Shown: piece by piece, positions 1 through 64,000 of the stretch | How the letters are laid out: each line of letters opens with the position of its first letter | Numbering within the stretch: the first letter of the stretch is position 1 | Notes under the pieces: model-generated | What the model was told of the DNA's origin: nothing | Seen by the model: the letters and a program-made list of their open reading frames with translations, nothing else | Databases searched by the model: none | Made by a program: the position numbers and the translations under genes | NCBI GenBank assembly: GCA_000004985.1 | Contig: GG738853.1 | DNA length: 64,000 nucleotides | Reading direction: 5' to 3' (one strand) | Source of the DNA: Naegleria gruberi | Lineage: Eukaryota

Positions 1-3000
1 CTGAAAATGGCATTAACTTTGGTCCTCTTAGTTTTGATAAGGAAAGACAAAGACCATTTGAAATATTTAACACTGGTATTTTTGATATTCAATACACCCT
101 ATTCGATTACTCTAAGGGTTTACCAGAATCAACAGAAGATAAATCAAATACCAATGATCCAAAGAAAAAGGGTAACGATACAAAGAAAAACAACAAAACT
201 GCAAAGAAAGTTGATCCACAACTACAAATTGGTCAATTCATGATTCAACCAACAGTTGGTACAATCGCTCCAGGAAGTAAAGCATCCATAAATATTACTT
301 TCAAGGGAGATGGAACCAAAGTTTTCCAAGAAACATTGGGAATAGATATTTCAGATAGAAATATGGAAGAGCAACCAAATGGTATTGCTTACTATATCCA
401 AGGAGAATCATGTGTTCCAGGTATTGTAACAAATGAGTTTGAATCCATATTTGAAGAACAACAAATAGTTTCTAATATGGATATGATCCTTAATCCTCTC
501 CACAGTTCTTTTACTCTGGATGAAAGAATTTTCCATTTTGGTACAATTCCAGTAGGCAAGAAAGTGACAGAGAAAATTAAAGTTATCAATCCATTCAAAG
601 TTCCTTGTAATGTTGAATGTAGTGTTAAACCTAGAGATATGACAGGAAATAAGGATATTAATATGTTTGAGGCTAGTCCACCAAAGTTGTTCATTCCACC
701 TCACGAACACAGATATGTCAATATTTCATTCCTACCTCCTACTATGAATAACTATTCTGCCATCTTTGAGGCTACTGTAATAGATGGAAATGATCCAAAA
801 ACCAAAGATCTCAAGATAGAAATCAGAGGAGAAGGTTCTCTACCTCAAGTATTAATCAAAAAACCTGAAAAAGTTGGTGAAAATTCAATTTTGAAATTCC
901 CAAAGACAGCTGTTGGAAGAAGAGAGGAATTACCTGTATTAATTAGTAACGAAGGACTCTTGCCAGCAACTGTTAGATTTGATTTCCCAAATCACTCATC
1001 TTTATTGTTCCCAAGTAGACTAGAAGAATTCGTTCTCGAAAGTAAGGAGTCAAAGAAGTTCTCTATGATATTTGAACCTCACCAAGCTGAACAAATTGAA
1101 ACAACTCTGAATATGGTCGTCTTAGATAATCACTTTGAAGATACCAGTATTAAGGTTATTGCTGAAAGCTTTGAAGAAGATGTAATTATCAATAACCTCC
1201 CCCTAGGCAAAGAAAATGAGTTGAACTTTGGAGACTGCTATGTTAAAGCAAAGAATGAAAGAACTTTTGTATTAGAGAATCATGCCAAAGTTCCAGTAAG
1301 ATTCCAGTTTGAAACACCCGACGGAATTACTGTATCTCCTTGTGTTGGCCATATCCAACCAAAATCTTCAAAAGAAATTATTGCCACTTTCTTATGTGAT
1401 GAGCCAACAGAAATTAAAGGCGATTTGTTAAAATGCTCACTTAAAAAGATAGAATTTTTAAATGATGAAGAAGAAATTGACTGGGATGATAGACACAAGT
1501 CCATTAAATGGGTAGAAGTTGATGAGGAAGAGGAAGCAAGAAAATTGAAGGAATTGGAAGAAAAGAAGCAAAGAGAGAAGGAGCAAAAGGAAAATGAAAA
1601 GAAAGGCATTAAAAAGAAGGAAGAAAAGAAGCCAGCCGCAACAAAAACTACCAAAGCAGAAGAAAAGAGTGAGCCACAAGAAGCCAAACCAAAGAAATTA
1701 GTTACCAAGCGTATGGAGGTTACTGATCCTGAACCTCAACACAATATTATTGGAGACATTTCTGAAAAGTCTGTTGCTGTCTATACTAATGCTGATTATG
1801 CCAAATTTGAAATTAATACCACTGATGTTGTATTTTCTACCACCAAAATGTTTGAAACACGTATTCATAATGTCACTCTTAAGAATATTGGCAAAGTTTT
1901 GCTCAACTTCTCATGGAGTAGTTCTCAATATATTGATGGTCCTTTCGAGCTGGAAACTAAGCAAGGACAAATCAAACCAGGCGAACAAACTATCTTTACT
2001 ATCAAATATGCTCCTCAAGATGTAGACAAACATGAAGAAATATTTACATGTTATATTGATAATATTGAACCTTCTTGCAGTATTCCTAGTGTTAGAGTTT
2101 CAGGCATTTCTAAATGTCCACTCGTTCACTTTGAATTGCCACCAAGTGATTATTTGTCAGGAGGAAGAAGAAAGGCATCCATGTTCCAAAATCAAGAAAT
2201 AGAATCATTAATTGACAAGGATAAGACAAGAGTCATTGAACTTTATTCTTGTGGTATCAAAGTTAAAAATACTAAGCGTTTCTACATTCTCAATCCTACC
2301 GATGTGGACTTTAAGTATAGTTGGCAAAAGATCCAAAGTGATCCAAACGCTGAAGACAACTCCTTCTCATGCTTGACCAGAACTGGTATCATCAATAGTG
2401 GTAAAAAGTCAGAAATTATCTTTGAGTATGTTCCTTATACTATTGAAACAAAAGAATCTCTTTGGATGTTTAGTATTCCTTCCAGAAACTTGAATATACC
2501 ATTCTTGGTTGTAGGACATGCTAAAGAACCAGAAGTTTTCCTGGATACCGCTCGTGTAAACTTCCAAACTGTATTGGTGGGTGCTAAGTCCTCCCAATCT
2601 ATCCATCTTATCAATAGAGAGCCTATCCCATTCAGTTTCAGCTTTGACCAAACAGAATTCTTTGAAGATAATCAAACCGATAGACAGCCAGTACTTTTAC
2701 TTTCTCCAAAGAGTGGAACAATACCAGCAGATTCTACTATTCCAATCACATTACTTTACACTCCTACAGCCGAAAGCTCATTCAACTTCCAAGTTGCCTG
2801 CAGAGTAAAGAAGAAGCCATCTCTTCTCACATGCAACGTCAAGGGAGAAGGATTCCTTGTTCATGAAAGTTTAGAAGTATCTGATGAGTCCATGACTAGA
2901 GTCGTTCCAGTATCCTTCAAAGAAAATAGTAATGTTGACTTTGAAAGAGCCCAAATTAACGAAAAGAAAATTAAGAAGGTTATTATAACAAATCACGGAA

Positions 3001-5651
3001 ACTATAACTTTGACTATCAATGGTTCCATGCAAAGAACAAACTCATTACTATTAATCCAGATAGAGGAACTGTGTTCAAGGGAGGCAAACAAATTTGTGA
3101 CATCATTTTTAACCCAACAGCACAAGTCAAATTAGCTGGATACAAGTGTATTTGTAAGGTTACGAATAGTAATTCCTATGTCCTTAACTTATTCGGATCA
3201 GGTGCTCAACCAAAAATCAACTTTAGTTTCCTTCAATATGACTTTGGAGCTCACTTTTTATATCATCAAGGCATGGATAAAAGTCCATCAACAATGCTTA
3301 AAATTGAAAATTGTGATGAAAAGGATATCAGTTTTGAAATGCTCTACGATAACAAACCGCATTTGGAAGTTGAAGCCTCTGCCACAGTGCTAAAACCAGG
3401 AGAGAGCAGACAAATCAAGGTTTACTTTAGACCAAGAGAAATCAAACTCTATAAGGAAACTGTCATGTTCGAAATTAATGGTCTGTATAAGACAAGTGTA
3501 ATCTTCACTGGCGAAGGAACTGCATCAAAAGTTGAATTGTCAAACCCTGTTGATAAGGTAATTAATTTAGGATCAATCAGAGGAGGTGAAGTTATCACCA
3601 AATATGTTAATATTGTGAATAAGAGTAAGATTACAGCAAATGTTTCCTTATTGAAAGAAACTTTGGATCAATTAGCCAAGTGTTATATTACCTTGAGTCC
3701 AAAGACTGCTTTCTCGATCCATCCAAGGCAAGAAGCACAAATTGGCCTAACATTTAAACCAGAATCACGACTTTCAACATTCAATGTTGAACTAAATGCT
3801 TACATAGACGGAAGAATCAAACTTCTTTCAAATGTGACAGGTTCTTGCCAGGGTGTAGAAGTCAAGCTAAACACTTCAACCATTGCTTTTGGACCAGTTG
3901 TTCAAAACACTGTAGTTGTTAGCAGGGCAATTATAGAAAATACAGGAGATATTGGTGTTAATTACAAGTGGAATACCAAAGGCCTTTACAGTGCATTTTC
4001 TATCAAGCCGTTACAAGGATTCATTCCTCCTAATGAAGAAGCATTATTGGAAATCACATACTCTCCAACAAAGATAGATACTACTGGTCAATCTTCTACA
4101 ATAGAATGTAAACTAGATTCACTTAGAGATCCTATTCCTATGACAATCAGTGGTATTTGTGTAGAAAAACCAAAAGGAAAAGAAACTTTGTCATTCAGAG
4201 TTGCTGTCAGACAAAAGCAAAACAAATCCGTAAAGATTGACAATCCAACAAAGAGTGATTGGAGATTAAAACCAGTAATTGATAATCCATTCTGGAGTGG
4301 ATTGGAATATCTTGAAGTACCAGCAAATAGTACTCGAGAATATGAAGTTACATATGCACCATTATCAATGACATTGAACTCTCCACATAAGGGAACGCTA
4401 TTTTTCCCATTACCTGACGGAAAAGCTATCCTTTATGAGTTGTCTGGTGAATCATTAGATCCATTGCCAGCTGGATCAATTATTAAGGATTTATATGCAA
4501 AGGAGCACCATATTGAAACTCTTTTCGTTGAAAATTGGCTCGGGAAGGCCCAAAGATTTGCTGTTATTCTTGACGACCTTAATATCAAGTCACCTAACCA
4601 ACTTACTGCTGTTAATTATATTGATGTACCACCAATTTCCAAGAGAGAATACAAGTTCAGCTTCCTTCCTTTCAAGGACGGTCAATTTGAAGGAAAGGTT
4701 AGATTTGTTAACGAAGAAACCAAAGAATTTATTTATTATAATGTCAAGTTTAACGTGTTGAAAGCGAGATCTTCAGAAGAAATTGTAATGGAAACTCCTG
4801 TTAGACAAAAGATTGTCAAGACAGTAACTGTAGAAAATCCATTAGAAAAAGAATCTGTTCTTGCTGTCAAATGTGACTCTACAGATATTATTGTTTCCTC
4901 TGAACTAAGAATACCAGCCAAGTCATTTGCTAAATGTGAGTTTGTTTATCTTCCGTTATTGGTTTCCGATCCTAAGAAGGCCAAGTTGACTATTGGAAAT
5001 GATGAATTAGGTATTTTCCCATTCGATTTATTATTGAAGCCAATTGCCAAAGTTTCTGAAAGAAGTACACACTTTTCGGTATCTCTTGGTAGTTCTCAAA
5101 CTCAAACTATTAGATTTGTAAACTTTGCCAGGCAAGCCACTGAGTACACATGCAAGATCGAAGACAACCAAACTGATTTTGCTCTTGTGGACAAACCTGT
5201 TGTCAAAGCTCCACAAGCAACCTCATTAGAAGGAAATGAGATTAGTCTTGATGTTACCTATGAACCAACAATGACTGGTGCAACTAAGGCAAAATTGATT
5301 CTTACATCTCCAATTGGTGGTGAATATGTTTTTTGGTTGTTTGGAAAATGTTCTCCTCCAAGAGCACAAGGTCCTATTGAAATTATTCCAAACGGAACTT
5401 CTCAAATTACATTCAAGAATGTTTTCGATAAGAAGACTGACTTTAAGTTTGTAATTGACGACCCTTCAAACAGTTTCAGTGTCAAACCAGATAATGCATC
5501 CATGACAGTCAAACAAAAACTTCCACTTACTATCTCTTACAAACCTTCAAGTGCTGCATCTTCAAAGGTAACATATGGAAAACTCACTATTAGCTCTAAG
5601 GGAAGTCAACTCACTTGGTTGTATTATTTGATGGGAAAACCTAATAATTAA
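1..5651 (+). CDS. HYDIN-like ASH-domain (PapD/MSP-like Ig-fold repeat) ciliary central-apparatus protein, C-terminal ~1,880 aa; 5' partial (continues upstream of window)
   Basis: Frame 3 is open from nt 3 (ENGINFGPLSFDKERQRPFEIF...) straight into track ORF 240..5651, so the track M at 240 is internal. There are more than 15 repeats of the ASH/PapD-like pattern (FxFGxxxVG...VxNxGxxPxxF), for example ERIFHFGTIPVGKK, ELNFGDCYVKAKNERTF, ARVNFQTVLVGAKSS and STIAFGPVVQNTVVV, plus a Lys/Glu-rich insert. The stop is TAA at 5649-5651. HYDIN is the best match by size and domain density, but CFAP65/CFAP47/CFAP74-type proteins cannot be excluded. Confidence 0.6.
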   Translation, partial: ENGINFGPLSFDKERQRPFEIFNTGIFDIQYTLFDYSKGLPESTEDKSNTNDPKKKGNDTKKNNKTAKKVDPQLQIGQFMIQPTVGTIAPGSKASINITFKGDGTKVFQETLGIDISDRNMEEQPNGIAYYIQGESCVPGIVTNEFESIFEEQQIVSNMDMILNPLHSSFTLDERIFHFGTIPVGKKVTEKIKVINPFKVPCNVECSVKPRDMTGNKDINMFEASPPKLFIPPHEHRYVNISFLPPTMNNYSAIFEATVIDGNDPKTKDLKIEIRGEGSLPQVLIKKPEKVGENSILKFPKTAVGRREELPVLISNEGLLPATVRFDFPNHSSLLFPSRLEEFVLESKESKKFSMIFEPHQAEQIETTLNMVVLDNHFEDTSIKVIAESFEEDVIINNLPLGKENELNFGDCYVKAKNERTFVLENHAKVPVRFQFETPDGITVSPCVGHIQPKSSKEIIATFLCDEPTEIKGDLLKCSLKKIEFLNDEEEIDWDDRHKSIKWVEVDEEEEARKLKELEEKKQREKEQKENEKKGIKKKEEKKPAATKTTKAEEKSEPQEAKPKKLVTKRMEVTDPEPQHNIIGDISEKSVAVYTNADYAKFEINTTDVVFSTTKMFETRIHNVTLKNIGKVLLNFSWSSSQYIDGPFELETKQGQIKPGEQTIFTIKYAPQDVDKHEEIFTCYIDNIEPSCSIPSVRVSGISKCPLVHFELPPSDYLSGGRRKASMFQNQEIESLIDKDKTRVIELYSCGIKVKNTKRFYILNPTDVDFKYSWQKIQSDPNAEDNSFSCLTRTGIINSGKKSEIIFEYVPYTIETKESLWMFSIPSRNLNIPFLVVGHAKEPEVFLDTARVNFQTVLVGAKSSQSIHLINREPIPFSFSFDQTEFFEDNQTDRQPVLLLSPKSGTIPADSTIPITLLYTPTAESSFNFQVACRVKKKPSLLTCNVKGEGFLVHESLEVSDESMTRVVPVSFKENSNVDFERAQINEKKIKKVIITNHGNYNFDYQWFHAKNKLITINPDRGTVFKGGKQICDIIFNPTAQVKLAGYKCICKVTNSNSYVLNLFGSGAQPKINFSFLQYDFGAHFLYHQGMDKSPSTMLKIENCDEKDISFEMLYDNKPHLEVEASATVLKPGESRQIKVYFRPREIKLYKETVMFEINGLYKTSVIFTGEGTASKVELSNPVDKVINLGSIRGGEVITKYVNIVNKSKITANVSLLKETLDQLAKCYITLSPKTAFSIHPRQEAQIGLTFKPESRLSTFNVELNAYIDGRIKLLSNVTGSCQGVEVKLNTSTIAFGPVVQNTVVVSRAIIENTGDIGVNYKWNTKGLYSAFSIKPLQGFIPPNEEALLEITYSPTKIDTTGQSSTIECKLDSLRDPIPMTISGICVEKPKGKETLSFRVAVRQKQNKSVKIDNPTKSDWRLKPVIDNPFWSGLEYLEVPANSTREYEVTYAPLSMTLNSPHKGTLFFPLPDGKAILYELSGESLDPLPAGSIIKDLYAKEHHIETLFVENWLGKAQRFAVILDDLNIKSPNQLTAVNYIDVPPISKREYKFSFLPFKDGQFEGKVRFVNEETKEFIYYNVKFNVLKARSSEEIVMETPVRQKIVKTVTVENPLEKESVLAVKCDSTDIIVSSELRIPAKSFAKCEFVYLPLLVSDPKKAKLTIGNDELGIFPFDLLLKPIAKVSERSTHFSVSLGSSQTQTIRFVNFARQATEYTCKIEDNQTDFALVDKPVVKAPQATSLEGNEISLDVTYEPTMTGATKAKLILTSPIGGEYVFWLFGKCSPPRAQGPIEIIPNGTSQITFKNVFDKKTDFKFVIDDPSNSFSVKPDNASMTVKQKLPLTISYKPSSAASSKVTYGKLTISSKGSQLTWLYYLMGKPNN

Positions 5652-5689
5652 ATTAATAATTTTATATTAAAATTGTTGAGCTTTTTTAT

Positions 5690-6060
5690 TTCAACTAAAA
5701 TTCCAGCTTTGGAATTGTACTTACCAACTTTATTTTCAAAAAGTATTTGTGTGTTATTTGAATTTTTGAGTTTTTTTATTGTAGGTGTATGTGTTGTGAT
5801 TATGTGTTATTCAATCTGTTTGCCTAATCATCTTCACATGTGGTGTGGTTGTGAGTTTTATTGTGGTGGAGTGTCAAAATTGGAATTTTGTGGAAGTGGT
5901 GAATTGGATGGGGTTGATGTTGTGGAAAGTGTGGTATTAGTGATGATGTTAATTGGTTGTTTGTGTTAACCAATTAAAAAGTGTTGAATTATTCAAAGTT
6001 AAAGTTGGTGTTGTTTTGTTGCATACCAGTAAACACGAATTGATTATTTTGTGTGGTTTG
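5690..6060. repeat. GT-skewed low-complexity tract (plus strand almost only G/T; CA-rich on minus) between convergent 3' ends
   Basis: Plus strand reads ttgtgtgttatttgaatttttgag...gtggtgtggttgtgag...tggaagtggtgaattggatggggttgatgttgtgg with very few C and irregular GG/GGGG runs. It lies between the HYDIN-like stop (5651) and the importin-alpha stop (5989) and overlaps that gene's last codons. Track ORFs 5673..5969 and 5953..6234 are compositional artefacts. Confidence 0.5.
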
Positions 6061-7545
6061 TGGTTCCTCATCATCATCATCAAGACCAAAGTATTCTTCT
6101 ACAATCTTGTATGCCTTCTTATAAATTTCTTCACTAGCGTGATCTGTCAAACTTTCAAGTTTATCAACACCTCCGGCTTCTTCAATAAAGTCTGTGTATG
6201 GATTGATACCATCAATATCATCAGCAATGCTTGAACCAGAAGCTAAAATATTTTCAATACCTTCCAAAGCAACGCCAACAACCTTGACATCCTTGACTGA
6301 GAGTAATTCGCAAAGTGGTTTAATACAACCTCTATCTACTAAATATCTTATTTGTTCATCTGAACCTCCTGATGTAGCGTTAGAAATAGCCCAAGCAGCT
6401 TCCTTCTTAACGTCAAAATCACCTGGTTGATCCAAGATTGCCACCAAAGGTGGAATAATATTAGCATCAATAATTGTTTGAATTTGATCCTTGTTTCCGG
6501 CAGTAATGTTAGAAATTGTCCAACAAGCTTCCTTCTTAATACTCTTCTTTTGATGTTGAAGAAGTTGACACAAAGATGGAAGAGCGCCACAATTCAAAAC
6601 GACTTGTGTTTGTTGATCATTACCAGTAACAATATTACCAATAGTTCTCAAGGCTGGTGTTTGAACGGATGGTTGTGGATGCATAAGTAATTCAACAAGT
6701 CTTCTAACAACATTTGAATCAATAACAGCTTGAATTCTATTGTTTGGACCGTCTGAGAGGTATGAAATTGCCCAACAAGCGTCAGTAAGAACTTCTTCGT
6801 CAGAGTTGTATAAGAGATGAGCCAAAGTTGGCAAGGCTGGAGCAACAAGATTAAAATCAGGGATTGGTTTACCTCTACAAAGGTTGGAAACAGTCCATGT
6901 AGCATTTCTGAGAATTGTAACTTTTGGTTGTTCAGAAATGATAGACAACAATGGAACCATAACTCCCATTTGTAAAATATAATCTCTACATTTAGCAGAA
7001 TCACCAGCAATATTACCCAAAGCCCAGATAGATTGTTCTCTAACATCATCATTTGGACATCCGAGAAGTTGAATAAAGATTGGAACAGCATTGCTTCTAA
7101 TGACTGTTTCAGTATGTTCGGAGGTACCTGAAGCAATGTTTGTGAGGGCCCAACAGGCTTCAAATTGGAGGGCAGCGTGGTCGACTCTTTGCAAAAATTC
7201 AACAAAGATTGGGACAACACCAGTAGAAATAACTTCATCGATAGGTGGACTCTTTTCCATGGACAAGAGTTTTCTGAATTGAACGGTAGCTTCTAATTGG
7301 AGTGTTGGATTACCAGACTTGACTTGTTCGAGAAGGAGTGGAAGTTGGTTAAGTTTTTCTTGGATGAGAGGATCGTGAATTGTTGCGCCTGTTGTGTTTT
7401 CCTTTCTTCTCTTTTGCAAGAGTTCATCTCTCATCTTCTTTCTGAGAGATGATTGTTTATCCATTCTCTTTATTTTACCATCTTCTGCGCTGAGTGTTGA
7501 CTTTAGGTTTTTTCTAGTTGGTGTCTTTTGATTGCTGGAGTACAT
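5989..7545 (-). CDS. importin subunit alpha (karyopherin alpha), paralog A, single exon, 518 aa
   Basis: Real ATG start (plus strand 'cat' at 7543-7545). The N-terminal IBB domain is basic (KRMDKQSSLRKKMRDELLQKRRKE) and is followed by ARM repeats (WALTNIASGTSEHTETVIRSNAVPIFIQLL ... WAISNATSGG). The acidic C-terminal tail is typical of importin-alpha. Confidence 0.85.
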   Translation of the reverse strand: MYSSNQKTPTRKNLKSTLSAEDGKIKRMDKQSSLRKKMRDELLQKRRKENTTGATIHDPLIQEKLNQLPLLLEQVKSGNPTLQLEATVQFRKLLSMEKSPPIDEVISTGVVPIFVEFLQRVDHAALQFEACWALTNIASGTSEHTETVIRSNAVPIFIQLLGCPNDDVREQSIWALGNIAGDSAKCRDYILQMGVMVPLLSIISEQPKVTILRNATWTVSNLCRGKPIPDFNLVAPALPTLAHLLYNSDEEVLTDACWAISYLSDGPNNRIQAVIDSNVVRRLVELLMHPQPSVQTPALRTIGNIVTGNDQQTQVVLNCGALPSLCQLLQHQKKSIKKEACWTISNITAGNKDQIQTIIDANIIPPLVAILDQPGDFDVKKEAAWAISNATSGGSDEQIRYLVDRGCIKPLCELLSVKDVKVVGVALEGIENILASGSSIADDIDGINPYTDFIEEAGGVDKLESLTDHASEEIYKKAYKIVEEYFGLDDDDEEPQTTQNNQFVFTGMQQNNTNFNFE

Positions 7546-7600
7546 TCTTATTTACACTTGTTGAGTTATTTTTTTTCTTCGTGGAAATTATTTTTGAACA

Positions 7601-7609
7601 CGCGCCAAA
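7601..7609 (-). promoter_or_regulatory. E2F-like motif TTTGGCGCG, 56-64 bp upstream of importin-alpha A ATG
   Basis: Plus strand cgcgccaaa at 7601-7609 reads TTTGGCGCG on the gene strand. It is a GC-rich 9-mer in an AT-rich divergent promoter. The same core recurs upstream of importin-alpha paralog B (14391-14399) and in the 11238-11367 promoter. Confidence 0.4.
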
Positions 7610-7874
7610 TGGTTTTTGAAGTTTTGTAAAGCATTCCGTCCAACAGTGGATTTTGTCTTGCCAAAAAGATTCTCGAGAGATGACAGCCAGAATAAAAGTA
7701 TTAATACATTTGTTTCACTGTACAATCTTTGAAATAAAGAATGATGGTCCAAAGTTTCAAAAAACAAATTGAATTAGGAACAACTGAATGTCATTTTGAA
7801 GGATATTGAGCTTTCTTTTAGAATGACCGTTAATAATTTAAAAATTGATATTTATTGCCAATTACTTGAAAAAA

Positions 7875-8927
7875 ATGAAAAATGAGCTAGAACCAAAGAG
7901 AAAAAAGATAAAACGAGAGTTTAGCTTGCCAAGTGAAATAATTATATTAATAATTGAATATTCGGCTTGCAACACCAAAATATTGACTAAATTTTCTTTA
8001 ATTAATAATCAATTTCATTCAATAATTTATGACAGCTCTTATGGATTGTGGGATCATTTACTTGTGAGATATCCCTTCCGAATGAATCCTCCGAATTTAT
8101 CAATTATTAAAAAAATATATTTCGATTTGGAGGAAGATGATGAAGTTGATGTAAAATTTACTAGAGTTCAAGAGTTTACTTTTAAAAATGATTCTAAGGA
8201 GTGTATTACATTGATTGTCAATTGTATCAATTCTGAACAAATATCCAAAGTTACATTCTTTGGAGAGACGAGACCAAGCCTTGTGAATTATTTAATAGAT
8301 CATTTCTCAAATCTTAGAGAGTTGGTACTGAATGATTTTGATTTCCAAGAGTGGGATGGGGAATATGATTTTTCTTTCAAACAAACCCCTTTGCTTGAAA
8401 GTTTTGTTTTTGTGGAGGAAACTGACGAATACTCTGGTTGCTACAACGAACCAAATGATACAAATTTCTTCTTTAATGTATTTACAAAGTATTCATTTAG
8501 CAATCTTCAAAAAATTTGGTTTGAACCATATTATTCTAATATTGAATTATTCAAGTTTGTGGAACAAATCAAACATCTCAATTCTCTAAAGCATTTGCAA
8601 GTGACATTATCCTTATGGGATTTTACACCAATTCCATCCTATGCAACTTTGCCACCATTGATTGAGGAAATTCAATTCAAATGTGCTTTTAAAGTATTTG
8701 CAAAATTCCTAATTGCTTACTTTAATCATCCAAAGGTTTACATTCAGTTTTCTCCCTCAGAACATTTCCTTGGAGATACAAGTATTCAGTTTATGACCAC
8801 TGATGAGCTTATTGAAGAATTGATAATGGATAAGGAAAGAAAAGAAGAGCTTAAAAGTTTGATTAATGAAAAAAGATATTTGGGAAAAATTGAATGTATG
8901 GATAAATCGTACAGTGGATCTGAATAA
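7875..8927 (+). CDS. hypothetical protein with N-terminal F-box-like region; the real ATG is at 7875 because the track start 7845 is a TTG
   Basis: The codon at 7845-7847 is ttg. The first ATG in frame is in aaaaaaATGaaaaatgag at 7875. The N-terminus LPSEIIILIIEYSACNTKILTKFSLINNQFHSIIY fits an F-box-like profile. The rest is unrecognised. Confidence 0.4.
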   Translation: MKNELEPKRKKIKREFSLPSEIIILIIEYSACNTKILTKFSLINNQFHSIIYDSSYGLWDHLLVRYPFRMNPPNLSIIKKIYFDLEEDDEVDVKFTRVQEFTFKNDSKECITLIVNCINSEQISKVTFFGETRPSLVNYLIDHFSNLRELVLNDFDFQEWDGEYDFSFKQTPLLESFVFVEETDEYSGCYNEPNDTNFFFNVFTKYSFSNLQKIWFEPYYSNIELFKFVEQIKHLNSLKHLQVTLSLWDFTPIPSYATLPPLIEEIQFKCAFKVFAKFLIAYFNHPKVYIQFSPSEHFLGDTSIQFMTTDELIEELIMDKERKEELKSLINEKRYLGKIECMDKSYSGSE

Positions 8928-9264
8928 TTATCTGTATAAAACAGTCAACTGATAAACATTCAGATTGAATAGTCTAAAAATGTTTTTTGTTGAATCGAAA
9001 CCAATTAGTAAATTGTATTAAAAAGAAACAAAAAACCTTTCCAGCTCTTCTCAAATTTCTTTCCTGAATCTTTTCTAGAAACACGTAAGAGTCACATGTC
9101 ACCATCATCATAATATAATCATAATCAAAAAAAACAAAAACATTATTTGTGATTACCACTGTCACATAATATCATCAGATTGAAGAAGTATCCAAAGTAG
9201 TGTACTACTAATCCCCTGTAAACAAACCATTCATTTACTGTTCCTGATTTGTGAGTGATTCGAA

Positions 9265-10566
9265 ATGGCAACTCTCACACAAGCAATACAAGAAGACACC
9301 ACAACAGATATCAAATCCGCTTGCAGTAATGCAACAACTCACCCTCATCATCAGCATTCCAATGAAGCTACAAAGAGCACGTCTCTGAACAAAACCAATA
9401 ATATTACCATCAAAGAAAATGAAACGATGAGTCTCAAGGAAGTCTCAAGTTTTTCAGTGATGGAGGGAATAAGTTTACAGCAACAACAAAACGGAACCCA
9501 ACATCAACAACATCAGCATAGCACGAGTACTTCTTCTTGTTGTTCAACATCATCGATAGAAAATTCAACAACACAAGATGATGATCAACATACAAAAGAG
9601 GATATTATTTCAAATAGTAATTTATTATCAAAGAAAATTATTGAATCATTGAATGATTCGAAATGTAATATAGAAAAGAGTAACGGAACATCTAAAGTTT
9701 TAATCTATTTAATTATCGGAATTTTTGTAGTTTTAATTTCTTATTTATTAATGATGAATGGGAGCAGTTTACTTCATCATGTTATCAATTTATCAATACC
9801 ATCAACAACAGCAGCTATTGCAAAATCTACAGACACTAATTTATTGAATAACGCAGTAACAGAAAAAGCAAATGTTACTAAAAAGAAGGAAAAAAAGAAT
9901 AAGATTAATATTCTTTCTGGATTGTATAAACCTGAAACTTATGGTATTGCTAAATATATTAAGCCATTAGAACCCAAGACAAGAATAATGGGAAGAAGAG
10001 AAATGTAAGTTTACAATATTAGATCAGTAATTTACCATTTTAGGATTAATTTTCCTCAACTTGGAGTTATTAATTTATTAGCAAAGGTAGATTCAGGTGC
10101 CAAGACAAGTTGTCTGGACGTGGCTAATATCAGATATAACAAGGCAGCAAAGACTATTAGTTTTGATGTTGTACTTGACAGACACAATAGAAGTATTGTT
10201 CAAACAATTCTTGATTTCCCATTTTCTAATACGACAAAAACTGTAATGTCTTCCAATGGACATATTTCGACACGTTATGTTTTGAAAACTATTGTTACAA
10301 TTGGTCCTGAATTCCAAGATCAAGTTGCAGAATTCACTCTTGTTGAAAGACACAAGCTTGCATGTCCTGTTTTAATTGGTAGAAATATTATTAGAATGGG
10401 AGGCTTTTTAGTTGACTGCAATAAGAAATTTATTACTGGTAAGAAACAGACAACTGTTGTAAAGGAGCCAATTCACATCCCTAACTTGTTGGACTATCCT
10501 ATTCCTTCACCTCCTAAAAAGAAGTCAAAGAAAAAGAAAATCAAGACTCCTGAGAAAAAGCAATAG
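9265..10566 (+). CDS. membrane protein with S/T/Q-rich N-terminal region, one TM helix and a C-terminal retropepsin-like (A2-type, DSGA) aspartic-protease domain; join(9265..10004,10044..10566)
   Basis: ATG at 9265. Track ORFs 9265..10008 and 10120..10566 share a frame and are joined by a 39-nt intron, GTAAGTTTACAATATTAGATCAGTAATTTACCATTTTAG, at 10005-10043 (the track stop TAA lies inside the GTAAGT). The second exon encodes LLAKVDSGAKTSCLD (D-S-G-A active-site signature) and a LIGRNIIRMGGFLVD flap/dimer-like segment. The first exon encodes the VLIYLIIGIFVVLISYLLMM TM helix. Confidence 0.5.
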
Positions 10567-10568
10567 TA

Positions 10569-11237
10569 TCAATTTAATAAATAGTCAAGTGCCATGTCAA
10601 AATTGCCATTGGCTTTTTTGAGTGCATTCTTGATTACATTCATATCAGTAATCATTGGAAAGAAATCCTTAATCCAATTTGCATTATATTCATCAAGATC
10701 AACTGAAGATTCCTCAATCTGAAGAGTCTTCTTTTCAAATTCTATCAAATGACGAATGAACCCATAATTTGGTGAGATGGCTTTTCTTCTTTCTTTAACA
10801 TAGGAAATTGTATCTTTGAGATTTGTTCTGAAATGATCTAATATGAAAGAAATAACCATTGAGCTAGATCTGGAAATTCCTGCTTGACAATGAACCAAAA
10901 CACAACCTTTCTCTTCCAAACATTGTTTGAGAAATTCTAATGCATCAGGGATATGAGCAATAAGATTTTCATTAGGAGAATCATCAATTGAAATCTTTCT
11001 ACATTTGAGAGTCAGTACATGTTTGGTTTTAATTTCATTGGTTACATTCAAAATGTGAGTAATTCCCTTTTCCTCTTTTAAAAATTGAACATCCAACTCT
11101 GCTGAATAGTGTGGCCCTAAATATAAGAAAGGATGACCATGGGTATCAGCACCATCTTTAATAAATTGTATTTTACTTTTATCTTGATCGGAGTAGGAGA
11201 GAATGAGATTTGCTGAGAAGGAACCACAATCTGACAT
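10569..11237 (-). CDS. dual-specificity protein phosphatase (HCxxGxxRS) with C-terminal UBA-like domain; the track start 11276 is a TTG and the real ATG is at 11237
   Basis: VLVHCQAGISRSSSMVISFIL is the CX5R catalytic loop. The C-terminal MNVIKNALKKANGNFDMALDYLLN is UBA-like. The first in-frame ATG (MSDCGSF...) gives 222 aa. Confidence 0.7.
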   Translation of the reverse strand: MSDCGSFSANLILSYSDQDKSKIQFIKDGADTHGHPFLYLGPHYSAELDVQFLKEEKGITHILNVTNEIKTKHVLTLKCRKISIDDSPNENLIAHIPDALEFLKQCLEEKGCVLVHCQAGISRSSSMVISFILDHFRTNLKDTISYVKERRKAISPNYGFIRHLIEFEKKTLQIEESSVDLDEYNANWIKDFFPMITDMNVIKNALKKANGNFDMALDYLLN

Positions 11238-11294
11238 TTTTTTTGAACTTGATTCTTTTAATAGTTTGGCCAACAAAAAAATAACGTTACAAGA

Positions 11295-11319
11295 TTTTCG
11301 CGCCTAATACTTTCCCGCC
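11295..11319. promoter_or_regulatory. tandem E2F-like motifs TTTTCGCGCC and TTTCCCGCC in the divergent promoter between the DUSP (-) and the 11368 gene (+)
   Basis: Plus strand reads aagattttcgcgcctaatactttcccgccttacc. TTTCGCGC and TTTCCCGC are the classical E2F/DP consensus forms, and the two sites are 16 bp apart. Confidence 0.4.
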
Positions 11320-11367
11320 TTACCAAGATGTTAACAACTTGTTTTTCAACTCAAAAAAAATAACAAA

Positions 11368-12354
11368 ATGAGTACTGAACAAGCTCCTCAAAATCTCACT
11401 GCCAGCCCTTTGGCTTCAACTGATTCTACTATCAATTCCAACACAACTGCCTCGGGTATTCCGTTCATTAAATCTAGAGGAAGAACTGTCCCAAAACCTT
11501 TTAATCTTTCATCAACAAAGAAGAGAGACATTTCTCAAGTTTCAAACTCTTCGGAAGGGAAGAAAAATGTTGATCAAAGTAGTAAGAAGTTGAAATCAAC
11601 ACTCTCAAAGACTAACTCTGGTGTACCTTTCATCAAGAAGAAGGATGCCACTGTTTGTGAACCTCCTAAATTCCTCACCTCAAAGAGAGAAGTCCAAAAG
11701 AAACCAATCCAAAAGAAGGCTGAAAAGACTCCATTCACTGTTGAGGAAGATTTTGTAGAGAATGTGATGAGAGAAGTATATGCTCAAAATTTTAAGAAGG
11801 ATGTTTCTGCTGATATTGAAAAAGTCAAAGTACCTGTTGATGTCCTTATTACTAGATTGAACAACAAGTTGGAAGAATGCAAAAATACTTATCTTTTCAA
11901 TGTGCAATCTATTGATCTTTCAACATTGAAAAACTTTTGCAGACAACACTCTAAAAAGTTTGAAATTGCTCAAGACAAGGAGAAGAACCAAAAAGTAGTT
12001 CGTTTGAAGAAACCAAACGTTCTCAAAACAGTCAATACCATCATTAACAAGCCATTGAAATCTGTTTTGATTGCATCCATTAAGAATAACAACACAACCC
12101 ACTCAACTCCAACACAAGAAATCATAATTCTTCAAGAGGTTTCAGAACTTTGTGAAAAACAAGTGGAAGAACCTTCCAAGCAAAATGAGGAAGAAAATCA
12201 ACAAACTGAACTTGTTGAAACAGTTCAGTTGGTGGAGGAAGTATCTGTCACAGAACCTGTGGAGGAAGTAAATATGATTGAATCAGTGGAATCTGTCAAT
12301 AAGGAAGAACCAATTTCTGAAACTATTCCAGAAGAAACTGCTATCACTGTTTAG
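11368..12354 (+). CDS. hypothetical Lys/Ser-rich protein with repeated PFIK / KPFNL-type motifs and an acidic C-terminus
   Basis: ATG with an A-rich context (aacaaaATGagt). Two copies of a GxPFIKxxxxTVxxPxxF-like motif (GIPFIKSRGRTVPKPFNLS and GVPFIKKKDATVCEPPKFLTS). No confident family assignment. Confidence 0.4.
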   Translation: MSTEQAPQNLTASPLASTDSTINSNTTASGIPFIKSRGRTVPKPFNLSSTKKRDISQVSNSSEGKKNVDQSSKKLKSTLSKTNSGVPFIKKKDATVCEPPKFLTSKREVQKKPIQKKAEKTPFTVEEDFVENVMREVYAQNFKKDVSADIEKVKVPVDVLITRLNNKLEECKNTYLFNVQSIDLSTLKNFCRQHSKKFEIAQDKEKNQKVVRLKKPNVLKTVNTIINKPLKSVLIASIKNNNTTHSTPTQEIIILQEVSELCEKQVEEPSKQNEEENQQTELVETVQLVEEVSVTEPVEEVNMIESVESVNKEEPISETIPEETAITV

Positions 12355-12410
12355 GCCTTACATGGACAAAATTAAGTTTTTCTCCTTGTGAATTGTAAAT
12401 AAAACTAACT

Positions 12411-14195
12411 TTATTCTTCTTCAGCAGCAAAGAATTTTTCCAAAATGCCAACACAAGTTTCATAAATTTGGGTGTTTTGATGGTTTTGGAGATTTTCAAT
12501 TCTGTCAAGTCCTCCATATTCTTCAATAGCATTTGTAACAACGTCAAGAATATTTTGTCTTTCGGCTGAGTTCAATACAGCTTGAAGACCTTCCAAAGCA
12601 ACTTGGATAATCTTTTGGTCTCCAACTAAAAGACCATCACAAAATGGTCGAATCACTCCTTGATCAATAATATACTTAATTTGTTCATCTGTGCCCCCTT
12701 CACATGAATTGGCAAGTGCCCAATAGGCTTCTTTTGTTACATCAAACGATTCAGATCCAGAAACAAGAATTGAAATAATCTTTGGAATGATACCAGCATC
12801 GATAACCATTTGAATTTGATCTCTGGTACCTGCAGTAATGTTTGAAAGTGTCCACATTACTTCTTTTCTTATTGACTTCTTTGGGTGAGTGAGAAGGTTT
12901 GGTAAGTGATTAAGGAGACCACATCTCAAAACTGTTGATGTTTGGTAATCATCACCAGTGACTATATTACCAATTGCTCTTAATGCAGGACTAGAAAGTT
13001 ATTTGTTAATTGATATTTTCCATTGTGGATATAATACTTACGTTTGAATAGAAGAATTATGATGACTAAGTAACTCAATAAGTTTGTTTGTTGCTCCAAC
13101 TTCAATAATTGCTTGAATTCTGTCAGTAGGCCCATCAGATGCATATGAAATAGCCCAACAAGCATCAATCAAAACGTCATCATCTGAACTATGGAGGAGG
13201 TGAACAAGAACAGGAATAGCAGTTAAAACAATTTCCCAAGGTGGGGCTGGCTTTCCTCTGAATAAATTTGATAAGGTCCATGTGGCATCTCTCTTCACTC
13301 TGTCGCTTGTTTCTGATTGAATCATTTTTAAAACTTTTGGCATGGCTCCTTGGTTGAGAACTAAATCTCTCAAAGTGCATGAATCACCACTAATATTTCC
13401 CAAAGCCCAAACACTTTGTTGTCTCAAATCTTCACTTTCACTATCAAGGAGATTAATCATTCTAGGAATACAATCCAATTCGACTACATATCTGGTATGA
13501 TCTGCAGTACCTGAGGCAATATTTGTAATGGCCCAAGTTGCTTCAAATTGTAATTGATACAAGTTGGATACAGAAATTGATTTCTTGGTTGGATCGTGTG
13601 ACCAAACTTGTGGAGGAGGGGAGGAAGATCCAGAGTAATCCACATTAAAGTATTTGTGAACTTCATTCAAATCTAAATATTGTACAAAATATGGTACTGC
13701 TCCCGATAAAATAACTTCATCAATTGGAGGATTTCTTTCAATTGACAATAATCTTCTAAAACGTTGAGTGGTTTCAATAATAGCTGCAAAGTTATTCCAT
13801 TCCATATCTAAACTAGCAACAAGAATGGATAAATCACGAAGTTGACTAGAAATAGGTGGTCTCTTTCTTCTCTTGTCATATGATATTTTTGTAATCTTGT
13901 TCAAATTTTTAACAAAGTCACGAGATTTTTGCACTGCTGATTGAATTATATTTTCGGATTGTTGTTCAGATGATGATTCTTGAATAGATGGTAAAGGTTT
14001 TATGTTTGGTTCTATTCTTGGAGAGGAAGATCCCCAAACATCTCGTTTCTGTTCAGAGCAATAACTTTGTCTGACATTGGAAATTAATTTTTCTCTTTGT
14101 TGTACTTTGAGCATTCTTTGACGTAATAAAGTTGCTTGGATTTCATTCTTTCCAGATTTAGCATCCTGAATAACACTTGTTGGTGATTGGGACAT
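12411..14195 (-). CDS. importin subunit alpha, paralog B, two exons join(14195..13042,12991..12411), ~577 aa
   Basis: ATG at 14195. Exon 1 ends ...SSIQ + 'ac'. A 50-nt intron at 12992-13041 starts GTAAGTATTATATCC and ends TTTCTAG, and the track stop of ORF 13038..14195 is inside the GTAAGT. Exon 2 continues T-PALRAIGNIVTGDDYQTSTVLRCGLLNHL..., which parallels paralog A ([29 protein letters not shown]). Identity to paralog A is only ~45%, with a ~35-aa insertion. Confidence 0.8.
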
Positions 14196-14390
14196 GATGA
14201 TTGTTGTTTCCGTAATAAATATATGTACTAGCTTGTAATAAATTATTATTTACAAAATGATGAACAAGAAAATTAGTCAAAAGAGAATGTGTGAAGGAAG
14301 GTGGTTGCTGATCAAAAAATCAAAAGGTTTTGCTGATGGTGTAAAAAAATTAATTCGACTCCTGATGTTGAACCTGTGATTAAAAATAAG

Positions 14391-14399
14391 TTTGGCGCC
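14391..14399. promoter_or_regulatory. E2F-like motif TTTGGCGCC ~200 bp upstream of importin-alpha B
   Basis: Plus strand reads aagtttggcgccttttgattttttt. It has the same core as the motif upstream of paralog A. Confidence 0.35.
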
Positions 14400-14531
14400 T
14401 TTTGATTTTTTTTAAATTTTATTTTGAAAAATATGTTGATTAGTACTGGCGAGTGATCGCTGACGAGGAATCACACAATTTGTGGAATATTCAGAGTTGA
14501 TTACAATGGTAAAAAGATTCTGTTGAAATGC

Positions 14532-15179
14532 TTATTTCCTTCTACTATAGAGACCTTTTGGAATTAAGCGATTCTTGACTTTAAATCCTTGGTGGTTCTG
14601 TACTTTTCCATTGAAGAGTTTAGAAAAGATGTGCTCTGAAAATTCAATTTTAAAACATGTTGTCTTTCTTCTTCCTCTTGGCATTCTAGTAGTGCAGAAT
14701 ATGTAGCGGTTCCAAAGTTCTTTCTCTGATAGATTGGTTAAGCTTGTTGGCATTGAATTTTTGGAGAATTTCAAATGTTGTGTTGGTTGAGAATTTTGAA
14801 ATTGTTTGTTGTTATTATTTGATGGATAAGAAGCACATGTGATGGTACTTGATTGATTTACGTGTGTAGGTTGACTGCATGTGTTCACTGGAAAGGTTGC
14901 TGTTGTGGCCTCATGTAATGAAAAATTCAAACTGATAACTGAATTGGTTGCATGTTGAGGAACCAACTCATGAAGCCAAACCTCTTCATAAACAAACTTC
15001 ATTGGAATTAACGCTTTGGCACTTGTCTGTTTGAACATTTTGTTTGGTTTCAGTTTTTTTAATGAGAGGAATAACAGATTTAAACTACTACGAAAAAACC
15101 ACTTACACTTTGCATGTTTGGTTAGCAACCCTCTGTGAATGAAACTGTCATTGTTATCTGCATCTTTATTGTGAATCAT
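14532..15179 (-). CDS. hypothetical ORF (215 aa), unrecognised; may be part of a spliced gene
   Basis: ATG-initiated open frame with non-repetitive composition and no recognisable domain. Listed because no other gene accounts for this interval. Confidence 0.2.
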   Translation of the reverse strand: MIHNKDADNNDSFIHRGLLTKHAKCKWFFRSSLNLLFLSLKKLKPNKMFKQTSAKALIPMKFVYEEVWLHELVPQHATNSVISLNFSLHEATTATFPVNTCSQPTHVNQSSTITCASYPSNNNNKQFQNSQPTQHLKFSKNSMPTSLTNLSEKELWNRYIFCTTRMPRGRRKTTCFKIEFSEHIFSKLFNGKVQNHQGFKVKNRLIPKGLYSRRK

Positions 15180-15396
15180 CTGACATTGTTATATTGCATC
15201 TTGGAGAGTAAGTCAACAAATATGATTGTAATGAGGCTTATTTTGGACGGAAATATTGTCCTCAAGTTGGATTTACATTAAGAGTTCCCAAAGTTTCGTC
15301 ATTGTCTCAATGTGCAAACACCATTTTTCATTATTGTAACTTTTGGTTAGATTTAAAAATAATATACTTCATATTTCACATTTTGGGATAGTTAAT

Positions 15397-15514
15397 GACT
15401 ACGGCCATATCACGATGAATGCACCTCATCCCGTCCGATTTGAGAAGTTAAGCATCGTCGAGCCACATCAGTACTGAGGTTGGAGACAACTTGGGAACCT
15501 GTGGTGCTGTAGTC
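15397..15514 (+). rRNA. 5S ribosomal RNA gene, copy 1 (~118 nt) followed by a T5 Pol III terminator
   Basis: GACTACGGCCATATCACGATGAATGCACCTCATCCCGTCCGATTTGAGAAGTTAAGCATCGTCGAGCCACATCAGTACTGAGGTTGGAGACAACTTGGGAACCTGTGGTGCTGTAGTC aligns along its whole length with eukaryotic 5S (GxCTACGGCCATAcCAC...CCGTCyGATyTgaGAAGtTAAGC...GTACT...GGGAA...GGTGCTGTAGtC). The 5' and 3' ends can pair (helix I) and TTTTT follows at 15515-15519. Confidence 0.85.
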
Positions 15515-15608
15515 TTTTTGCAGATTGCATTTGTAATATCACTTTGTTGGGAGCTTGTTTTTATTGATATTGCAATAATGTTACATTGAGTACTGTAGAA
15601 AGCAGTAA

Positions 15609-15992
15609 TTAACTTTTTAGCTTCAGAATCAGCAGAGGGACTTTGTCTTTCATATCAAGACTCAAGTTGCAGTCCAAAGTGACAACCAATTCAGTACCAT
15701 TAACCTTGTTAGAATATCCAAGGAAACCAGAAGCTTCCTTACTGTCAGCATTGTGAACAACTCTGAAAATCAATCTTTCCAATCCCATGCAAGCGTCCTT
15801 ACAATCAGGTTCCTTGATCAAAACCTTGGCAATTTCACTCATATTGCTCAATCTTGGACTTTCAATTAAGAATTTGATGCAATTATTCAACAAGGTATCT
15901 TCAGCAGATCTATCACCATATTTTATTTCAGTTGGCAACGCACTTCCACACATGTTTTCATTGAATAATTCTTCGTGAGTTTGTTGAGTCAT
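15609..15992 (-). CDS. hypothetical small protein (127 aa)
   Basis: ATG-initiated with balanced composition (MTQQTHEELFNENMCGSALPTEIKYGDRSAEDTLLNNCIKFLIESPRLSNMSEIAKVLIKEPDCKDACMGLERLIFRVVHNADSKEASGFLGYSNKVNGTELVVTLDCNLSLDMKDKVPLLILKLKS). No confident family. Confidence 0.35.
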   Translation of the reverse strand: MTQQTHEELFNENMCGSALPTEIKYGDRSAEDTLLNNCIKFLIESPRLSNMSEIAKVLIKEPDCKDACMGLERLIFRVVHNADSKEASGFLGYSNKVNGTELVVTLDCNLSLDMKDKVPLLILKLKS

Positions 15993-16638
15993 TTTGATTT
16001 TGTTTGTTTCATTTCTAAAGTGTTGTGATTAAGTGCAAGAATGAGCAAAGTCAAGGCAACAAACAAAATGAAAAGAAGGGAAACATGTTCCAGTATTTAA
16101 AGAACTTGGATTTGTGAGAATTCAGTATTTAAGTACTTTGTACAACAGAGATTTATTGAAAAATGAATTGATTCAATCTGATATCGTACAATATTTGTTC
16201 TTGATATTAAGAGTGTTACAATTTTGCAAATACTGAGTGAGAGACAACTTTCGCAGAACGTGATTATCAAATCAACTGAGGAAAATAAGGCTGTTTCTCA
16301 AAAATTCCATCAAATGTTTGTCCATCCTATAAGCAACACATCTGCTTCAAAGCTCCAGGACAGAGAATACATGGTTATCAAATATCTAACAGATAGAGAA
16401 GCTTTGTTGGAAAAGATTCCAGATCACTCACTCCAAATGAAGGCAATAATACTCATGATACTGGTAGCCTTAATTGTTTCATACTGATACGGAAGGTAAC
16501 TCTATCCACTTTAGCACTATGAATTTCTTGGATTCTTCATCTCCAATTACACATGGCAGAGAATGTCCTGGTTTGCAACAAAAGTTCTGTGATGGTATTA
16601 CTTTCCCTCCAACTCAAGATGTTTTGTCCACTCCTTCA

Positions 16639-17877
16639 TCACCAATTAGAATTAAATTGATTGTCAGAAATATTAAGTGATGTTAATTGCTTCATTTCAC
16701 TGATGTACTTGGCTCCTTCATCACCAATTCGATTGCTAACAATATCAAGTGATGTTAACTGTTTCATTTCACTTATGAATTTGGCACCTTCACCACTAAT
16801 TGAATTGTAAGAAATATTAAGTGATGTTAATTGTTTCATTTCACTTATATATTTGGCACCTTCATCACTAATTAGATTGTAAGAAATATCAAGTGATGTT
16901 AATTGTTTCATTTCACTTATGAATTTAGCTCCTTCTTCACTAATTTGATTGCAATATGTAATTTCATTGCCAGAAATAGTAAGTGATGTTAATTGTTTCA
17001 TTTCACTTAGGTATTTGACTCCTTCATCACCAATCTCATTGTCAGAAATATCAAGTGATGTTAATTGTTTCATTTCGCTTATGAATTTAGCTCCTTCTCC
17101 ACTAATTTCATTGAAAACAATATCAAGTGATGTTAACTGTTTCATTTCACTTATGAATTTGGCTCCTTCATCACTAATTGAATTGTAAGAAATATTAAGT
17201 GATGTTAATTGTTTCATTTCCCTTATATATTTGGCTCCTTCATCACCAATTAGATTCTTATATATATGGAGTGACATTAATTGTTTCATTTCACTTATGA
17301 ATTTGGCTCCTTCATCACTAATTGCATTGTAAGAAATATTAAGTGATGTTAATTGTTTCATTTCACTGATGTACTTGGCTCCTTCATCACCAATTTCAAT
17401 GTCAGAAATATCAAGTGATGTTAATTGCCTCATTTCACTTATATATTTGGCTCCTTCATCACCAATTTGATTTTCAGAAATATCAAGTGATGTTAATTGT
17501 TTCATTTCAGTTATGAATTTGGCTTCAAGAAACCGACAAGAAAATTTAACATTAACAATACTACTCATAAATTGACTTTTCATGAATAATTCAATTCTTT
17601 TTTCTGTGAATGTTTTTTTAAATTCAATAACAAGTTTTGAACGTTCCTTGATCACATTAAAGAATTGTTTTGAAATCAAGGAACAATCATTTAAAATAAA
17701 CCACGAATCATCAATCATGGAAATTATTTCAAAACAAACATCATCTGAAAATATTTCTTGTTGTTGGAGTTTCACAACTTTTGTTGATTTCTCTTCCACA
17801 ATATTATTGTTAGTGAATACCTCCCCCGAATTAATGAATTGATGATTTTCAAAATCTTGTCTTTTTCGTTTGCTCAT
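16639..17877 (-). CDS. F-box-like + 13x 24-residue RNI-type leucine-rich-repeat protein (412 aa)
   Basis: ATG at 17877. The N-terminus (DDVCFEIISMIDDSWFILNDCSLISKQFFNVIKERSKL) is F-box-like. It is followed by 13 near-identical repeats MKQLTSL(D/N)IS(Y/D)N.I(S/G)DEGAKYISE. The stop lies within a degenerate 14th repeat. Confidence 0.7.
   Translation of the reverse strand: MSKRKRQDFENHQFINSGEVFTNNNIVEEKSTKVVKLQQQEIFSDDVCFEIISMIDDSWFILNDCSLISKQFFNVIKERSKLVIEFKKTFTEKRIELFMKSQFMSSIVNVKFSCRFLEAKFITEMKQLTSLDISENQIGDEGAKYISEMRQLTSLDISDIEIGDEGAKYISEMKQLTSLNISYNAISDEGAKFISEMKQLMSLHIYKNLIGDEGAKYIREMKQLTSLNISYNSISDEGAKFISEMKQLTSLDIVFNEISGEGAKFISEMKQLTSLDISDNEIGDEGVKYLSEMKQLTSLTISGNEITYCNQISEEGAKFISEMKQLTSLDISYNLISDEGAKYISEMKQLTSLNISYNSISGEGAKFISEMKQLTSLDIVSNRIGDEGAKYISEMKQLTSLNISDNQFNSNW
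16680..17520. repeat. 72-bp tandem repeat array (~13 units) that encodes the LRR units of the gene above
   Basis: The unit ...aatatcaagtgatgttaattgtttcatttcacttatgaatttggctccttcatcactaatt... recurs with >85% identity. A partial degenerate copy continues 3' of the stop (16600-16640). Confidence 0.7.
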
Positions 17878-18090
17878 TTTTTAAATAATAGCACTAGAGA
17901 AAACCTGTGCTTGCTTACAAAGATTCTTGTGCTGCATGTCAATTAATTGGCAACAGATTCAATCTTCCTTATTCATGATAAATAAATTCTCGATATTAGA
18001 AAATGATGTTATTTCTGCAGTCCTTTGAATGTGGTTTAAATTTGTTAATCAAATTCGAATATTTGGAACATCATTCAATACTTTAAAAAA

Positions 18091-19314
18091 ATGAGTTCAC
18101 AACTGACACACCTTTCGGACAGCCACAGTCATTTAAAATTACTAATCACAGTAGCAATCATTGTGATGACAGTCCTCACCACTGTTTCGGAACAAGCAAT
18201 TTTACCACCAAAAGCATTTCCACATGTGAAGCGACCTTTTATTTCCTCTCATCGTGGCTCTAGATTTATTGCTCCTGAAAATACTTTACAAGGCTTCAAG
18301 GCCATGTTAGCATTAGGTACTGGTGTGATTGAATTTGATGTTCGTTTGACCAAGGATCACCAATTGGTTGTCTATCATGATGAAGTTGTGAATAGAACTA
18401 CTGATCACAAGGGACCTGTCTCTTCATTTACTGTTTCGGAATTAAAGAGTATGAAAGCTGCCTATAATATTAAGGATAAAAAAGGAAGTTTTGCTTTTAG
18501 AAATAATGAGGAAATCAAAATTTCAACATTGAAGGAAGTGTTTGAGGAATTTTGGGGGAAATATCCAAAGATATTGACATCATCTGATGTTAATATGAAT
18601 ATTGAAATTAAGGATAATGATATGTTAGCATCTGAATTACTAATTGATCTTTTATCAAAATATGAAAAATCTAATGAGCATGTATTGATTGTTTCCAATT
18701 ATTGCCCACCTTTGGAAAATATTCAAAACAAGTTACCACTTGTCCCAACAGGAACTTGTGAAAAAGAGGCTATGAGCTTTGTCATTTATCATATTTTAAA
18801 TGATTTATTTTATCCATTTGTTGAAATTGGTAAATTATTCATGAAGGATAGATTGGAAAATCAATATAGTGCTTTCCAATTACCTACCTCTCACATGGGA
18901 ATCAATTTTTCGACTCCATACTTTGTTCAAGATGCTCATGCGCTCAATTCCAAAGAAATTCACTATTGGGTTGTCAACACAAAGCAAAGTATGAAACAAT
19001 TATTACTTCTTGGTGCTGAATGTTTGATTACTGACAGAACTGATTTGGCTCTTGAAGTTTGGGAGGAAATGAAACTTCCACTCACTAATAATTGGATGGA
19101 GAAATACCAAGATTATTTGCCTTATGTAATCAAACCTTCAGAAGATTTCGAGGAAGTTCACACTTGTGTAGCTTTCATTTGCCAAGTTATTGGATCAATT
19201 AAGCCAATATTGATAGTTGTGTTAGTGTTGGGTCTATTCGTTTGTCTAAGATTGATGAGTTACATTTTTGGAATGATGTGCCAAGGTAAAAACAGCAAAC
19301 TTAAAGTTGATTAA
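18091..19314 (+). CDS. glycerophosphodiester phosphodiesterase (GDPD) domain membrane protein, 407 aa
   Basis: HRGSRFIAPENTLQGFKAMLALGTGVIEFDVRLTKDHQLVVYHDEVV matches the GDPD signature (HRG...PENT...E.D......D...V.HD). Hydrophobic segments at the N-terminus (LLITVAIIVMTVLTTV) and C-terminus (ILIVVLVLGLFVCL). Confidence 0.75.
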   Translation: MSSQLTHLSDSHSHLKLLITVAIIVMTVLTTVSEQAILPPKAFPHVKRPFISSHRGSRFIAPENTLQGFKAMLALGTGVIEFDVRLTKDHQLVVYHDEVVNRTTDHKGPVSSFTVSELKSMKAAYNIKDKKGSFAFRNNEEIKISTLKEVFEEFWGKYPKILTSSDVNMNIEIKDNDMLASELLIDLLSKYEKSNEHVLIVSNYCPPLENIQNKLPLVPTGTCEKEAMSFVIYHILNDLFYPFVEIGKLFMKDRLENQYSAFQLPTSHMGINFSTPYFVQDAHALNSKEIHYWVVNTKQSMKQLLLLGAECLITDRTDLALEVWEEMKLPLTNNWMEKYQDYLPYVIKPSEDFEEVHTCVAFICQVIGSIKPILIVVLVLGLFVCLRLMSYIFGMMCQGKNSKLKVD

Positions 19315-19336
19315 TGTACATTATTAACAAATTAAT

Positions 19337-20437
19337 TTATTTAATAAATTCTGTGTTATCAAGAACTTCCAAAGCTTGTTCTTTAAGAGAAAAGAAGATA
19401 GGAGGTGCATTACTTGGCTCTCTTTCATTAAGAACTTTTCTCATAAGATTTGCAATGTCATCCTTTCTGTGCACATCAGTTGTTACTTTTTCTTCTAAAT
19501 AAATCTTGCTCTTTGTAATAGCAGTAAGTGCTTTCATATTTTCCATTCTTGTTTCATACATTCCCAAAACATTTGGTGTCTTTAAATCCTTTTCATCTTG
19601 TGCGTATAAGGAACCTGCCCACTTTTCTTCCTCTCTCAAAAGAATATCAACAAGAAAATTAACATCATTTGTCAAAAAGAGATTAATATCACTTCTCTTA
19701 TTTTGTAAATCAATAGCTGAAAGAATGAACATGTATGAATTATGAATATCAACCTCAAGGCAATTGATATGTCTCAAAAACTTATCAGTGAAATTCTTAG
19801 ATGAATCATAATCCTCTGTGATTAGCTCAATGAATTGTTCTCTTTTTTCAACTGATAATAAATTACTGATACCAACAATCAAGTTTACAACTGGTGCAGA
19901 AACTGCTTCATTATCAACAATAGTCATTAATGTGCTAACATGTGGGAAAATGGCTGACAAGACGTTATCATTAATTTGTGATTGTAAAGTTTTCAAATTT
20001 CTTCTATATTGGTCTGGATGAAAACCTCCAAATTTAACAGTGAATAGACAAACTAAAAGAGAAAGTAATAAATATCTAATTTCGTCCGATTTTTCGTCAT
20101 CATTTAACCCTGACATGGTTATCTTGACCAATTCTACTACATCGTTATTATTTAAATTTAATCCTGTCAATTTGTATGAATCACTAATTGTCCCCAAAGC
20201 AATCACAAAATATTGAGCAATACTAGAAACAGCATCGGAATTAAATTCTTTCAAGACTTGAGTCATAATCAACACCAACTTCTTAGGGAAGGCATATGAA
20301 TTTTCAGAAAAATCAAACACTAAACTTTCTTCATCAATTGTTTGAGCATAATCAATTAACTGCTGAGAAAGATCGGAGGAAAGATATTGATCGTCTAAGT
20401 GGATAATTTCGTTGGCTAGTGATGAGTATGATGACAT
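19337..20437 (-). CDS. hypothetical protein (366 aa), helical-repeat-like, unrecognised
   Basis: ATG verified at 20435-20437. Its stop is only 22 bp from the GDPD stop (convergent). Confidence 0.4.
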   Translation of the reverse strand: MSSYSSLANEIIHLDDQYLSSDLSQQLIDYAQTIDEESLVFDFSENSYAFPKKLVLIMTQVLKEFNSDAVSSIAQYFVIALGTISDSYKLTGLNLNNNDVVELVKITMSGLNDDEKSDEIRYLLLSLLVCLFTVKFGGFHPDQYRRNLKTLQSQINDNVLSAIFPHVSTLMTIVDNEAVSAPVVNLIVGISNLLSVEKREQFIELITEDYDSSKNFTDKFLRHINCLEVDIHNSYMFILSAIDLQNKRSDINLFLTNDVNFLVDILLREEEKWAGSLYAQDEKDLKTPNVLGMYETRMENMKALTAITKSKIYLEEKVTTDVHRKDDIANLMRKVLNEREPSNAPPIFFSLKEQALEVLDNTEFIK

Positions 20438-20548
20438 TTTTTTTCTATTTTAATTCCACTTCTAATTTTGCCTTTCTTTGGTCATCAGCACACAATCTTA
20501 CTGCTTACTTTACGAATTGATTTTTTAATATTTTAAATAAATTACAAA

Positions 20549-22404
20549 TTATTGACGGGGTGGTATTGGGAGTCTGGATGGATTGCTTCTTGATGCTTGT
20601 TGTAATTTTTTACCCATTCTTAAATGGAATTCAAATACTACAAATTCAGCAACAACACAAGCTGCCACAATCACAAAGATGGCAAAGTAAAATCCAATAC
20701 TGAGATCACAAGTCTTAGTGTTTGGATTTACATATTGGAAGAAGTAGCTTGAGCAAGATGGATCAATACATTGGTTAGTTGGTACATAGTATGATTGAGC
20801 TCCTTTGCAAGTTGAAGCAATACTCAATCCTTTACAGAAATCAGGATTGAAATTATTGTATTCAACTCCAGCTCTTTTGATTAAACCGACCTTATATTTG
20901 GACATGTCAAGAACAGGAATGAATAATTTTGACCAAACCAATGTACCAATTTCAATAGAAGGATCAAAAGTAACTAAATCTCCATCATAAACATAAAAAC
21001 CTTCGTCTCTTTTGTACAAGCTTAATCCATTTGGTCCATAGAGGATAGATAATGGAATGACAAATTTTTCATAATTCTTATCATCTCCATCTCCCAAAAC
21101 AAATGATAAAGCTGGTAAAGAATTAATCTGTTCCTCTGTCAAAACTCCATTAATTCCTGAAACCAAGTTATATTTCAATAACCAACTCATTACAGCTTCA
21201 TAAAAAGGACCAGGGAGTGCAATTCCATCAATTCTGGTTGAAAATGTGATTTTCCAACTACTGCTATAACCAGAAATTAAGTCAATACCGTTCATCGATC
21301 TGTTGCTACTCAAAAATGAGCTAGAACATTCCATAGATAAATGATAAACTGGCAGCCTGTGATCATAAGTATAGATATATGTGTTTGATTCCGATTCTTT
21401 GGCATATTTCCAAGCATTTTCATTAATTCTATATTGTCTTTCTCCCCAGTATATCTTACGATGATTAGGATCAACTAAATCACTTTTCAAAAGCTCATCT
21501 TCAATAGTTTTTTTCCCAATATAAATTGCACCTCCATTTTCAGAATAAGTTTCATTATCAAATTTGAGGTGAAGAGCCATTTGCTTGTATGTTGGATCAT
21601 CCTTTTCAACCAAACTTTTGAAAGTTACATTGAAAATACCATATCCTAATCCAATAATTCCATCCAATCCCTGCCAAATATCACTGTCAGCATATGCAAT
21701 CTCAATTGTATAATATGGTTGAGTAGCAACTGTTGGATAAGTCCTTTCCAAAGATCCAATAGACAACTTTTTAACTGGAATATTTGGCTTATTTCTATCG
21801 ACAGTAACCTTCTTAACTTCAAAGGATTTTTTCATTATTGTCTCATTGATAGACTTGTAATAAGTAAAATGTCTTTTAGTTTCTGGACACTTTTCGCATT
21901 CAACTAGAAGAATAATTTTAAAATTATTGCAAATTGAAAAAGTTTAAACCTACCAGCAGAACAAGTTAGTGATTCAAAACAACCATTTGATTTAGACTTG
22001 GATGAACAGCAAAATTGTATAAGAAGAGGTTCATGAGAATCAATAAATAAAGTAAGAGGTTCCTCATCATCATTCAAAGTAGCATTTACAAAATATTGAT
22101 CCAAATAATGAATTGGTTTATCATCCGCAATTGTATAATTTCTCGGTGTAATATCAACCCTTCTTTTTCCTATCGGAATAATTGTAGCCATCATTTGTTC
22201 TGTACAAATAAAAATAATAAAAATTACAATCATCAATAATACAACCATCATATTACTGCTACGTAGTGATCCAACATTTTTGAAGGATGACGATCGTTTC
22301 ATCATTGCTTCCCCAATATTGAGGTGAGGATACAATTTCCTCTTTGATGTCGTCATTTTTTTTATTTTTAATTTTACTTTCCAAAATCGCTCTATTATGA
22401 TCAT
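20549..22404 (-). CDS. membrane-anchored pepsin-like (A1-fold) protein with degenerate catalytic motifs; join(22404..21954,21903..20549), ~601 aa
   Basis: Track ORFs 21904..22404 and 20549..21835 join in frame across a 50-nt intron, GTAGGTTTAAACTTTTTCAATTTGCAATAATTTTAAAATTATTCTTCTAG, at 21904-21953. IAYADSDIWQGLDGIIGLGYG resembles the pepsin DTGSSNLW...GILGLA block but carries D-S-D in place of D-T-G. The second motif is LGDGDD. There is an N-terminal signal/anchor and a C-terminal TM (IGFYFAIFVIVAACVVAEFVVF). The gene could instead start at the internal M of the downstream ORF. Confidence 0.4.
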
Positions 22405-22458
22405 AATGTCTCCTATTCAGATTTTAGAAAATATTGAGAATAAAGGTTTAATAAGCGT

Positions 22459-22872
22459 TTACAATATTTTATAAGATCTCATTTTCAATTTTTGTTTAAG
22501 AGGAACCTCGCTTTCAGTAGAGGGAAGTTTAGAATTGATAGGTAATTGAAACTCTGATTCTTCACTTGAAGAATTTGTGGTAGTTGGAGAAATTGTTGAA
22601 TTGGTTGGTGTTGTTAGAGTTGCATTAGTTTGATGAGTTGCTGCTGCTGTCAGTGGCGAAACAATTTTACCATTAGTATTAATCAGAGTTGAATCATTGA
22701 GAAAGTGTTTGAGATTATTCTTGGTCTTTTCTTGAGCTCTTCTCAATTCTTTCTGATTGATAGTATGTTTCTGAATACCTGAATGAATAGGAGTGAGTGT
22801 TCTTTGTTTATGTGAGGTAGGAGAGGTAGCAGAATGGATTTGGTTAGAATGTCGACCATTGTTATTTACCAT
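22459..22872 (-). CDS. hypothetical low-complexity (T/S/N-rich) protein, 137 aa
   Basis: ATG start. Composition is dominated by T, S and N. It may belong with the next ORF, but no in-frame intron could be found. Confidence 0.25.
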   Translation of the reverse strand: MVNNNGRHSNQIHSATSPTSHKQRTLTPIHSGIQKHTINQKELRRAQEKTKNNLKHFLNDSTLINTNGKIVSPLTAAATHQTNATLTTPTNSTISPTTTNSSSEESEFQLPINSKLPSTESEVPLKQKLKMRSYKIL

Positions 22873-22900
22873 ATGAGTCGGTTGCCTATTGGGTATGTTA

Positions 22901-24031
22901 TTATGTACATTGGAAGGTTGTCAATATTACGTTAGCAGTATTATTACTGTTGTTTCCTAGGAGATTTGATGCACCATTATTGGAAGTTTGTTTGAGTTGT
23001 TGCTGTTGTTGGTTAAGCCAAAGATTTGAGAAATTTGGACTCTCATCATTAGACAATAGACTGTTAGTGAGATTGGAACTGAATGCATTGGAGTGAGTAC
23101 TATCATTGGGTGATGAAAGGAGTTCAATCTTTTGCGGAGAGCTGGTAAATAAGCTCACTCTATCCTGATAGGAAGTATTTGGTGTTTTGAGAGGAGTTAC
23201 CAAATGACTCATTACACCACTACTTGCTGCATTTGGAGAAAAGGTAAATAATCTATCAAGGAATCCACCCTTACTTGGTGAGTTTGCAATCGTTGAAGAA
23301 AGGAATGGAAAGTTGTGTGCAAAGTTATTGTTATTCATCATCAAAATGGATGATGGAGAGGAAGTTGCAGCAATAGCAGCTGGACCATTAGTGATAGCTG
23401 AGGTTGTAATAGTACTCGACATACTACAACTTGGACCATTAGTAGAATTGATAAGAGTGTCCAATATTGAGGAGGAATGATTCGAATTGTGATTGCTCAA
23501 CATTTTTGTTTCATTGTTTGACATTAGACTATTCTTATTGGTTATTATGGTTGGAGTTATAGCTTCAGTACCCTCATCTATTCTCAATTGGTCAACTTCG
23601 TCCTCCTCGTCATCTTGGTCTTCATCCATTTTTTGAAGACTTTTGTTATCATTGTAAACATTCAAATTCTTGAAACTTTTTGGACATGAAGATAATAGAG
23701 AAGGAGCCTTCGAAGGTAAACTCAAACAGTCAATTGTGCCTTCATCAATGAGAATTTGTTGAGTAGTTGAAATGCCAGTAGTAGGTGTATTATAATTATT
23801 GGTGTTATTACTCAAATCGTGAATGGAATTCGTCTGCGAAGTATTATTTCTATTTTGGGAAGATGAATTATTATCTGATGACAATGTAATAGTATTAGAA
23901 ATAGGCTCCCTGGTACGTGTACTTTCCATACTAATGGATGAAATGTTCGGTTTCAGTGAAAAGTATGAGCTTTGCATTCTATTGCCGTTGGTTTTTTGTA
24001 AAATTTCAAATAATTTTCTATTAGAAAGCAA
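22901..24031 (-). CDS. hypothetical N/S/T-rich low-complexity protein (the track start is a TTG and the true start is uncertain)
   Basis: Long open frame with poly-N/S/T tracts and an acidic DEDQDDEEDEVDQ block. The start codon at 24029-24031 is ttg. Confidence 0.3.
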   Translation of the reverse strand: MLSNRKLFEILQKTNGNRMQSSYFSLKPNISSISMESTRTREPISNTITLSSDNNSSSQNRNNTSQTNSIHDLSNNTNNYNTPTTGISTTQQILIDEGTIDCLSLPSKAPSLLSSCPKSFKNLNVYNDNKSLQKMDEDQDDEEDEVDQLRIDEGTEAITPTIITNKNSLMSNNETKMLSNHNSNHSSSILDTLINSTNGPSCSMSSTITTSAITNGPAAIAATSSPSSILMMNNNNFAHNFPFLSSTIANSPSKGGFLDRLFTFSPNAASSGVMSHLVTPLKTPNTSYQDRVSLFTSSPQKIELLSSPNDSTHSNAFSSNLTNSLLSNDESPNFSNLWLNQQQQQLKQTSNNGASNLLGNNSNNTANVILTTFQCT

Positions 24032-24766
24032 ACTAAAATGAATAATGTAAACTTGTATTTTGGAAATGAAGAAGGCTTGTGTTTAGAGAAACGTGACTTC
24101 TCACTGTGTTCGTTAGTGGATGCAGGAGTGGTGTTGTGAATTTTTTTAATCCTTTCTTTTCCAACAGACGTTTGACATTGTAGAGTTTTAATTGAAGCCA
24201 ACCATTCTCTGACTGCATGAAACCAATCAACCACAATTTAGATAAACAACATTAAAGTAAACTGGCTATTGAGTGATGAAGATTGACTGATTATTCATTC
24301 GTACTAAGTCATGCACTCATTGGGAACATCACCTTTAATAACAAGTGTACAAATACATTGTTTTATTTCAATGAGAATCAAAATGTCTATTAAGATCAAT
24401 TTTGAACCAATCCTTGGATAGGCTGAAGAATAATTAAGAGGAGCAATAATTTCATTCCTCTTTCTGTTTTCTGTAATGTCTTAATTGGCTTTCTAATTGA
24501 TTTCAATCATGATGATACAATTTCATTAAATTAGCATAAAAACCACTCAATACATCCTCTTTTCCAAAAACTATTAATATGCTCTATTGCATCATTAATT
24601 TTTTTTAATTGTTATTGTTTTTATGAATATCTATTTGGAGGACGGAGAGAAATTTCCTGACTCCATCTCCGGTGGCTTCTTGCTGCACAAAGATGGCTCA
24701 TCTTACAAAAGCAATTTAAAAAATTTTAAAAATTTTAATAAAATAACAATTACACTTTATAAAAAA

Positions 24767-26188
24767 ATGAGCAGCAAGAACTCCACCACTACAAAGCCTC
24801 GTTTCAACTATCAAACCGTCGTTGGTGTGAACGGTCCTCTCGTCATTTTGGACAATGTTAAATTCCCAAAGTTTGCTGAAATCGTACACTTAACTCTGGG
24901 TAATGGACAAAAACGTAGAGGTCAAGTCTTGGAAATTGTTGGTAATAAAGCCGTCGTCCAAGTTTTTGAAGGAACATCAGGTGTTGATGCCAAGAATACT
25001 ACAGTTGAATTTACTGGTGATGTCTTGAAGATGCCAGTTTCTGAAGATATGTTAGGAAGAATCTTCAACGGATCAGGAAAGCCAATCGATAATGGTCCAC
25101 CAGTCTTGGCTGAAGAATTTTTGGATATTCAAGGTCAACCTATTAATCCATTTGCTCGTCTCTATCCACAAGAAATGATCCAAACCGGTATTTCTGCTAT
25201 TGATACTATGTGTTCTATTGCCAGAGGTCAAAAGATTCCAATTTTCTCTGGTTCCGGTCTTCCACACAATGAAATTGCTGCTCAAATCTGTAGACAAGCT
25301 GGTTTGGTTGGTAAGAAGGAAAACTTTGCTATTGTTTTTGCTGCTATGGGTGTTAACCAAGAAACTGCTCGTTTCTTTAAGAGAGACTTTGAAGAAAATG
25401 GTTCTATGGAAAATGTTACACTTTTCTTGAACCTTGCCGATGACCCAACCATTGAAAGAATTATTACACCACGTTTGGCTCTTACAACAGCTGAATATTT
25501 GGCTTACGAATGTGGTTATCACGTTCTTGTTATTTTGACCGATATGAGTTCTTATGCCGATGCTTTGAGAGAAGTTTCTGCTGCCAGAGAAGAAGTCCCA
25601 GGTAGAAGAGGTTATCCAGGTTATATGTATACTGATTTGTCCACTATTTACGAAAGAGCTGGACGTGTTGTTGGTAAACCAGGTTCAATTACACAAATTC
25701 CAATTTTAACAATGCCTAACGATGATATTACTCACCCTATTCCTGATTTGACTGGTTATATTACAGAAGGTCAAATTTACGTCGATCGTCAATTACACAA
25801 CAGACAAATTTATCCACCTATTAACGTTTTGCCAAGTTTGAGTCGTTTGATGAAGAACGCTATTGGTGAAGGTTTCACAAGAGAAGATCACGGCAGTATT
25901 AGTAACCAATTGTATGCTGCTTATGCTATTGGTAAAGACGTTATGGCCATGAAGGCTGTCGTCGGTGAAGAAGCCCTTTCAGCTGAAGATCACTTGTATC
26001 TCGAATTTTTGGAAAAGTACGAAAGAAATTTCTTATCTCAAGGTTTCTATGAATCTAGAACCATTTTTGATTCTTTAGATAAGGCTTGGGAACTTGGTAG
26101 AATTTTCCCTAAGGAAATGTTGACCAGAGTCACTGAAGCCATCAAGGAAAAGTACTATCAAAGACAAGCCCCTACTGAAGAAAAATAA
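24767..26188 (+). CDS. V-type proton ATPase subunit B, 474 aa
   Basis: Near-colinear with yeast Vma2/human ATP6V1B ([23 protein letters not shown]...[36 protein letters not shown]...[19 protein letters not shown]...[19 protein letters not shown]). The conserved N-terminus starts at [13 protein letters not shown] (aaaaaaATGagc at 24767). The track ORF begins at an upstream in-frame ATG (24623) that adds 48 non-conserved residues. Confidence 0.9.
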
Positions 26189-26292
26189 ATATTTATTGTA
26201 TTATTGAATTACGAAAAGATTTTTTCACACTTTACAATATTCTGAAAGATATTTAGTTTGCTTTCAAGTTAAAAATATGATAATATATTTTA

Positions 26293-27741
26293 TTATCTCC
26301 TTCTAGGTGGATTCTTTCTCTTATTGAAAGCATTCTTGGAGTACAAATCGTAATCATCGTCTTGTTTCTTATTTAAAAGTTTGTTATTCTTCTTACTGAC
26401 ACCAAATCCTTTCAATTGATCTTCTCTATAAATTGGATCCTTATGATATTTTCCTCCCTTTGGAATTGGGTTAGTATAAATTGTACCTCTCAAAGAAATC
26501 TTTGCTTTTGGATTATAGTAGAAATTGAGAGTACCATCTTCATCCATAACACAGGTAATTCTCTTAAGTGTTTCGTGTCCACAATTTGGACAGAATCTAC
26601 GTTCAACATCAGGAACAATAGTATAACAACATGTACAACGTTTAACCCATTGAGAAAGGTATTTGATTCTGAAACCATCAACTGAAACAAGGTTAAGACC
26701 CATATGGGCAAGAACGTGTTGCACAGAAAAATCTGATGTGACACAACCAACCTTATGTTCAACACCAGTCTGTTGAGGAGCAAGTCTTCCAACATATTTG
26801 ATGGCACCAACCTTTTCTTCTGGCTTTGTGGCAACTGGTTTGGTTTCAGTATTTTCAGATCCTTCTTCTTGAATTTCAATTTCTTCTGATTGATCTTCAG
26901 ATTTTTGTTCAGTTTCTTGAGTTGAAAAATCATCAGTCTTTGCTACAGACCATGAAGTATCCTTATTCAAGTTATTGGTTCTTTCCTTATATTCCTTGAT
27001 ATTTTCTGGTGTAATCCATTCTCCATCATCTTCATCATCTTCTTCCTCTTCAACAACCTTTTCTTCAGTATCAGCTTCTTCTTCTTCAGCTGTTACATCA
27101 CTTCTTTGAGAACCAACTGGTTTATCTTCCATCTTATTTCTCAATTCAGAATATGCAAGAGGTGTAGAACATTTAATACCAGCAGCAATATTAAGAGATT
27201 TTGGTTCAGGTTTCAAATTCTTTGTTCCGTTCATTTCCTTTTCAATTGTTAAAGTTAAAGCAATAATGCCAATATCAGTAGCAGATAAATTAGCATAGTC
27301 ACCAGTCTTTTTGGCATATCTAGAAACAGTTTTGATATCATCTTCAGTTGGTTCACGAACGTGAATATCAAAAGGAAGTGTAAGAAGGATATGTCTCGAT
27401 CTAGAGTCTTTAATTTCATTCAAAACTTGTGGAGTGGTGATAAATTTACTACCATGTTTTTCAATCTTCATATAATTAATAAAAGCACCAGCATCAAGTA
27501 CAAGAATTCTTTCATTATCAAAAGAAAGTGCTGATACATCCTCCTGTTCTTCATATTTAGAATAATTCAAAAATCCTCCACTTGTTTTTTCCGATGTTGT
27601 TGTTGTACTACTACTATTATCAGTTATTAAATTTTGCAAACTCATCTCTGTTGGTGGCTTGACCACAGCCTTTTGTTCCGAAACAATAGGTTGTTTAATC
27701 AATTCTTCATCAACGACCAAAGGTATTCCCCAAGCACTCAT
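26293..27741 (-). CDS. NOB1-like endonuclease (PIN domain + C-terminal zinc ribbon), 482 aa
   Basis: PIN domain (ILVLDAGAFINYMK...PQVLNEIKDSRSRHILLTLPFDIHVREPTEDDIKTVSRYAKKTGDYANLSATDIGIIALTL). Zn-ribbon (CTCCYTIVPDVERRFCPNCGHETLKRITCVMDEDG). Acidic linker. This is the NOB1 architecture. Confidence 0.75.
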   Translation of the reverse strand: MSAWGIPLVVDEELIKQPIVSEQKAVVKPPTEMSLQNLITDNSSSTTTTSEKTSGGFLNYSKYEEQEDVSALSFDNERILVLDAGAFINYMKIEKHGSKFITTPQVLNEIKDSRSRHILLTLPFDIHVREPTEDDIKTVSRYAKKTGDYANLSATDIGIIALTLTIEKEMNGTKNLKPEPKSLNIAAGIKCSTPLAYSELRNKMEDKPVGSQRSDVTAEEEEADTEEKVVEEEEDDEDDGEWITPENIKEYKERTNNLNKDTSWSVAKTDDFSTQETEQKSEDQSEEIEIQEEGSENTETKPVATKPEEKVGAIKYVGRLAPQQTGVEHKVGCVTSDFSVQHVLAHMGLNLVSVDGFRIKYLSQWVKRCTCCYTIVPDVERRFCPNCGHETLKRITCVMDEDGTLNFYYNPKAKISLRGTIYTNPIPKGGKYHKDPIYREDQLKGFGVSKKNNKLLNKKQDDDYDLYSKNAFNKRKNPPRRR

Positions 27742-27912
27742 TTTTTCTTATTCAATTTTTCAATTTCTAATTGCAGTGTTGTTTTGATGCACAATATTCT
27801 TGATGTTCTTCACAGGCTCAATTTTACATTTGCGATTTTTTCTCAAACCACAACCAAGAGCGGGAAGATGAAGAATTAGAGAAGAGTGAGGAAAAGCCAA
27901 TGCACACGAAGG

Positions 27913-28119
27913 TTATCGAATGGGTTCATCTTGTATCGGTTGGGGAGTTTTTCTCTGACCACTCTGTTCATAGAGGTCATTGAGGTGGTTCGAAAGAGTC
28001 ATCTTGGACAAGTGCAATCGAGGGATGGTTATCAGATGAAGTGATTCGTCTATCAAATCTTTACCTCTAGAGTGAGGATTGAACGTTGACGAGCAATCCT
28101 CTAGTTTGGGGTAAAACAT
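27913..28119 (-). CDS. possible small protein (68 aa) inside a GC-richer island; the coding status is uncertain
   Basis: ATG with an A-rich upstream context (acaaacaaaATG on the minus strand). Balanced composition (MFYPKLEDCSSTFNPHSRGKDLIDESLHLITIPRLHLSKMTLSNHLNDLYEQSGQRKTPQPIQDEPIR). The island 27850-28130 is ~45% GC against ~33% around it. Confidence 0.25.
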   Translation of the reverse strand: MFYPKLEDCSSTFNPHSRGKDLIDESLHLITIPRLHLSKMTLSNHLNDLYEQSGQRKTPQPIQDEPIR

Positions 28120-28416
28120 TTTGTTTGTCCCACTCCATTAAAAGTTATCACTTCTTTAGCAATTATTTAAGATTTAATTAAATTTAAAGATTATTTAAAT
28201 ATATTTAAAAAATGTCTCAATCGCTGATATCATTTGTTATTGCTCCATCATTTATTGTGAGTGCAGCTATTGCTTTCTTTAATGTGTAGGTACTCCATAA
28301 TTTTCATGAGAAAGTAAAGGATTTGAAGAGCATTCCGACAATTAAATTCAACAGAGGAGGAACAAGATTCATCAACAAATCAAAACCAATTATCGGAACC
28401 TCAGTTTGTTTCATTG

Positions 28417-28839
28417 ATGGCTGAACCATCTCCTAATTCAACAAAAGTTGTGGAGGAAATGAGTAAGACACAATCTAGTAAAATATCAAATGGAAGATCG
28501 ACACTGGATAGGGATGTTGCCTTTGTTATGGGACAAGCTGAAATGCCATTGACTGTCTATGAGAGTCCACTCATGGTTTCATACAGAGAGTTTCAAAACA
28601 TGAAACGTGACGACAATTCAGATGGATACTACCTTGTACAGAGGAAAGTTATTTCTAATGAGGAAAATTCAAACAAATCAAAGAAAAAACAAAGGAAATC
28701 AAATTTGGATCAATCAATAGAACAATTATTCAAGGATGAGGGAGAGGGAAGTGAAGTATTATTATTGTATGGAAGAGGACCTGTTTTCAAATTGGATAAT
28801 AATGCCTATGCTGATAGATATCTTGGATTTGATGATTAA
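28417..28839 (+). CDS. hypothetical protein (~140 aa); the track start 28414 is a TTG and the first ATG is 28417
   Basis: Open frame with non-repetitive sequence (…VAFVMGQAEMPLTVYESPLMVSYREFQNMKRDDNSDGYYLVQRKV…). The frame is also open ~90 nt upstream, so an upstream exon is possible. Confidence 0.3.
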   Translation: MAEPSPNSTKVVEEMSKTQSSKISNGRSTLDRDVAFVMGQAEMPLTVYESPLMVSYREFQNMKRDDNSDGYYLVQRKVISNEENSNKSKKKQRKSNLDQSIEQLFKDEGEGSEVLLLYGRGPVFKLDNNAYADRYLGFDD

Positions 28840-28889
28840 TTACATTTTGGAATGATTTCACAATTATTGAAATTGAGAAAGCTCACTAT

Positions 28890-30646
28890 TTATTCTTGTT
28901 CTTCGGCATCATAAATTTGAGGTCTAGATGAGGATTGTTGTTCTCTTCTCAACTTGAGAGTTTCATCATATCTCTTCTTTTCTTCAAGATATTTACTTTC
29001 GAAAATGTTGAGTTTGATTTCTGTCACTTGTTCCATACATTCCCTAATTTCTTGGAGGACATTATTCTTGACCTTCTTCTTAGTATTTACTGTTGGTTCC
29101 AACTTTTTGATAAGCTTTGTAAGAACCTTTTCTTGAACCTTATCATCCTCCCAATCAAAGTAACCAGAAACAACTATTTCAAGTCAGTTATCAATCAATT
29201 AAATAAAAACTTACATTCAGAGTAAAGCTTATTTGTTTCCTTTTGGAGTGGGAGAACACCTTGAGCAAAATATTCCTTCTTGGTTGGATACTTTTCTCTC
29301 AGTTCTGTTCCCTTTTCAATTATCTTTTGACAGAATGAATTCAATGCATTCCAAAAGTTACTGACGAAATCTTCCAACTCAGTTTTCATTTCCTTAGTTT
29401 GCAAATTACTTTGAATGTCATCTACGGTATTTTGCAAAACAGCCCACCAAATATCAGTGTCTGAAATCTTCTTATTATCAGTTTTGCAAGAGTGGAGTTC
29501 GAGATACCAACTACATTTGATTTTGTACATTTTTCCAGATGGTTCGAATCTAATGACGAAACCTTCAATTCCAATTTGTTCCTTGATGAATTTCAGCACA
29601 TTTTCCAAATTTGTTTCAGAATTCAAACTTGCAAGTGGTTTCGTGTATTCTACGCCGAATTCTTCGCATGATCTTCTAGTTTCTTCATAGGAAACATAAT
29701 GACCATCATAGTTATTTCTGATGCCAAGTAACACTAATGAAGTGTGGTCATATAATAATACAATTTGGTTTTGAGGAGAGACCAATTCAAAGATTGGACT
29801 GTATCCCTTCTTGATCCAATAAATGGAAAATTCAATGAATGATTTAAACTTTCCTGTATAACTATCTGATAATCTGTATTCATCATTTGACATATCAATA
29901 ACTGGGAATTGTGACGCATCATTACTTCCATAAATAAATGCTTCTGCTAATTTTGATGGATCAGTAACCCAACCCATTTTAGTTCTAAATCTCAAAAGTC
30001 TCTTGTTGGCATCATTCAAACTTGGTTCTTTTGCAAGAATTGAACAAACCATAGTACCGTCCTATAATGAAATTATTTAAATAATTAAAATATTAAAGTG
30101 ACATACCATCTTATCTAAAATAATGTGATTTTCAGTAAAATCAATTGAAGTTGGTTCAGTTTCTGGTTTTTCACCAACATTGAAAAACTTTTGTAAACCT
30201 CTTGATGCACAAGCTCCGGTTTCCAAGTCATAACATACTCCTCTGCATTCTCTCGCAAACAAATAGGCAGCTCTTCTAATTTCACTAATTTCGTCATCCA
30301 ATTTTCTTTCTGACAAATCTCCAAAAGTAAACCATGTCATGTAATTGTAATTGAAAAAGGCCATATTATTTTCATGTTTTTCAACATATGGGAATGGTTG
30401 CTTCAATGCTTCCAAATCATTCCTTACAATTTTCAAAGCAGTTCTCAGATCTTTAATATCATCAAGGAGAGGAAATAATCCATGAGTTTTACTCAAAATA
30501 GATTCCAATCTTGATTGTTCCACACCAGCCAATAATTGTTCCTTTGTAACTTTTGGCAGTGCATGGAAAGGATTAGCCTTTGGTACCACTTCGGATGTTG
30601 TTGATGATGATGGCACAGATGTTTCTGCTGATGGTTGTTGAGACAT
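28890..30646 (-). CDS. ATP-dependent RNA ligase-like nucleotidyltransferase (KxDG motif I, EGFVIR motif IV, KMYKIK motif V) with N-terminal domain and C-terminal extension; join(30646..30107,30061..29215,29173..28890), ~556 aa
   Basis: Three track ORFs (30077..30646, 29195..30052, 28890..29102) join in frame across a 45-nt intron GTATGTCACTTTAATATTTTAATTATTTAAATAATTTCATTATAG (30062-30106) and a 41-nt intron GTAAGTTTTTATTTAATTGATTGATAACTGACTTGAAATAG (29174-29214). Both track stops sit inside the donor sites. The spliced protein has ...TENHIILDK-MDGTMV (K-x-D-G, lysine at about residue 182), then IEGFVIRFEPSGKMYKIK. This is the covalent nucleotidyltransferase signature of RNA/DNA ligases. Motif I lies after a ~180-aa N-terminal domain, as in the Naegleria NgrRnl (Rnl5) type. 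Confidence 0.6.
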
Positions 30647-31223
30647 TTTTTGTATTTTAAGTTCACGTCTTTACCGGTGCTCGGTAATGGTTTTATTGAT
30701 ATGTGATTCACTTCTGCAAGTTGTAAATTGAATATCATGATGCACAATTCACAAACGGCTCCAACCTGAAGGACTTCATTTTCAAATCAATACACAAATG
30801 GAAAAAGGGTAAGGTTTCTGTGGTAATTATTCGAAATTAACAGAGTTTAAATAATGTATCCTCTGATCAGATTAACACGGTAAATCATTGGAAATGAAAC
30901 TGACCAATATTTGTCTACTATTTTAATGGATACTCTGTTGCATCATTGGTAGCTTCCAGCCAATAAGTACAGTTTAATAGGTGGTTCAAAGATTCGAATA
31001 AGACAAGCAAAAGCTAAAGAAATCCACAAATAAAAGACACAGCACTAATACTGATACGCTATTAATGAACGTTCTTCAGTATTGAATTGGAATTTCTTAT
31101 CCATCGATGTCTAGATATTATTCAGTCTAACGTAAGACTTTCATGAGTCAAAAATAAAAAACTCTTGCTAAATGAAACATTAATTCATTATCAACCAATT
31201 CTTGGGAGTTTTTCGTAGTCGCA

Positions 31224-33644
31224 ATGCACCCGATTTCGGAGATGATTTTTAAAATTATTCAACTGCTAAAAATGAAACAAGAGCCTTCATCCTCAACGTT
31301 GCTTGTTGCATCATCACCTACATTGTCGGATTCGTGCTCTCTTGGAGGTGAAGCCTCTTCTGCAGTAACAAGATTGGATGGAGAAGAGTTGAAGAGTCAA
31401 AGTGATAATAATTTTCTTGTTGATGGCTCGGGTGATGGTAATGAAGAAGAAGAGGATGAGGTTGTTGTGGTCCGAAGAATGAAGAAGAAAAAGAAAAATT
31501 CAAATAGATCCTCTTCGTCAACATCGCCTATTAGTGTTGCATCATCGGATGAAATTGGAGAGGAAATTAAGAAAATGAGTATTGATGAAAAAGTTAGCAA
31601 GACATTGTTGAGTGTTTCGAATCATGATGAAGAGGCAGGCTTCACTTGTCCTTCATTGTCGAATTCTCCACCATCATATGCATTGTCACCAATGAAAAAT
31701 AGAGTAGTTTCATCAAATGATGGTGTAAATGGAGATATTCGTTGTACAACAAGATGGATTGATTGTTTGATGGTTGCTACATTTGACATTGAACTTGGAC
31801 AAAAAATTCATCAAGTATATCCTAGTGACTATCCTATTTCTCAATCTCAATTATCAGATATTGGTAGTGTATCTTAATATTAATATTGATCGTTAATTTA
31901 TTAATATTTGTGACATTTCGAATAGCATATCTATCATTTCCCGATGGAAATAATCAAACTTCAACCTCAGGAGCATCATCAGAAAAGCCAACTACATGCA
32001 CCTGGTCATTTAGGACGAGTGACGACCTTTTTGGTTATGTACATTTTTTACAACAACAAGATTCAACTGTAAAACGAGGTTGTTTAATGACTTCAGTCAT
32101 TCTTCTAACCAAATATCCTTTCATCAAATTGTACAGATACATGGTTCAAAAAATTGCCATGAACTACTTTTCAGAAGTTGAGAAACAAAAACAAACAAAG
32201 AAAAACTCATCAGAATCAGTTTTGAGTGCTTCTAACATTTTTGCACAAGTTATGAAGCAAGTGAACAATTGGGTTCTTCCTAATGTAGATTCTCAATATG
32301 AATTGTCATTCTTTGAACAAAAGATTAAGTATAGATCTCCTCTATTTATTCCTTCATCTCAATCTTACCAAAATAAGATAAATCAATTGAAACCAAGAGA
32401 AGGAGGTGGTGTTTCATCCGTTACTCCTCTAAAGGAGAGATTATTAGGAAGAAAGTATCCATATCAGCAGGAGGTGAATGTATATAGGAACTTTATTAGT
32501 CATAGTTTGGAATCACTCGCTAAATTTTGGGAATTAGTAATAACTGGCGAACCTATACTAGTTTTGTCTCCAACACCTACACAATGTTGTGTTTCAGTTT
32601 TTTCACTTGTTTCAATGATTGCTCCAATACCGTACGGAGGCGATGTAAGACCATATTTTACTGTACATAATCAAGACTTTAAATACTTCTCTCAAATGGG
32701 AGGTCACCAAGGTTTCACATCAGCAATCGTTGGTGTGACCAATCCTTTCTTTGTTAAGGCCTATGAAAATGTAAGTAATATATCTCCCAATTCAAATATA
32801 TAATGAAATAATTCTATAGTGGCCACATATTATCACAGTAGGAAAGCAACACAATTCCAGTCCAGTGAAAAAATCAACCTCACCGCCAAGTACTTTCCAA
32901 AGTGCATTCTCAGCCAACAAAATTGTATCCTTCTTCACTAATGTTGACAATGAATCAAACGAAAGAAAACAGTTAATGTGGGACTATAAGGAAACATTCT
33001 TATCTAAGAAAAAGTCATTTATTGTAGATGATTTGGACATGTCAGGTATTAAATTATTAACTGAGGACATTAACGTTAGTGACAGAAGCTCTGCTGACAG
33101 TCTCAATAATGACCAAATTAGAAAATTCTTTGAACAATTGACCGAAGATTTCCTACACCCAATTCATCAATGTTTTGATACACTTGTTTGTTCCATGAAA
33201 ACTTTCATTGTACGATCGGAGCATGCAAAAGTTTTCAAGACTGAGAAATTTATCAACTATATCAAAAAGAATGGATATAATGAAAAGGTTTTCAAGGCCA
33301 AAAAGTCAGATGTATTTGAAATGTATAAGAGATTTGTCTACTCAACCAATTTTAAATCATTCATGGAACATAGATTAAGAGAAGCTTATGTAAATGATGT
33401 ACAACATACAGATATTGATGAATTTTTAAAGAATGAAAAATTCTCAGAAATTGACCTTATTGACCTCTTCCTACAAATCAAACAAGACTTGGAAGAAGAA
33501 ATGAAAACCTACGATGATGATGTCATTGTAACTCGTCTACAAGTTTTCCTATCTCAAATTCTTAAAAGATTACCAGATACTCTTAAATTGCATTTAGAGA
33601 GACAATTGAGTAATATGGTTGAAGACTTGAAAGATAGCTTTTAA
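31224..33644 (+). CDS. DENND6 (FAM116)-like DENN-domain protein; join(31224..31863,31926..32770,32820..33644), ~769 aa
   Basis: Three track ORFs join in frame. Intron 1 is ~62 nt (GTAGTGTATC...TTCGAATAG); an alternative donor 3 nt downstream is equally in frame. Intron 2 is 49 nt (GTAAGTAATATATCTCCC...TTCTATAG), with the track stop inside it. Conserved DENND6 blocks are present (VATFDIELGQKIHQVYP...YLSFPD; KAYEN-WPHIITVG). There is an S-rich acidic N-terminal extension. Confidence 0.65.
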
Positions 33645-33780
33645 AAATCCAGAATAATCTATCAAACGCGCCATTCACTGAAGGAGATAACTAACCTTCC
33701 AATTTTGAATTAAAATTTACAGTTTTTCTAAATAAGCGTCCACCATTTCCTTTAAGGATTGCACAAACGTTCCAAAAAAA

Positions 33781-35735
33781 ATGAGTAAATCCAATGAATA
33801 TACCGAAGACGTTTCATTGGAGGCCATGAAAAACATTAATCCTGTATTATTTGATCTGATTGTGTGTAACAGTACGAGGGGGTCTAGGATTTCGGAATTG
33901 AAAAAACTTCTTAATTATGATACTAGTAGGACTTCATCAGCACCTAAATATATTGAAAAATCACCCCTTACTCATCGTACTATGGAAAGAAAGAGAAAAG
34001 CTGAAGGAAAACTACCCGAATTAAAGCTTGATGATAGTGGCACTTTCATAACGGGGATACAAAACAATGAATCAAAGAGTAAATCAAAAGACAGGAGTGT
34101 TAGTTGTAATGATCAATTGAGGGAATCTTTGATGAGGGAAATAACTCCTCCTTTCAAGGCTAGGAAAACAAGTAAAACATCAGAGGATACAAGGAGAAAA
34201 CCAACACAGGATGTTATTGAAATTGCAATGTCTAACTATACGGAACAGGAAAATATCAAACTAACTAAATTGATGAACATTTATGACAAGAAGCAAATAT
34301 CAGAAATTAGAGCAAGTCCTGCTCTTGTAAATATTTTGAGATATATCGAGGAAGCCAAGACACCTAGGGATAGGAGTTTGTTTTGGGAGGATTATGAATA
34401 CATTCAGAAAATGATTGTGGAAGAAAGGGAACCATTCTCAACCAAGAAGGAGAAGGAAAAGAAGTTGACAACAACTAAGAAAATCATTCCAAAGAAAACT
34501 GTAAATTTTAAAGAGCATACTCTAGAACCAATTAATATGTTTGAAAGAGATTTACCAAAAGCACTTCGACAGAGAATTACTGAAATTAAAAACAACCCTG
34601 CCTTTATGACAAAACTGGAAGAAATTAAAAGAAGTAAGAAGAAAAATTTACCAATTATTCAAGAGGAGGAACATAATGATGATCATGATTCGAGAGGGGA
34701 TGAAGGATTGGAGGAAGGAGCTGAAGATATTCCATTCCTGGGTCCTATTGGAAATAACGAGATTTCAAATATTATTTTACTGTTATTGAAAAAGGAAAGA
34801 ACTATTCAGTTGTTTGATACAGACACGAGGAATGATTTTTATGTGTTTTTGGATCAAAGTAGACTCCATTTTTGGCAATCCTTGGTTCTAAGGTCGAATT
34901 TTGTTCAGAATTTGCATTCCAAGTTCAAATCAAACAGAGAACTCGGTAACACGAAACAAACGGAAGCTCAAAAACCAAAAGAATTGGAAAAATTCTCTAG
35001 AAAGTATGTAATATTTCAATCTTGAATATTCTAACACTTTTTAGTCAATACGTGGCAAGAATGTTGTGGAAAATTAACAGAAAGAAAATTGCTGCAGAGA
35101 TTATTAGGAGGAGTTTTATTAGTTTCCTGGATGCCAAACTAGTGTACAAAGCAATGCAAAAACTGAGAGCAAACATGACGACTTGTAGGGATATGATTAG
35201 ATCCTATTTAGAAATTAAAAAAGCGAGATTATTACTTTTGAGATTGCAATTTCAAAAATTGGAAGGTTCTGTAAAGACAATAACCATGGCCAGTTTGATG
35301 CAATCAATCTTAAAGTCTAGGAATAGTACAAACAAGATTCACTTGGATGGTGAAATGAGAAAGGAGTACATTAAGCTTCATAAGGCAGTAAGACATGCTC
35401 ACGACCAAGGCAGACATACACCAAGTCCTGAACCATTCAGAATGTCTCCTAGCCCTGAACCGAAAACCCACGATCAACATCACAAAAATCTGCAACATCA
35501 TGAAGAGAATATCAGTGCAGTTCCACTTGAAGTTGTAAATCGAGTGCTGAAAGAAGATTACGTGATAAGAAGACAATTATTTATGAAACAGGTATTCGAT
35601 AGTACAGAAAAACAATATTTCAAATGTCTTCTCGATTCTGAAAGAATGTATCAACTTGTTGTAATTGCAAGAACAAGAGCAGCTTCAATGCTAGAGAAGA
35701 AGAGAAACTCTGTCTACCTCAGTGCTGAACAATGA
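33781..35735 (+). CDS. hypothetical basic protein with IQ-like motif; join(33781..35003,35045..35735), ~637 aa
   Basis: A 41-nt intron, GTATGTAATATTTCAATCTTGAATATTCTAACACTTTTTAG, joins ...ELEKFSRN to QYVARMLWKINRKKIAAEIIRRSFISFLD (IQ-like) in frame, and the track stop is inside the intron. A weak GGCGCG motif lies ~110 bp upstream (33664-33672). Confidence 0.45.
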
Positions 35736-35823
35736 ATGAAAATAATACTAATATATTTATTGATAATTTAACAAGTGTTTTAAAAGTGTGTTAATAAAAC
35801 TATATTTACACAGATCATTAAGA

Positions 35824-38800
35824 TTAGACTGAGGTAACTTGAACAAGTGTTTGGGAAGAACTGACAGAATACTTTTCAAGAAGAGCAGTTGGATATTCAC
35901 CACCTTCGAGAACTCTATACAAGTAAGTATCATAAACTGTCTTATCCCATTGGTGACCAGTAATACCACCTGGTACTAGAATCTTTGGTTTTATCGAAGA
36001 ACTTGATGCAACACTGTTTGCACCCAATACAGCATATTGTTGGAAGTAGAATCCTTGATTGGAGTAGAATCTTGGAGAGTAGTTTTCATCGAGACCAGTG
36101 GTAGATGAAGTTGAAGTAGAAATATCTGGACGAACTGGAGCAGATTGATAAATTGTAAATTCACCACCAGCAACAGAGTATGTAGAACGAGTACAAGCAC
36201 AACTGTAACTTCCATCTTCAGAGAAGTAGTGAGAGAACTTCTTTTCATAAATGTTACCCAACTTTGGATCACCATACTTCTTAATGACACTTTGTAATGC
36301 CTTAGCAGCATAGAGATCGCAAGCAGTTTGATCAGCAGCTTGACCAGTAACACCATAGATAGTGCTCAAAGCCAAAACACAAGATTGAATATTTCTATTT
36401 TGAGTATCAGATGAAATAGTTTCACTAGTGACAGTTGTTCCATTCTTAGAGTAGACATAGTTTGGCAAGAAGGCATCTCTGACGAAAATTGGATTGTCCC
36501 AATAAGCAACACCAGTATCAGAAGCAGCAATTCTACTCAATTCATAGTACCATCTTTGAGCAATTGGAGCTTCAGATGAGCTTGAAGTGAAACTACCATC
36601 CCATGCCAACAAAAGTTTACCAATTGATGAAGAGGAAATGTCAGAGTAATAATTGACAGACTTGGTCAACAATGGCATCAAATCTTCAGAGAAATAAACG
36701 TTAACTTGATCCTTAATGAACTTCTTAAGATCAGCTTCAAGGAATGGAGTTGTTGTAGAACCATAGTATGGAGAAATCAAATCGTTCAATCTTCTAGCTC
36801 TATAACTGTGACCAAAATCATAACCAAAGTTATAACGATAACCATATCCAACTGGTTTGTTGTTTGCACTGACAAAGTAATCCTTACGAGCAATGAAAGC
36901 TCTAAAGTTAACAAGAGCAGCATTGTAACCAGTCCAGACTTGATTATTTGAGGCAGGGAACAAACCAGAGTGACCAGTTGCTCTAATTGGGAATCTACCA
37001 ACACCAAAGTAAACTGGATAAGCAGCAGTAAACATGACCAACATGTTCATTGGTGGATTGTGGAAATTGTTAACAGTCAAAGTATTGAAAGTAGCCAAAG
37101 TAGTTTGTTGCCAAGCTTGAGTAATCCAATTCATGGTCAAATCAACATCAGAGAGGGATGTCCACTTTAATGCCAATTGAGCACCGCTCTTCTTCAAAGT
37201 ATCTGGAAGAATATCAGTCATGATTGGACCATAAACAGTTGAACGAACAGTGATAGTAACAGCAGATGCACCCTTAACATTGATAGTTTCAGTTCTGGTA
37301 GTATATGGAAGAGTAGCTCCATTAGCAGCATAGTTATTTGATGAACCATCATCCTTAATAATGTACCAATCCATACAGTCAGCATACATATTTGATGTAG
37401 TGAAGGTGTTAATTGAGGAACGACCTTCAATCAAACCTGGAATACCTGGAATAGTTGGTCCCATTGAGGAATAAGTAGAGGCAGTTGTCTTGAACTTGAG
37501 TTTAGCAACATAGACAGGATTAGGAACTTGAGTTCTGAAACCTTCACCCTTTGAAGAAACATAGGCAGAAGATGAAGCAGACAATGCAGTACCAAATAAG
37601 TAACCACCAGCACCAATCCAATCACTGTTTTGTTTGAGCATTGTTGTGAGAGGATCGAAATATAAGAGCAAATCATCAACACTGGCAAATTTAGGAGCAG
37701 TATAGGAAGTACTAGTTGATTTAGGAGAAGTAACACCAATATTTGATTGAGCATTGATGTTATTCAATCTGTCTTGAGTTAAACTATCGAGTTCAGTTTG
37801 TCTATAAATATTTCTCAAAGAAACTGGAGTATCCAATTCAACAGGAGTGAAAGAAGCAAAACTAGAATTCAAAGGAGTCATTGGAACTAGATCCATAACA
37901 CGATCCATACTCAATTCTTTAACAGTTGCCAAATAGAAACGTAAAATTTCCATATTAGCATTACCACTGTTAATGAATTGCCACAACTTTAAAACAGCCA
38001 TTGAATCATAAATAGTCCAATCAGCAATATCGTATGAACCCAAAGTGGTTTCAAAGGCCTTATTTGAAGAACCATATCTTCCCTTATAATAATTAACACC
38101 AGCTGCATATCTTGAAACAAAAGTTTGAGTGTCACTAGTTAAATTAGTATAATGAGAAACACCATAATTATATAAACTCAAAGTTCTCATATACTTGTCA
38201 CAATATAAAGCTCTGTCTCCGACAATTTCACTCAATTGACCTCTAGCAATTCTTCTATAATAATCCATTTGGAATAATCTATCACGAGCATGAGCAAATC
38301 CTAAACCGAAAGCAACATCTTCAATATCTGATCCAGTAATATGTGAAAAACCTTCAGAATCTCTTTCAATGACAATTTTATCACCCTTCACAACAATATC
38401 TCTCAAAATGGAAATGGTTTCTTGCACAAGTGAAACATGTTGTTGATGATATGCTGCTGCAATTGCTGTCAAAATTAAACACATACAAGTTGCCAACAAG
38501 ACAAATGTTGCCAAAGTAACATAACCAACAATTTTTAAATATTCAAGAGTTGTTCTAGAAGCTTGAACATCGGATGGAAGTGCTGCTTGTTCAACAGCAG
38601 GACTATAAAGAGTATATCATCATTGTTATGTTATTGAATATATCATAATTGTCATGTTATTGAATATATATATATCAGATTGAATATGAATATGAAGGAG
38701 AATTCAAAGTTATCAAATGTGAGTGTGTGTATTCATCATCATATTCATCAATATAATTATTATGAGAGTTGAAATTAAAATTGTTGTTGTGGTGATGGAA

Positions 38801-39147
38801 ATTGTGTTCAAGAATAGAGAGAGAGAAAATATCAAATATATTTGATTATAATATAGAGGTGTGTGTGTTAATTTTCAAAATATATATTGTTGAAACTATT
38901 CACATTCACATTCAAAACACACTTACATTTTAAAGTATTTAATAGCAAATATTAAATAGATAACAACAGGGAATGCCAAAAAGAATGGCACTGTGACTAA
39001 AAAGACAAATAACCAATATCCAGGACAGAATCTAAAAACTGTACCAGCATCAATGACTGGATAAATCCACAACAATAAATTGATTAAAATCAAGAAAACT
39101 AGACAGATGGCATAGGGCCTGTATAGTTTGTAGTGCAACCAGGCCAT
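35824..39147 (-). CDS. penicillin amidase / acyl-homoserine-lactone acylase family (Ntn-hydrolase, PF01804-type) protein with separate N-terminal 2-TM exon; join(39147..38927,38602..35824), ~999 aa
   Basis: The main exon carries the penicillin-acylase N-terminal signature (DIEDVAFGLGFAHARDRLFQMDYYRRIARGQLSEIVG) and a candidate self-processing nucleophile (…NTFTT-SNMYADCMDWY). The track start 38514 is a TTG. The frame is open upstream to an acceptor CTCTTTATAG at 38603. Exon 1 (track ORF 38923..39147, ATG at 39147) encodes two hydrophobic helices and ends AIKYFK+'at' at a GTAAGT donor. Phases match across a 324-nt AT-rich intron (38603-38926) that contains (CA)n/(CT)n microsatellite stretches. 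Confidence 0.7.
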
Positions 39148-39672
39148 TTGTTAATGATGGGTTGGTTGGGTTTTTGACTAGTTTTTTTTTGTGAAGTGGT
39201 TTTGATGATTGATGACTGGTAGCGTGTCAATGTCATCTGTTATAATTTAAGGGATGATGTTTTGAGAACGTTCGAATGTAATAACGGTAAGAGAAAGTGG
39301 GTTTCGTTCTCCCTATTCGAATCCTAAGGAAATTGAGTCAAGTTGACAGGTTTGCTGGTCGCGTTTCTTCTTCGCATTAATAAAGAGATCTTCAATAATT
39401 TTCAAATACTAGTATTTGTAAGCATGCCACTTGTCAACAATTGGTTTCCACTTGAGTAATGAATGTCAACTGTTATTTGAATGATTCGAAACTGACTCAT
39501 TCGAATAGCTTCGTTCACATGTCATCTACAAGAATCTCAATACTAATTTACAATAAATAACATTGTTTTTCTACAGCATTCTCATTCTTATTCATTCTTA
39601 TTCAATATCTATTACAATAAACATTAACAATAATAATGAGGTAAATTCTGCAATGGTGCATTCAAAATAAAA

Positions 39673-40224
39673 ATGGAACAAGACAATCTTCACAATTCAA
39701 GCACCACCACACAAAACAATTCAACTCATTCCAATGATGATGATGATATTTGGGGAGAGGAGGAATTTAGAGTGGACGGACAAAATGATTCCAAGAGTTA
39801 CGATCAATATGTTGCTTCTTTGAATTTCGATCGTATGAGGGATACTTTTGTTACATTGGGAATAAAGGATGGTGTTTCCGAAGGCCTTGATGAGGCTAGA
39901 CAAGTCTATTTTGAAAAGGGACTCGTTGGAGGTATTAGAGAGGGTATTGTTTGTGGTTTTCTTATTCAATTGATGAGTTTGGAAGGATTAATAGATGAGG
40001 AGAAGAGGAACAAGATGAAGAGTGAAAGTGTATTGTGGAAGAAGGAAAAGATGGATCGAGTGATGGAGATGATTCTATCATCAGAGAAGAAGGTTGTTGC
40101 AGATTGTGATGATGGTGAAGGAATAGAAGATGAAGATTTGAGAATGATTCGGGAGGTTATTGAAAAGCATACTGACCACATTGAAATGTTCAAAGCAACC
40201 TACGAAAGTATTCTTCGTCACTAA
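39673..40224 (+). CDS. Yae1-like deca-GxxxG motif protein (183 aa)
   Basis: DDDDIWGEEE followed by GIKDGVSEGLDEARQVYFEKGLVGGIREGIVCGF (consecutive GxxxG repeats) is the Yae1/Lto1 N-domain pattern. Confidence 0.5.
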   Translation: MEQDNLHNSSTTTQNNSTHSNDDDDIWGEEEFRVDGQNDSKSYDQYVASLNFDRMRDTFVTLGIKDGVSEGLDEARQVYFEKGLVGGIREGIVCGFLIQLMSLEGLIDEEKRNKMKSESVLWKKEKMDRVMEMILSSEKKVVADCDDGEGIEDEDLRMIREVIEKHTDHIEMFKATYESILRH

Positions 40225-40528
40225 GATTTGTTGTTTTAATTGTGTTTTTCATTCACGAGTTTGAAAAGAAGAACAATTATATTGTTAAAGAAGGCTGGGA
40301 AGAGTTTCAAGAATACTATCTACCACACACGACTAAGTAGAATATATTAATTCAAAACAACTGTATTATGTGAAGAGTTGAAGTATTAACTTTCATTGAA
40401 TAAATAACTTGAGAGTGATGTCATCAATTACATCACCACCATCAAAACAACAATTAAAATCATAATAATCAAAATATCCGTCACTTGCAACCATCAATGA
40501 GTAAATAATATTAAAATATTTATTAAAA

Positions 40529-43198
40529 ATGAGTACGAGACTCAGAGAACTCATTCGTGAGGTTCGTAATTGTAAAACAGCAGCAGAGGAAAGATCGGTC
40601 ATTGCTAAAGAATGTGCTGCTATTAGAACAGCATTGAAGGAACAACATGCCTACAGGGCAAGAAATGCTGCCAAGTTGATGTATATTCACATGTTGGGAT
40701 ATCCGACAAATTTTGGACAAATAGAATGTGTTAATTTAATATCAAGTTCTAAATATCCAGAGAAAAGAATTGGTTACTTGTCACTGATGATTATGTTGGA
40801 CGAACATCAAGAAATTCTTACCTTGACAGAACATAGATTTAAAGTGTAGGTTTTCTTCTTGTTTATTTAAAATTTGACTGATCAAATTAGAGATTTGAAT
40901 GATAGTAATCAATTTGTTCAAGCTTTGGCTCTTACAGCCATCGGAAACATTGCATCAGCAGATATTTGTCGTGATTTGAGTGTTGAAGTTGAAAAATTAT
41001 TAATTGGTGCTCCTTCTTTTATTAGAAAGAAGGCCGCACAATGTGCTATTAGAATTGTTTCTAAATGTCCAGATTTAATTGAAAATTATATTGAAAGAAT
41101 TGATACAATTTTGGAAAATGAACAACATCAAAGAAGTCACTCTGCCATGCTTGGCATTATTACTTTGATTCTTACAATTCTCAATCCAACAAAAGTTGGT
41201 GGATCTGAAACTAGAAATTATTTACTTCACTTTAGAAAACATATTCCTGTTTTTGTTAGATTACTCAATGCATTATTAAGTAGTAATTCTACTTCTGAAT
41301 ATGATGTTAATGGAGTTGCCGATCCATTTTTGCAAACAAAGCTCTTACGTTTATTGAAAGTTTTGGGAAGAGGAAGTTCTAAAGCAAGTGAACAAATGAC
41401 AGAAGTTTTGACAAAGACACTCACTAACACTGACAAGACTAAGAATACAGGTAATGCTGTAATTTATGAATGTGTTAGAACTGTTATGGATATTGAATGC
41501 GATCCTTCATTGAGAAAGATGGCTATTGGTCAACTTGGTACATTCCTTGGTAATAAGAAGGATAACAATCTTAGATATGTTGCTTTGCACACAATGAAAA
41601 AGGTTTCCAAATTGGACTCTCAAGCAGTCAGTAGACATTTGGCTACCATTGTTGAATGTTTGAAAGATCACGATATTTCAATTAGAAAGAGAGCTCTTGA
41701 TTTGGTTTATGTCATTGTTGATAACAGTAATGTAACATATCTTGTTCAAGAGTTGATTCAACATTTGGAAGTTTCCCCACCAGAATTTAAACCAGAATTG
41801 ACCACAAAAATTTGTACAATTATTGAAGAGCATGCTCCTTCAAAGGACTGGAAGATTACAACACTTTTACAAGTTATAATTTTATCAGCCCAATATGTTA
41901 GAGATGAAATTGCTTCCATCTTTATTGGTATGCTTTCACAATCTATTGATAATCAAGCTGAAATTACCAGAAAATTGTACGATACTCTTAAGGATTTAAT
42001 TCCAAAACCAAATATTTTGCTCAAACAAGAAATTCTTATGCAAGTAAGCAGTTGGTGTTTGGGTGAATATGGTGATTTGATTGTTGATAATGAAGTTACT
42101 AGTGAGAATGTTGTAAATGTATTATTCGATTTGGTTAACATGTTACCAAAGGGTTCAGTTAGTACTGTAAAGAGTAGAAGAGTTTTGTCAACTGATCCAA
42201 ACAATATAGTAAGGGCTTATGCACTTGTTGCCTTGTTGAAATTATCTGGAAGATTCCCTGATAGATCAGCAGATATTGAACGTTTTGTTTCAAGATATTC
42301 AGACAATGTTCAACTTGATTTACAACAAAGAGCTTGTGAATTACTCCAAATCGCCAAAATGTCTGCTTCAGTTAAAGAAAATATTCTTGACAAGATGCCT
42401 GAATTCCAAATTGATTCTATTATTGGTCAATTAAACTCATCCGAAAAAGAAGAAGAGGAGCAAGGAGAGGAAGAACATAACGAACCTTCTGACCGTACAA
42501 CTTCTGCAGTCGGTAGTGGTTTAAGCAGTTTGCTCATTGACATTGAAAATAATGGAGCTGTTAAACAAACTGAATCCAGCCTGATTGACTTTATTACAAC
42601 TACCACTGAAACAAAACCTGTAAAAACAACTGAACCAACACGTAAGGTTCCAACTGTTCAACAAACAGAAACTCTCCTTCCATTTGAGTCTATTCTTCCA
42701 ACTACCAATACTACCACCAGTCCTGTTCCTTCCTTGTTAAATATGTTAGATATGCCAAGCTCCAATTCAGCAAACTCACTTTTGTTGGATGACCTTCTCT
42801 CATCTCCTTCCCTACCAGCTTCTGCATTAATGCCACAAAAAGAAAAGAAGATTTTATCAGCTTATAATAAGAATTCCCTTAATATCAGATTTGAATATGT
42901 TGAAATGGATCCAGGAAGTCTCAATGTTATTGTCTATTTCTCCAACAATAACACCAAGGAAGTTATGGGATTGGACTTTAAGGCTGCCGCACCAAAATAT
43001 TGTGAGGTAACACTTTTCAAACCAAGTTCCACATCAATTGCACCAAACACCACTGATAGTGTCACTCAAAAATTCAAAGTTAAAATTGTTAACAGTGCTG
43101 CAAGACCAATCACTGATAGTCAAATACCAATCAGGTTTAAACTCATTTGTAAGATTGGTGATAAGGTTTTGGATGAGACAGGTACTGTAAAACTCTAA
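40529..43198 (+). CDS. AP-1 complex gamma adaptin; join(40529..40845,40891..43198), ~874 aa
   Basis: The N-terminus [32 protein letters not shown]...[36 protein letters not shown] is colinear with human AP1G1. A 45-nt intron (GTAGGTTTTCTTC...CAAATTAG, 40846-40890) joins ...LTEHRFKV to [22 protein letters not shown], which matches [22 protein letters not shown] exactly in register. The C-terminal appendage region is consistent with a GAE ear. Confidence 0.85.
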
Positions 43199-43560
43199 TA
43201 AAACAAGATTTTATGAAATTGGAAGAAGATTGACAATTCCTTATCAGTTGTTCAAAGTCAAGTAAACTCAACCAAATTAACTGTGCATTTCCCTTTCTCT
43301 CCAATTCAGTTCCAATATAAAATAATCAAAGAATAAAAAATTAAAAATAAAACAAGATATAAAAAAATGGGATTCTTTGATAAGAAGGAAAAGTTTGAAG
43401 TTCATAAAATGTACGTTGTTTTATTCTTGGGAGTGTGTGCTTACTGATGACGGGTTTTGTTGTTCATAAAATGCTGATGATGAATATTATGATAATTATT
43501 AATTTGATTATTTAATTGTTGGTTTGCCAATAATTGTATGAACTTATTTTCATCCGATAT

Positions 43561-44528
43561 ATGATGATCTCTAGTAAGAGCAATTTGAAAATGGCCATAA
43601 CAAGAATTGGCTTGTTGAAAAACAAGAAATCCAATGGCATTAAAGTTCAAAAGAGACAAGTTGCTGAATTACTTCAAAATGAAAAGGATGAATCAGCAAG
43701 AATTAAAGTTGAAAATATTATTAGAGAGGATTATGCTATTGAAGCTTTAGAAATTTTGGAATTATTTTGCGATTTAGTTCATACTAGAATACAGTTACTT
43801 TCCGAGTCAAAGTAAGTGATCATGATCAATGATTTAAATGATGATTAATTTTATTGTGAAATAGTACTTGCCCACATGATATGAAGGAAGCAGTTAGTAC
43901 ATTGATTTATGCTGCACCAAGAACTGAAGTTAAGGAATTGATGGAAGTTAGAAATCAATTTGCAGCAAAATTTGGAAAGGATTTTGTTGATGCAGCAATG
44001 GATAATAAGGATTTGGCCGTAAATCAACGTGTAATGTTCAAACTTGATGTTAAAGTACCAGAGCCATATCTCTGTATTGATTATTTGAGAGAAATTGCAA
44101 AGGAAAATGGTATAGAGTGGGATGATAGTAATGTGGTTACTGATGTGGATGTTCATAACCAAAAGATGACACCAATTAATCCACAATTACAAACCTTCTC
44201 AATTCCAACATCTGAGCCAATTCAACATAATCAACCTTTCCAAACTCAACAATTCCATCAAGGACCTCCGCCAGCTTATTCACCAAATACACAATTCCAA
44301 TCACAACCTCAATATTTAATTCCTCCTCCTTCCGATCTTCGTCCAACCAATCAATCTGGTTATTCTGTAGATTTTAATCCTCAACAACCATCAATGTTCC
44401 ACGATGTACCTCCACTTTCACAAGGAACTTTTGGAGCTAGTAATGTACCTGCATTTGGTCAAGATGCGAACAGTTATGATTTTGATGAATTACAAAAGAG
44501 ATTTGAAGCTCTCAAGAAACGAGAATAA
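43561..44528 (+). CDS. IST1-like ESCRT-III-associated protein; join(43561..43811,43865..44528), ~304 aa
   Basis: KSNLKMAITRIGLLKNKK...ARIKVENIIREDYAIEALEILELFCDLVHTRIQLL is followed, across a 53-nt intron GTAAGTGATCATG...GTGAAATAG, by CPHDMKEAVSTLIYAAPRTEVKELMEVRNQFAAKFGKDF. The C-terminal MIM-like YDFDELQKRFEALKKRE matches human IST1. The track start 43534 is a TTG. The start was chosen at ATGATG 43561. An upstream mini-exon (aaaaaaATGggattc at 43367) is possible but fits the alignment less well. Confidence 0.7.
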
Positions 44529-44556
44529 CTTGTACATTAGTAAATATTGAATTATA

Positions 44557-46129
44557 TTATTCTTGATAGAGATGATGTAACTTTTGAGCTATCTGCTCAA
44601 TTTCTCCTTTCTTCTCAATATTCTTAATGTGGCTCTCAATGACATTATTAAATCCATATCTTCCTCCATACCATGCAGCAGCAATTGAGCCAATAGAATC
44701 AGAATCACCTGCATTCAAACATGCTTGTAAAATGAGATTCTCATAATTATTGGCACCAGAATAGAGAACTGAATCATAGGCAATAATTACTGAATCATCT
44801 CCACTAGCTCCATACCATCCATCATATGCAAATTTCTTATAATATACATCCCTTTCATCAATGCCATAACGAGATGGGAAGGAAGGTTTCAAATTATTTA
44901 CAAGTTCCTCATTCTTGAAATCCCCTTCTTCCAAGAATAAGCTTCTATCTTTCAAATAGGTTTTGAAAACATTTTCGAAATGTGTAACTGAATCTTTCAT
45001 TTCCTTCCAATCTCTTTGAGCAACTGTCTGCAAATAAACTCTAGCTCTTGGCATGTCGTTATAGAGAAAGTGCACACCCCATTGAGCTGGAGGAATCTTT
45101 CCTTCCAAAGCATAGGATGTGAAAAGAGCAGAAACCAAAGATCCCAAAAAACCAGTTGGGTGATTATGAGTCAATCTTGCAGATTCAATACTAGTAGCAA
45201 TCAGCATGTCTCTTCTTTCCTTTCCTGTCATTATACCAATTCCCATAGCTCTCATCTATATACAATTTAAGAATTTATGATTTAGTAACAAACTTACACT
45301 ACCACCATTTCCTCCTCCTCTTTTATCATATGGATAAGCAAACCAATAGTCAAATCCATTCTCTCGAATAAAATCGACACCTCTTGCACCTTTAATCGAC
45401 AATTCAATAAATAAATTATTATTCGAGTGAAAAAATTTCATCAACTAGCTCACTTACATGTAGGTCCTGGTGCCCTTCCATACATATCATTCCAACAAAT
45501 CAAATATTCCTTTGCCATTTCTTTCATCAATGGATCTACAAATTCCACAAGAAAATTGGCATTTACCTTTTCATCCTTCTCATCAAACGTAAAAATCTTT
45601 TTTTTCGAATTTTCCATAAAACTAATCATTGCTCTCATTGTTGCCAAATGCATGACAGTATCATCAGAAACTCTCCAATTTTTAGTATCAATTCCATTCA
45701 AATTTCCATAATAATGTTTCAATTCATTATGAATGGAATGTGAATTCTTAGTAAATTCCCAACTTCCATTTCTAAAACCTAATAATTCATTCGAAAATTC
45801 AAACAAATCCAAAAAAGCAATTTGACTTTAGTTAAATATCGTCATGATCACATATTACACTCACCAATAGCATCACCAGCAGCTGCCAACAATAAACTAG
45901 CAAGAATTCTCTCCTTTAATGTATAACCATTCACGTTATCCATTACTGCTTGTTTTACAGAGGAAGACGAATGAAACAATTCTTGATCCGAATTATTCAT
46001 ATTTTCATGATTCAATCCTCCAGTAAAAACAGCTCCGATCATGAGCCTTTTGGAATTTTTAATGATCAATTTATTTCTAGATTGTGATGATGATACAGAG
46101 ATGAACGTTCTAGCCAGAGATTTAAACAT
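44557..46129 (-). CDS. ADP-ribosylglycohydrolase (ARH) family protein; join(46129..45865,45778..45458,45389..45298,45255..44557), ~458 aa
   Basis: Four track ORFs join in frame across introns of 86, 68 and 42 nt (donors GTGAGT, GTAAGT, GTAAGT). Exon 1 has the N-terminal motif [16 protein letters not shown]. Exon 2 has [13 protein letters not shown]. Exon 4 has the C-terminal Mg-site motif [18 protein letters not shown]. The stop is 28 bp from the IST1 stop (convergent). Confidence 0.7.
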
Positions 46130-46626
46130 TTTTTTTAATATTTGTAAAGTTGAAATCCTTGATCATTTAAATTACAAAATACACTATGATTAACAAAGAT
46201 ATTCAAAAGGTTTGAATATCAAAGCGAGATTGAAAAGACAAAATGAATTGCTTTCATGAATTGAATGGCATGAAGTTTCAATTTCGAATTGATTAGAAAA
46301 TCGGAAACCAAAAGTTGCATCAAGCAATTCAACATGCTTAATGTTCAATAAATACGAGTGTGATCAACTCTATCAATTTCTTCAACAAAACCTTACTGAA
46401 CCAACAAGATTCTGTCTTCGTTGCCTTCACTGTTCATACAGTCAAAGACTGTAGCGGGATTGTCGCCATATTCCTGGCAGGCTTCCCGTCTTAATTGTAA
46501 ATTGAATAACGAAACATTTCTAAGATGCCTACCGATTAGCAAGTTTAGCTCACAAGCGTATTTTACCTTTCATATTTTATAATATTATAGTAATGTATTT
46601 ATATTTGACAATTTGAGCTAATGAAT

Positions 46627-46744
46627 GACTACGGCCATATCACGATGAATGCACCTCATCCCGTCTGATTTGAGAAGTTAAGCATCGTCGAGCCACATCA
46701 GTACTGAGGTTGGAGACAACTTGGGAACCTGTGGTGCTGTAGTC
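46627..46744 (+). rRNA. 5S ribosomal RNA gene, copy 2, followed by a T5 terminator
   Basis: Identical to copy 1 except for one substitution (CCGTCTGATTT in place of CCGTCCGATTT). TTTTT at 46745-46749. Upstream elements shared with copy 1 are TAATGA just 5' of the gene and TTCATATTT at -25/-50. Confidence 0.85.
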
Positions 46745-47133
46745 TTTTTAATTTTTGAAATTTTTTTTAATTTTTGAAATTTTTCAAGAAGTAAATTTAT
46801 GAATTCAGATAATGATTCCAAAAAAGAGAATTCAATTTAATATGTTGAAAGAGCATTCTTATGGAGATACAACCCTCAAAATATTTGGAACACTCATTGA
46901 AAAGCAAGCATGTTATTGTCAATTTTTAAGAAAAAACAATTTGGTTCTATTTTACCAATTGAATGATTCTGTTGTTTTAAAAGCGTAATGCAAAACAGGT
47001 CTATGCCAGGTATAATAGTCAGTGTCATCAAATACGTTGGTGAGGATATTCTTTTGTGTGAGCTCGTCACAAACACGTATTTCTTCCAATGTTGTTGGCT
47101 TAATGGTGAGTGTTTTGGAATCACAGATACCTC

Positions 47134-48024
47134 TCAACACAATGATGACATAATGTTTGACATTTGTTTTAGGGTTCCTTTGATTTCATCTGCTTCTGTT
47201 TTGATGATAGCGTCAATTACTTTGGCTATTTTTTCATCTGGCAAGGTTATTTCACCATTTACAAAGCTGGCAATCTTCTCATCATTAGATTTCAAAGATA
47301 TTGAGCCACACTCTTCTTCTAACAAAGTTGTGTGATTGCTAGAAATATGAATGGCACTGGCAAGTTGCTCTTCCACAAACTGAAGCATGTAGCCTGCAAT
47401 AATTTGGCAATCCTCGTTATCTGAAATGAAATCACTCAAGACAACAAGGGGAAATGGTGTTTCAATATCTTTTTCAGTTACTCTTTTGATTTTGATTTCT
47501 TCAAGTACTTGCTTTACACTTTCCAGCATTTGATGATTGTAAATTCTTTTTCTCTTTTGGATATCCGGAGAGCACTTTTGATATTGGGAATTGGTGATTG
47601 GTTTCGTAATGTAATATAAATAACATTCTTTCTTCCCTTTAGCTCTGTTTCTACTGCCGTTGATTTCCCACAATTAGATGGGCCATAAATATAGCTTAAC
47701 CTTGGAATGCAATCAGTTCTACACAACTCCTTCAACACTTCTGCTCCTTTTTTCACACAAGTCTATTCCTGGTATCATTGCAATTGTTGGTTCGAATGGT
47801 GTGTTCATTTTCTCCCTTACTTCTTGCAACAAGTCCTCAGAGTAATTGAGGTTATTTTGTTGTTGTTGCTGTGCATCTCTAGCGACCAATATGGCGTATA
47901 CTGATAAGGTGATACTCAACACGGATGATGCAGTAGTGAGTATTTTGCTTAGTGTTTCCTTTTCATTGGTTTTGTTCTCCTTGGTTTGTTGTGAGGAATC
48001 TGGTAATGGAACGAAACTGTACAT
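47134..48024 (-). CDS. P-loop NTPase (Walker A GPSNCGKST; AAA+/ORC-Cdc6-like?) multi-exon gene; join(48024..47818,47762..47518,47482..47134); further 3' exon possible (track ORF 46952..47140)
   Basis: Three track ORFs in different frames join across a 55-nt intron (GTAAGGGAGAAAATG...CCAGGAATAG) and a 35-nt intron (GTAAAGCAAGTACTTG...AAAAG). The product is ...EDLLQE-TCVKKGAEVLKELCRTDCIPRLSYIYGPSNCGKSTAVETELKGRK...-VTEKDIETPFPLVVLSDF... The nucleotide-binding loop is preceded by a short helical segment, as in ORC/Cdc6/RFC-type ATPases. The track start 48138 is a GTG. The first ATG (MYSFVPLPD) is at 48024. Confidence 0.35.
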
Positions 48025-48143
48025 CTCATTTCTGGTCCGAAAGAAAAAACTAAGAAACGATTGCTCACAACAGTACGGTATAACGAGCGAAGCATCTTGT
48101 ATTTTTTTGTTGCACCAATTGAAATAGGGGAGTTTCACAGAAA

Positions 48144-49200
48144 CTAAATTTCTTCTGTACTACTACTTGAATAATCATAGATTTCTCCAATATCTTCATC
48201 AGTTACAGCATACAGATAATCCAGATATGAGTTTGGAGCGTATTGAAAAATGAAATCAAATGGGGTTGGAATTTGAGAAAGAAATGAATCGCAGAACCAT
48301 AGGAAATGTTTGTCCTTTCTGATTGACTCTGGAAACTCAGTATTTAAAAAGCCAAATGATTCCCAAGTAGGAGTATTATCAAGTACTCTTTCGTCTAATT
48401 TCAATTGTTTGAATAATTTAACGATCTCTAATCTTGGTGCTGTTTTACAACTAAATATATCAATCCATTCATTTTCAGATGTTGAATGTTCATCAGCTGA
48501 AAATCCAATCCTTGCCTTAATATCAAGGTTAACATCTATGAATCTGTTGTAGTAAGTACTTGCTTTCACGTACAGATTTACACAAATTGGTTTCTCTTTC
48601 AAATAAATATTCATTTCAGATTCAATATTAGCAAACTGATTCAGTCCGTCATCGGCAGCCAAGGTTAGAAAATAGCATGGTTGAGTGGTTTTTAACATGT
48701 ACCATGATTTAGTAATATCGGTATTGTACAGCTTACTATTGATATTATGCACCCTATCATGTTGGAACTTTCCTTCATTGTAATATGGATTGTCTAGTCT
48801 GTTTCTTTCAAAGCTGTCAAATTTGTGAAAACAACACTTTCTGAAATAGGTCCAATCAGTAATTTCATTAACATTCGAACATTTATTTCCACATTAAATT
48901 AAACAAAGTTTTCCAAAATAAGGAATTTTCATAAATTTTCTCCATCATTTGACGATTAATTTTGTAAATTTGATTGTAAAATAAATTTTCATAACCTGCA
49001 AATGAATAAATTAATAACCATTCATCACCAGTTAATTTGGTTAGTGGTTTTTCTTCCGATTTCTTTTTCTTTTTTAATTGTTCAGAGACTTTATCTAATA
49101 TTGTGGAATAATCAAACTCTTCAGAATTTTCCTGTGAACGAAGGATGGAAACAATTCTCTCCACAAGTTGGTCACCATTTCTCTTTCTCTTGAGAGACAT
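48144..49200 (-). CDS. F-box-like protein; join(49200..48893,48840..48144), ~334 aa
   Basis: Exon 1 (ATG 49200) carries LTGDEWLLIYSFAGYENLFYNQIYKINRQMM, which is F-box-like. The downstream track ORF begins with a GTG but is open in frame back to a ...CTATTTCAG acceptor. A 52-nt intron with the unusual donor GTGGAA restores the frame (...TLFNL-I-KCCFHKFDSFERNRLDNPYYNEG...). Confidence 0.45.
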
Positions 49201-49316
49201 TTTTTTTGAGTAAATATAATTCCAATGTTCATCTCTTATTTATTAACAAGAGAAAAATTACCTTTACAAAATGAAAATATTCAACTAATGCAAAAATCAG
49301 GTTATTTATAAACAAT

Positions 49317-52300
49317 TTATTCGTGCATATCAGAAACAAGGGAACCATTTGAATCATACAAACTGGCAAACTTCAAAACAGCTTCTTGTGAGAATTCACC
49401 TGGAGCAATACCTCTCTGAGATTTGTATTCAGTCTTACGAGGAACCATTTCAATACAATCCAAAACTGGACAAACAGAGTAACACAAAGTACAACCAGTA
49501 CAATCGTCATCACTAACCTTTGGAATGTGAGTGTCCTTATCGAAAGAAATGGCTTGATAACCACTGTCATTACAAGTCAGGTAGCATTTACCACAATTGA
49601 TACACTTGTCATCATTAATGACAGCAATAACGTGGTGATCGAATTTTGGATCCAATTCACCCCAAGAACCAATTCTTGGAACAGCCTTAGCAACAACATC
49701 GTTAATGGATGGAACCTTGATAACTTGTTCAATTTCAGCTGGCATATTATCTTCATGTCTACCAGTCAAAACTCCCTTTTCTTCAATTTCCTTGACATCG
49801 AGTTCTCTTCTCTTCAATTCATATGGACCAAATCTTGGCAAACCAACTTTCTTTTCTTCTACAACTGGTGGAGTTTGACCAGTCCAACCCTTGAATGCAG
49901 GATGAGCATTGATATACATCAAGGCCTTCAATCCAGTAATGTAATCTTCAATAACAGTAAAATCTTGATTTTGGACAGATGAACAAATTTGGACAACTGA
50001 AGCACCAGCATGAATGAATTGCAAAGCAACATCAGCACTGTCACAACCACCAGTAGCAAGAATTGGATAACCAGGAATGTTCTTAGCAACCTTAGAAACA
50101 GCCTTCATAGCAATTGGTCTAATTGCATTACCACTGACACCACCGTAGGTAGTTCTCTTATTGGCACCAACTGCTGGCCAGGCGGTCGCATCAGGTTTAA
50201 GAGTCATTAAACCAGAAACAGTATTTGTGGCAGTAACACCATCAGCACCACCATCTCTAGCAGCAGTAGCAATTTGCAAAACATCAGTAACGTTTGGAGT
50301 GAGCTTGGCAAAGAATGGAATCTTGGTAACAGCTCTAACCCATTTACAAATATTCAAAACAAGATATGGATCCATACCACAAGCCAAACCTAAACCCTTT
50401 TCACCCATACCGTGAGGACAAGACAAGTTCAATTCAATCATGTCAGCACCAGCTTGTTCGGCCTTAGTAGCAAGGAACTTCCAATCTTCTTCCTTAAAAG
50501 CAGCCATGATAGAGGCAATAACAATCTTAGTTGGATGTTTCTTCTTCAACTCAGTAATAGCAGTACACCAATAAGTAGCAGACTTTTCAGAAATCAATTC
50601 AATATTCATGAAAGCAGATTGATGAGGACCTCTGTTTGTAGTGACTGAACCACGAATAATTCTTGGTGAAACATTAGTAACCAAATCCTTATCCAAACCA
50701 AAAGTCTTAGTGACAGCAAAGCCCCAACCAGCATCAAAAGCACGATCAATCATATCAGCAGTAGTACAAGGTGGAGCAGAAGCAAGACCGTATGGATTTT
50801 CAAACTTGACACCACATACTTCAACTGAAATATCAACCTTATCAACTTCAGTAAAGAACTTTGGAAGTTGAGGAGCATCAGAGAGTCTATCAGCCTTATG
50901 CAATTCTTCTTGGATATAACGATGAATGTACCAAGATGCAGTTTTACCATCATTGCTTGCCTCTACTGTCATACCACTACCAATCAAGTCACCACCAGCA
51001 AAAACACCCTTGACTTCGGTTTCCATTGTTGTATTATTGATAGGAACTCTACCATAATTATTAACAGCAACAGGTGAAAGGGACTTGATAATATTTTCAC
51101 TCTTCAAAGTGCAACCAAATGCAGAAACGACAAAGTCACATTTGAGTCTGATGAACTGATCTTCATCAATGACAAGTTTACCATTAGAGTCAACTTCAGT
51201 CTTGTACAATTCGATACCAGAAATTCTGCCATCCTTCATGATAATTTGTTTTGGTAAACAATTTGGAAGTACGTCACACTTTTCCTTCATGGCTGGTTCA
51301 AATTCTTCTTCGACACATCTCATTTCAGAGAAACCACGACGGAAAACAAGAACAGCCTTATCAGCTCCACATCTAATACTAGAACCATAAACATCGAGGG
51401 CAGTATCACCAATACCCAAAATAACAACCTTACCATATAACTTTGGAAGCTTTTGGTTTGATGCCTTACAACCACAGATACCATCCTTTGATGATTGCAT
51501 GACCGCTGGAAGGAAATCCTTAGAGGTGTAGAAACCTTGTTCTGGGGTCAATCCGTCAAAGATTGATTCCTTATTTGGATCTGGAAGACCAATACCCAAA
51601 AAGATGGCTTCATAACCATCATTCTTGAGTGATTCAACAGTGAAATCTCTTCCTAATTCCTTGTTATATTCGACTTTAACACCCAAATCCTTCATCAAGT
51701 TGACTTCAAACTCAACAGCTTCGTATGGGAGACGATTTTGTGGAATTTCTTGAGTGCTCAAACCACCAGCATATTGTCCCTTTTCAAAGATGGTAACATT
51801 TTGATAACCCATTCTAGCCAAGAAAGTAGCACATGAAATACTGGCAGGACCTGCACCAACGAGAGCAATCTTGGCCTTGTATGATTCTGGTAATTTGTCG
51901 AGAGGAGTAGCATCTGGGTCTCTGATTTGTTTCAATTTCATCTTTCTAAAGACATCAGTTGCGAATGCTTGCAAACCACTATTGTTTTTTGATTGTTGTT
52001 ATTGAAAGTAAATTGCATTACACAAATATTGGTAATAAATGTATTTTGTGTTAAAATCATGGTGAAATTTAACAACTTACTTGATATTAATTGGGCCTTC
52101 TTCGGTAGCAGCCAAGTTACAGCTTCCTGCACACAAATTACTAACAGGACAAACCATACCACATGACAAACCTAGTGGATTGTCAGAGAAAATCATCTTG
52201 GCAGCACCATAGTAATTTCCAGTAGAAATACAACTAATAAAACTCTTAATATCCAATGAAGTTGGACAAGAAGATTGACATGGAGCGTCAGCACTATCAT

Positions 52301-52957
52301 TATGAAATATTCCAATTTTCAAAATGCATCAAACATTATGATGATTGAAAGGTAAAAAGTGCAAAAATGTGAATTGATTCCATTTTAAAATAATATTTCG
52401 CAGAGTTTTTTTTGCACAGGCAAAGGATTGATGTGGAATTTTGGTACAGTAGCAATAGTAGTGAACGGAAGGCATCAAAAAGGATAAATACATTAGTTTG
52501 TTCATCATCACGGTAATTAAATTATTGCATTTTAATTTTACAGTTGTGAAAATATTAACAACTGTCTTGATATTTTGATCAATTACATACCACTTTAAAC
52601 ATCTGCTTGCTTCCACGATAGCACTCTTCTCTGTCAATGTAGAGTGCTTGTTGTCTCTAAAATCATATTTTAATTGTTTGGTCTATTTGATGATTCGTTA
52701 TTTGGCGTTGTTTTGTATGAAATGATCAATCACATCATTTGAATTGATCAAAATATTATTGATAATAAAATTGTCGTTTTCTGAGTTTAAAAAGAAGGAA
52801 CACTTACATTGATTGGAATATTTCTCTTGTAGTGTTGCTTAAGCTTTTCAGTTTCCTTGCTTGGTCTCACTGAAGCATACTTTTGAATCTTTGGGTTGAG
52901 ATTTAAATTTTCAATGTCTTCCAATCCAAGAGTTAGGAAATTAGTCGATGAGGCCAT
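49317..52957 (-). CDS. dihydropyrimidine dehydrogenase [NADP+] (DPD), complete; join(52957..52808,52682..52591,52293..52081,51978..49317), ~1038 aa
   Basis: Colinear with human DPYD from Met1 ([22 protein letters not shown].. against [20 protein letters not shown]..) to the C-terminal 4Fe-4S ferredoxin domains ([19 protein letters not shown]...[13 protein letters not shown]). Introns are 125, 297 and 102 nt (GTAAGT, GTATGT, GTAAGT donors). The junctions rebuild [15 protein letters not shown] and [18 protein letters not shown] exactly in register with the human protein. Track starts at 51974, 52322 and 52637 are TTG artefacts. The real ATG is at 52955-52957. Confidence 0.85.
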
Positions 52958-53635
52958 GTTTTATATTCTTCTATTACAAAATTGCAGCACTTTTTTCTTA
53001 TAGTAGTGTTTGTGTTGAGTTTTCTTTTGTACAATTAGATTTTTTAAACAACACAAAAGAGCAGATGAACTTGAGGGTTTTTTTTTGAGTTCTGTTAGTG
53101 TGCAACACTTGGTGTTTTGTGTGAAGGATCACTTTTAAAATGTCGTCACAGAATGCATTCTTTCTGTTGGTGATCAAAGCAAAAAGCAGGCGGATAGCTA
53201 TGAGGATTGTGAAGAAATTTAATTGTGGAATGATTCATGACGAGTTTTGATGTGATCAATTTCATGATGATTTTGTAATGACAAGCTCAGTGCGGAGATG
53301 ATAGATGAGAAATAGGGCAACTTTCAGCTTTCGCATTGGAATGAAACAGAAAGTATTTCCTGGTATTAGGTGTCAATAGTTGCCAAGAATAAATATTTTG
53401 TAGTAAGGTGTTGTTTGCCCATCGTAATATTACAACAAAACAGTAAAGCAACTCTCCACAAATATAGTTTTTAATATGGTGTGGCTGTTTTTTCACTGAG
53501 TCCTTAAATAGTGCCTACTGTTAGTTGTACAGTTCTTTATTAAGACTTTTAAAAGAGCTAAACAATTTAAAAAACCAGCTGGTGGCATATTGTTTTGCTT
53601 GGAAAACCAACAAGGCAGAACTAATTGTCTCTACA

Positions 53636-54802
53636 TTAATACATTAATGTAAATACTTCAATTTCCTTCACAATAAAGTTCTTTCCTCCAGCAAAATAGT
53701 TCTTATCAAAAGGAGCTAATGGTTGACCTACCAATGTTGAGGAAGATGCATTGTTGGCAACTGTCTGAGAGGATTGTTGTTGATCATTTGTTAGTGTGAG
53801 TGTTCCTTCCATATAGCTACATGGAAAAGTCATCGAGTCAGGCCTTGTATCACAATTATTACAAATGAAAATATCGTGACCAGAGCCAAATGTTGGCCCA
53901 TTTACCAGTCTATTTTGAATTGCATATCTGGAGGCATGGTGCTTGATTGGATGTTTTGAAGGAATATTATTTACATTCACTAAAGAGAAGAGGAATGCAT
54001 TTGGATCTCGAGAATATCCACTAAATGAATTCCAGCTGACTTCTGTGTATCCTCCAAAGATGCAATTATTTGAGGTTCGAATAATAGTAACAGTTGGTCC
54101 CTTATTGTCGCACTTTGAATGGAATGACCTCGAATCAAATCCATCTCTTGATCCTTGCCACAACAGTTTCCATTTTCTATCCTTTTCCACTCCAACAAAT
54201 GAATTCAATACTTCACATAATTCTATTGTCAAAACCTTTGTCCTTATGAATATCTTCATTCCACTTGCATAGTTGCATTCATTATTTGGAGCATATCTAT
54301 AGGAAGATGCTCTTCCTATTGAGACAAGAGATTCCAATTCAGGCATTATTTCTTCCAAATGCTCACACAAGCCAACTAATTGATAATAGTTAGCTTCCAA
54401 ATATAATCTTTTCAGAGCTAATTTATCTTCGGGAAGAACATATTGATTTCTCGACCCAGAAGCTCTCAAATAATTGAGAATGAATGGAAAATAGGTTGGA
54501 TCTCTGTCTAGAAAAATTCTTCCTTTCTCATCAGTAGTAAACGGGATTGATCCTTCCAACATGATGGAAAACATATTATCTGGATAATACTCTTCTTGAT
54601 CATCTTGATGCTTATTAATATTCGGAATTTTGTAAATTATTGTCTCTTTAAGAATGGTAAACTTTTTCCCACCAACATTCAGATGAACGAGAGTGTCATC
54701 AGAGTATCTATTTGGTGATTGCTCTTCAAGAGCTTGCTTCACTGCAATCTGTATTCTACTCTCCAATTGATCCAATAATTCCTCGGATAAAGTCGTGCTC
54801 AT
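53636..54802 (-). CDS. BTB/POZ (T1/KCTD-type) + TLDc domain protein, ~388 aa
   Basis: LVHLNVGGKKFTILKETI...MLEGSIPFTTDEKGRIFLDRDPTYFPFILNYLRASG is a T1-type BTB domain. WKLLWQGSRDGFDSRSFHSKCDNKGPTVTIIRTSNNCIFGGYTEVSWNS...DPNAFLFSL is a TLDc domain. The track start 54832 is a TTG. The first ATG (MSTTLSEELL) is at 54802. Confidence 0.6.
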   Translation of the reverse strand: MSTTLSEELLDQLESRIQIAVKQALEEQSPNRYSDDTLVHLNVGGKKFTILKETIIYKIPNINKHQDDQEEYYPDNMFSIMLEGSIPFTTDEKGRIFLDRDPTYFPFILNYLRASGSRNQYVLPEDKLALKRLYLEANYYQLVGLCEHLEEIMPELESLVSIGRASSYRYAPNNECNYASGMKIFIRTKVLTIELCEVLNSFVGVEKDRKWKLLWQGSRDGFDSRSFHSKCDNKGPTVTIIRTSNNCIFGGYTEVSWNSFSGYSRDPNAFLFSLVNVNNIPSKHPIKHHASRYAIQNRLVNGPTFGSGHDIFICNNCDTRPDSMTFPCSYMEGTLTLTNDQQQSSQTVANNASSSTLVGQPLAPFDKNYFAGGKNFIVKEIEVFTLMY

Positions 54803-54883
54803 TGTATTGTTATTTTTTCTAACTGAATGCAACCGACTTTACTAAGGAAATAGATTAATTGAACCTACTGGTAAATATAACCT

Positions 54884-56059
54884 CTATCGACGTTCAATTA
54901 AAATTCCATGCATTCCCCATCTGCTAACACCCTCTATAAATATTCCAAGACATAGACCAGAACATAATGTTCCAATATTGAAATAGCCAGTAGATCTGAA
55001 TAGTGGAATAATAATCAGAAATAAAAAATAATGATGCATGTGAAGGTAATGTGTCTTTCTAACATGTGACAGAGAAATGTAAACTATTGAAACAAACAGA
55101 AAGAAGAAAAAATAGCCAAGTGCATAAGCAATTAAAATATCGATACCAGATTTTGTAATGAAAGTAAATATTTGGAGACCAATCACTACAAGTAAAGCAA
55201 TAGCTGATATCAAGACTCCAATCCATTCAAAAATTCTAATTTCTTTCCACCTATTTGAGTTTGCAATTCTATCACCAAATAATTGTAAAAATTCAATTTT
55301 GTCTAAATAAGTGAATTGAAGTCCAATATAATAAGCTATAACGAAAATTCCATTATTTAAAAAGTAGGAAAATGCTGTTGATGTAGTAGATGTCTCAATA
55401 CAACTCATAACTCCAACTAAATAAATTGGAAAATACACAAAAATATCCTTCTTAGATCTCTTCCTGTTTTCTACCAGTTTAAAAGATCTAGGGCTCAATA
55501 AATTAATCAACTCACTACATGTACCCTCTCTATCTTGCAGATAATATTTGGAAAATTCTCTAAATGATCTTCCCCTTATAGATTCTATCAACTTTTTGAA
55601 AAAGTGCTTAATCCAAAAAACATGTCCAAACTCCTCAACACTAAACTCTTCATTCTGAACATTTTTCTGTTGCACCACCACAAGTTCTCTATACAAACAT
55701 CTTTGCTCCGTAACATTGGATACGTAGAAAAATCCCATCACCAACAATATCATATACCACATCCACTTGAAAATCTCATTCACAATTTCATATCCAAAAA
55801 TCTGAATATCCGGACAAGCCCAAAACCCAATCACCAATACAACACTATTCAATATTACAAAATATAAAAATCCAATTCCTATTAATTTCACTCTCGATTT
55901 CCAATAATCTCCATCATAGGAAGCATATCTAATTTCCACTACTTCCTTCGGTCCAGATAAATCATCTTGTTCATTGGATTGTTCATCACCATCGGAGGCT
56001 CGCTGAATATCATCATCATCACTACCATTATCAATGGGTACTCCTTCCAATAATGCCAT
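54884..56059 (-). CDS. hypothetical multi-pass membrane protein (391 aa) with His-rich C-terminal TM segment
   Basis: ATG verified. At least 7 hydrophobic segments. Conserved-looking SHVRKTHYLHMHHYF near the C-terminus. Acidic N-terminus. Confidence 0.4.
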   Translation of the reverse strand: MALLEGVPIDNGSDDDDIQRASDGDEQSNEQDDLSGPKEVVEIRYASYDGDYWKSRVKLIGIGFLYFVILNSVVLVIGFWACPDIQIFGYEIVNEIFKWMWYMILLVMGFFYVSNVTEQRCLYRELVVVQQKNVQNEEFSVEEFGHVFWIKHFFKKLIESIRGRSFREFSKYYLQDREGTCSELINLLSPRSFKLVENRKRSKKDIFVYFPIYLVGVMSCIETSTTSTAFSYFLNNGIFVIAYYIGLQFTYLDKIEFLQLFGDRIANSNRWKEIRIFEWIGVLISAIALLVVIGLQIFTFITKSGIDILIAYALGYFFFFLFVSIVYISLSHVRKTHYLHMHHYFLFLIIIPLFRSTGYFNIGTLCSGLCLGIFIEGVSRWGMHGILIERR

Positions 56060-56304
56060 TTTTTTTAATTTGCTATTTAATAATTATATTACAATTTTTT
56101 AAAAATGAAAATGGCGGGAAATATTTAACTTGAATTTTTCTGTGATTATTAACTCAGTTTCATCATTCAAATTGAAACCTGCTAATAGAAATTTTCCACG
56201 CAATAACAAGCCAAACATTCATCCTTGAACATAATTCTCCTTTTGTTTGTCGCAGTGGTTGTAGTTGACTGCGCCATCAACAACAATTTAACCATCCATA
56301 AAAA

Positions 56305-57970
56305 ATGATTCTAAACACTCTCGTGCTATGTTTCGTCTATGTACCTGCTGGATGTCTCTTGTTTGTATCTCTTTTTTTATTAGAAAGATACATACAATAT
56401 AAGAAACTCTGTAAATAGTATGAACACTTGCCAGGTATCACTCAATTCCTTCCACCACAACTTTCCAGTCGTTTACCTAAATGGATCCTTCCTGCTGGTA
56501 TAATTTCTGACCCATACGAAACCCTCAGTCCAGAAACCATTATCAAAACCATCAAGACTGTCAAATGTGATTATTACAAGGTCATTTTTGGAATTATCAA
56601 CTTGCCATTGATTATTGTGGACTCACCTGAATTTTCCAAAGAAGTTGCAACAAAATCTGCAAAACTTTATAAGAAAACTTTCTTTTCCAAGAGAACTTTC
56701 TTGGAATTCTTTTATGGAACGAATGTTTTTGCTGAGGAGGATCATCAGGTTTGGTCTCAACATCGTCAATTAATTGATCAGAGCTTTGTACCATCAAATT
56801 TGAAACTTGTGGCTAAGGTTACTGATCAAGTTATTGAGAAGGATATGATTCCTGCTATTGAATCAAAATTGGAAAAGAGAGATGTTATGGTTGACTTTGC
56901 TAATTTAACAATGGTATGTTTTTAAAGGAATAGATTTTTCTTACAATGATAGGATGTAATTGGACATGCTGCCTTTGGTTATGCTCTTGATTCATTCCAT
57001 TCGAAACCAGGAGAAGAAACTATGGATAAAAAGACAAGTATATTTTTGGAGAAGGCAGATTTTTTGAGAATTATTCCATCAAAATTCTTGAGAATGAATT
57101 TAAGAATTGGTCCAGTTGGTGAGATCCATAGAGTTTGTGATTCATTCAGTGAAGTTATTAAAAAGATTATTGAGAAGAGGGAAAAGACTGGATTGACTGG
57201 AGAAGAGTCAGCTGATGATGCTTTATCTCTCTTATTGAAAGAAAGAAGAAATAATAGAGAGAATTCAACTGGAGGAGGAATTTTAACTGATGAAGAATTG
57301 ATTTCTAATGCTTTCGTATTGCTAGTTGCTGGTAAGTAGGATTTAGACTACTGGTATTTCTAATAATTTTAAAGGACATGAAACTACTGCACGTACTCTT
57401 GGTTTCCTACTGTACCTTCTTTCCAAGAATCCACACATTCAACAAGAACTTCACAATGCTCTGGATAAATTAGTGGAAGAAACAGGAAGAGAAACTTTTG
57501 ATTATTCAGATTACGAAAGTGGAAGATTGGACTATGTCAAGGCAGTTTTTAATGAAACATTGAGATTGGTTCCAGTTGCTTTTGGTATTTTCAGAGAATT
57601 ACCAAAGAAGGTTGAATGTAATGGTGTTTCACTTCCAAAAGATTCAATTGTTGCAGTTTCTTTTGTAAATACTTTGGTCAATGAGAAATATTGGGAAGAT
57701 CCATTAGAATTTAAACCTATGAGATTTATTAAGGATGGTAAATTCCACAATCCTCAAAGTAATCCGTTTGTATTTACTGTTTTTGGAGTTGGTGGAAGAA
57801 TCTGTGCTGGTCGTTACTTTGCTCTTGTGGAAGGAATTTGTGCATTGGCCAAGTTGGCTAGACGTTATTCATTCAAACTTCCAGATCCAAGTCATGTCAT
57901 GAAGGTTGAAATGGCTGTCACACTAAGACCAACAGAAAAACTATTGATTGACTTTGTGCCTCGTAAATAA
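56305..57970 (+). CDS. cytochrome P450 monooxygenase; join(56305..56364,56419..56913,56953..57331,57375..57970), ~509 aa
   Basis: Exon 1 is the N-terminal membrane anchor MILNTLVLCFVYVPAGCLLF (aaaaaATGatt). Introns are 54, 39 and 43 nt (GTATCT, GTATGT, GTAAGT). The I-helix AGHETT is rebuilt across intron 3 (LLVAG|HETTART). The PERF-like region is present. The heme-binding loop is FGVGGRICAGRYFA (FxxGxRxCxG). The track start 56428 is a TTG. Confidence 0.75.
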
Positions 57971-57977
57971 AAATGAT

Positions 57978-59258
57978 TTATTGGAACATTTTATTAAACA
58001 TTGCCTTTTCCTTCTTTGTTTGTTCAGCAATGGCATTGTTGATCTTGACCAAGAATGATTTAGCAGAGGCAAGTAATTGGATTTGAGTTTCTTCAGTTAC
58101 ATTGGCACAAACTTCAACACATTGTTCGAGAGTAGTCTTGGATTCTTCAAGTTCTCCAAGAGATTGATAAGATTGAGCCTTTCTATAGTATGCCTTAATG
58201 TTTTCTCTATCAACATCCAAAACTTTGTTACATTCATCGATGGCAAACTTCCAGTTTGATTGTTTGACATAGATGGCTCCCAAATTGCTGTGACATGAAG
58301 AAATAATTTGAGCTCTCTTCTTCTTTTGATCTTCTGGTTCATCGTCTGGCTTTTCATCTTCAATGAATCTCAAAGCTCTTTCGTATCTCTTCTTGGCGAG
58401 TTCAAGTCTATTCTTCTTGAAAAGTTCATTACCTTGTTCCTTCTTTGATTCGGCAAGATTCAACTTTTCGAGAGCTTCTATTTCCCAAGCATTCTTTTCA
58501 TTTTCGATGGCTGTCACGGTTACTTCCATTTTAACGGTATGAGTGCCCTTAATCAATTCAGTTTCGAAAACCTTCTTGAATTCAGCAGTGTGACCAGTGT
58601 ATTCAAGATATTTACAAGGTCTGAAATGTGTAACAGTAAAGATTGCCTTTTCATTCAATTTCATTGAACCAACAGCATCTTCCACAAATCCAACAACATT
58701 TTCATCTCCAAAAACAAGGGTAACATTATCACGTTGTTCCAAAACTTGTTCCCCTTCATAGATCTTATAATTACAAACAGCAGTAGCACCTTCTTCCTCA
58801 GCATTTCTCCATCCTTCTCCTTTTGACAAAACTTTCTTTGTAATACCTTGAGTAACTTCCATTTCATCATTAAAATCAAGCAATTCAACTTCGAAATTCA
58901 AGGTACTATTTGGTGGAATAGATGGTGGAGAACCACTCTTACCATAAGCATATTCTGGTTTCAATGTGAAAAGAGCAAGTTCACCTCTTTTCATTGTGGC
59001 AACACCTTCATCCCAACCTTTTATAACTTGTCCTTCACCAATCTTGAATTTGAAAGGTTCATTTCTATCTCTACTACTATCAAACTTGTTACCATTACTA
59101 GCCAATGTACCATGATAGTGAACAGTAACTTCGGAACCACTTGGTGGTGTATCCACTTGATCTTCAGGTGCAAATCTGAGAATCTTTTTAATAATACCAC
59201 CATCACCCAAAACATCAACAATACTTTGATCATTCATGACAATATCTTCGGAGGACAT
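57978..59258 (-). CDS. FKBP-type peptidyl-prolyl isomerase with C-terminal TPR domain (FKBP4/5-like immunophilin), 426 aa
   Basis: FKBP domain ([67 protein letters not shown]), a second FKBP-like domain, then TPR repeats ([20 protein letters not shown]...). Confidence 0.8.
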
Positions 59259-59498
59259 TTTCTATGATTTAATTGATTAAATTGAAGAATAAATAAAGGA
59301 TTAATTGTGTTGTATTTTTTTTGATTAAAATTCCGAATTTTTCATCACAACTTTTTAAATAGTTTTTCGGAATTTCTAGTTCATCAACATTCCGAAAAAC
59401 TTTCAGCTTCATCATATCTTGGAAGAAGTTTTCATAGAGAAATAATTCCCTGTAATTGATTTGTAGCCAGTAATTTGATTCAATAAGATTTGTAAAAA

Positions 59499-60602
59499 AT
59501 GTCTCGATCGAATCAATTTCCAAAGAATTTTCAAACAATTGTTGATGAAATTAAAATTGATAATCAATTTAAATTAATTGAATTAACAAATTCTAACAAG
59601 GAAATTCATATTCTCGATGTTCAAATTACCTTTTGCAATTTATTTGTCTTATTCGGAGCTGTGAAAAATCAATCCAATGATGAAACTCTTATTGTTCAAA
59701 ATTTAAAAACAAGAGAAGAGGAAATTGTTGAATGGAAAGTAATTGAAAACCCAATGGAAATTAAGAAAATACTTCGAATGCAAACTCATATGAATTATGG
59801 ATTATTGTTATTGATTGAAAAGAGGAATGGAAGATTTGCAATTTATTATATTGATGAAGAATTGATGAAATTTGTGGAATTGTGTGAAATAGAATTGGAG
59901 AATGTGAAGGATTTTGCAATTTCTACATTTCAGGTGAATGGTTTGATTGGATTATTGGTCAATCAGAAGAATGAACTGTTTAAATTCTCAATTCTAGATC
60001 AAAATGTTCAAAATATTGAAAAACTGACCATTGAAACATCTGCTACCATTTGTTCACTCAATTCTGGTGCCTATCACTTTACCATTCTCGATCAAGATGG
60101 TTCAGTATTTTGTTTTGGAAATAATTCTTATATGCAATGTGGAATTTCGCATGAAACCTATGATGACAAGATTGACTTTCCCAGATTTATTGAGGAGAGA
60201 CCTCTTCCTTTGGAAATTCTTAGAGGAGACGTTCAAATAAGAAAGACATGCTGCGGAGCATCCCACACCTTGCTATTGAGCCAAGATAATTGTCTCTATG
60301 TTATGGGAAGTAACAATGAAAATCAATGTGGTTTCATTGGTGAGGAAAAGTTTCTTCCTGGGCCAGTTCTATTGGAAAGTAATGAAGAAGAAGCTTTAGA
60401 AGAGAGAATTTTGGATGCTTGTTGTGGTCCCAACTATTCTGTCATTCTAGTAGAAGGAATGAAAGATGAAACTTTCAATCATATTCTCGTTTCAGGAAAA
60501 CGTTTAGGATTCAACAAACTTGACAAATTCAAGAAATTGAAAACAACAAATGCAACGAGAATTTACTGTAGCTCAATGGGCTCTTTCATTGTAACATGTT
60601 AA
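59499..60602 (+). CDS. RCC1-repeat (beta-propeller)-containing protein, 367 aa
   Basis: Repeated blades with the RCC1 pattern (VFCFGNNSYMQCGISHE; CGASHTLLLSQDNCLYVMGSNNENQCGF; CCGPNYSVILVEG). The N-terminal ~170 aa are unassigned. Confidence 0.5.
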   Translation: MSRSNQFPKNFQTIVDEIKIDNQFKLIELTNSNKEIHILDVQITFCNLFVLFGAVKNQSNDETLIVQNLKTREEEIVEWKVIENPMEIKKILRMQTHMNYGLLLLIEKRNGRFAIYYIDEELMKFVELCEIELENVKDFAISTFQVNGLIGLLVNQKNELFKFSILDQNVQNIEKLTIETSATICSLNSGAYHFTILDQDGSVFCFGNNSYMQCGISHETYDDKIDFPRFIEERPLPLEILRGDVQIRKTCCGASHTLLLSQDNCLYVMGSNNENQCGFIGEEKFLPGPVLLESNEEEALEERILDACCGPNYSVILVEGMKDETFNHILVSGKRLGFNKLDKFKKLKTTNATRIYCSSMGSFIVTC

Positions 60603-60681
60603 TCTGTCCAATGGTGATGACGATGATCATTCAAATTCAATCTGTATCCATCACAAATTAACACATTAACACTTTAAAAAA

Positions 60682-61761
60682 ATGGCTCAAATAGAATCTC
60701 TGCCAACTGACATGATTTTTCACATGATGCAGTTTTGTGATTTTGATGAGATGAATTCCGTCATGATGGTATCCAGTGAATGGTTTAGAACTTCACTCAA
60801 TTTTAAATTTGACAAACAATTTGGCTCATACGGTTATGAGAAAGATATTGATGAAAGTAATAGAAAATTTAAGGAATTATCGGATCTTACCTCATCACTA
60901 TTAATCAACTCACTCTATATTCATGGTCGTGTATCTGATGAGATGATTACAATTTTTTCAAAATCACAAAATTTGATAAATTTAACTAAATTGAACATTA
61001 GAGATTGGGATGATAAAATTAATGTAGAACCCTTGTTTAGTGGAATGGTATTGAAGAATTTAACCGAGTTAGATATTGATAGAGTGAGAATTGGAGATGA
61101 AGGATTCAAAGCATTGAGCAAGAGTTCATACATTAAGAATTTGACATATTTAAGAGCTTTTTGGGCTGGACATTCATATTTGGCTGCTAAATATGTTGCA
61201 GAAAGTGAAAACTTTTCAAATTTAACATTTCTTGATCTGAGTAATTTGTATGAAAACCCTGTTGAAGGAGTGAGATGTATGTGTCAAAGTCCATTTCTAT
61301 CAAATTTGAAACATATTGGACTTTCTCATTTTGCCAATGATGATGTTATGAAATTATTAGAAGAAAGTAATTATTTGACTAAATTAGAAACCATAATGTT
61401 GGATAGAGGAGATTTTACACTTGAACCATTCAAACTATTCCTCAACAGTAATAATGCAAAGAATTTAACTGATCTATACTTTGAATATACTGAATTGGGT
61501 GTTGAAGGTGTAAAGATTATTGCAGAATGCCCAAACATGATAAATTTGAAATGTTTAGACATTACCCACGCATATGTTGGAGATGAGGGTGCAAGATACA
61601 TTATAGAGAGCAAGTATTTGAAGAATTTGACGCAGCTTGAGTATTATCCAAACGATCCTTATTATGAATATTATGAAGGAGAAAATTTTAGTGAGGAAAT
61701 GAGGCTGTCTATTGAGAGATTTCTTACATCAAACATTAATAGACATTATGAACAAAATTAA
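60682..61761 (+). CDS. F-box + RNI-type LRR protein, 359 aa
   Basis: F-box-like LPTDMIFHMMQFCDFDEMNSVMMVSSEWF. LRR units with xxIGDEGxKxLSxxxxLKNLTxL periodicity. Confidence 0.55.
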   Translation: MAQIESLPTDMIFHMMQFCDFDEMNSVMMVSSEWFRTSLNFKFDKQFGSYGYEKDIDESNRKFKELSDLTSSLLINSLYIHGRVSDEMITIFSKSQNLINLTKLNIRDWDDKINVEPLFSGMVLKNLTELDIDRVRIGDEGFKALSKSSYIKNLTYLRAFWAGHSYLAAKYVAESENFSNLTFLDLSNLYENPVEGVRCMCQSPFLSNLKHIGLSHFANDDVMKLLEESNYLTKLETIMLDRGDFTLEPFKLFLNSNNAKNLTDLYFEYTELGVEGVKIIAECPNMINLKCLDITHAYVGDEGARYIIESKYLKNLTQLEYYPNDPYYEYYEGENFSEEMRLSIERFLTSNINRHYEQN

Positions 61762-62119
61762 AGATCATGCAAAGATTTCTACATTGATTTTGTTAATGCA
61801 ATATGTTATTGTAGTTGAGTTGAACATGAAGTATTGACAGAATTATTGACAGACGGATAGAAGACCAGTGAGCGTTTACAACCATAGATAGAGTTTTAAT
61901 GTAGTCAAGTAAGGAAATGAGTCTATTGAGATTTCTCAATGAATTTGTTTACTTCCTTGTGTTTAAATTCTCAAAGAGGTAATGATGCAGTTTGATAATT
62001 AAAATCTATTAATGAAAGTGTTGAAAAATTGGGTTTTATGCTGCAAGTGAAGAGTCGGGATTGAAACAGTACTTGTTTGGCATTCACAAATCTCTTGTCA
62101 AAAAATTCAAACACAAAAA

Positions 62120-62365
62120 ATGTCATCCTCACCTTCTGATCAACAACAACCAACACAACAAACTCTCACAGTCAAAACAGATACAGCTACCTATGCAAGT
62201 CCTCTCATAAATAAATACAAGGAATCAGAAGACCACGAAGAAAATACCTTTGGAGATATCCCAGAAAATCATCACGTTCGTATGAGAAGTATTTTCAATC
62301 ATGATGTGGCAACATTGACTTTGGATGAAGACTGGTCCGATGATTTGGAAAACGAAAAACACTAA
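62120..62365 (+). CDS. possible small acidic protein (81 aa); the coding status is uncertain
   Basis: ATG with an A-rich context (acacaaaaaATG). Q/T-rich N-terminus then an acidic tail. No family. Confidence 0.2.
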   Translation: MSSSPSDQQQPTQQTLTVKTDTATYASPLINKYKESEDHEENTFGDIPENHHVRMRSIFNHDVATLTLDEDWSDDLENEKH

Positions 62366-62440
62366 CTTATCAATGTGTTTCCAATAAGTTGCGAACACAA
62401 AATAATACAAATCGAATGTACATAATAAATGTAAAATAAT

Positions 62441-64000
62441 TTACTTCTTTTTTGGAGGTTTCACAACAGGGAATTGGGAAGAAATTGAAAAATCAAAGAA
62501 TGGTGTTTGACTTGTTTGAGTTTCGTCTTTTGGAACCCTCGAACAAACAACCACTGAAACTGCATTAGTCTTGGCTACTTTCAATAATAATTCTAAAGAT
62601 TGTTTTTCGGATGGTGAAAGTTTGATATCTTGTTTCAAAACCATATCAATGGCCTTTTGTGTTGCCTCGAAATGATCTTTGGCAGAATCAAACAAATCCT
62701 TTTCACCAACAAATGATAAATCATTAGCTCTAGTATATGATTCAAAACTAACTGGTGGAGGTTGCATAGTATTGAAGAATGCTCTAAATCTGTTCGTAAA
62801 ACGAAGTTCGTCTGATGTGAGTGGATAATCAGTTTCTGCACTAATGTTAGTGTAAAGTCCTTTCTTATGCATGGCCATAAGGAACTGTTTGATGGTTTAC
62901 AATTAGATAATTATTAGAAAAATTAGATTCATATTACAACTTACTCTAAATAATCCTCTGTAGAATAAATTGTGAACTTCTGTTAAGGTTCTAGCATATA
63001 ATTGATATCTATTCAAATTGACTGGACCAGATTTTTTCTTTTTAACATCGGTAAACAATTTGGCCAGATTAGAACTTCTAATCTTTGTAATGTAGTCAAT
63101 ATACCAAGCAACTTGCACAATTTCTGTATGATGATAGATATCCAAATCAAAGCCAACTACCAAAGTTTGATGCATAATGTCAATAATGTAATCAATCATG
63201 AAGAGTGAGAATGAGAATAGCTATCACTCTTTCTAACTAATTCTATATTATTAACATCAATTCCAATCCAGGTAACATCAATTTGTTCTGCTCGTTGTTC
63301 AGCCAATCCTAGGTCAGCAATACAGTTATTGAAAATTCTTCTCAATCTCGACTTGTTATTACAATAAGCATTCAATATTTTCTGTATTATGTGGGAAAGA
63401 GCAGCAAGCCATTCTTGATACAATCTATCAGGAGTCTTCTTTTGCTTTTTGATTTCCTGGGCATGTTTTTCGGTAAGACAAATCACTTCAGTTTCTAAAT
63501 GCTTTTCAATCCAATCACCAAGCTTGTGCTTTCCAAAGATTAAATCATCCTGGAGTGTAGTATAGTAAAGGAAAGCTCTAGAAACAACAGAGTTTTCTGC
63601 TTTCTTTGAGAAGGAGAAATTTCTGAAAAAGTGCAATAATTGACTGAGACTTTGGACTTGTCTAACTCCCAAAACGTAATTCATTTCATTTAAATAGTTT
63701 GTAGCAATCTCGAGTGACGTCTCCATACTGAAAATTTCAATAGCTTTAAGTGGAGAGATGTAATTTCCAATCAAGGCAATATGTTTATCGAATCCAACAC
63801 TATGACTATTTAATTCCAATAATGTATTTTCATCCTTAATTTGTGTAAATAGAGCAAGACAAGTTGTAATTGATTTTTTACAATTGTTAACTTGTGGTGA
63901 AACAACACTAATCATTGAACTATGAATAATCAAGAAATTCTTTAAAGCATTAATAAATATGTATCTGCTAAACAAACCTTGATAAATGAAATTCTAGACA
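62441..64000 (-). CDS. N-alpha-acetyltransferase 35 (NAA35/MAK10, NatC auxiliary subunit)-like, 3' part; multi-exon; extends beyond the window end
   Basis: The C-terminal exon (62884..62441) parallels the human NAA35 C-terminus (LRFTNRFRAFFNTMQPPPV against RYEHRFAPFNSVMTPPPV; LKVAKTNAVSVVV against LKVAKPNFVVMKL; FFDFSISSQFPVVK against EFDFSAHKYFPVVK). A 60-nt intron GTAAGTTGTAATATG...CATCAAACAG (62885-62944) joins it in phase to ...NLFYRGLFR. The upstream exon has IMHQTLVVGFDLDIYHHTEIVQVAWYIDYI (human [30 protein letters not shown]). The junction near 63196 between track ORFs 63196..63975 and 62903..63199 could not be resolved. Confidence 0.6.

Follow-up and report, generated by a model that had tools for sequence, protein, structure and literature searches.

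T4 RNA ligase 1 (RnlA, gp63; PDB 2C5U, 5TT6, 9DO4), the founding member of the Rnl1 family, is a 374-aa protein composed of an N-terminal subdomain, a nucleotidyltransferase (NTase) core, and a helical C domain (residues ~255–374). The roles of its Arg54 and Lys75 are given in PMC6379707, which also attributes to the C domain the specificity for broken tRNA anticodon loops. Two other ligase groups share a covalent adenylyltransferase core with this family. The Rnl5 group (NgrRnl/DraRnl; PDB 5COT) includes an enzyme from Naegleria gruberi, and the LIG domain of fungal and plant Trl1 (Rnl6; PDB 6N67, 6N0T) is a eukaryotic, Rnl1-like adenylyltransferase domain. Eukaryotes also have stand-alone, sealing-only Trl1 ligases, such as those of the Mucorales (PMC10946435). 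For N. gruberi itself, seven Rnl1-family ligases are listed by Unciuleac & Shuman 2015 (PMC4408790). Our literature search found no report of the biochemical characterization of a eukaryotic stand-alone T4-type Rnl1.

The window analyzed here, a stretch of 64,000 nt from N. gruberi, contains NAEGRDRAFT_78709, which is very probably a bona fide, vertically inherited N. gruberi gene for a stand-alone, ATP-dependent RNA ligase of the Rnl1 family. An earlier note on this DNA had joined three open reading frames into a protein of about 556 amino acids. The join held at the coordinates listed in Table 1, and from end to end the spliced product showed 100% identity to the NCBI model EFC47871.1 (XP_002680615.1). 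This model is annotated as a "hypothetical protein", and searching the literature for its locus tag and accessions turned up no paper that mentions it. The placement of the KMDG, EGFVIR, and KMYKIK motifs was likewise correct. The description of an acidic tail encoded by a separate 3' exon needs correcting: the exon product as a whole contains 19 K+R against 20 D+E residues, and the acidity is limited to the last ~12 residues.

Table 1. Coordinates of the ligase gene and its features within the window
Feature	Position	Strand	Description
Three-exon ligase gene	28890–30646	minus	Spliced CDS of 1671 nt, encoding 556 aa
Exon 1	30107–30646	minus	540 nt, aa 1–180; ATG at 30646; last residues K179-M180 are the first half of motif I
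Intron 1	30062–30106	minus	45 nt, GTATGT...TAG, phase 0; divides motif I as KM|DG (M180/D181)
Exon 2	29215–30061	minus	847 nt, aa 181–462 and first base of codon 463; remaining NTase domain and the larger part of the helical C domain
Intron 2	29174–29214	minus	41 nt, GTAAGT...TAG, phase 1
Exon 3	28890–29173	minus	284 nt including TAA stop (28892–28890); aa 463–556
N-terminal leader	30452–30646	minus	aa 1–65; aa 1–25 predicted disordered, Ser/Thr-rich; aa 26–65 short helices, high-confidence model
Rnl1-type adenylyltransferase domain	29489–30451	minus	aa 66–371; N-terminal subdomain and NTase core; intron 1 within span
Motif I, K179-M-D-G182	30056–30112	minus	aa 179–182; codons 30112–30107 and 30061–30056; K179 = T4 K99, predicted AMP-accepting lysine
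Motif III glutamate, E272	29786–29788	minus	= T4 E159
Motif IV, E346-G-F-V-I-R351	29549–29566	minus	aa 346–351; E346/G347 = T4 E227/G228
Motif V, K357-M-Y-K360-I-K362	29516–29533	minus	aa 357–362; K360, K362 = T4 K240, K242
All-helical C domain	29091–29488	minus	aa 372–490; homologue of the C-terminal domain of T4 Rnl1; intron 2 within span
Lineage-specific C-terminal tail	28893–29090	minus	aa 491–556; two predicted helices (~499–513, ~523–545), KKKVK patch, short acidic end

The predicted three-exon structure and its splicing are supported by comparison between species and by the existing NCBI gene model. A Logan contig (L003), in which the gene order ligase–NOB1–V-ATPase B is kept, carries a syntenic orthologue. 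GT..AG introns interrupt it at both of the corresponding codon positions but differ in length, at 48 nt (GTATGT..CAG) and 64 nt (GTAAGT..CAG), and splicing in the same way yields an uninterrupted orthologue of 566 aa. Nucleotide identity to this contig was highest at codon position 2, followed by positions 1 and 3, in all three exons. In exon 3, the values were 0.67, 0.80, and 0.49 for positions 1, 2, and 3, respectively, a pattern indicating coding constraint, and a 100-aa protein from elsewhere (P0059) showed 74% identity to the exon 3 product (aa 464–555). Orthologues are known from four heterolobosean genera, with identities of 67% in N. lovaniensis, 62% in Willaertia magna, and 33% in Acrasis kona. 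The gene defines a heterolobosean orthologue group whose introns and synteny are conserved and whose members have a tail of ~66 aa. A single-protein scan of a genome-contig collection, which seeds on exact peptides, recovered no relatives, as is to be expected of such seeding.

Phage and viral members make up the overwhelming part of the family (1626 matching phage records and 370 confirmed viral contig matches), and the best-scoring relatives outside the Heterolobosea are located on virus-like metagenome contigs. These distributions speak for a rival reading, in which the locus is no functional host gene but an assembly contaminant, a viral or phage sequence inserted recently, or a pseudogene in decay. 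We consider this extremely unlikely, because the two spliceosomal-type introns occupy positions conserved between species, the gene order with NOB1 and V-ATPase B is kept, the GC content (~33%) is host-like and equal to that of the surrounding window, orthologues occur across the four genera, and the catalytic residues are intact in a gene under codon-position constraint. That the nearest non-heterolobosean relatives sit on virus-like contigs is a hint that viruses and protists exchanged genes long ago.

T4 Rnl1 ranked first in every sequence and structure search that we performed. The Pfam profile PF09511 (RNA_lig_T4_1) matched with 96.5 bits against a cutoff of 28.3 bits (E = 2.8e-27), a level that chance could not plausibly give, with profile positions 1–227 fully covered, and in a phmmer search against the PDB, T4 Rnl1 was the sole match (~1e-18). 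When a profile of 22 sequences was searched against the PDB, T4 Rnl1 (residues 7–366) was recovered with E = 3e-80, followed by Trl1-LIG (2.6e-8) and Rnl3 (6e-3). With hhalign, residues 66–487 of the query aligned with T4 Rnl1 residues 7–358 at a probability of 100% (E = 1.3e-50). The T4 RnlA model of NCBIfam, TIGR02308, matched with E = 4e-33, but the score of 115 bits is under the equivalog cutoff of 242.25 bits, which marks the protein as a divergent subfamily member rather than a functional equivalog, so that its substrate specificity could differ. Identity to T4 Rnl1 is only ~25–27%.

The earlier note had assigned the gene to the NgrRnl/Rnl5 nick-sealing ligases, explicitly not to Rnl1, reading the N-terminal ~180 aa as the Rnl5 N-module to which a novel C-terminal domain had been added. 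The protein and the Rnl5 enzymes do have in common the core fold and motifs of covalent lysine-adenylyltransferases, and motif I lies at a similar distance from the N-terminus in both. However, the Pfam, NCBIfam, PDB profile, and hhalign results all place the protein in Rnl1, and neither the single sequence nor the 22-sequence profile recovered any NgrRnl chain from the PDB at E ≤ 10, even though many NgrRnl entries exist there. The argument from layout also failed: aa 66–178 align with the N-terminal subdomain of T4 Rnl1, including the equivalents of R54, K75, and F77, and are simply preceded by a leader of ~65 aa, and no N-terminal (putative OB-fold) module of the Rnl5 type or sequence homology to NgrRnl/DraRnl was found. 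Furthermore, a C-terminal appendage, absent from Rnl5 enzymes according to PMC4408790, is present here and is of the Rnl1 type, and NgrRnl is encoded by a separate gene (XP_002669268.1). The profile and Foldseek searches that the note had suggested confirmed an RNA ligase but not an Rnl5 enzyme: with the AlphaFold2 model as the query, Foldseek ranked T4 Rnl1 (1e-16) above Trl1 (9e-8), followed by Rnl3, REL1, and NgrRnl (1e-4). There is thus next to no chance that the Rnl5 assignment is right, and it was ruled out on the sequence, profile, and structure rankings. The value of the present analysis is mostly corrective, in that the gene belongs with Rnl1 and is not a second NgrRnl-like enzyme.

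The 556-aa protein holds the whole Rnl1 architecture, comprising the N-terminal subdomain, the NTase core with motifs I, III, IV, and V, and the Rnl1-specific helical C domain. All 12 of the T4 residues mapped by pairwise alignment have identical counterparts. In the N-terminal subdomain, R135, K153, and F155 correspond to T4 R54, K75, and F77, and F154 aligns with T4 F76; D181, G182, and K208 correspond to D101, G102, and K119, and the remaining pairs (K179, E272, E346/G347, and K360/K362) are those given in Table 1. Eleven of the 12 residues were invariant or nearly so in 22 homologues, with no variation at all at K179, D181, and G182, and the stretch KMDGTMVC was identical throughout the orthologue proteins. 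The exception was K208, which is replaced by Glu in one orthologue (P0005).

In addition to the Rnl1 architecture, the protein contains protist-specific elements, namely the ~65-aa leader, two inserts relative to T4 Rnl1, located in the N-terminal subdomain (~aa 109–125) and in the interval between motifs I and III (~aa 230–250), and a two-helix tail of ~66 aa. The AlphaFold2 model of the 556-aa protein had a mean pLDDT of 84.4, with successive blocks of the leader at 34, 39, 65, 94, 98, and 93. The leader lies upstream of the region alignable with T4 Rnl1, and some viral homologues align from aa 21–39 onward. Downstream of motif V there are ~185 residues. The earlier note had regarded about 200 C-terminal residues as having no counterpart; in fact, ~120 of them form the Rnl1-type C domain, so that the supposed novel domain is mostly a known one, and only aa ~491–556 are lineage-specific. 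Orthologues from Naegleria, Willaertia, and Acrasis all have this tail, as does the one with the K208 replacement. It was missing from phage-like and metagenomic homologues (350–400 aa) and had no match in a Pfam search.

Given that Trl1 was second in both the structure and profile rankings and that eukaryotes do have stand-alone Trl1 ligases, the protein could instead be a "sealing-only" Trl1/Rnl6 tRNA-splicing ligase of the Mucorales type, joining 3'-OH,2'-PO4 and 5'-PO4 exon ends healed by separate enzymes. The evidence from the C domain makes this improbable. The protein resembles Trl1 in the adenylyltransferase domain alone (profile positions 36–239 of 382), whereas the Rnl6 clade is defined by a distinct C domain (PMC6379707), and a profile of the C domain alone matched only T4 Rnl1 (residues 259–368, E = 7e-9). 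The Trl1/Rnl6 assignment was ruled out by this C-terminal profile, which recovered no Trl1 chain from the PDB at E ≤ 10 and hence no C domain of the Trl1 type, for which a 2'-PO4 site has been proposed; a 2'-PO4 requirement would not be expected. The kinase (KIN) and CPD healing domains of Trl1 were not detected by Pfam in the 556-aa protein, but they are also absent from the Mucorales sealing-only forms. For tRNA splicing, N. gruberi could also use its two RtcB ligases.

Within N. gruberi, EFC47871.1 is an eighth Rnl1 paralogue, missing from the inventory of seven in PMC4408790. The earlier note called stand-alone RNA ligases rare among eukaryotes, which is not true of this organism, for which those seven had already been reported. 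One of the listed paralogues, EFC42678.1 (NAEGRDRAFT_50279), showed 33% identity over aa 121–443; the alignment ends at aa 443 and so reveals no similarity in the distal C domain or the tail. A rough neighbor-joining tree placed this paralogue and the heterolobosean orthologue clade together in one subgroup of 14 members. An Acytostelium subglobosum protein (XP_012754280.1) showed 36% identity over aa 132–395 and, like the N. gruberi paralogues, is a protist Rnl1-type ligase with the insertion between motifs I and III. The literature contained no report that we could find of the biochemical characterization of the listed paralogues or the Acytostelium homologue.

Among viral proteins, the top match in an annotated phage collection was the RNA ligase of Roseobacter phage DSS3P8 (AMO44163.1), with 28% identity over aa 35–485, so that the alignment extends into the N-terminal leader. 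This and related viral Rnl1 homologues differ from the Naegleria protein in their length (~350–470 aa) and in lacking the heterolobosean tail. In DSS3P8, the ligase shares a gene block with a polynucleotide kinase, whose gene is situated ~1.9 kb upstream. A paper on a Naegleria giant virus mentions viral tRNA-repair genes and contains nothing on the EFC47871.1 ligase.

The most likely function of the protein is the ATP-dependent sealing of RNA breaks with 3'-OH and 5'-PO4 ends, and, by analogy with T4 Rnl1, it probably acts by preference on broken tRNA-like stem–loops. Following the established Rnl1 mechanism, adenylylation of K179 by ATP would yield ligase-(lysyl-N)-AMP, the AMP would be passed to the RNA 5'-PO4 to give AppRNA, and attack by the RNA 3'-OH would seal the break. 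End healing would be supplied by separate enzymes; for T4 Rnl1, the pairing with T4 Pnkp rescues a yeast trl1-delta strain. The tail may, speculatively, function in localization or partner binding.

The divergence from T4 RnlA, with a score far under the equivalog cutoff, the protist-specific inserts and tail, and the presence of at least eight Rnl1 paralogues in N. gruberi, which suggests sub-functionalization, would all suit an Rnl1-fold enzyme with a job other than tRNA-loop repair, such as the repair of stress-induced breaks in mRNA or rRNA, RNA circularization, or service in a complex to which the tail recruits it. We regard such a job as unlikely, because the C domain, the source of tRNA specificity in T4 Rnl1 according to PMC6379707, is retained and recognizably homologous, and no result speaks positively for any of the alternative substrates. 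Returning to tRNA-like stem–loops as the substrate, we tentatively raise the possibility, though a doubtful one, that the Heterolobosea have kept a T4-type Rnl1 with its tRNA-specificity C domain by vertical descent as the sealing arm of a cellular pathway for repairing tRNA or stem–loop breaks, in which the tail would couple the ligase to an end-healing enzyme or a compartment. The question at stake, whether phage-style tRNA-loop repair exists in eukaryotes, is modest and directly testable.

The genomic setting also differs from that of T4 Rnl1, in that the Naegleria gene is nuclear and intron-containing, no Pnkp-type end-healing gene adjoins it in the window, and an anticodon-nuclease (PrrC-type) context is absent. 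The 64,000-nt window contained no tRNA genes and, by tblastn, no tandem ligase paralogues. The head-to-head neighbor of the ligase gene, which the earlier note had called DENND6-like, showed weak matches to Afi1 and then SPA, an order that we take to be that of DENND6/Afi1-type proteins and that agrees with this description.

In agreement with the earlier note, three minus-strand ORFs at window 28890–30646 can be joined by splicing across two short introns, giving a 1,671-nt CDS and a protein of 556 aa. The motifs that it had named were also found, KMDG at residues 179–182 (with intron 1 within it), EGFVIR at 346–351, and KMYKIK at 357–362. GC content was ~33% across the whole window. The gene model pre-exists in public data as NAEGRDRAFT_78709 (EFC47871.1 / XP_002680615.1, "hypothetical protein", Naegleria gruberi), with 100% full-length identity to the spliced product, and its UniRef name is "T4 RNA ligase 1-like N-terminal domain-containing protein". 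This identity marks the window as nuclear DNA of N. gruberi.

Coordinates of the ligase gene, its protein regions, neighbouring genes, and related loci
Feature	Coordinates	Strand	Remarks
Exon 1	30646–30107	-	ORF joined by splicing
Intron 1	30106–30062	-	45 nt, GTATGT...TAG, canonical ends
Exon 2	30061–29215	-	ORF joined by splicing
Intron 2	29214–29174	-	41 nt, GTAAGT...TAG, canonical ends
Exon 3	29173–28890	-	ORF joined by splicing
Leader	aa 1–65		1–25 predicted disordered; 26–65 short helices, confidently modelled (AlphaFold2)
Rnl1 N-terminal subdomain	aa 66–178		T4 7–98; insertion at about aa 109–125 (hhalign)
Insertion between motifs I and III	about aa 230–250		alignments with T4 Rnl1
Tail	aa about 491–556		two helices (about 499–513, 523–545), KKKVK patch, short acidic end
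V-ATPase subunit B-like ORF	24623–26188	+	resemblance
NOB1 homologue	26293–27741	-	PIN_6 + Zn_ribbon_NOB1, E ~ 1e-29 and 1e-25
Terminal ORF of convergent gene	28414–28839	+	ends 50 bp from ligase stop codon (28839 vs 28890)
Divergent multi-ORF gene	31224–33644	+	577-bp spacer (30647–31223)
NOB1 and V-ATPase B region in L003	7327–8898 and 9142–9635		conserved ligase–NOB1–V-ATPase order
Metagenomic ligase relatives	L085 1484–3424; L086 767–2707; L087 5001–6422		best-scoring non-heterolobosean relatives

The product very probably belongs to the T4 RNA ligase 1 (Rnl1) family, on which all tests were unanimous. It matched PF09511 (RNA_lig_T4_1) over the full profile (E = 2.8e-27, aa 133–366) and the NCBIfam model TIGR02308 ("T4 RnlA family"; E = 4e-33) at 115 bits, under the 242-bit equivalog cutoff. 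Searching the PDB with phmmer returned three T4 Rnl1 entries (E ~ 1e-18) and no other match at E <= 10. With a 22-sequence profile, T4 Rnl1 was recovered at E = 3e-80 (T4 residues 7–366), followed by the ligase domains of fungal Trl1 proteins (between 2.6e-8 and 3e-4) and Rnl3 (6e-3); NgrRnl was absent from these PDB matches. In hhalign, residues 66–487 were aligned with residues 7–358 of the 374 in T4 Rnl1 (NC_000866; probability 100%, E = 1.3e-50). Foldseek comparison of an AlphaFold2 model (mean pLDDT 84.4, pTM 0.69) with the PDB also ranked T4 Rnl1 first (1e-16), ahead of the tRNA ligase domain Trl1-LIG (9e-8), Rnl3 (1.5e-7), REL1 (4e-5), and NgrRnl (1e-4, ~240 columns), with DNA ligases and capping enzymes weaker. 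The identification as an RNA ligase in the earlier note was upheld, whereas its placement with NgrRnl/Rnl5 to the exclusion of Rnl1 was overturned by the sequence, profile, and structure searches, NgrRnl appearing only in Foldseek.

The domain anatomy was revised likewise. The ~180 aa claimed before motif I do exist, but they do not form a single Rnl5-type domain, consisting instead of a ~65-aa leader and the Rnl1 N-terminal subdomain. An Rnl5 OB-like module at aa 66–178 was ruled out, since this region aligns with T4 Rnl1. Of the claimed extra C-terminal sequence, only the tail is truly additional, and the nature of most of that sequence had been misread; nor is exon 3 an acidic tail, being charge-balanced overall with a short acidic end. 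The tail is common to heterolobosean orthologues, and viral and metagenomic homologues of 350–470 aa are without it.

Pairwise alignment with T4 Rnl1 equated R135, K153, and F155 with T4 R54, K75, and F77; K179 with K99, the adenylylated lysine; D181 and G182 with D101 and G102; K208 with K119; E272 with E159; E346/G347 with E227/G228; and K360/K362 with K240/K242. In the 22-sequence alignment, all of these except K208, whose position carries Glu in one orthologue, were invariant or nearly so, and nothing suggests a pseudo-enzyme. Apart from Arg54 and Lys75, the mapped T4 residues were reportedly found to be essential in mutational studies from the Shuman laboratory. Arg54 and Lys75 are themselves essential and contact the ATP gamma-phosphate (PMC6379707).

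The ligase has a complete Rnl1 architecture and conserved catalytic residues, and it is likely to be catalytically active as an RNA ligase. Following the established Rnl1 pathway, ATP would adenylylate K179, the AMP would pass to an RNA 5'-PO4, and attack by a 3'-OH would seal the break. Breaks in tRNA-like stem–loops may be the preferred substrates, because the C domain of T4 Rnl1 confers anticodon-loop specificity (PMC6379707); there is an even chance that tRNA-loop repair is the physiological role. Pfam detected no kinase or phosphoesterase domain fused within the 556 aa, and no such end-healing enzyme was recognised among the scanned neighbouring genes, so end healing would fall to separate enzymes. 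The tail might speculatively serve in localisation or partner binding.

A published list contains seven N. gruberi Rnl1-family accessions, and the species possesses two RtcB ligases as well (PMC4408790). EFC47871.1 is absent from the list and would be the eighth; a literature search by locus tag and accessions found no mention of the gene in the papers covered. The gene had thus been modelled before but is uncharacterised, and expansion of its family in N. gruberi is already known. The listed paralogue EFC42678.1 shares 33% identity with it over aa 121–443, and a dictyostelid (Acytostelium) protein 36% over aa 132–395. The family is large, a full HMMER scan having matched 4,280 cluster representatives at E <= 1e-3, and mostly viral or phage: 1,626 phage records matched, and 370 viral contig matches were confirmed. 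In a rough, unbootstrapped NJ tree, the five heterolobosean orthologues formed one clade, nested in a 14-member subgroup that also takes in the paralogue from N. gruberi and several sequences of metagenomic origin, two of the latter from virus-like contigs. The contigs of the best-scoring non-heterolobosean relatives were full of small ORFan genes, a 2OG-Fe(II) oxygenase gene (PF13532) followed the ligase gene in two metagenome samples, and a further relative came from a contig of 169 kb that gave a faint DNA_pol_B match. These contigs look viral, perhaps of giant-virus origin. The best annotated phage match was Roseobacter phage DSS3P8 (L002 1644–2195 and 4052–5808), in which a gene for polynucleotide kinase lies ~1.9 kb upstream of the ligase gene and an "NK superfamily, AAA domain" gene comes directly after the ligase gene, an arrangement resembling a heal-and-seal RNA repair gene block.

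Orthologues from N. lovaniensis, Willaertia magna, and Acrasis kona showed 67%, 62%, and 33% identity, respectively, and no paralogue was found in the rest of the window. In a related amoeba, Logan contig L003 bears the orthologue, next NOB1, and then V-ATPase subunit B, which is the gene order of the window. The introns of this orthologue occupy identical codon positions and have GT..AG ends with different lengths (48 and 64 nt), and splicing likewise yields an uninterrupted 566-aa protein. Nucleotide identity between the two genes ran pos2 > pos1 > pos3 by codon position in all three exons; this pattern in exon 3 (0.80, 0.67, and 0.49, respectively) indicates that the tail exon is under protein-coding constraint. 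Together, these comparisons support both introns and a genuine host gene. The database protein P0003 (L003 4001–5635) is a prokaryote-style miscall of this eukaryotic gene, with a spurious upstream extension; it reads through intron 1 in frame (VCMIVVFSHVLTQKLQ) and stops inside intron 2.

Among the flanking genes, the convergent ORF had no significant Pfam match. In the divergent gene, ORF1 gave a weak match at its end to the beginning of Pfam Afi1 (E = 0.017); for ORF2 the match was to SPA (E = 2.8e-4; 21.3 bits vs the 22-bit cutoff). Both matches are sub-threshold, and the head-to-head "DENND6-like" label of the earlier note is plausible because their order, Afi1 then SPA, is that of DENND6/Afi1-type proteins.

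What the first reader, a model, noticed from the sequence alone, without database searches (positions are those of the whole stretch)
35824..39147. Bacterial-type penicillin-amidase/AHL-acylase gene carrying a spliceosomal intron and a grafted two-helix membrane-anchor exon
The 925-aa main exon is a full Ntn-hydrolase penicillin-amidase-family protein (GFAHARDRLFQMD signature; candidate SNMYA nucleophile). This family is overwhelmingly prokaryotic. Here it sits in a eukaryotic gene. Its reading frame has no ATG until it is joined, in matching phase across a 324-nt AT-rich microsatellite-containing intron, to a 73-codon upstream exon that encodes two TM helices. This looks like a horizontally acquired enzyme that was later fitted with a eukaryotic membrane-targeting exon. 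The substrate in a protist (AHL quorum signals of prey bacteria, beta-lactams or N-acyl lipids) is open.
Basis: partly seen in the sequence, partly recalled or inferred. Interest (0 to 1): 0.55.

Follow-up and report, generated by a model that had tools for sequence, protein, structure and literature searches.

The report
Naegleria membrane-anchored penicillin-acylase-like protein gene
This is a real, already annotated Naegleria gruberi gene for a three-pass membrane protein with a penicillin-acylase fold; it belongs to an old, widespread eukaryotic family rather than a recent bacterial graft, and its catalytic serine motif is degraded, so it is probably not a working acylase.

Summary
Exon 1 (39147..38927), a 324-nt GT..AG phase-2 intron and exon 2 (38602..35824) give a 999-aa protein. 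It is 100% identical to NCBI's 'penicillin amidase family protein [Naegleria gruberi]'. Pfam PF01804 matches at E=1e-93, and an AlphaFold model matches solved acylase structures.

1. The two-helix N-terminus is not a Naegleria graft. A 2+1 transmembrane N-terminus is shared by a clade of eukaryotic homologs: a choanoflagellate, Balamuthia, Acrasis, Pharyngomonas and further Naegleria paralogs.
2. The intron is not the fusion seam. Acrasis has its intron elsewhere, and another eukaryote has none.
3. Exon 2 carries its own helix. It corresponds to the bacterial signal anchor.
4. 'SNMYA' is not the nucleophile.
5. At the true position, N. gruberi and N. fowleri have no Ser/Thr/Cys under either plausible alignment. 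The conserved N-D-P-H motif has become K/R-G-E-G.

The gene sits in a 12-member, 100%-bootstrap subclade with mosaic loss of catalytic residues. A canonical paralog exists elsewhere in N. gruberi. The protein is most likely a non-catalytic, or non-canonical, surface or luminal protein. Interest is modest.

The parts
38927..39147 (-). Exon 1: start codon, codons 1-73 and the first 2 nt of codon 74. It encodes the TM1-loop-TM2 hairpin with the conserved F-R-x-C-P-G-Y-W loop.
   Evidence: It is conserved in N. fowleri (79%) and in contig L001 (68%, same 221-nt length), with third-position-biased differences of 19/10/44.
39052..39108 (-). TM1 (residues ~14-32)
   Evidence: Kyte-Doolittle scan. AlphaFold helix 2-28.
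38941..39018 (-). TM2 (residues ~44-69), preceded by a conserved Cys41
   Evidence: The Cys is conserved across the divergent and canonical eukaryotic clades.
38603..38926 (-). Spliceosomal intron: 324 nt, GTAAGT...TATAG, phase 2, 24% GC
   Evidence: The same position and phase occur in L001 with a 146-nt intron that shares the first 12 nt. The intron is absent at this position in Acrasis.
35824..38602 (-). Exon 2: last nt of codon 74, codons 75-999 and the TAA stop (35826..35824)
38458..38529 (-). TM3 (residues ~99-122). It is positionally equivalent to the single N-terminal signal anchor of the bacterial homologs. It contains the internal ATG 38484..38482.
   Evidence: In bacteria the single hydrophobic segment lies ~50-75 residues before the DRLFQ motif. 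TM3 has the same spacing to that motif here.
36133..38373 (-). Penicillin amidase domain (PF01804), residues 151-897
   Evidence: E=1.4e-93. AlphaFold pTM 0.83. Foldseek hits to D-succinylase, cephalosporin acylase precursor, MacQ and PGA, TM-score 0.66-0.79 normalised by target.
38263..38301 (-). GFAHARDRLFQMD alpha-subunit motif (residues 175-187), retained
37600..37629 (-). Degenerate nucleophile region N399-S400-D401-W402-I-G404-A405-G406-G407-Y408. The canonical G-S-N-x-W is absent in register.
   Evidence: Searches put Ser1 opposite A405. Searches put Ser1 opposite N399. AlphaFold gives pLDDT <50 for residues 399-406 and a first strand at 408-412.
37540..37551 (-). K425-G-E-G428, replacing the N-D-P-H motif that is 81-98% conserved in bacteria
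37381..37395 (-). It is not the nucleophile and aligns to the PGA beta ~67-71 region. S477 replaces a Thr that is 100% conserved.
36799..36864 (-). Retained oxyanion-hole Asn (N654, equivalent to PGA beta-Asn241) through the retained Arg (R675, equivalent to beta-Arg263)

Best explanation
The locus is a genuine two-exon N. gruberi gene for a three-pass membrane protein.

Architecture and topology:
- A cytosolic N-terminus is followed by a TM1-TM2 hairpin, a ~30-residue cytosolic linker and a third helix.
- The third helix is the counterpart of the bacterial signal anchor. It places an ~870-residue penicillin-acylase-fold domain in the ER lumen, and from there on the cell surface, in the endolysosomal lumen or on extracellular vesicles.

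Origin:
- The gene belongs to a eukaryotic clade of 3-TM penicillin-acylase-like proteins. The clade's bacterial origin and its N-terminal extension both predate Heterolobosea.
- The Naegleria intron is a lineage-specific feature inside that extension.

Likely function:
- The gene lies in a fast-evolving subclade whose named members are all heteroloboseans. In it the catalytic centre (Ser1-Asn2, Asp21-Pro22-His23, and in some members Asn241 or Arg263) has decayed in a mosaic pattern, while the fold, the putative calcium-ligand aspartates (by analogy with PGA) and the alpha-subunit motif are kept.
- The N. gruberi protein therefore most likely stays a single uncleaved ~110-kDa chain. It would act non-catalytically, for example by binding a ligand, or through a non-canonical mechanism.
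- A canonical paralog (XP_002674471) elsewhere in the genome could supply any acylase activity.

Shown: gene model, fold, clade membership, motif loss. Inferred: topology, lack of self-processing, non-catalytic role.
For: Gene model and fold:
- The gene model is identical to the NCBI protein.
- Exon 1 is under purifying selection, and the intron position is conserved in contig L001.
- Pfam, AlphaFold and Foldseek confirm the fold.

N-terminal architecture:
- Almost all bacterial homologs have at most one N-terminal hydrophobic segment, whereas 48 long homologs have three.
- All 48 fall in one clade (bootstrap 66). Its named members are eukaryotes from Discoba, Amoebozoa and Opisthokonta.
- The L002 contig carries Ist1, Dpy-30, PPR and PIG-X genes and an intronless 3-TM-plus-amidase ORF.
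- The Acrasis intron is at a different site.
- hhalign aligns the conserved loop Cys of the two N-terminal modules (E=9e-5, probability 59%).

Catalytic centre:
- The divergent 12-member clade has bootstrap 100.
- In 53 bacterial homologs, S1 and N2 are 100% conserved and W4, D21 and H23 are 98% conserved. All are changed in N. gruberi, N. fowleri and L001 in the call-26/32 alignment.
- In the catalytic-residue table, every canonical eukaryotic member listed (P0157 excepted) and all four bacterial members keep S1 and N2, and almost all keep the rest of the set. No divergent-clade member keeps the full set.
- The divergent clade is further from bacteria than the canonical eukaryotic members are (Kimura distance 1.87 against 1.48).
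- PDB holds S1G and S1C PGA mutants, and the S1G chains are long enough to be unprocessed precursors.

Protein-level data from N. fowleri:
- A 'penicillin amidase homolog' was identified in a ~140-kDa extracellular-vesicle band and a 100-kDa immunogenic band. These sizes fit an uncleaved chain (PMC9312180, PMC7350353).
Against: - The register at the nucleophile is ambiguous. Some alignments put Ser1 opposite A405, others opposite N399.
- S400 lies one residue off the canonical position. With a local shift it might still act as the nucleophile.
- The oxyanion-hole Asn (N654) and Arg (R675) are retained in Naegleria, which would be unexpected if catalysis were fully abandoned.
- The relative L001 keeps a perfect S-N-D-W under one alignment.
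- The tree is neighbour-joining on Kimura distances with only 66% support for the eukaryotic clade. Long-branch effects are possible.
- Most clade members come from unnamed metagenome or transcriptome contigs.
- It is not known which N. fowleri paralog the proteomics entry Q25548 represents, and the gel bands also contained proteins of very different sizes.
- The AlphaFold coordinates could not be inspected residue by residue.
Confidence: 0.62

Rival explanations
1. The protein is still an active N-terminal-nucleophile (Ntn) amidohydrolase. It would self-cleave between N399 and S400 and use S400 as a shifted nucleophile. N654 and R675 would form the oxyanion hole. The enzyme would hydrolyse N-acyl amides, such as acyl-homoserine lactones of prey bacteria or N-acyl lipids, at the cell surface or in phagosomes.
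For: - A Ser sits immediately next to the canonical position.
- Asn at the -1 position occurs in canonical members with N-S-N-N-W (P0116, P0131, P0146, P0223).
- N654, R675 and the D482/D485 pair are retained.
- The region D-W-x-G-x-G-G-(Y/F)-x-F is strongly conserved among N. gruberi, N. fowleri and L001.
- Half of the divergent clade keeps Ser or Thr at position 1.
Against: - No alignment puts a Ser, Thr or Cys at position 1 in N. gruberi or N. fowleri.
- Other clade members have lost N241 or R263. This points to clade-wide release from catalytic constraint.
- AlphaFold gives residues 399-406 pLDDT <50 and does not place them in the core strand.
Confidence: 0.28
2. One reading: a bacterial acylase gene entered the Naegleria lineage by horizontal transfer and was then given a eukaryotic two-helix membrane-anchor exon by exon shuffling. 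The intron would mark the joint.
For: - The family is predominantly prokaryotic. All 100 weaker hits of the first search were ~580-1000-aa proteins that, where named, were bacterial or archaeal.
- The extension is absent from bacterial homologs.
- The intron lies between TM2 and the rest of the protein.
Against: - The 3-TM architecture is shared with choanoflagellate, amoebozoan and other heterolobosean proteins, which form one clade with the Naegleria protein.
- The architecture exists without any intron in L002 and with a differently placed intron in Acrasis.
- The intron lies ~25 codons upstream of the boundary with bacterial-homologous sequence.
- Codon usage is fully native.
Confidence: 0.07
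3. The locus is a decaying pseudogene or an annotation artefact.
For: Loss of catalytic motifs could reflect decay.
Against: - A full-length open frame is conserved at 66%, 55% and lower identity across Naegleria, L001, Acrasis and Pharyngomonas.
- Substitutions in exon 1 are biased to the third codon position.
- Transcriptome-derived complete ORFs exist in Pharyngomonas.
- Proteomic detection of a 'penicillin amidase homolog' in N. fowleri has been reported.
Confidence: 0.03

Closest known systems
Bacterial penicillin G acylase / cephalosporin acylase / D-succinylase family (Pfam PF01804, Ntn hydrolases)
   Same: - Same fold. Foldseek E is 1e-30 to D-succinylase 7ea4/7eby, 5e-24 to the cephalosporin acylase precursor 1keh, and ~1e-17 to PGA beta chains.
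- The same alpha-subunit D-R-L-F-Q motif, the putative calcium-ligand aspartates, and the equivalents of Asn-beta241 and Arg-beta263 are present.
- A hydrophobic signal anchor lies just before the domain.
   Different: - Two extra transmembrane helices and a linker sit at the N-terminus.
- The G-S-N-x-W nucleophile motif is not in register.
- N-D-P-H is replaced by K-G-E-G.
- Sequence identity is 15-28%.
- Insertions make the domain about 100 residues longer.
Acyl-homoserine-lactone acylases PvdQ / QuiP / AiiD / MacQ
   Same: - Same superfamily.
- MacQ (5c9i) is a Foldseek hit at E~1e-19.
- The Acrasis ortholog carries the automatic name 'quiP'.
   Different: - There is no specific affinity. 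MacQ ranks below D-succinylase and cephalosporin acylase.
- The catalytic Ser1 and the residue-23 motif are missing, so a quorum-quenching role is not supported by sequence.
Canonical eukaryotic 3-TM penicillin-acylase-like proteins (N. gruberi XP_002674471/D2VNF6, Balamuthia KAL6042778, Didymoeca costata EP00039_P001838, N. lovaniensis XP_044544430)
   Same: - Same 2+1 transmembrane N-terminus, with a conserved Cys before TM2.
- Same domain and same clade.
   Different: - Those proteins keep A/G-S-N-N-W, N-D-P-H, Asn241 and Arg263.
- The window gene and its 11 closest relatives do not keep the full set.
Pseudoenzymes in general: catalytically dead homologs kept under selection (comparison from general knowledge; no Ntn-family example was looked for)
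   Same: The fold is conserved and under purifying selection, while catalytic residues are lost in a mosaic pattern across a clade.
   Different: Inactivity has not been demonstrated here. I found no report of a dead member of the PF01804 family in the searched literature.

Membership tests
Pfam PF01804 penicillin amidase family | Significant match to the family profile above the gathering score | tested here: met
   315.6 bits against a cutoff of 21.3, E=1.4e-93, residues 151-897
Pfam PF01804 penicillin amidase family | Ntn-hydrolase alpha-beta-beta-alpha fold of the penicillin acylase type | tested here: met
   AlphaFold pTM 0.83. Foldseek probability 1.00 to D-succinylase, cephalosporin acylase, MacQ and PGA, with TM-score 0.66-0.79 normalised by target.
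Catalytically active Ntn penicillin/AHL acylases | Ser nucleophile at beta-subunit position 1 in a (G/A)-S-N-x-W motif | tested here: not met
   S and N are 100% conserved in 53 bacterial homologs. N. gruberi has A405-G406 in one alignment or N399-S400 in the other. The register is ambiguous, but neither option has Ser, Thr or Cys at position 1.
Catalytically active Ntn penicillin/AHL acylases | Conserved N-D-P-H (PGA: N-G-P-Q) strand carrying residue beta-23 | tested here: not met
   K425-G426-E427-G428 in N. gruberi and R-G-E-G in N. fowleri and L001
Catalytically active Ntn penicillin/AHL acylases | Oxyanion-hole Asn (beta-241) and Arg (beta-263) | tested here: met
   N654 and R675 lie in columns that are invariant across all 61 aligned sequences. 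Acrasis and four or five other clade members have lost them.
Catalytically active Ntn penicillin/AHL acylases | Autoproteolytic processing into alpha and beta chains with removal of a spacer | not testable with these tools
   Inferred to be absent because the nucleophile is lost. Gel bands of 100-140 kDa in N. fowleri proteomics are compatible with an uncleaved chain, but the paralog is unknown.
Eukaryotic 3-TM penicillin-acylase-like clade (defined here) | Two N-terminal TM helices with a conserved loop Cys, a linker, a third TM helix, then the PF01804 domain | tested here: met
   TM segments at residues 14-32, ~44-69 and 99-122. Conserved Cys41. The protein groups with all other 3-TM proteins (bootstrap 66).
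Recent bacterium-to-Naegleria horizontal transfer | Nearest relatives are bacterial, with no eukaryotic sister sequences | tested here: not met
   The nearest relatives are Acrasis, Pharyngomonas and Heterolobosea sp. BB2, followed by other eukaryotic 3-TM proteins. Bacterial hits reach at most 28% identity over the full domain.

The most novel reading that the evidence does not exclude
Heteroloboseans, including the pathogen N. fowleri, carry a conserved clade of 'dead' penicillin-acylase-fold surface proteins on a 3-TM anchor. The clade derives from an ancient and still active eukaryotic family of membrane-bound Ntn acylases whose substrate is unknown. The dead copy would act as a binding or receptor protein, and it may be the immunogenic 'penicillin amidase homolog' seen in N. 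fowleri extracellular vesicles.
Probability: 0.45. Interest if true: 0.5.

Novelty: new variant of a known kind. Interest (0 to 1): 0.33.

Why it matters
As written, the finding is already in the databases: a bacterial-type amidase gene with an intron in Naegleria is an annotated NCBI model. A 'penicillin amidase homolog' of N. fowleri has a UniProt entry (Q25548) that proteomics papers cite. Three points go beyond that, and I did not find them described in the searched literature.

1. There is a broad eukaryotic clade of penicillin-acylase-like proteins with a shared three-helix membrane anchor. This turns a supposed Naegleria oddity into an old family of unknown function.
2. Naegleria has both canonical and catalytically degenerate paralogs.
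3. Published suggestions that this gene makes or degrades penicillins in Willaertia or Naegleria, or quenches quorum signals, should not be applied to this paralog without biochemical evidence.

If the degenerate paralog is the immunogenic vesicle protein of N. fowleri, its surface exposure and lack of a human homolog could matter for diagnostics.

Tried and rejected
Rejected: PDB and multiple alignments place it at PGA beta ~67-71.
- Contamination or a bacterial insert. Rejected: the flanking genes are eukaryotic and the gene's RSCU correlates at 0.92 with other ORFs in the window.
- tRNA and Rfam scans. Only two 5S rRNA genes were found, and they are unrelated to the locus.
- Fetching N. fowleri (P0002) and N. 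gruberi paralog (P0134) genomic DNA to compare intron positions. No record was found.
- Asgard origin. A Hodarchaeales homolog (P0030) is not near the eukaryotic clade.
- Resolving the nucleophile register. MAFFT L-INS-i with bacteria, global hhalign, and hhalign against the other divergent members give A405. MAFFT auto, L-INS-i with eukaryotes, and hhalign against the canonical eukaryotes give N399. This is unresolved, but the conclusion is the same under both.
- Using gel-band sizes from N. fowleri proteomics as evidence of non-processing. I kept this only as weak support, because the paralog behind Q25548 is unknown and the bands held proteins of many sizes.
- The sub-threshold Pfam hit to Phage_T4_gp36. 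Dismissed as chance.
- A literature search for an earlier description of the eukaryotic clade or of its inactivity found nothing.
Full report
**1. What is in the sequence**

- On the minus strand, an ATG at 39147 opens a 221-nt exon. The exon ends at a GTAAGT donor.
- The next 324 nt (38926..38603) are 24% GC, against 33-37% in the exons. They carry stops in all three frames, a 26-nt x2.2 tandem repeat and short simple repeats, and they end in TATAG.
- The following 2779 nt are open to a TAA at 35826..35824.
- Joining the two exons closes a split ATT codon (phase 2) and gives a 999-aa protein.
- That protein is 100% identical, end to end, to the NCBI/UniRef entry 'penicillin amidase family protein [Naegleria gruberi]' (P0001).
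- The window is therefore N. gruberi nuclear DNA. The flanking genes are eukaryotic: an adaptin large subunit, NOB1, a HYDIN/CFAP65-like giant and a dihydropyrimidine-dehydrogenase-like gene.
- The gene's GC3 (0.24) and codon usage (RSCU r=0.92 against other long ORFs) are native.

**2. The domain**

- Pfam PF01804 matches residues 151-897 at E=1.4e-93.
- An AlphaFold model built on a 61-sequence alignment has pTM 0.83 and mean pLDDT 77.5.
- Foldseek places the model with D-succinylase (7ea4/7eby, E~1e-30), cephalosporin acylase precursors (1keh), the AHL acylase MacQ and penicillin G acylase (PGA). Target-normalised TM-scores for the 50 listed hits range from 0.50 to 0.79.
- The GFAHARDRLFQMD motif is real and its core is 96-100% conserved in bacteria.

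**3. Exon 1 is real coding sequence, and the intron is real**

- N. fowleri has a 1000-aa ortholog (66% identity, full length).
- A 4.2-kb metagenomic contig (L001) encodes a 55%-identical relative.
- Upstream of its called gene, L001 has an ATG-initiated exon of exactly 221 nt and the same GTAAGTGTGTTT donor. A 146-nt intron follows, with a single in-frame acceptor that closes an ATC Ile codon at the same position and phase.
- Exon 1 is better conserved than the protein average: 79% against 66% with N. fowleri, and 68% against 55% with L001.
- N. gruberi and L001 differ at 19, 10 and 44 sites by codon position. That is the signature of purifying selection on a coding sequence.

**4. The membrane anchor is not a Naegleria graft**

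- Hydropathy and the model show three helices, not two: residues 14-32 and ~44-69 in exon 1, and 99-122 in exon 2.
- Most bacterial homologs have one N-terminal hydrophobic segment, about 50-75 residues before the D-R-L-F-Q motif. That is the spacing of the third helix here. TM3 is therefore the inherited signal anchor, and the added part is residues 1-~98.
- A profile search of 1.84 billion cluster representatives found 12,852 relatives at E≤0.001.
- Among the best 150 hits, 48 long proteins (778-1350 aa) have three predicted N-terminal transmembrane segments, in nearly all cases arranged as two helices plus one, as here. The ~800-aa proteins nearly all have at most one.
- Named members of the three-helix group are all eukaryotic:
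  - Acrasis kona
  - Pharyngomonas kirbyi
  - the choanoflagellate Didymoeca costata
  - Balamuthia mandrillaris
  - N. lovaniensis
  - a second N. gruberi protein (XP_002674471)
  Heterolobosea sp. BB2 (P0111), an N-terminally truncated transcript, is a further named eukaryote in the same clade.
- One unnamed member lies on a 35-kb contig with Ist1, Dpy-30, PPR and PIG-X genes. It encodes the whole architecture in one uninterrupted ORF.
- In a neighbour-joining tree of the domain (689 columns, 163 sequences, 100 bootstraps), all 48 fall in one 68-member clade with 66% support. Most of the other 20 members are N-terminally truncated or have long N-termini unlike those of the bacterial homologs.
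- The two-helix modules of the divergent and canonical groups share a conserved Cys just before TM2. hhalign aligns them at E=9e-5, probability 59%. This is weak on its own, given transmembrane composition.
- The Acrasis ortholog has a single 43-nt intron after codon 38 and none at the Naegleria position.
- The Naegleria intron sits inside the extension, about 25 codons before TM3.
- The extension is therefore ancestral to a broad eukaryotic family. The intron is specific to the lineage of Naegleria and L001, not the seam of a fusion.

**5. The catalytic centre**

- In 53 bacterial homologs the beta-subunit starts with G-S-N-x-W, where S and N are 100% and W is 98% conserved. About 20 residues later comes N-D-P-H, with D and H 98% conserved.
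- The three closest proteins read:
  - N. gruberi: KQ-N399-S-D-W-I-G-A405-G-G-Y...SS-K-G-E-G
  - N. fowleri: HNSDWFGAGGF...SSRGEG
  - L001: HSNDWMGTGGY...SSRGEG
- Alignment methods disagree on the register.
  - MAFFT L-INS-i with bacteria, global hhalign, and hhalign against the other divergent members put Ser1 opposite A405, which is Thr in L001.
  - MAFFT auto, L-INS-i with eukaryotic relatives, and hhalign against canonical eukaryotes put it opposite N399, which is Ser in L001. This register needs a 6-10-residue loop insertion.
- AlphaFold gives residues 399-406 pLDDT <50 and starts the first confident strand at 408. This fits the first register.
- Under either register, N. gruberi and N. 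fowleri have no Ser, Thr or Cys at position 1. All three proteins have lost D21, P22 and H23.
- The equivalents of Asn-beta241 (N654) and Arg-beta263 (R675) and the D482/D485 pair are kept.

**6. The subclade**

- The window protein forms a 12-member clade with 100% bootstrap. The members are N. fowleri, L001, Acrasis, Pharyngomonas, Heterolobosea sp. BB2 and six unnamed sequences.
- The table of catalytic positions shows mosaic loss:
  - Position 1 is N, N, S, T, S, I, S, K, S, N, N, S.
  - Asn2 survives in one member.
  - His23 survives in none.
  - Asn241 is lost in seven members and Arg263 in four.
- In the same table, every canonical eukaryotic member except P0157 and all four bacterial members keep Ser1 and Asn2. 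Almost all of them also keep the rest of the set.
- The subclade is also further from bacteria than the canonical eukaryotic members are (mean Kimura distance 1.87 against 1.48).
- This is the pattern expected of a clade released from catalytic constraint while the fold stays under selection.

**7. How it most likely works**

- Shown: it is a three-pass membrane protein gene with a penicillin-acylase-fold domain.
- Inferred topology:
  - The N-terminus (2 K/R, no acidic residues) lies in the cytosol. The TM2-TM3 linker (4 K/R, 3 D/E) is placed there too by the order of the helices.
  - The TM1-TM2 loop, with its conserved Cys, and the large domain lie in the ER lumen or outside the cell. This matches the bacterial signal-anchor orientation.
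- Inferred function: without a position-1 nucleophile the chain is not self-cleaved and has no free N-terminal nucleophile. PDB holds S1G and S1C mutant forms of PGA.
- The protein would therefore act by binding rather than by hydrolysis, or by a non-canonical mechanism using S400.
- Published N. fowleri proteomics found a 'penicillin amidase homolog' (Q25548) in a ~140-kDa vesicle band and a 100-kDa immunogenic band (PMC9312180, PMC7350353). These sizes are compatible with an uncleaved chain and with surface or vesicle exposure. The paralog is unknown, so this is weak support.
- I put about 0.6 on the non-canonical or non-catalytic reading and about 0.3 on an active enzyme with a shifted Ser.

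**8. Comparison with what is known**

- The gene model and family name are in NCBI and UniProt.
- Papers on Willaertia mention a penicillin amidase gene as a possible antibiotic-related enzyme (PMC6892926, PMC7285305).
- A 2026 preprint notes that the gene occurs in several protists and treats it as horizontally acquired in a diplonemid.
- I found no description of the shared three-helix anchor, of a eukaryotic clade, or of the catalytic degeneration.

**9. Verdict**

- The 'grafted exon' and 'SNMYA nucleophile' readings are wrong.
- The HGT reading holds only in the sense of an old bacterial origin for the whole eukaryotic clade.
- The added value is a degenerate-active-site subclade within an unstudied eukaryotic membrane-acylase family. 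This is a new variant of a known kind, of modest interest.

**Limitations**

- The tree is distance-based, with moderate support.
- Most clade members are unnamed.
- The nucleophile register is unresolved.
- No transcript or protein data for N. gruberi itself were available.

Noticed in passing
window 15397-15515 and 46627-46745 (+): Two full-length 5S rRNA genes (106 and 105 bits) lie 31 kb apart on the same strand, dispersed among protein-coding genes.
   Followed up: no
window 33781-35025 and 35022-35735 (+): Two same-strand ORFs (414 and 237 aa) overlap by 4 nt immediately downstream of the amidase gene's 3' end. Neither has a Pfam match. They may be one gene split by a small intron or a frameshift.
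   Followed up: partly
window 38915-38926 and L001 647-658: The N. gruberi intron and the intron of the metagenomic relative share their first 12 nt (GTAAGTGTGTTT). Over the rest, only about half of the 146 bases of the shorter intron align identically, and the lengths differ (324 against 146 nt).
   Followed up: partly
not in window: P0134 (XP_002674471, D2VNF6) and P0151 (N. lovaniensis XP_044544430): Naegleria carries further paralogs of the same 3-TM family that keep the canonical G-S-N-N-W and N-D-P-H motifs. N. gruberi therefore has both canonical and degenerate copies.
   Followed up: partly
P0157 (JGI metagenome, 995 aa): Another 3-TM clade member outside the divergent subclade reads I-A-S-H-W, with A-S in place of S-N. 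This suggests independent loss or shift of the nucleophile elsewhere in the eukaryotic family.
   Followed up: no
window 37228-37515 (protein residues 441-537): A sub-threshold Pfam match to Phage_T4_gp36 (24.7 bits against a cutoff of 26) falls inside the beta-sheet core of the amidase domain. It is probably chance.
   Followed up: no
window 3-5648 (+): A very long open frame (over 1880 aa, running off the window start) is full of HYDIN/CFAP65/Cep192-type Ig-like (ASH/MSP) domains. This fits a flagellar-apparatus protein of the amoeboflagellate.
   Followed up: no
L003 3117-3159 (Acrasis kona JAOPGA020000108.1): The Acrasis ortholog has a very short (43-nt) GT..AG intron in the TM1-TM2 loop, after codon 38 in phase 2. 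This is a different site from the Naegleria intron.
   Followed up: yes
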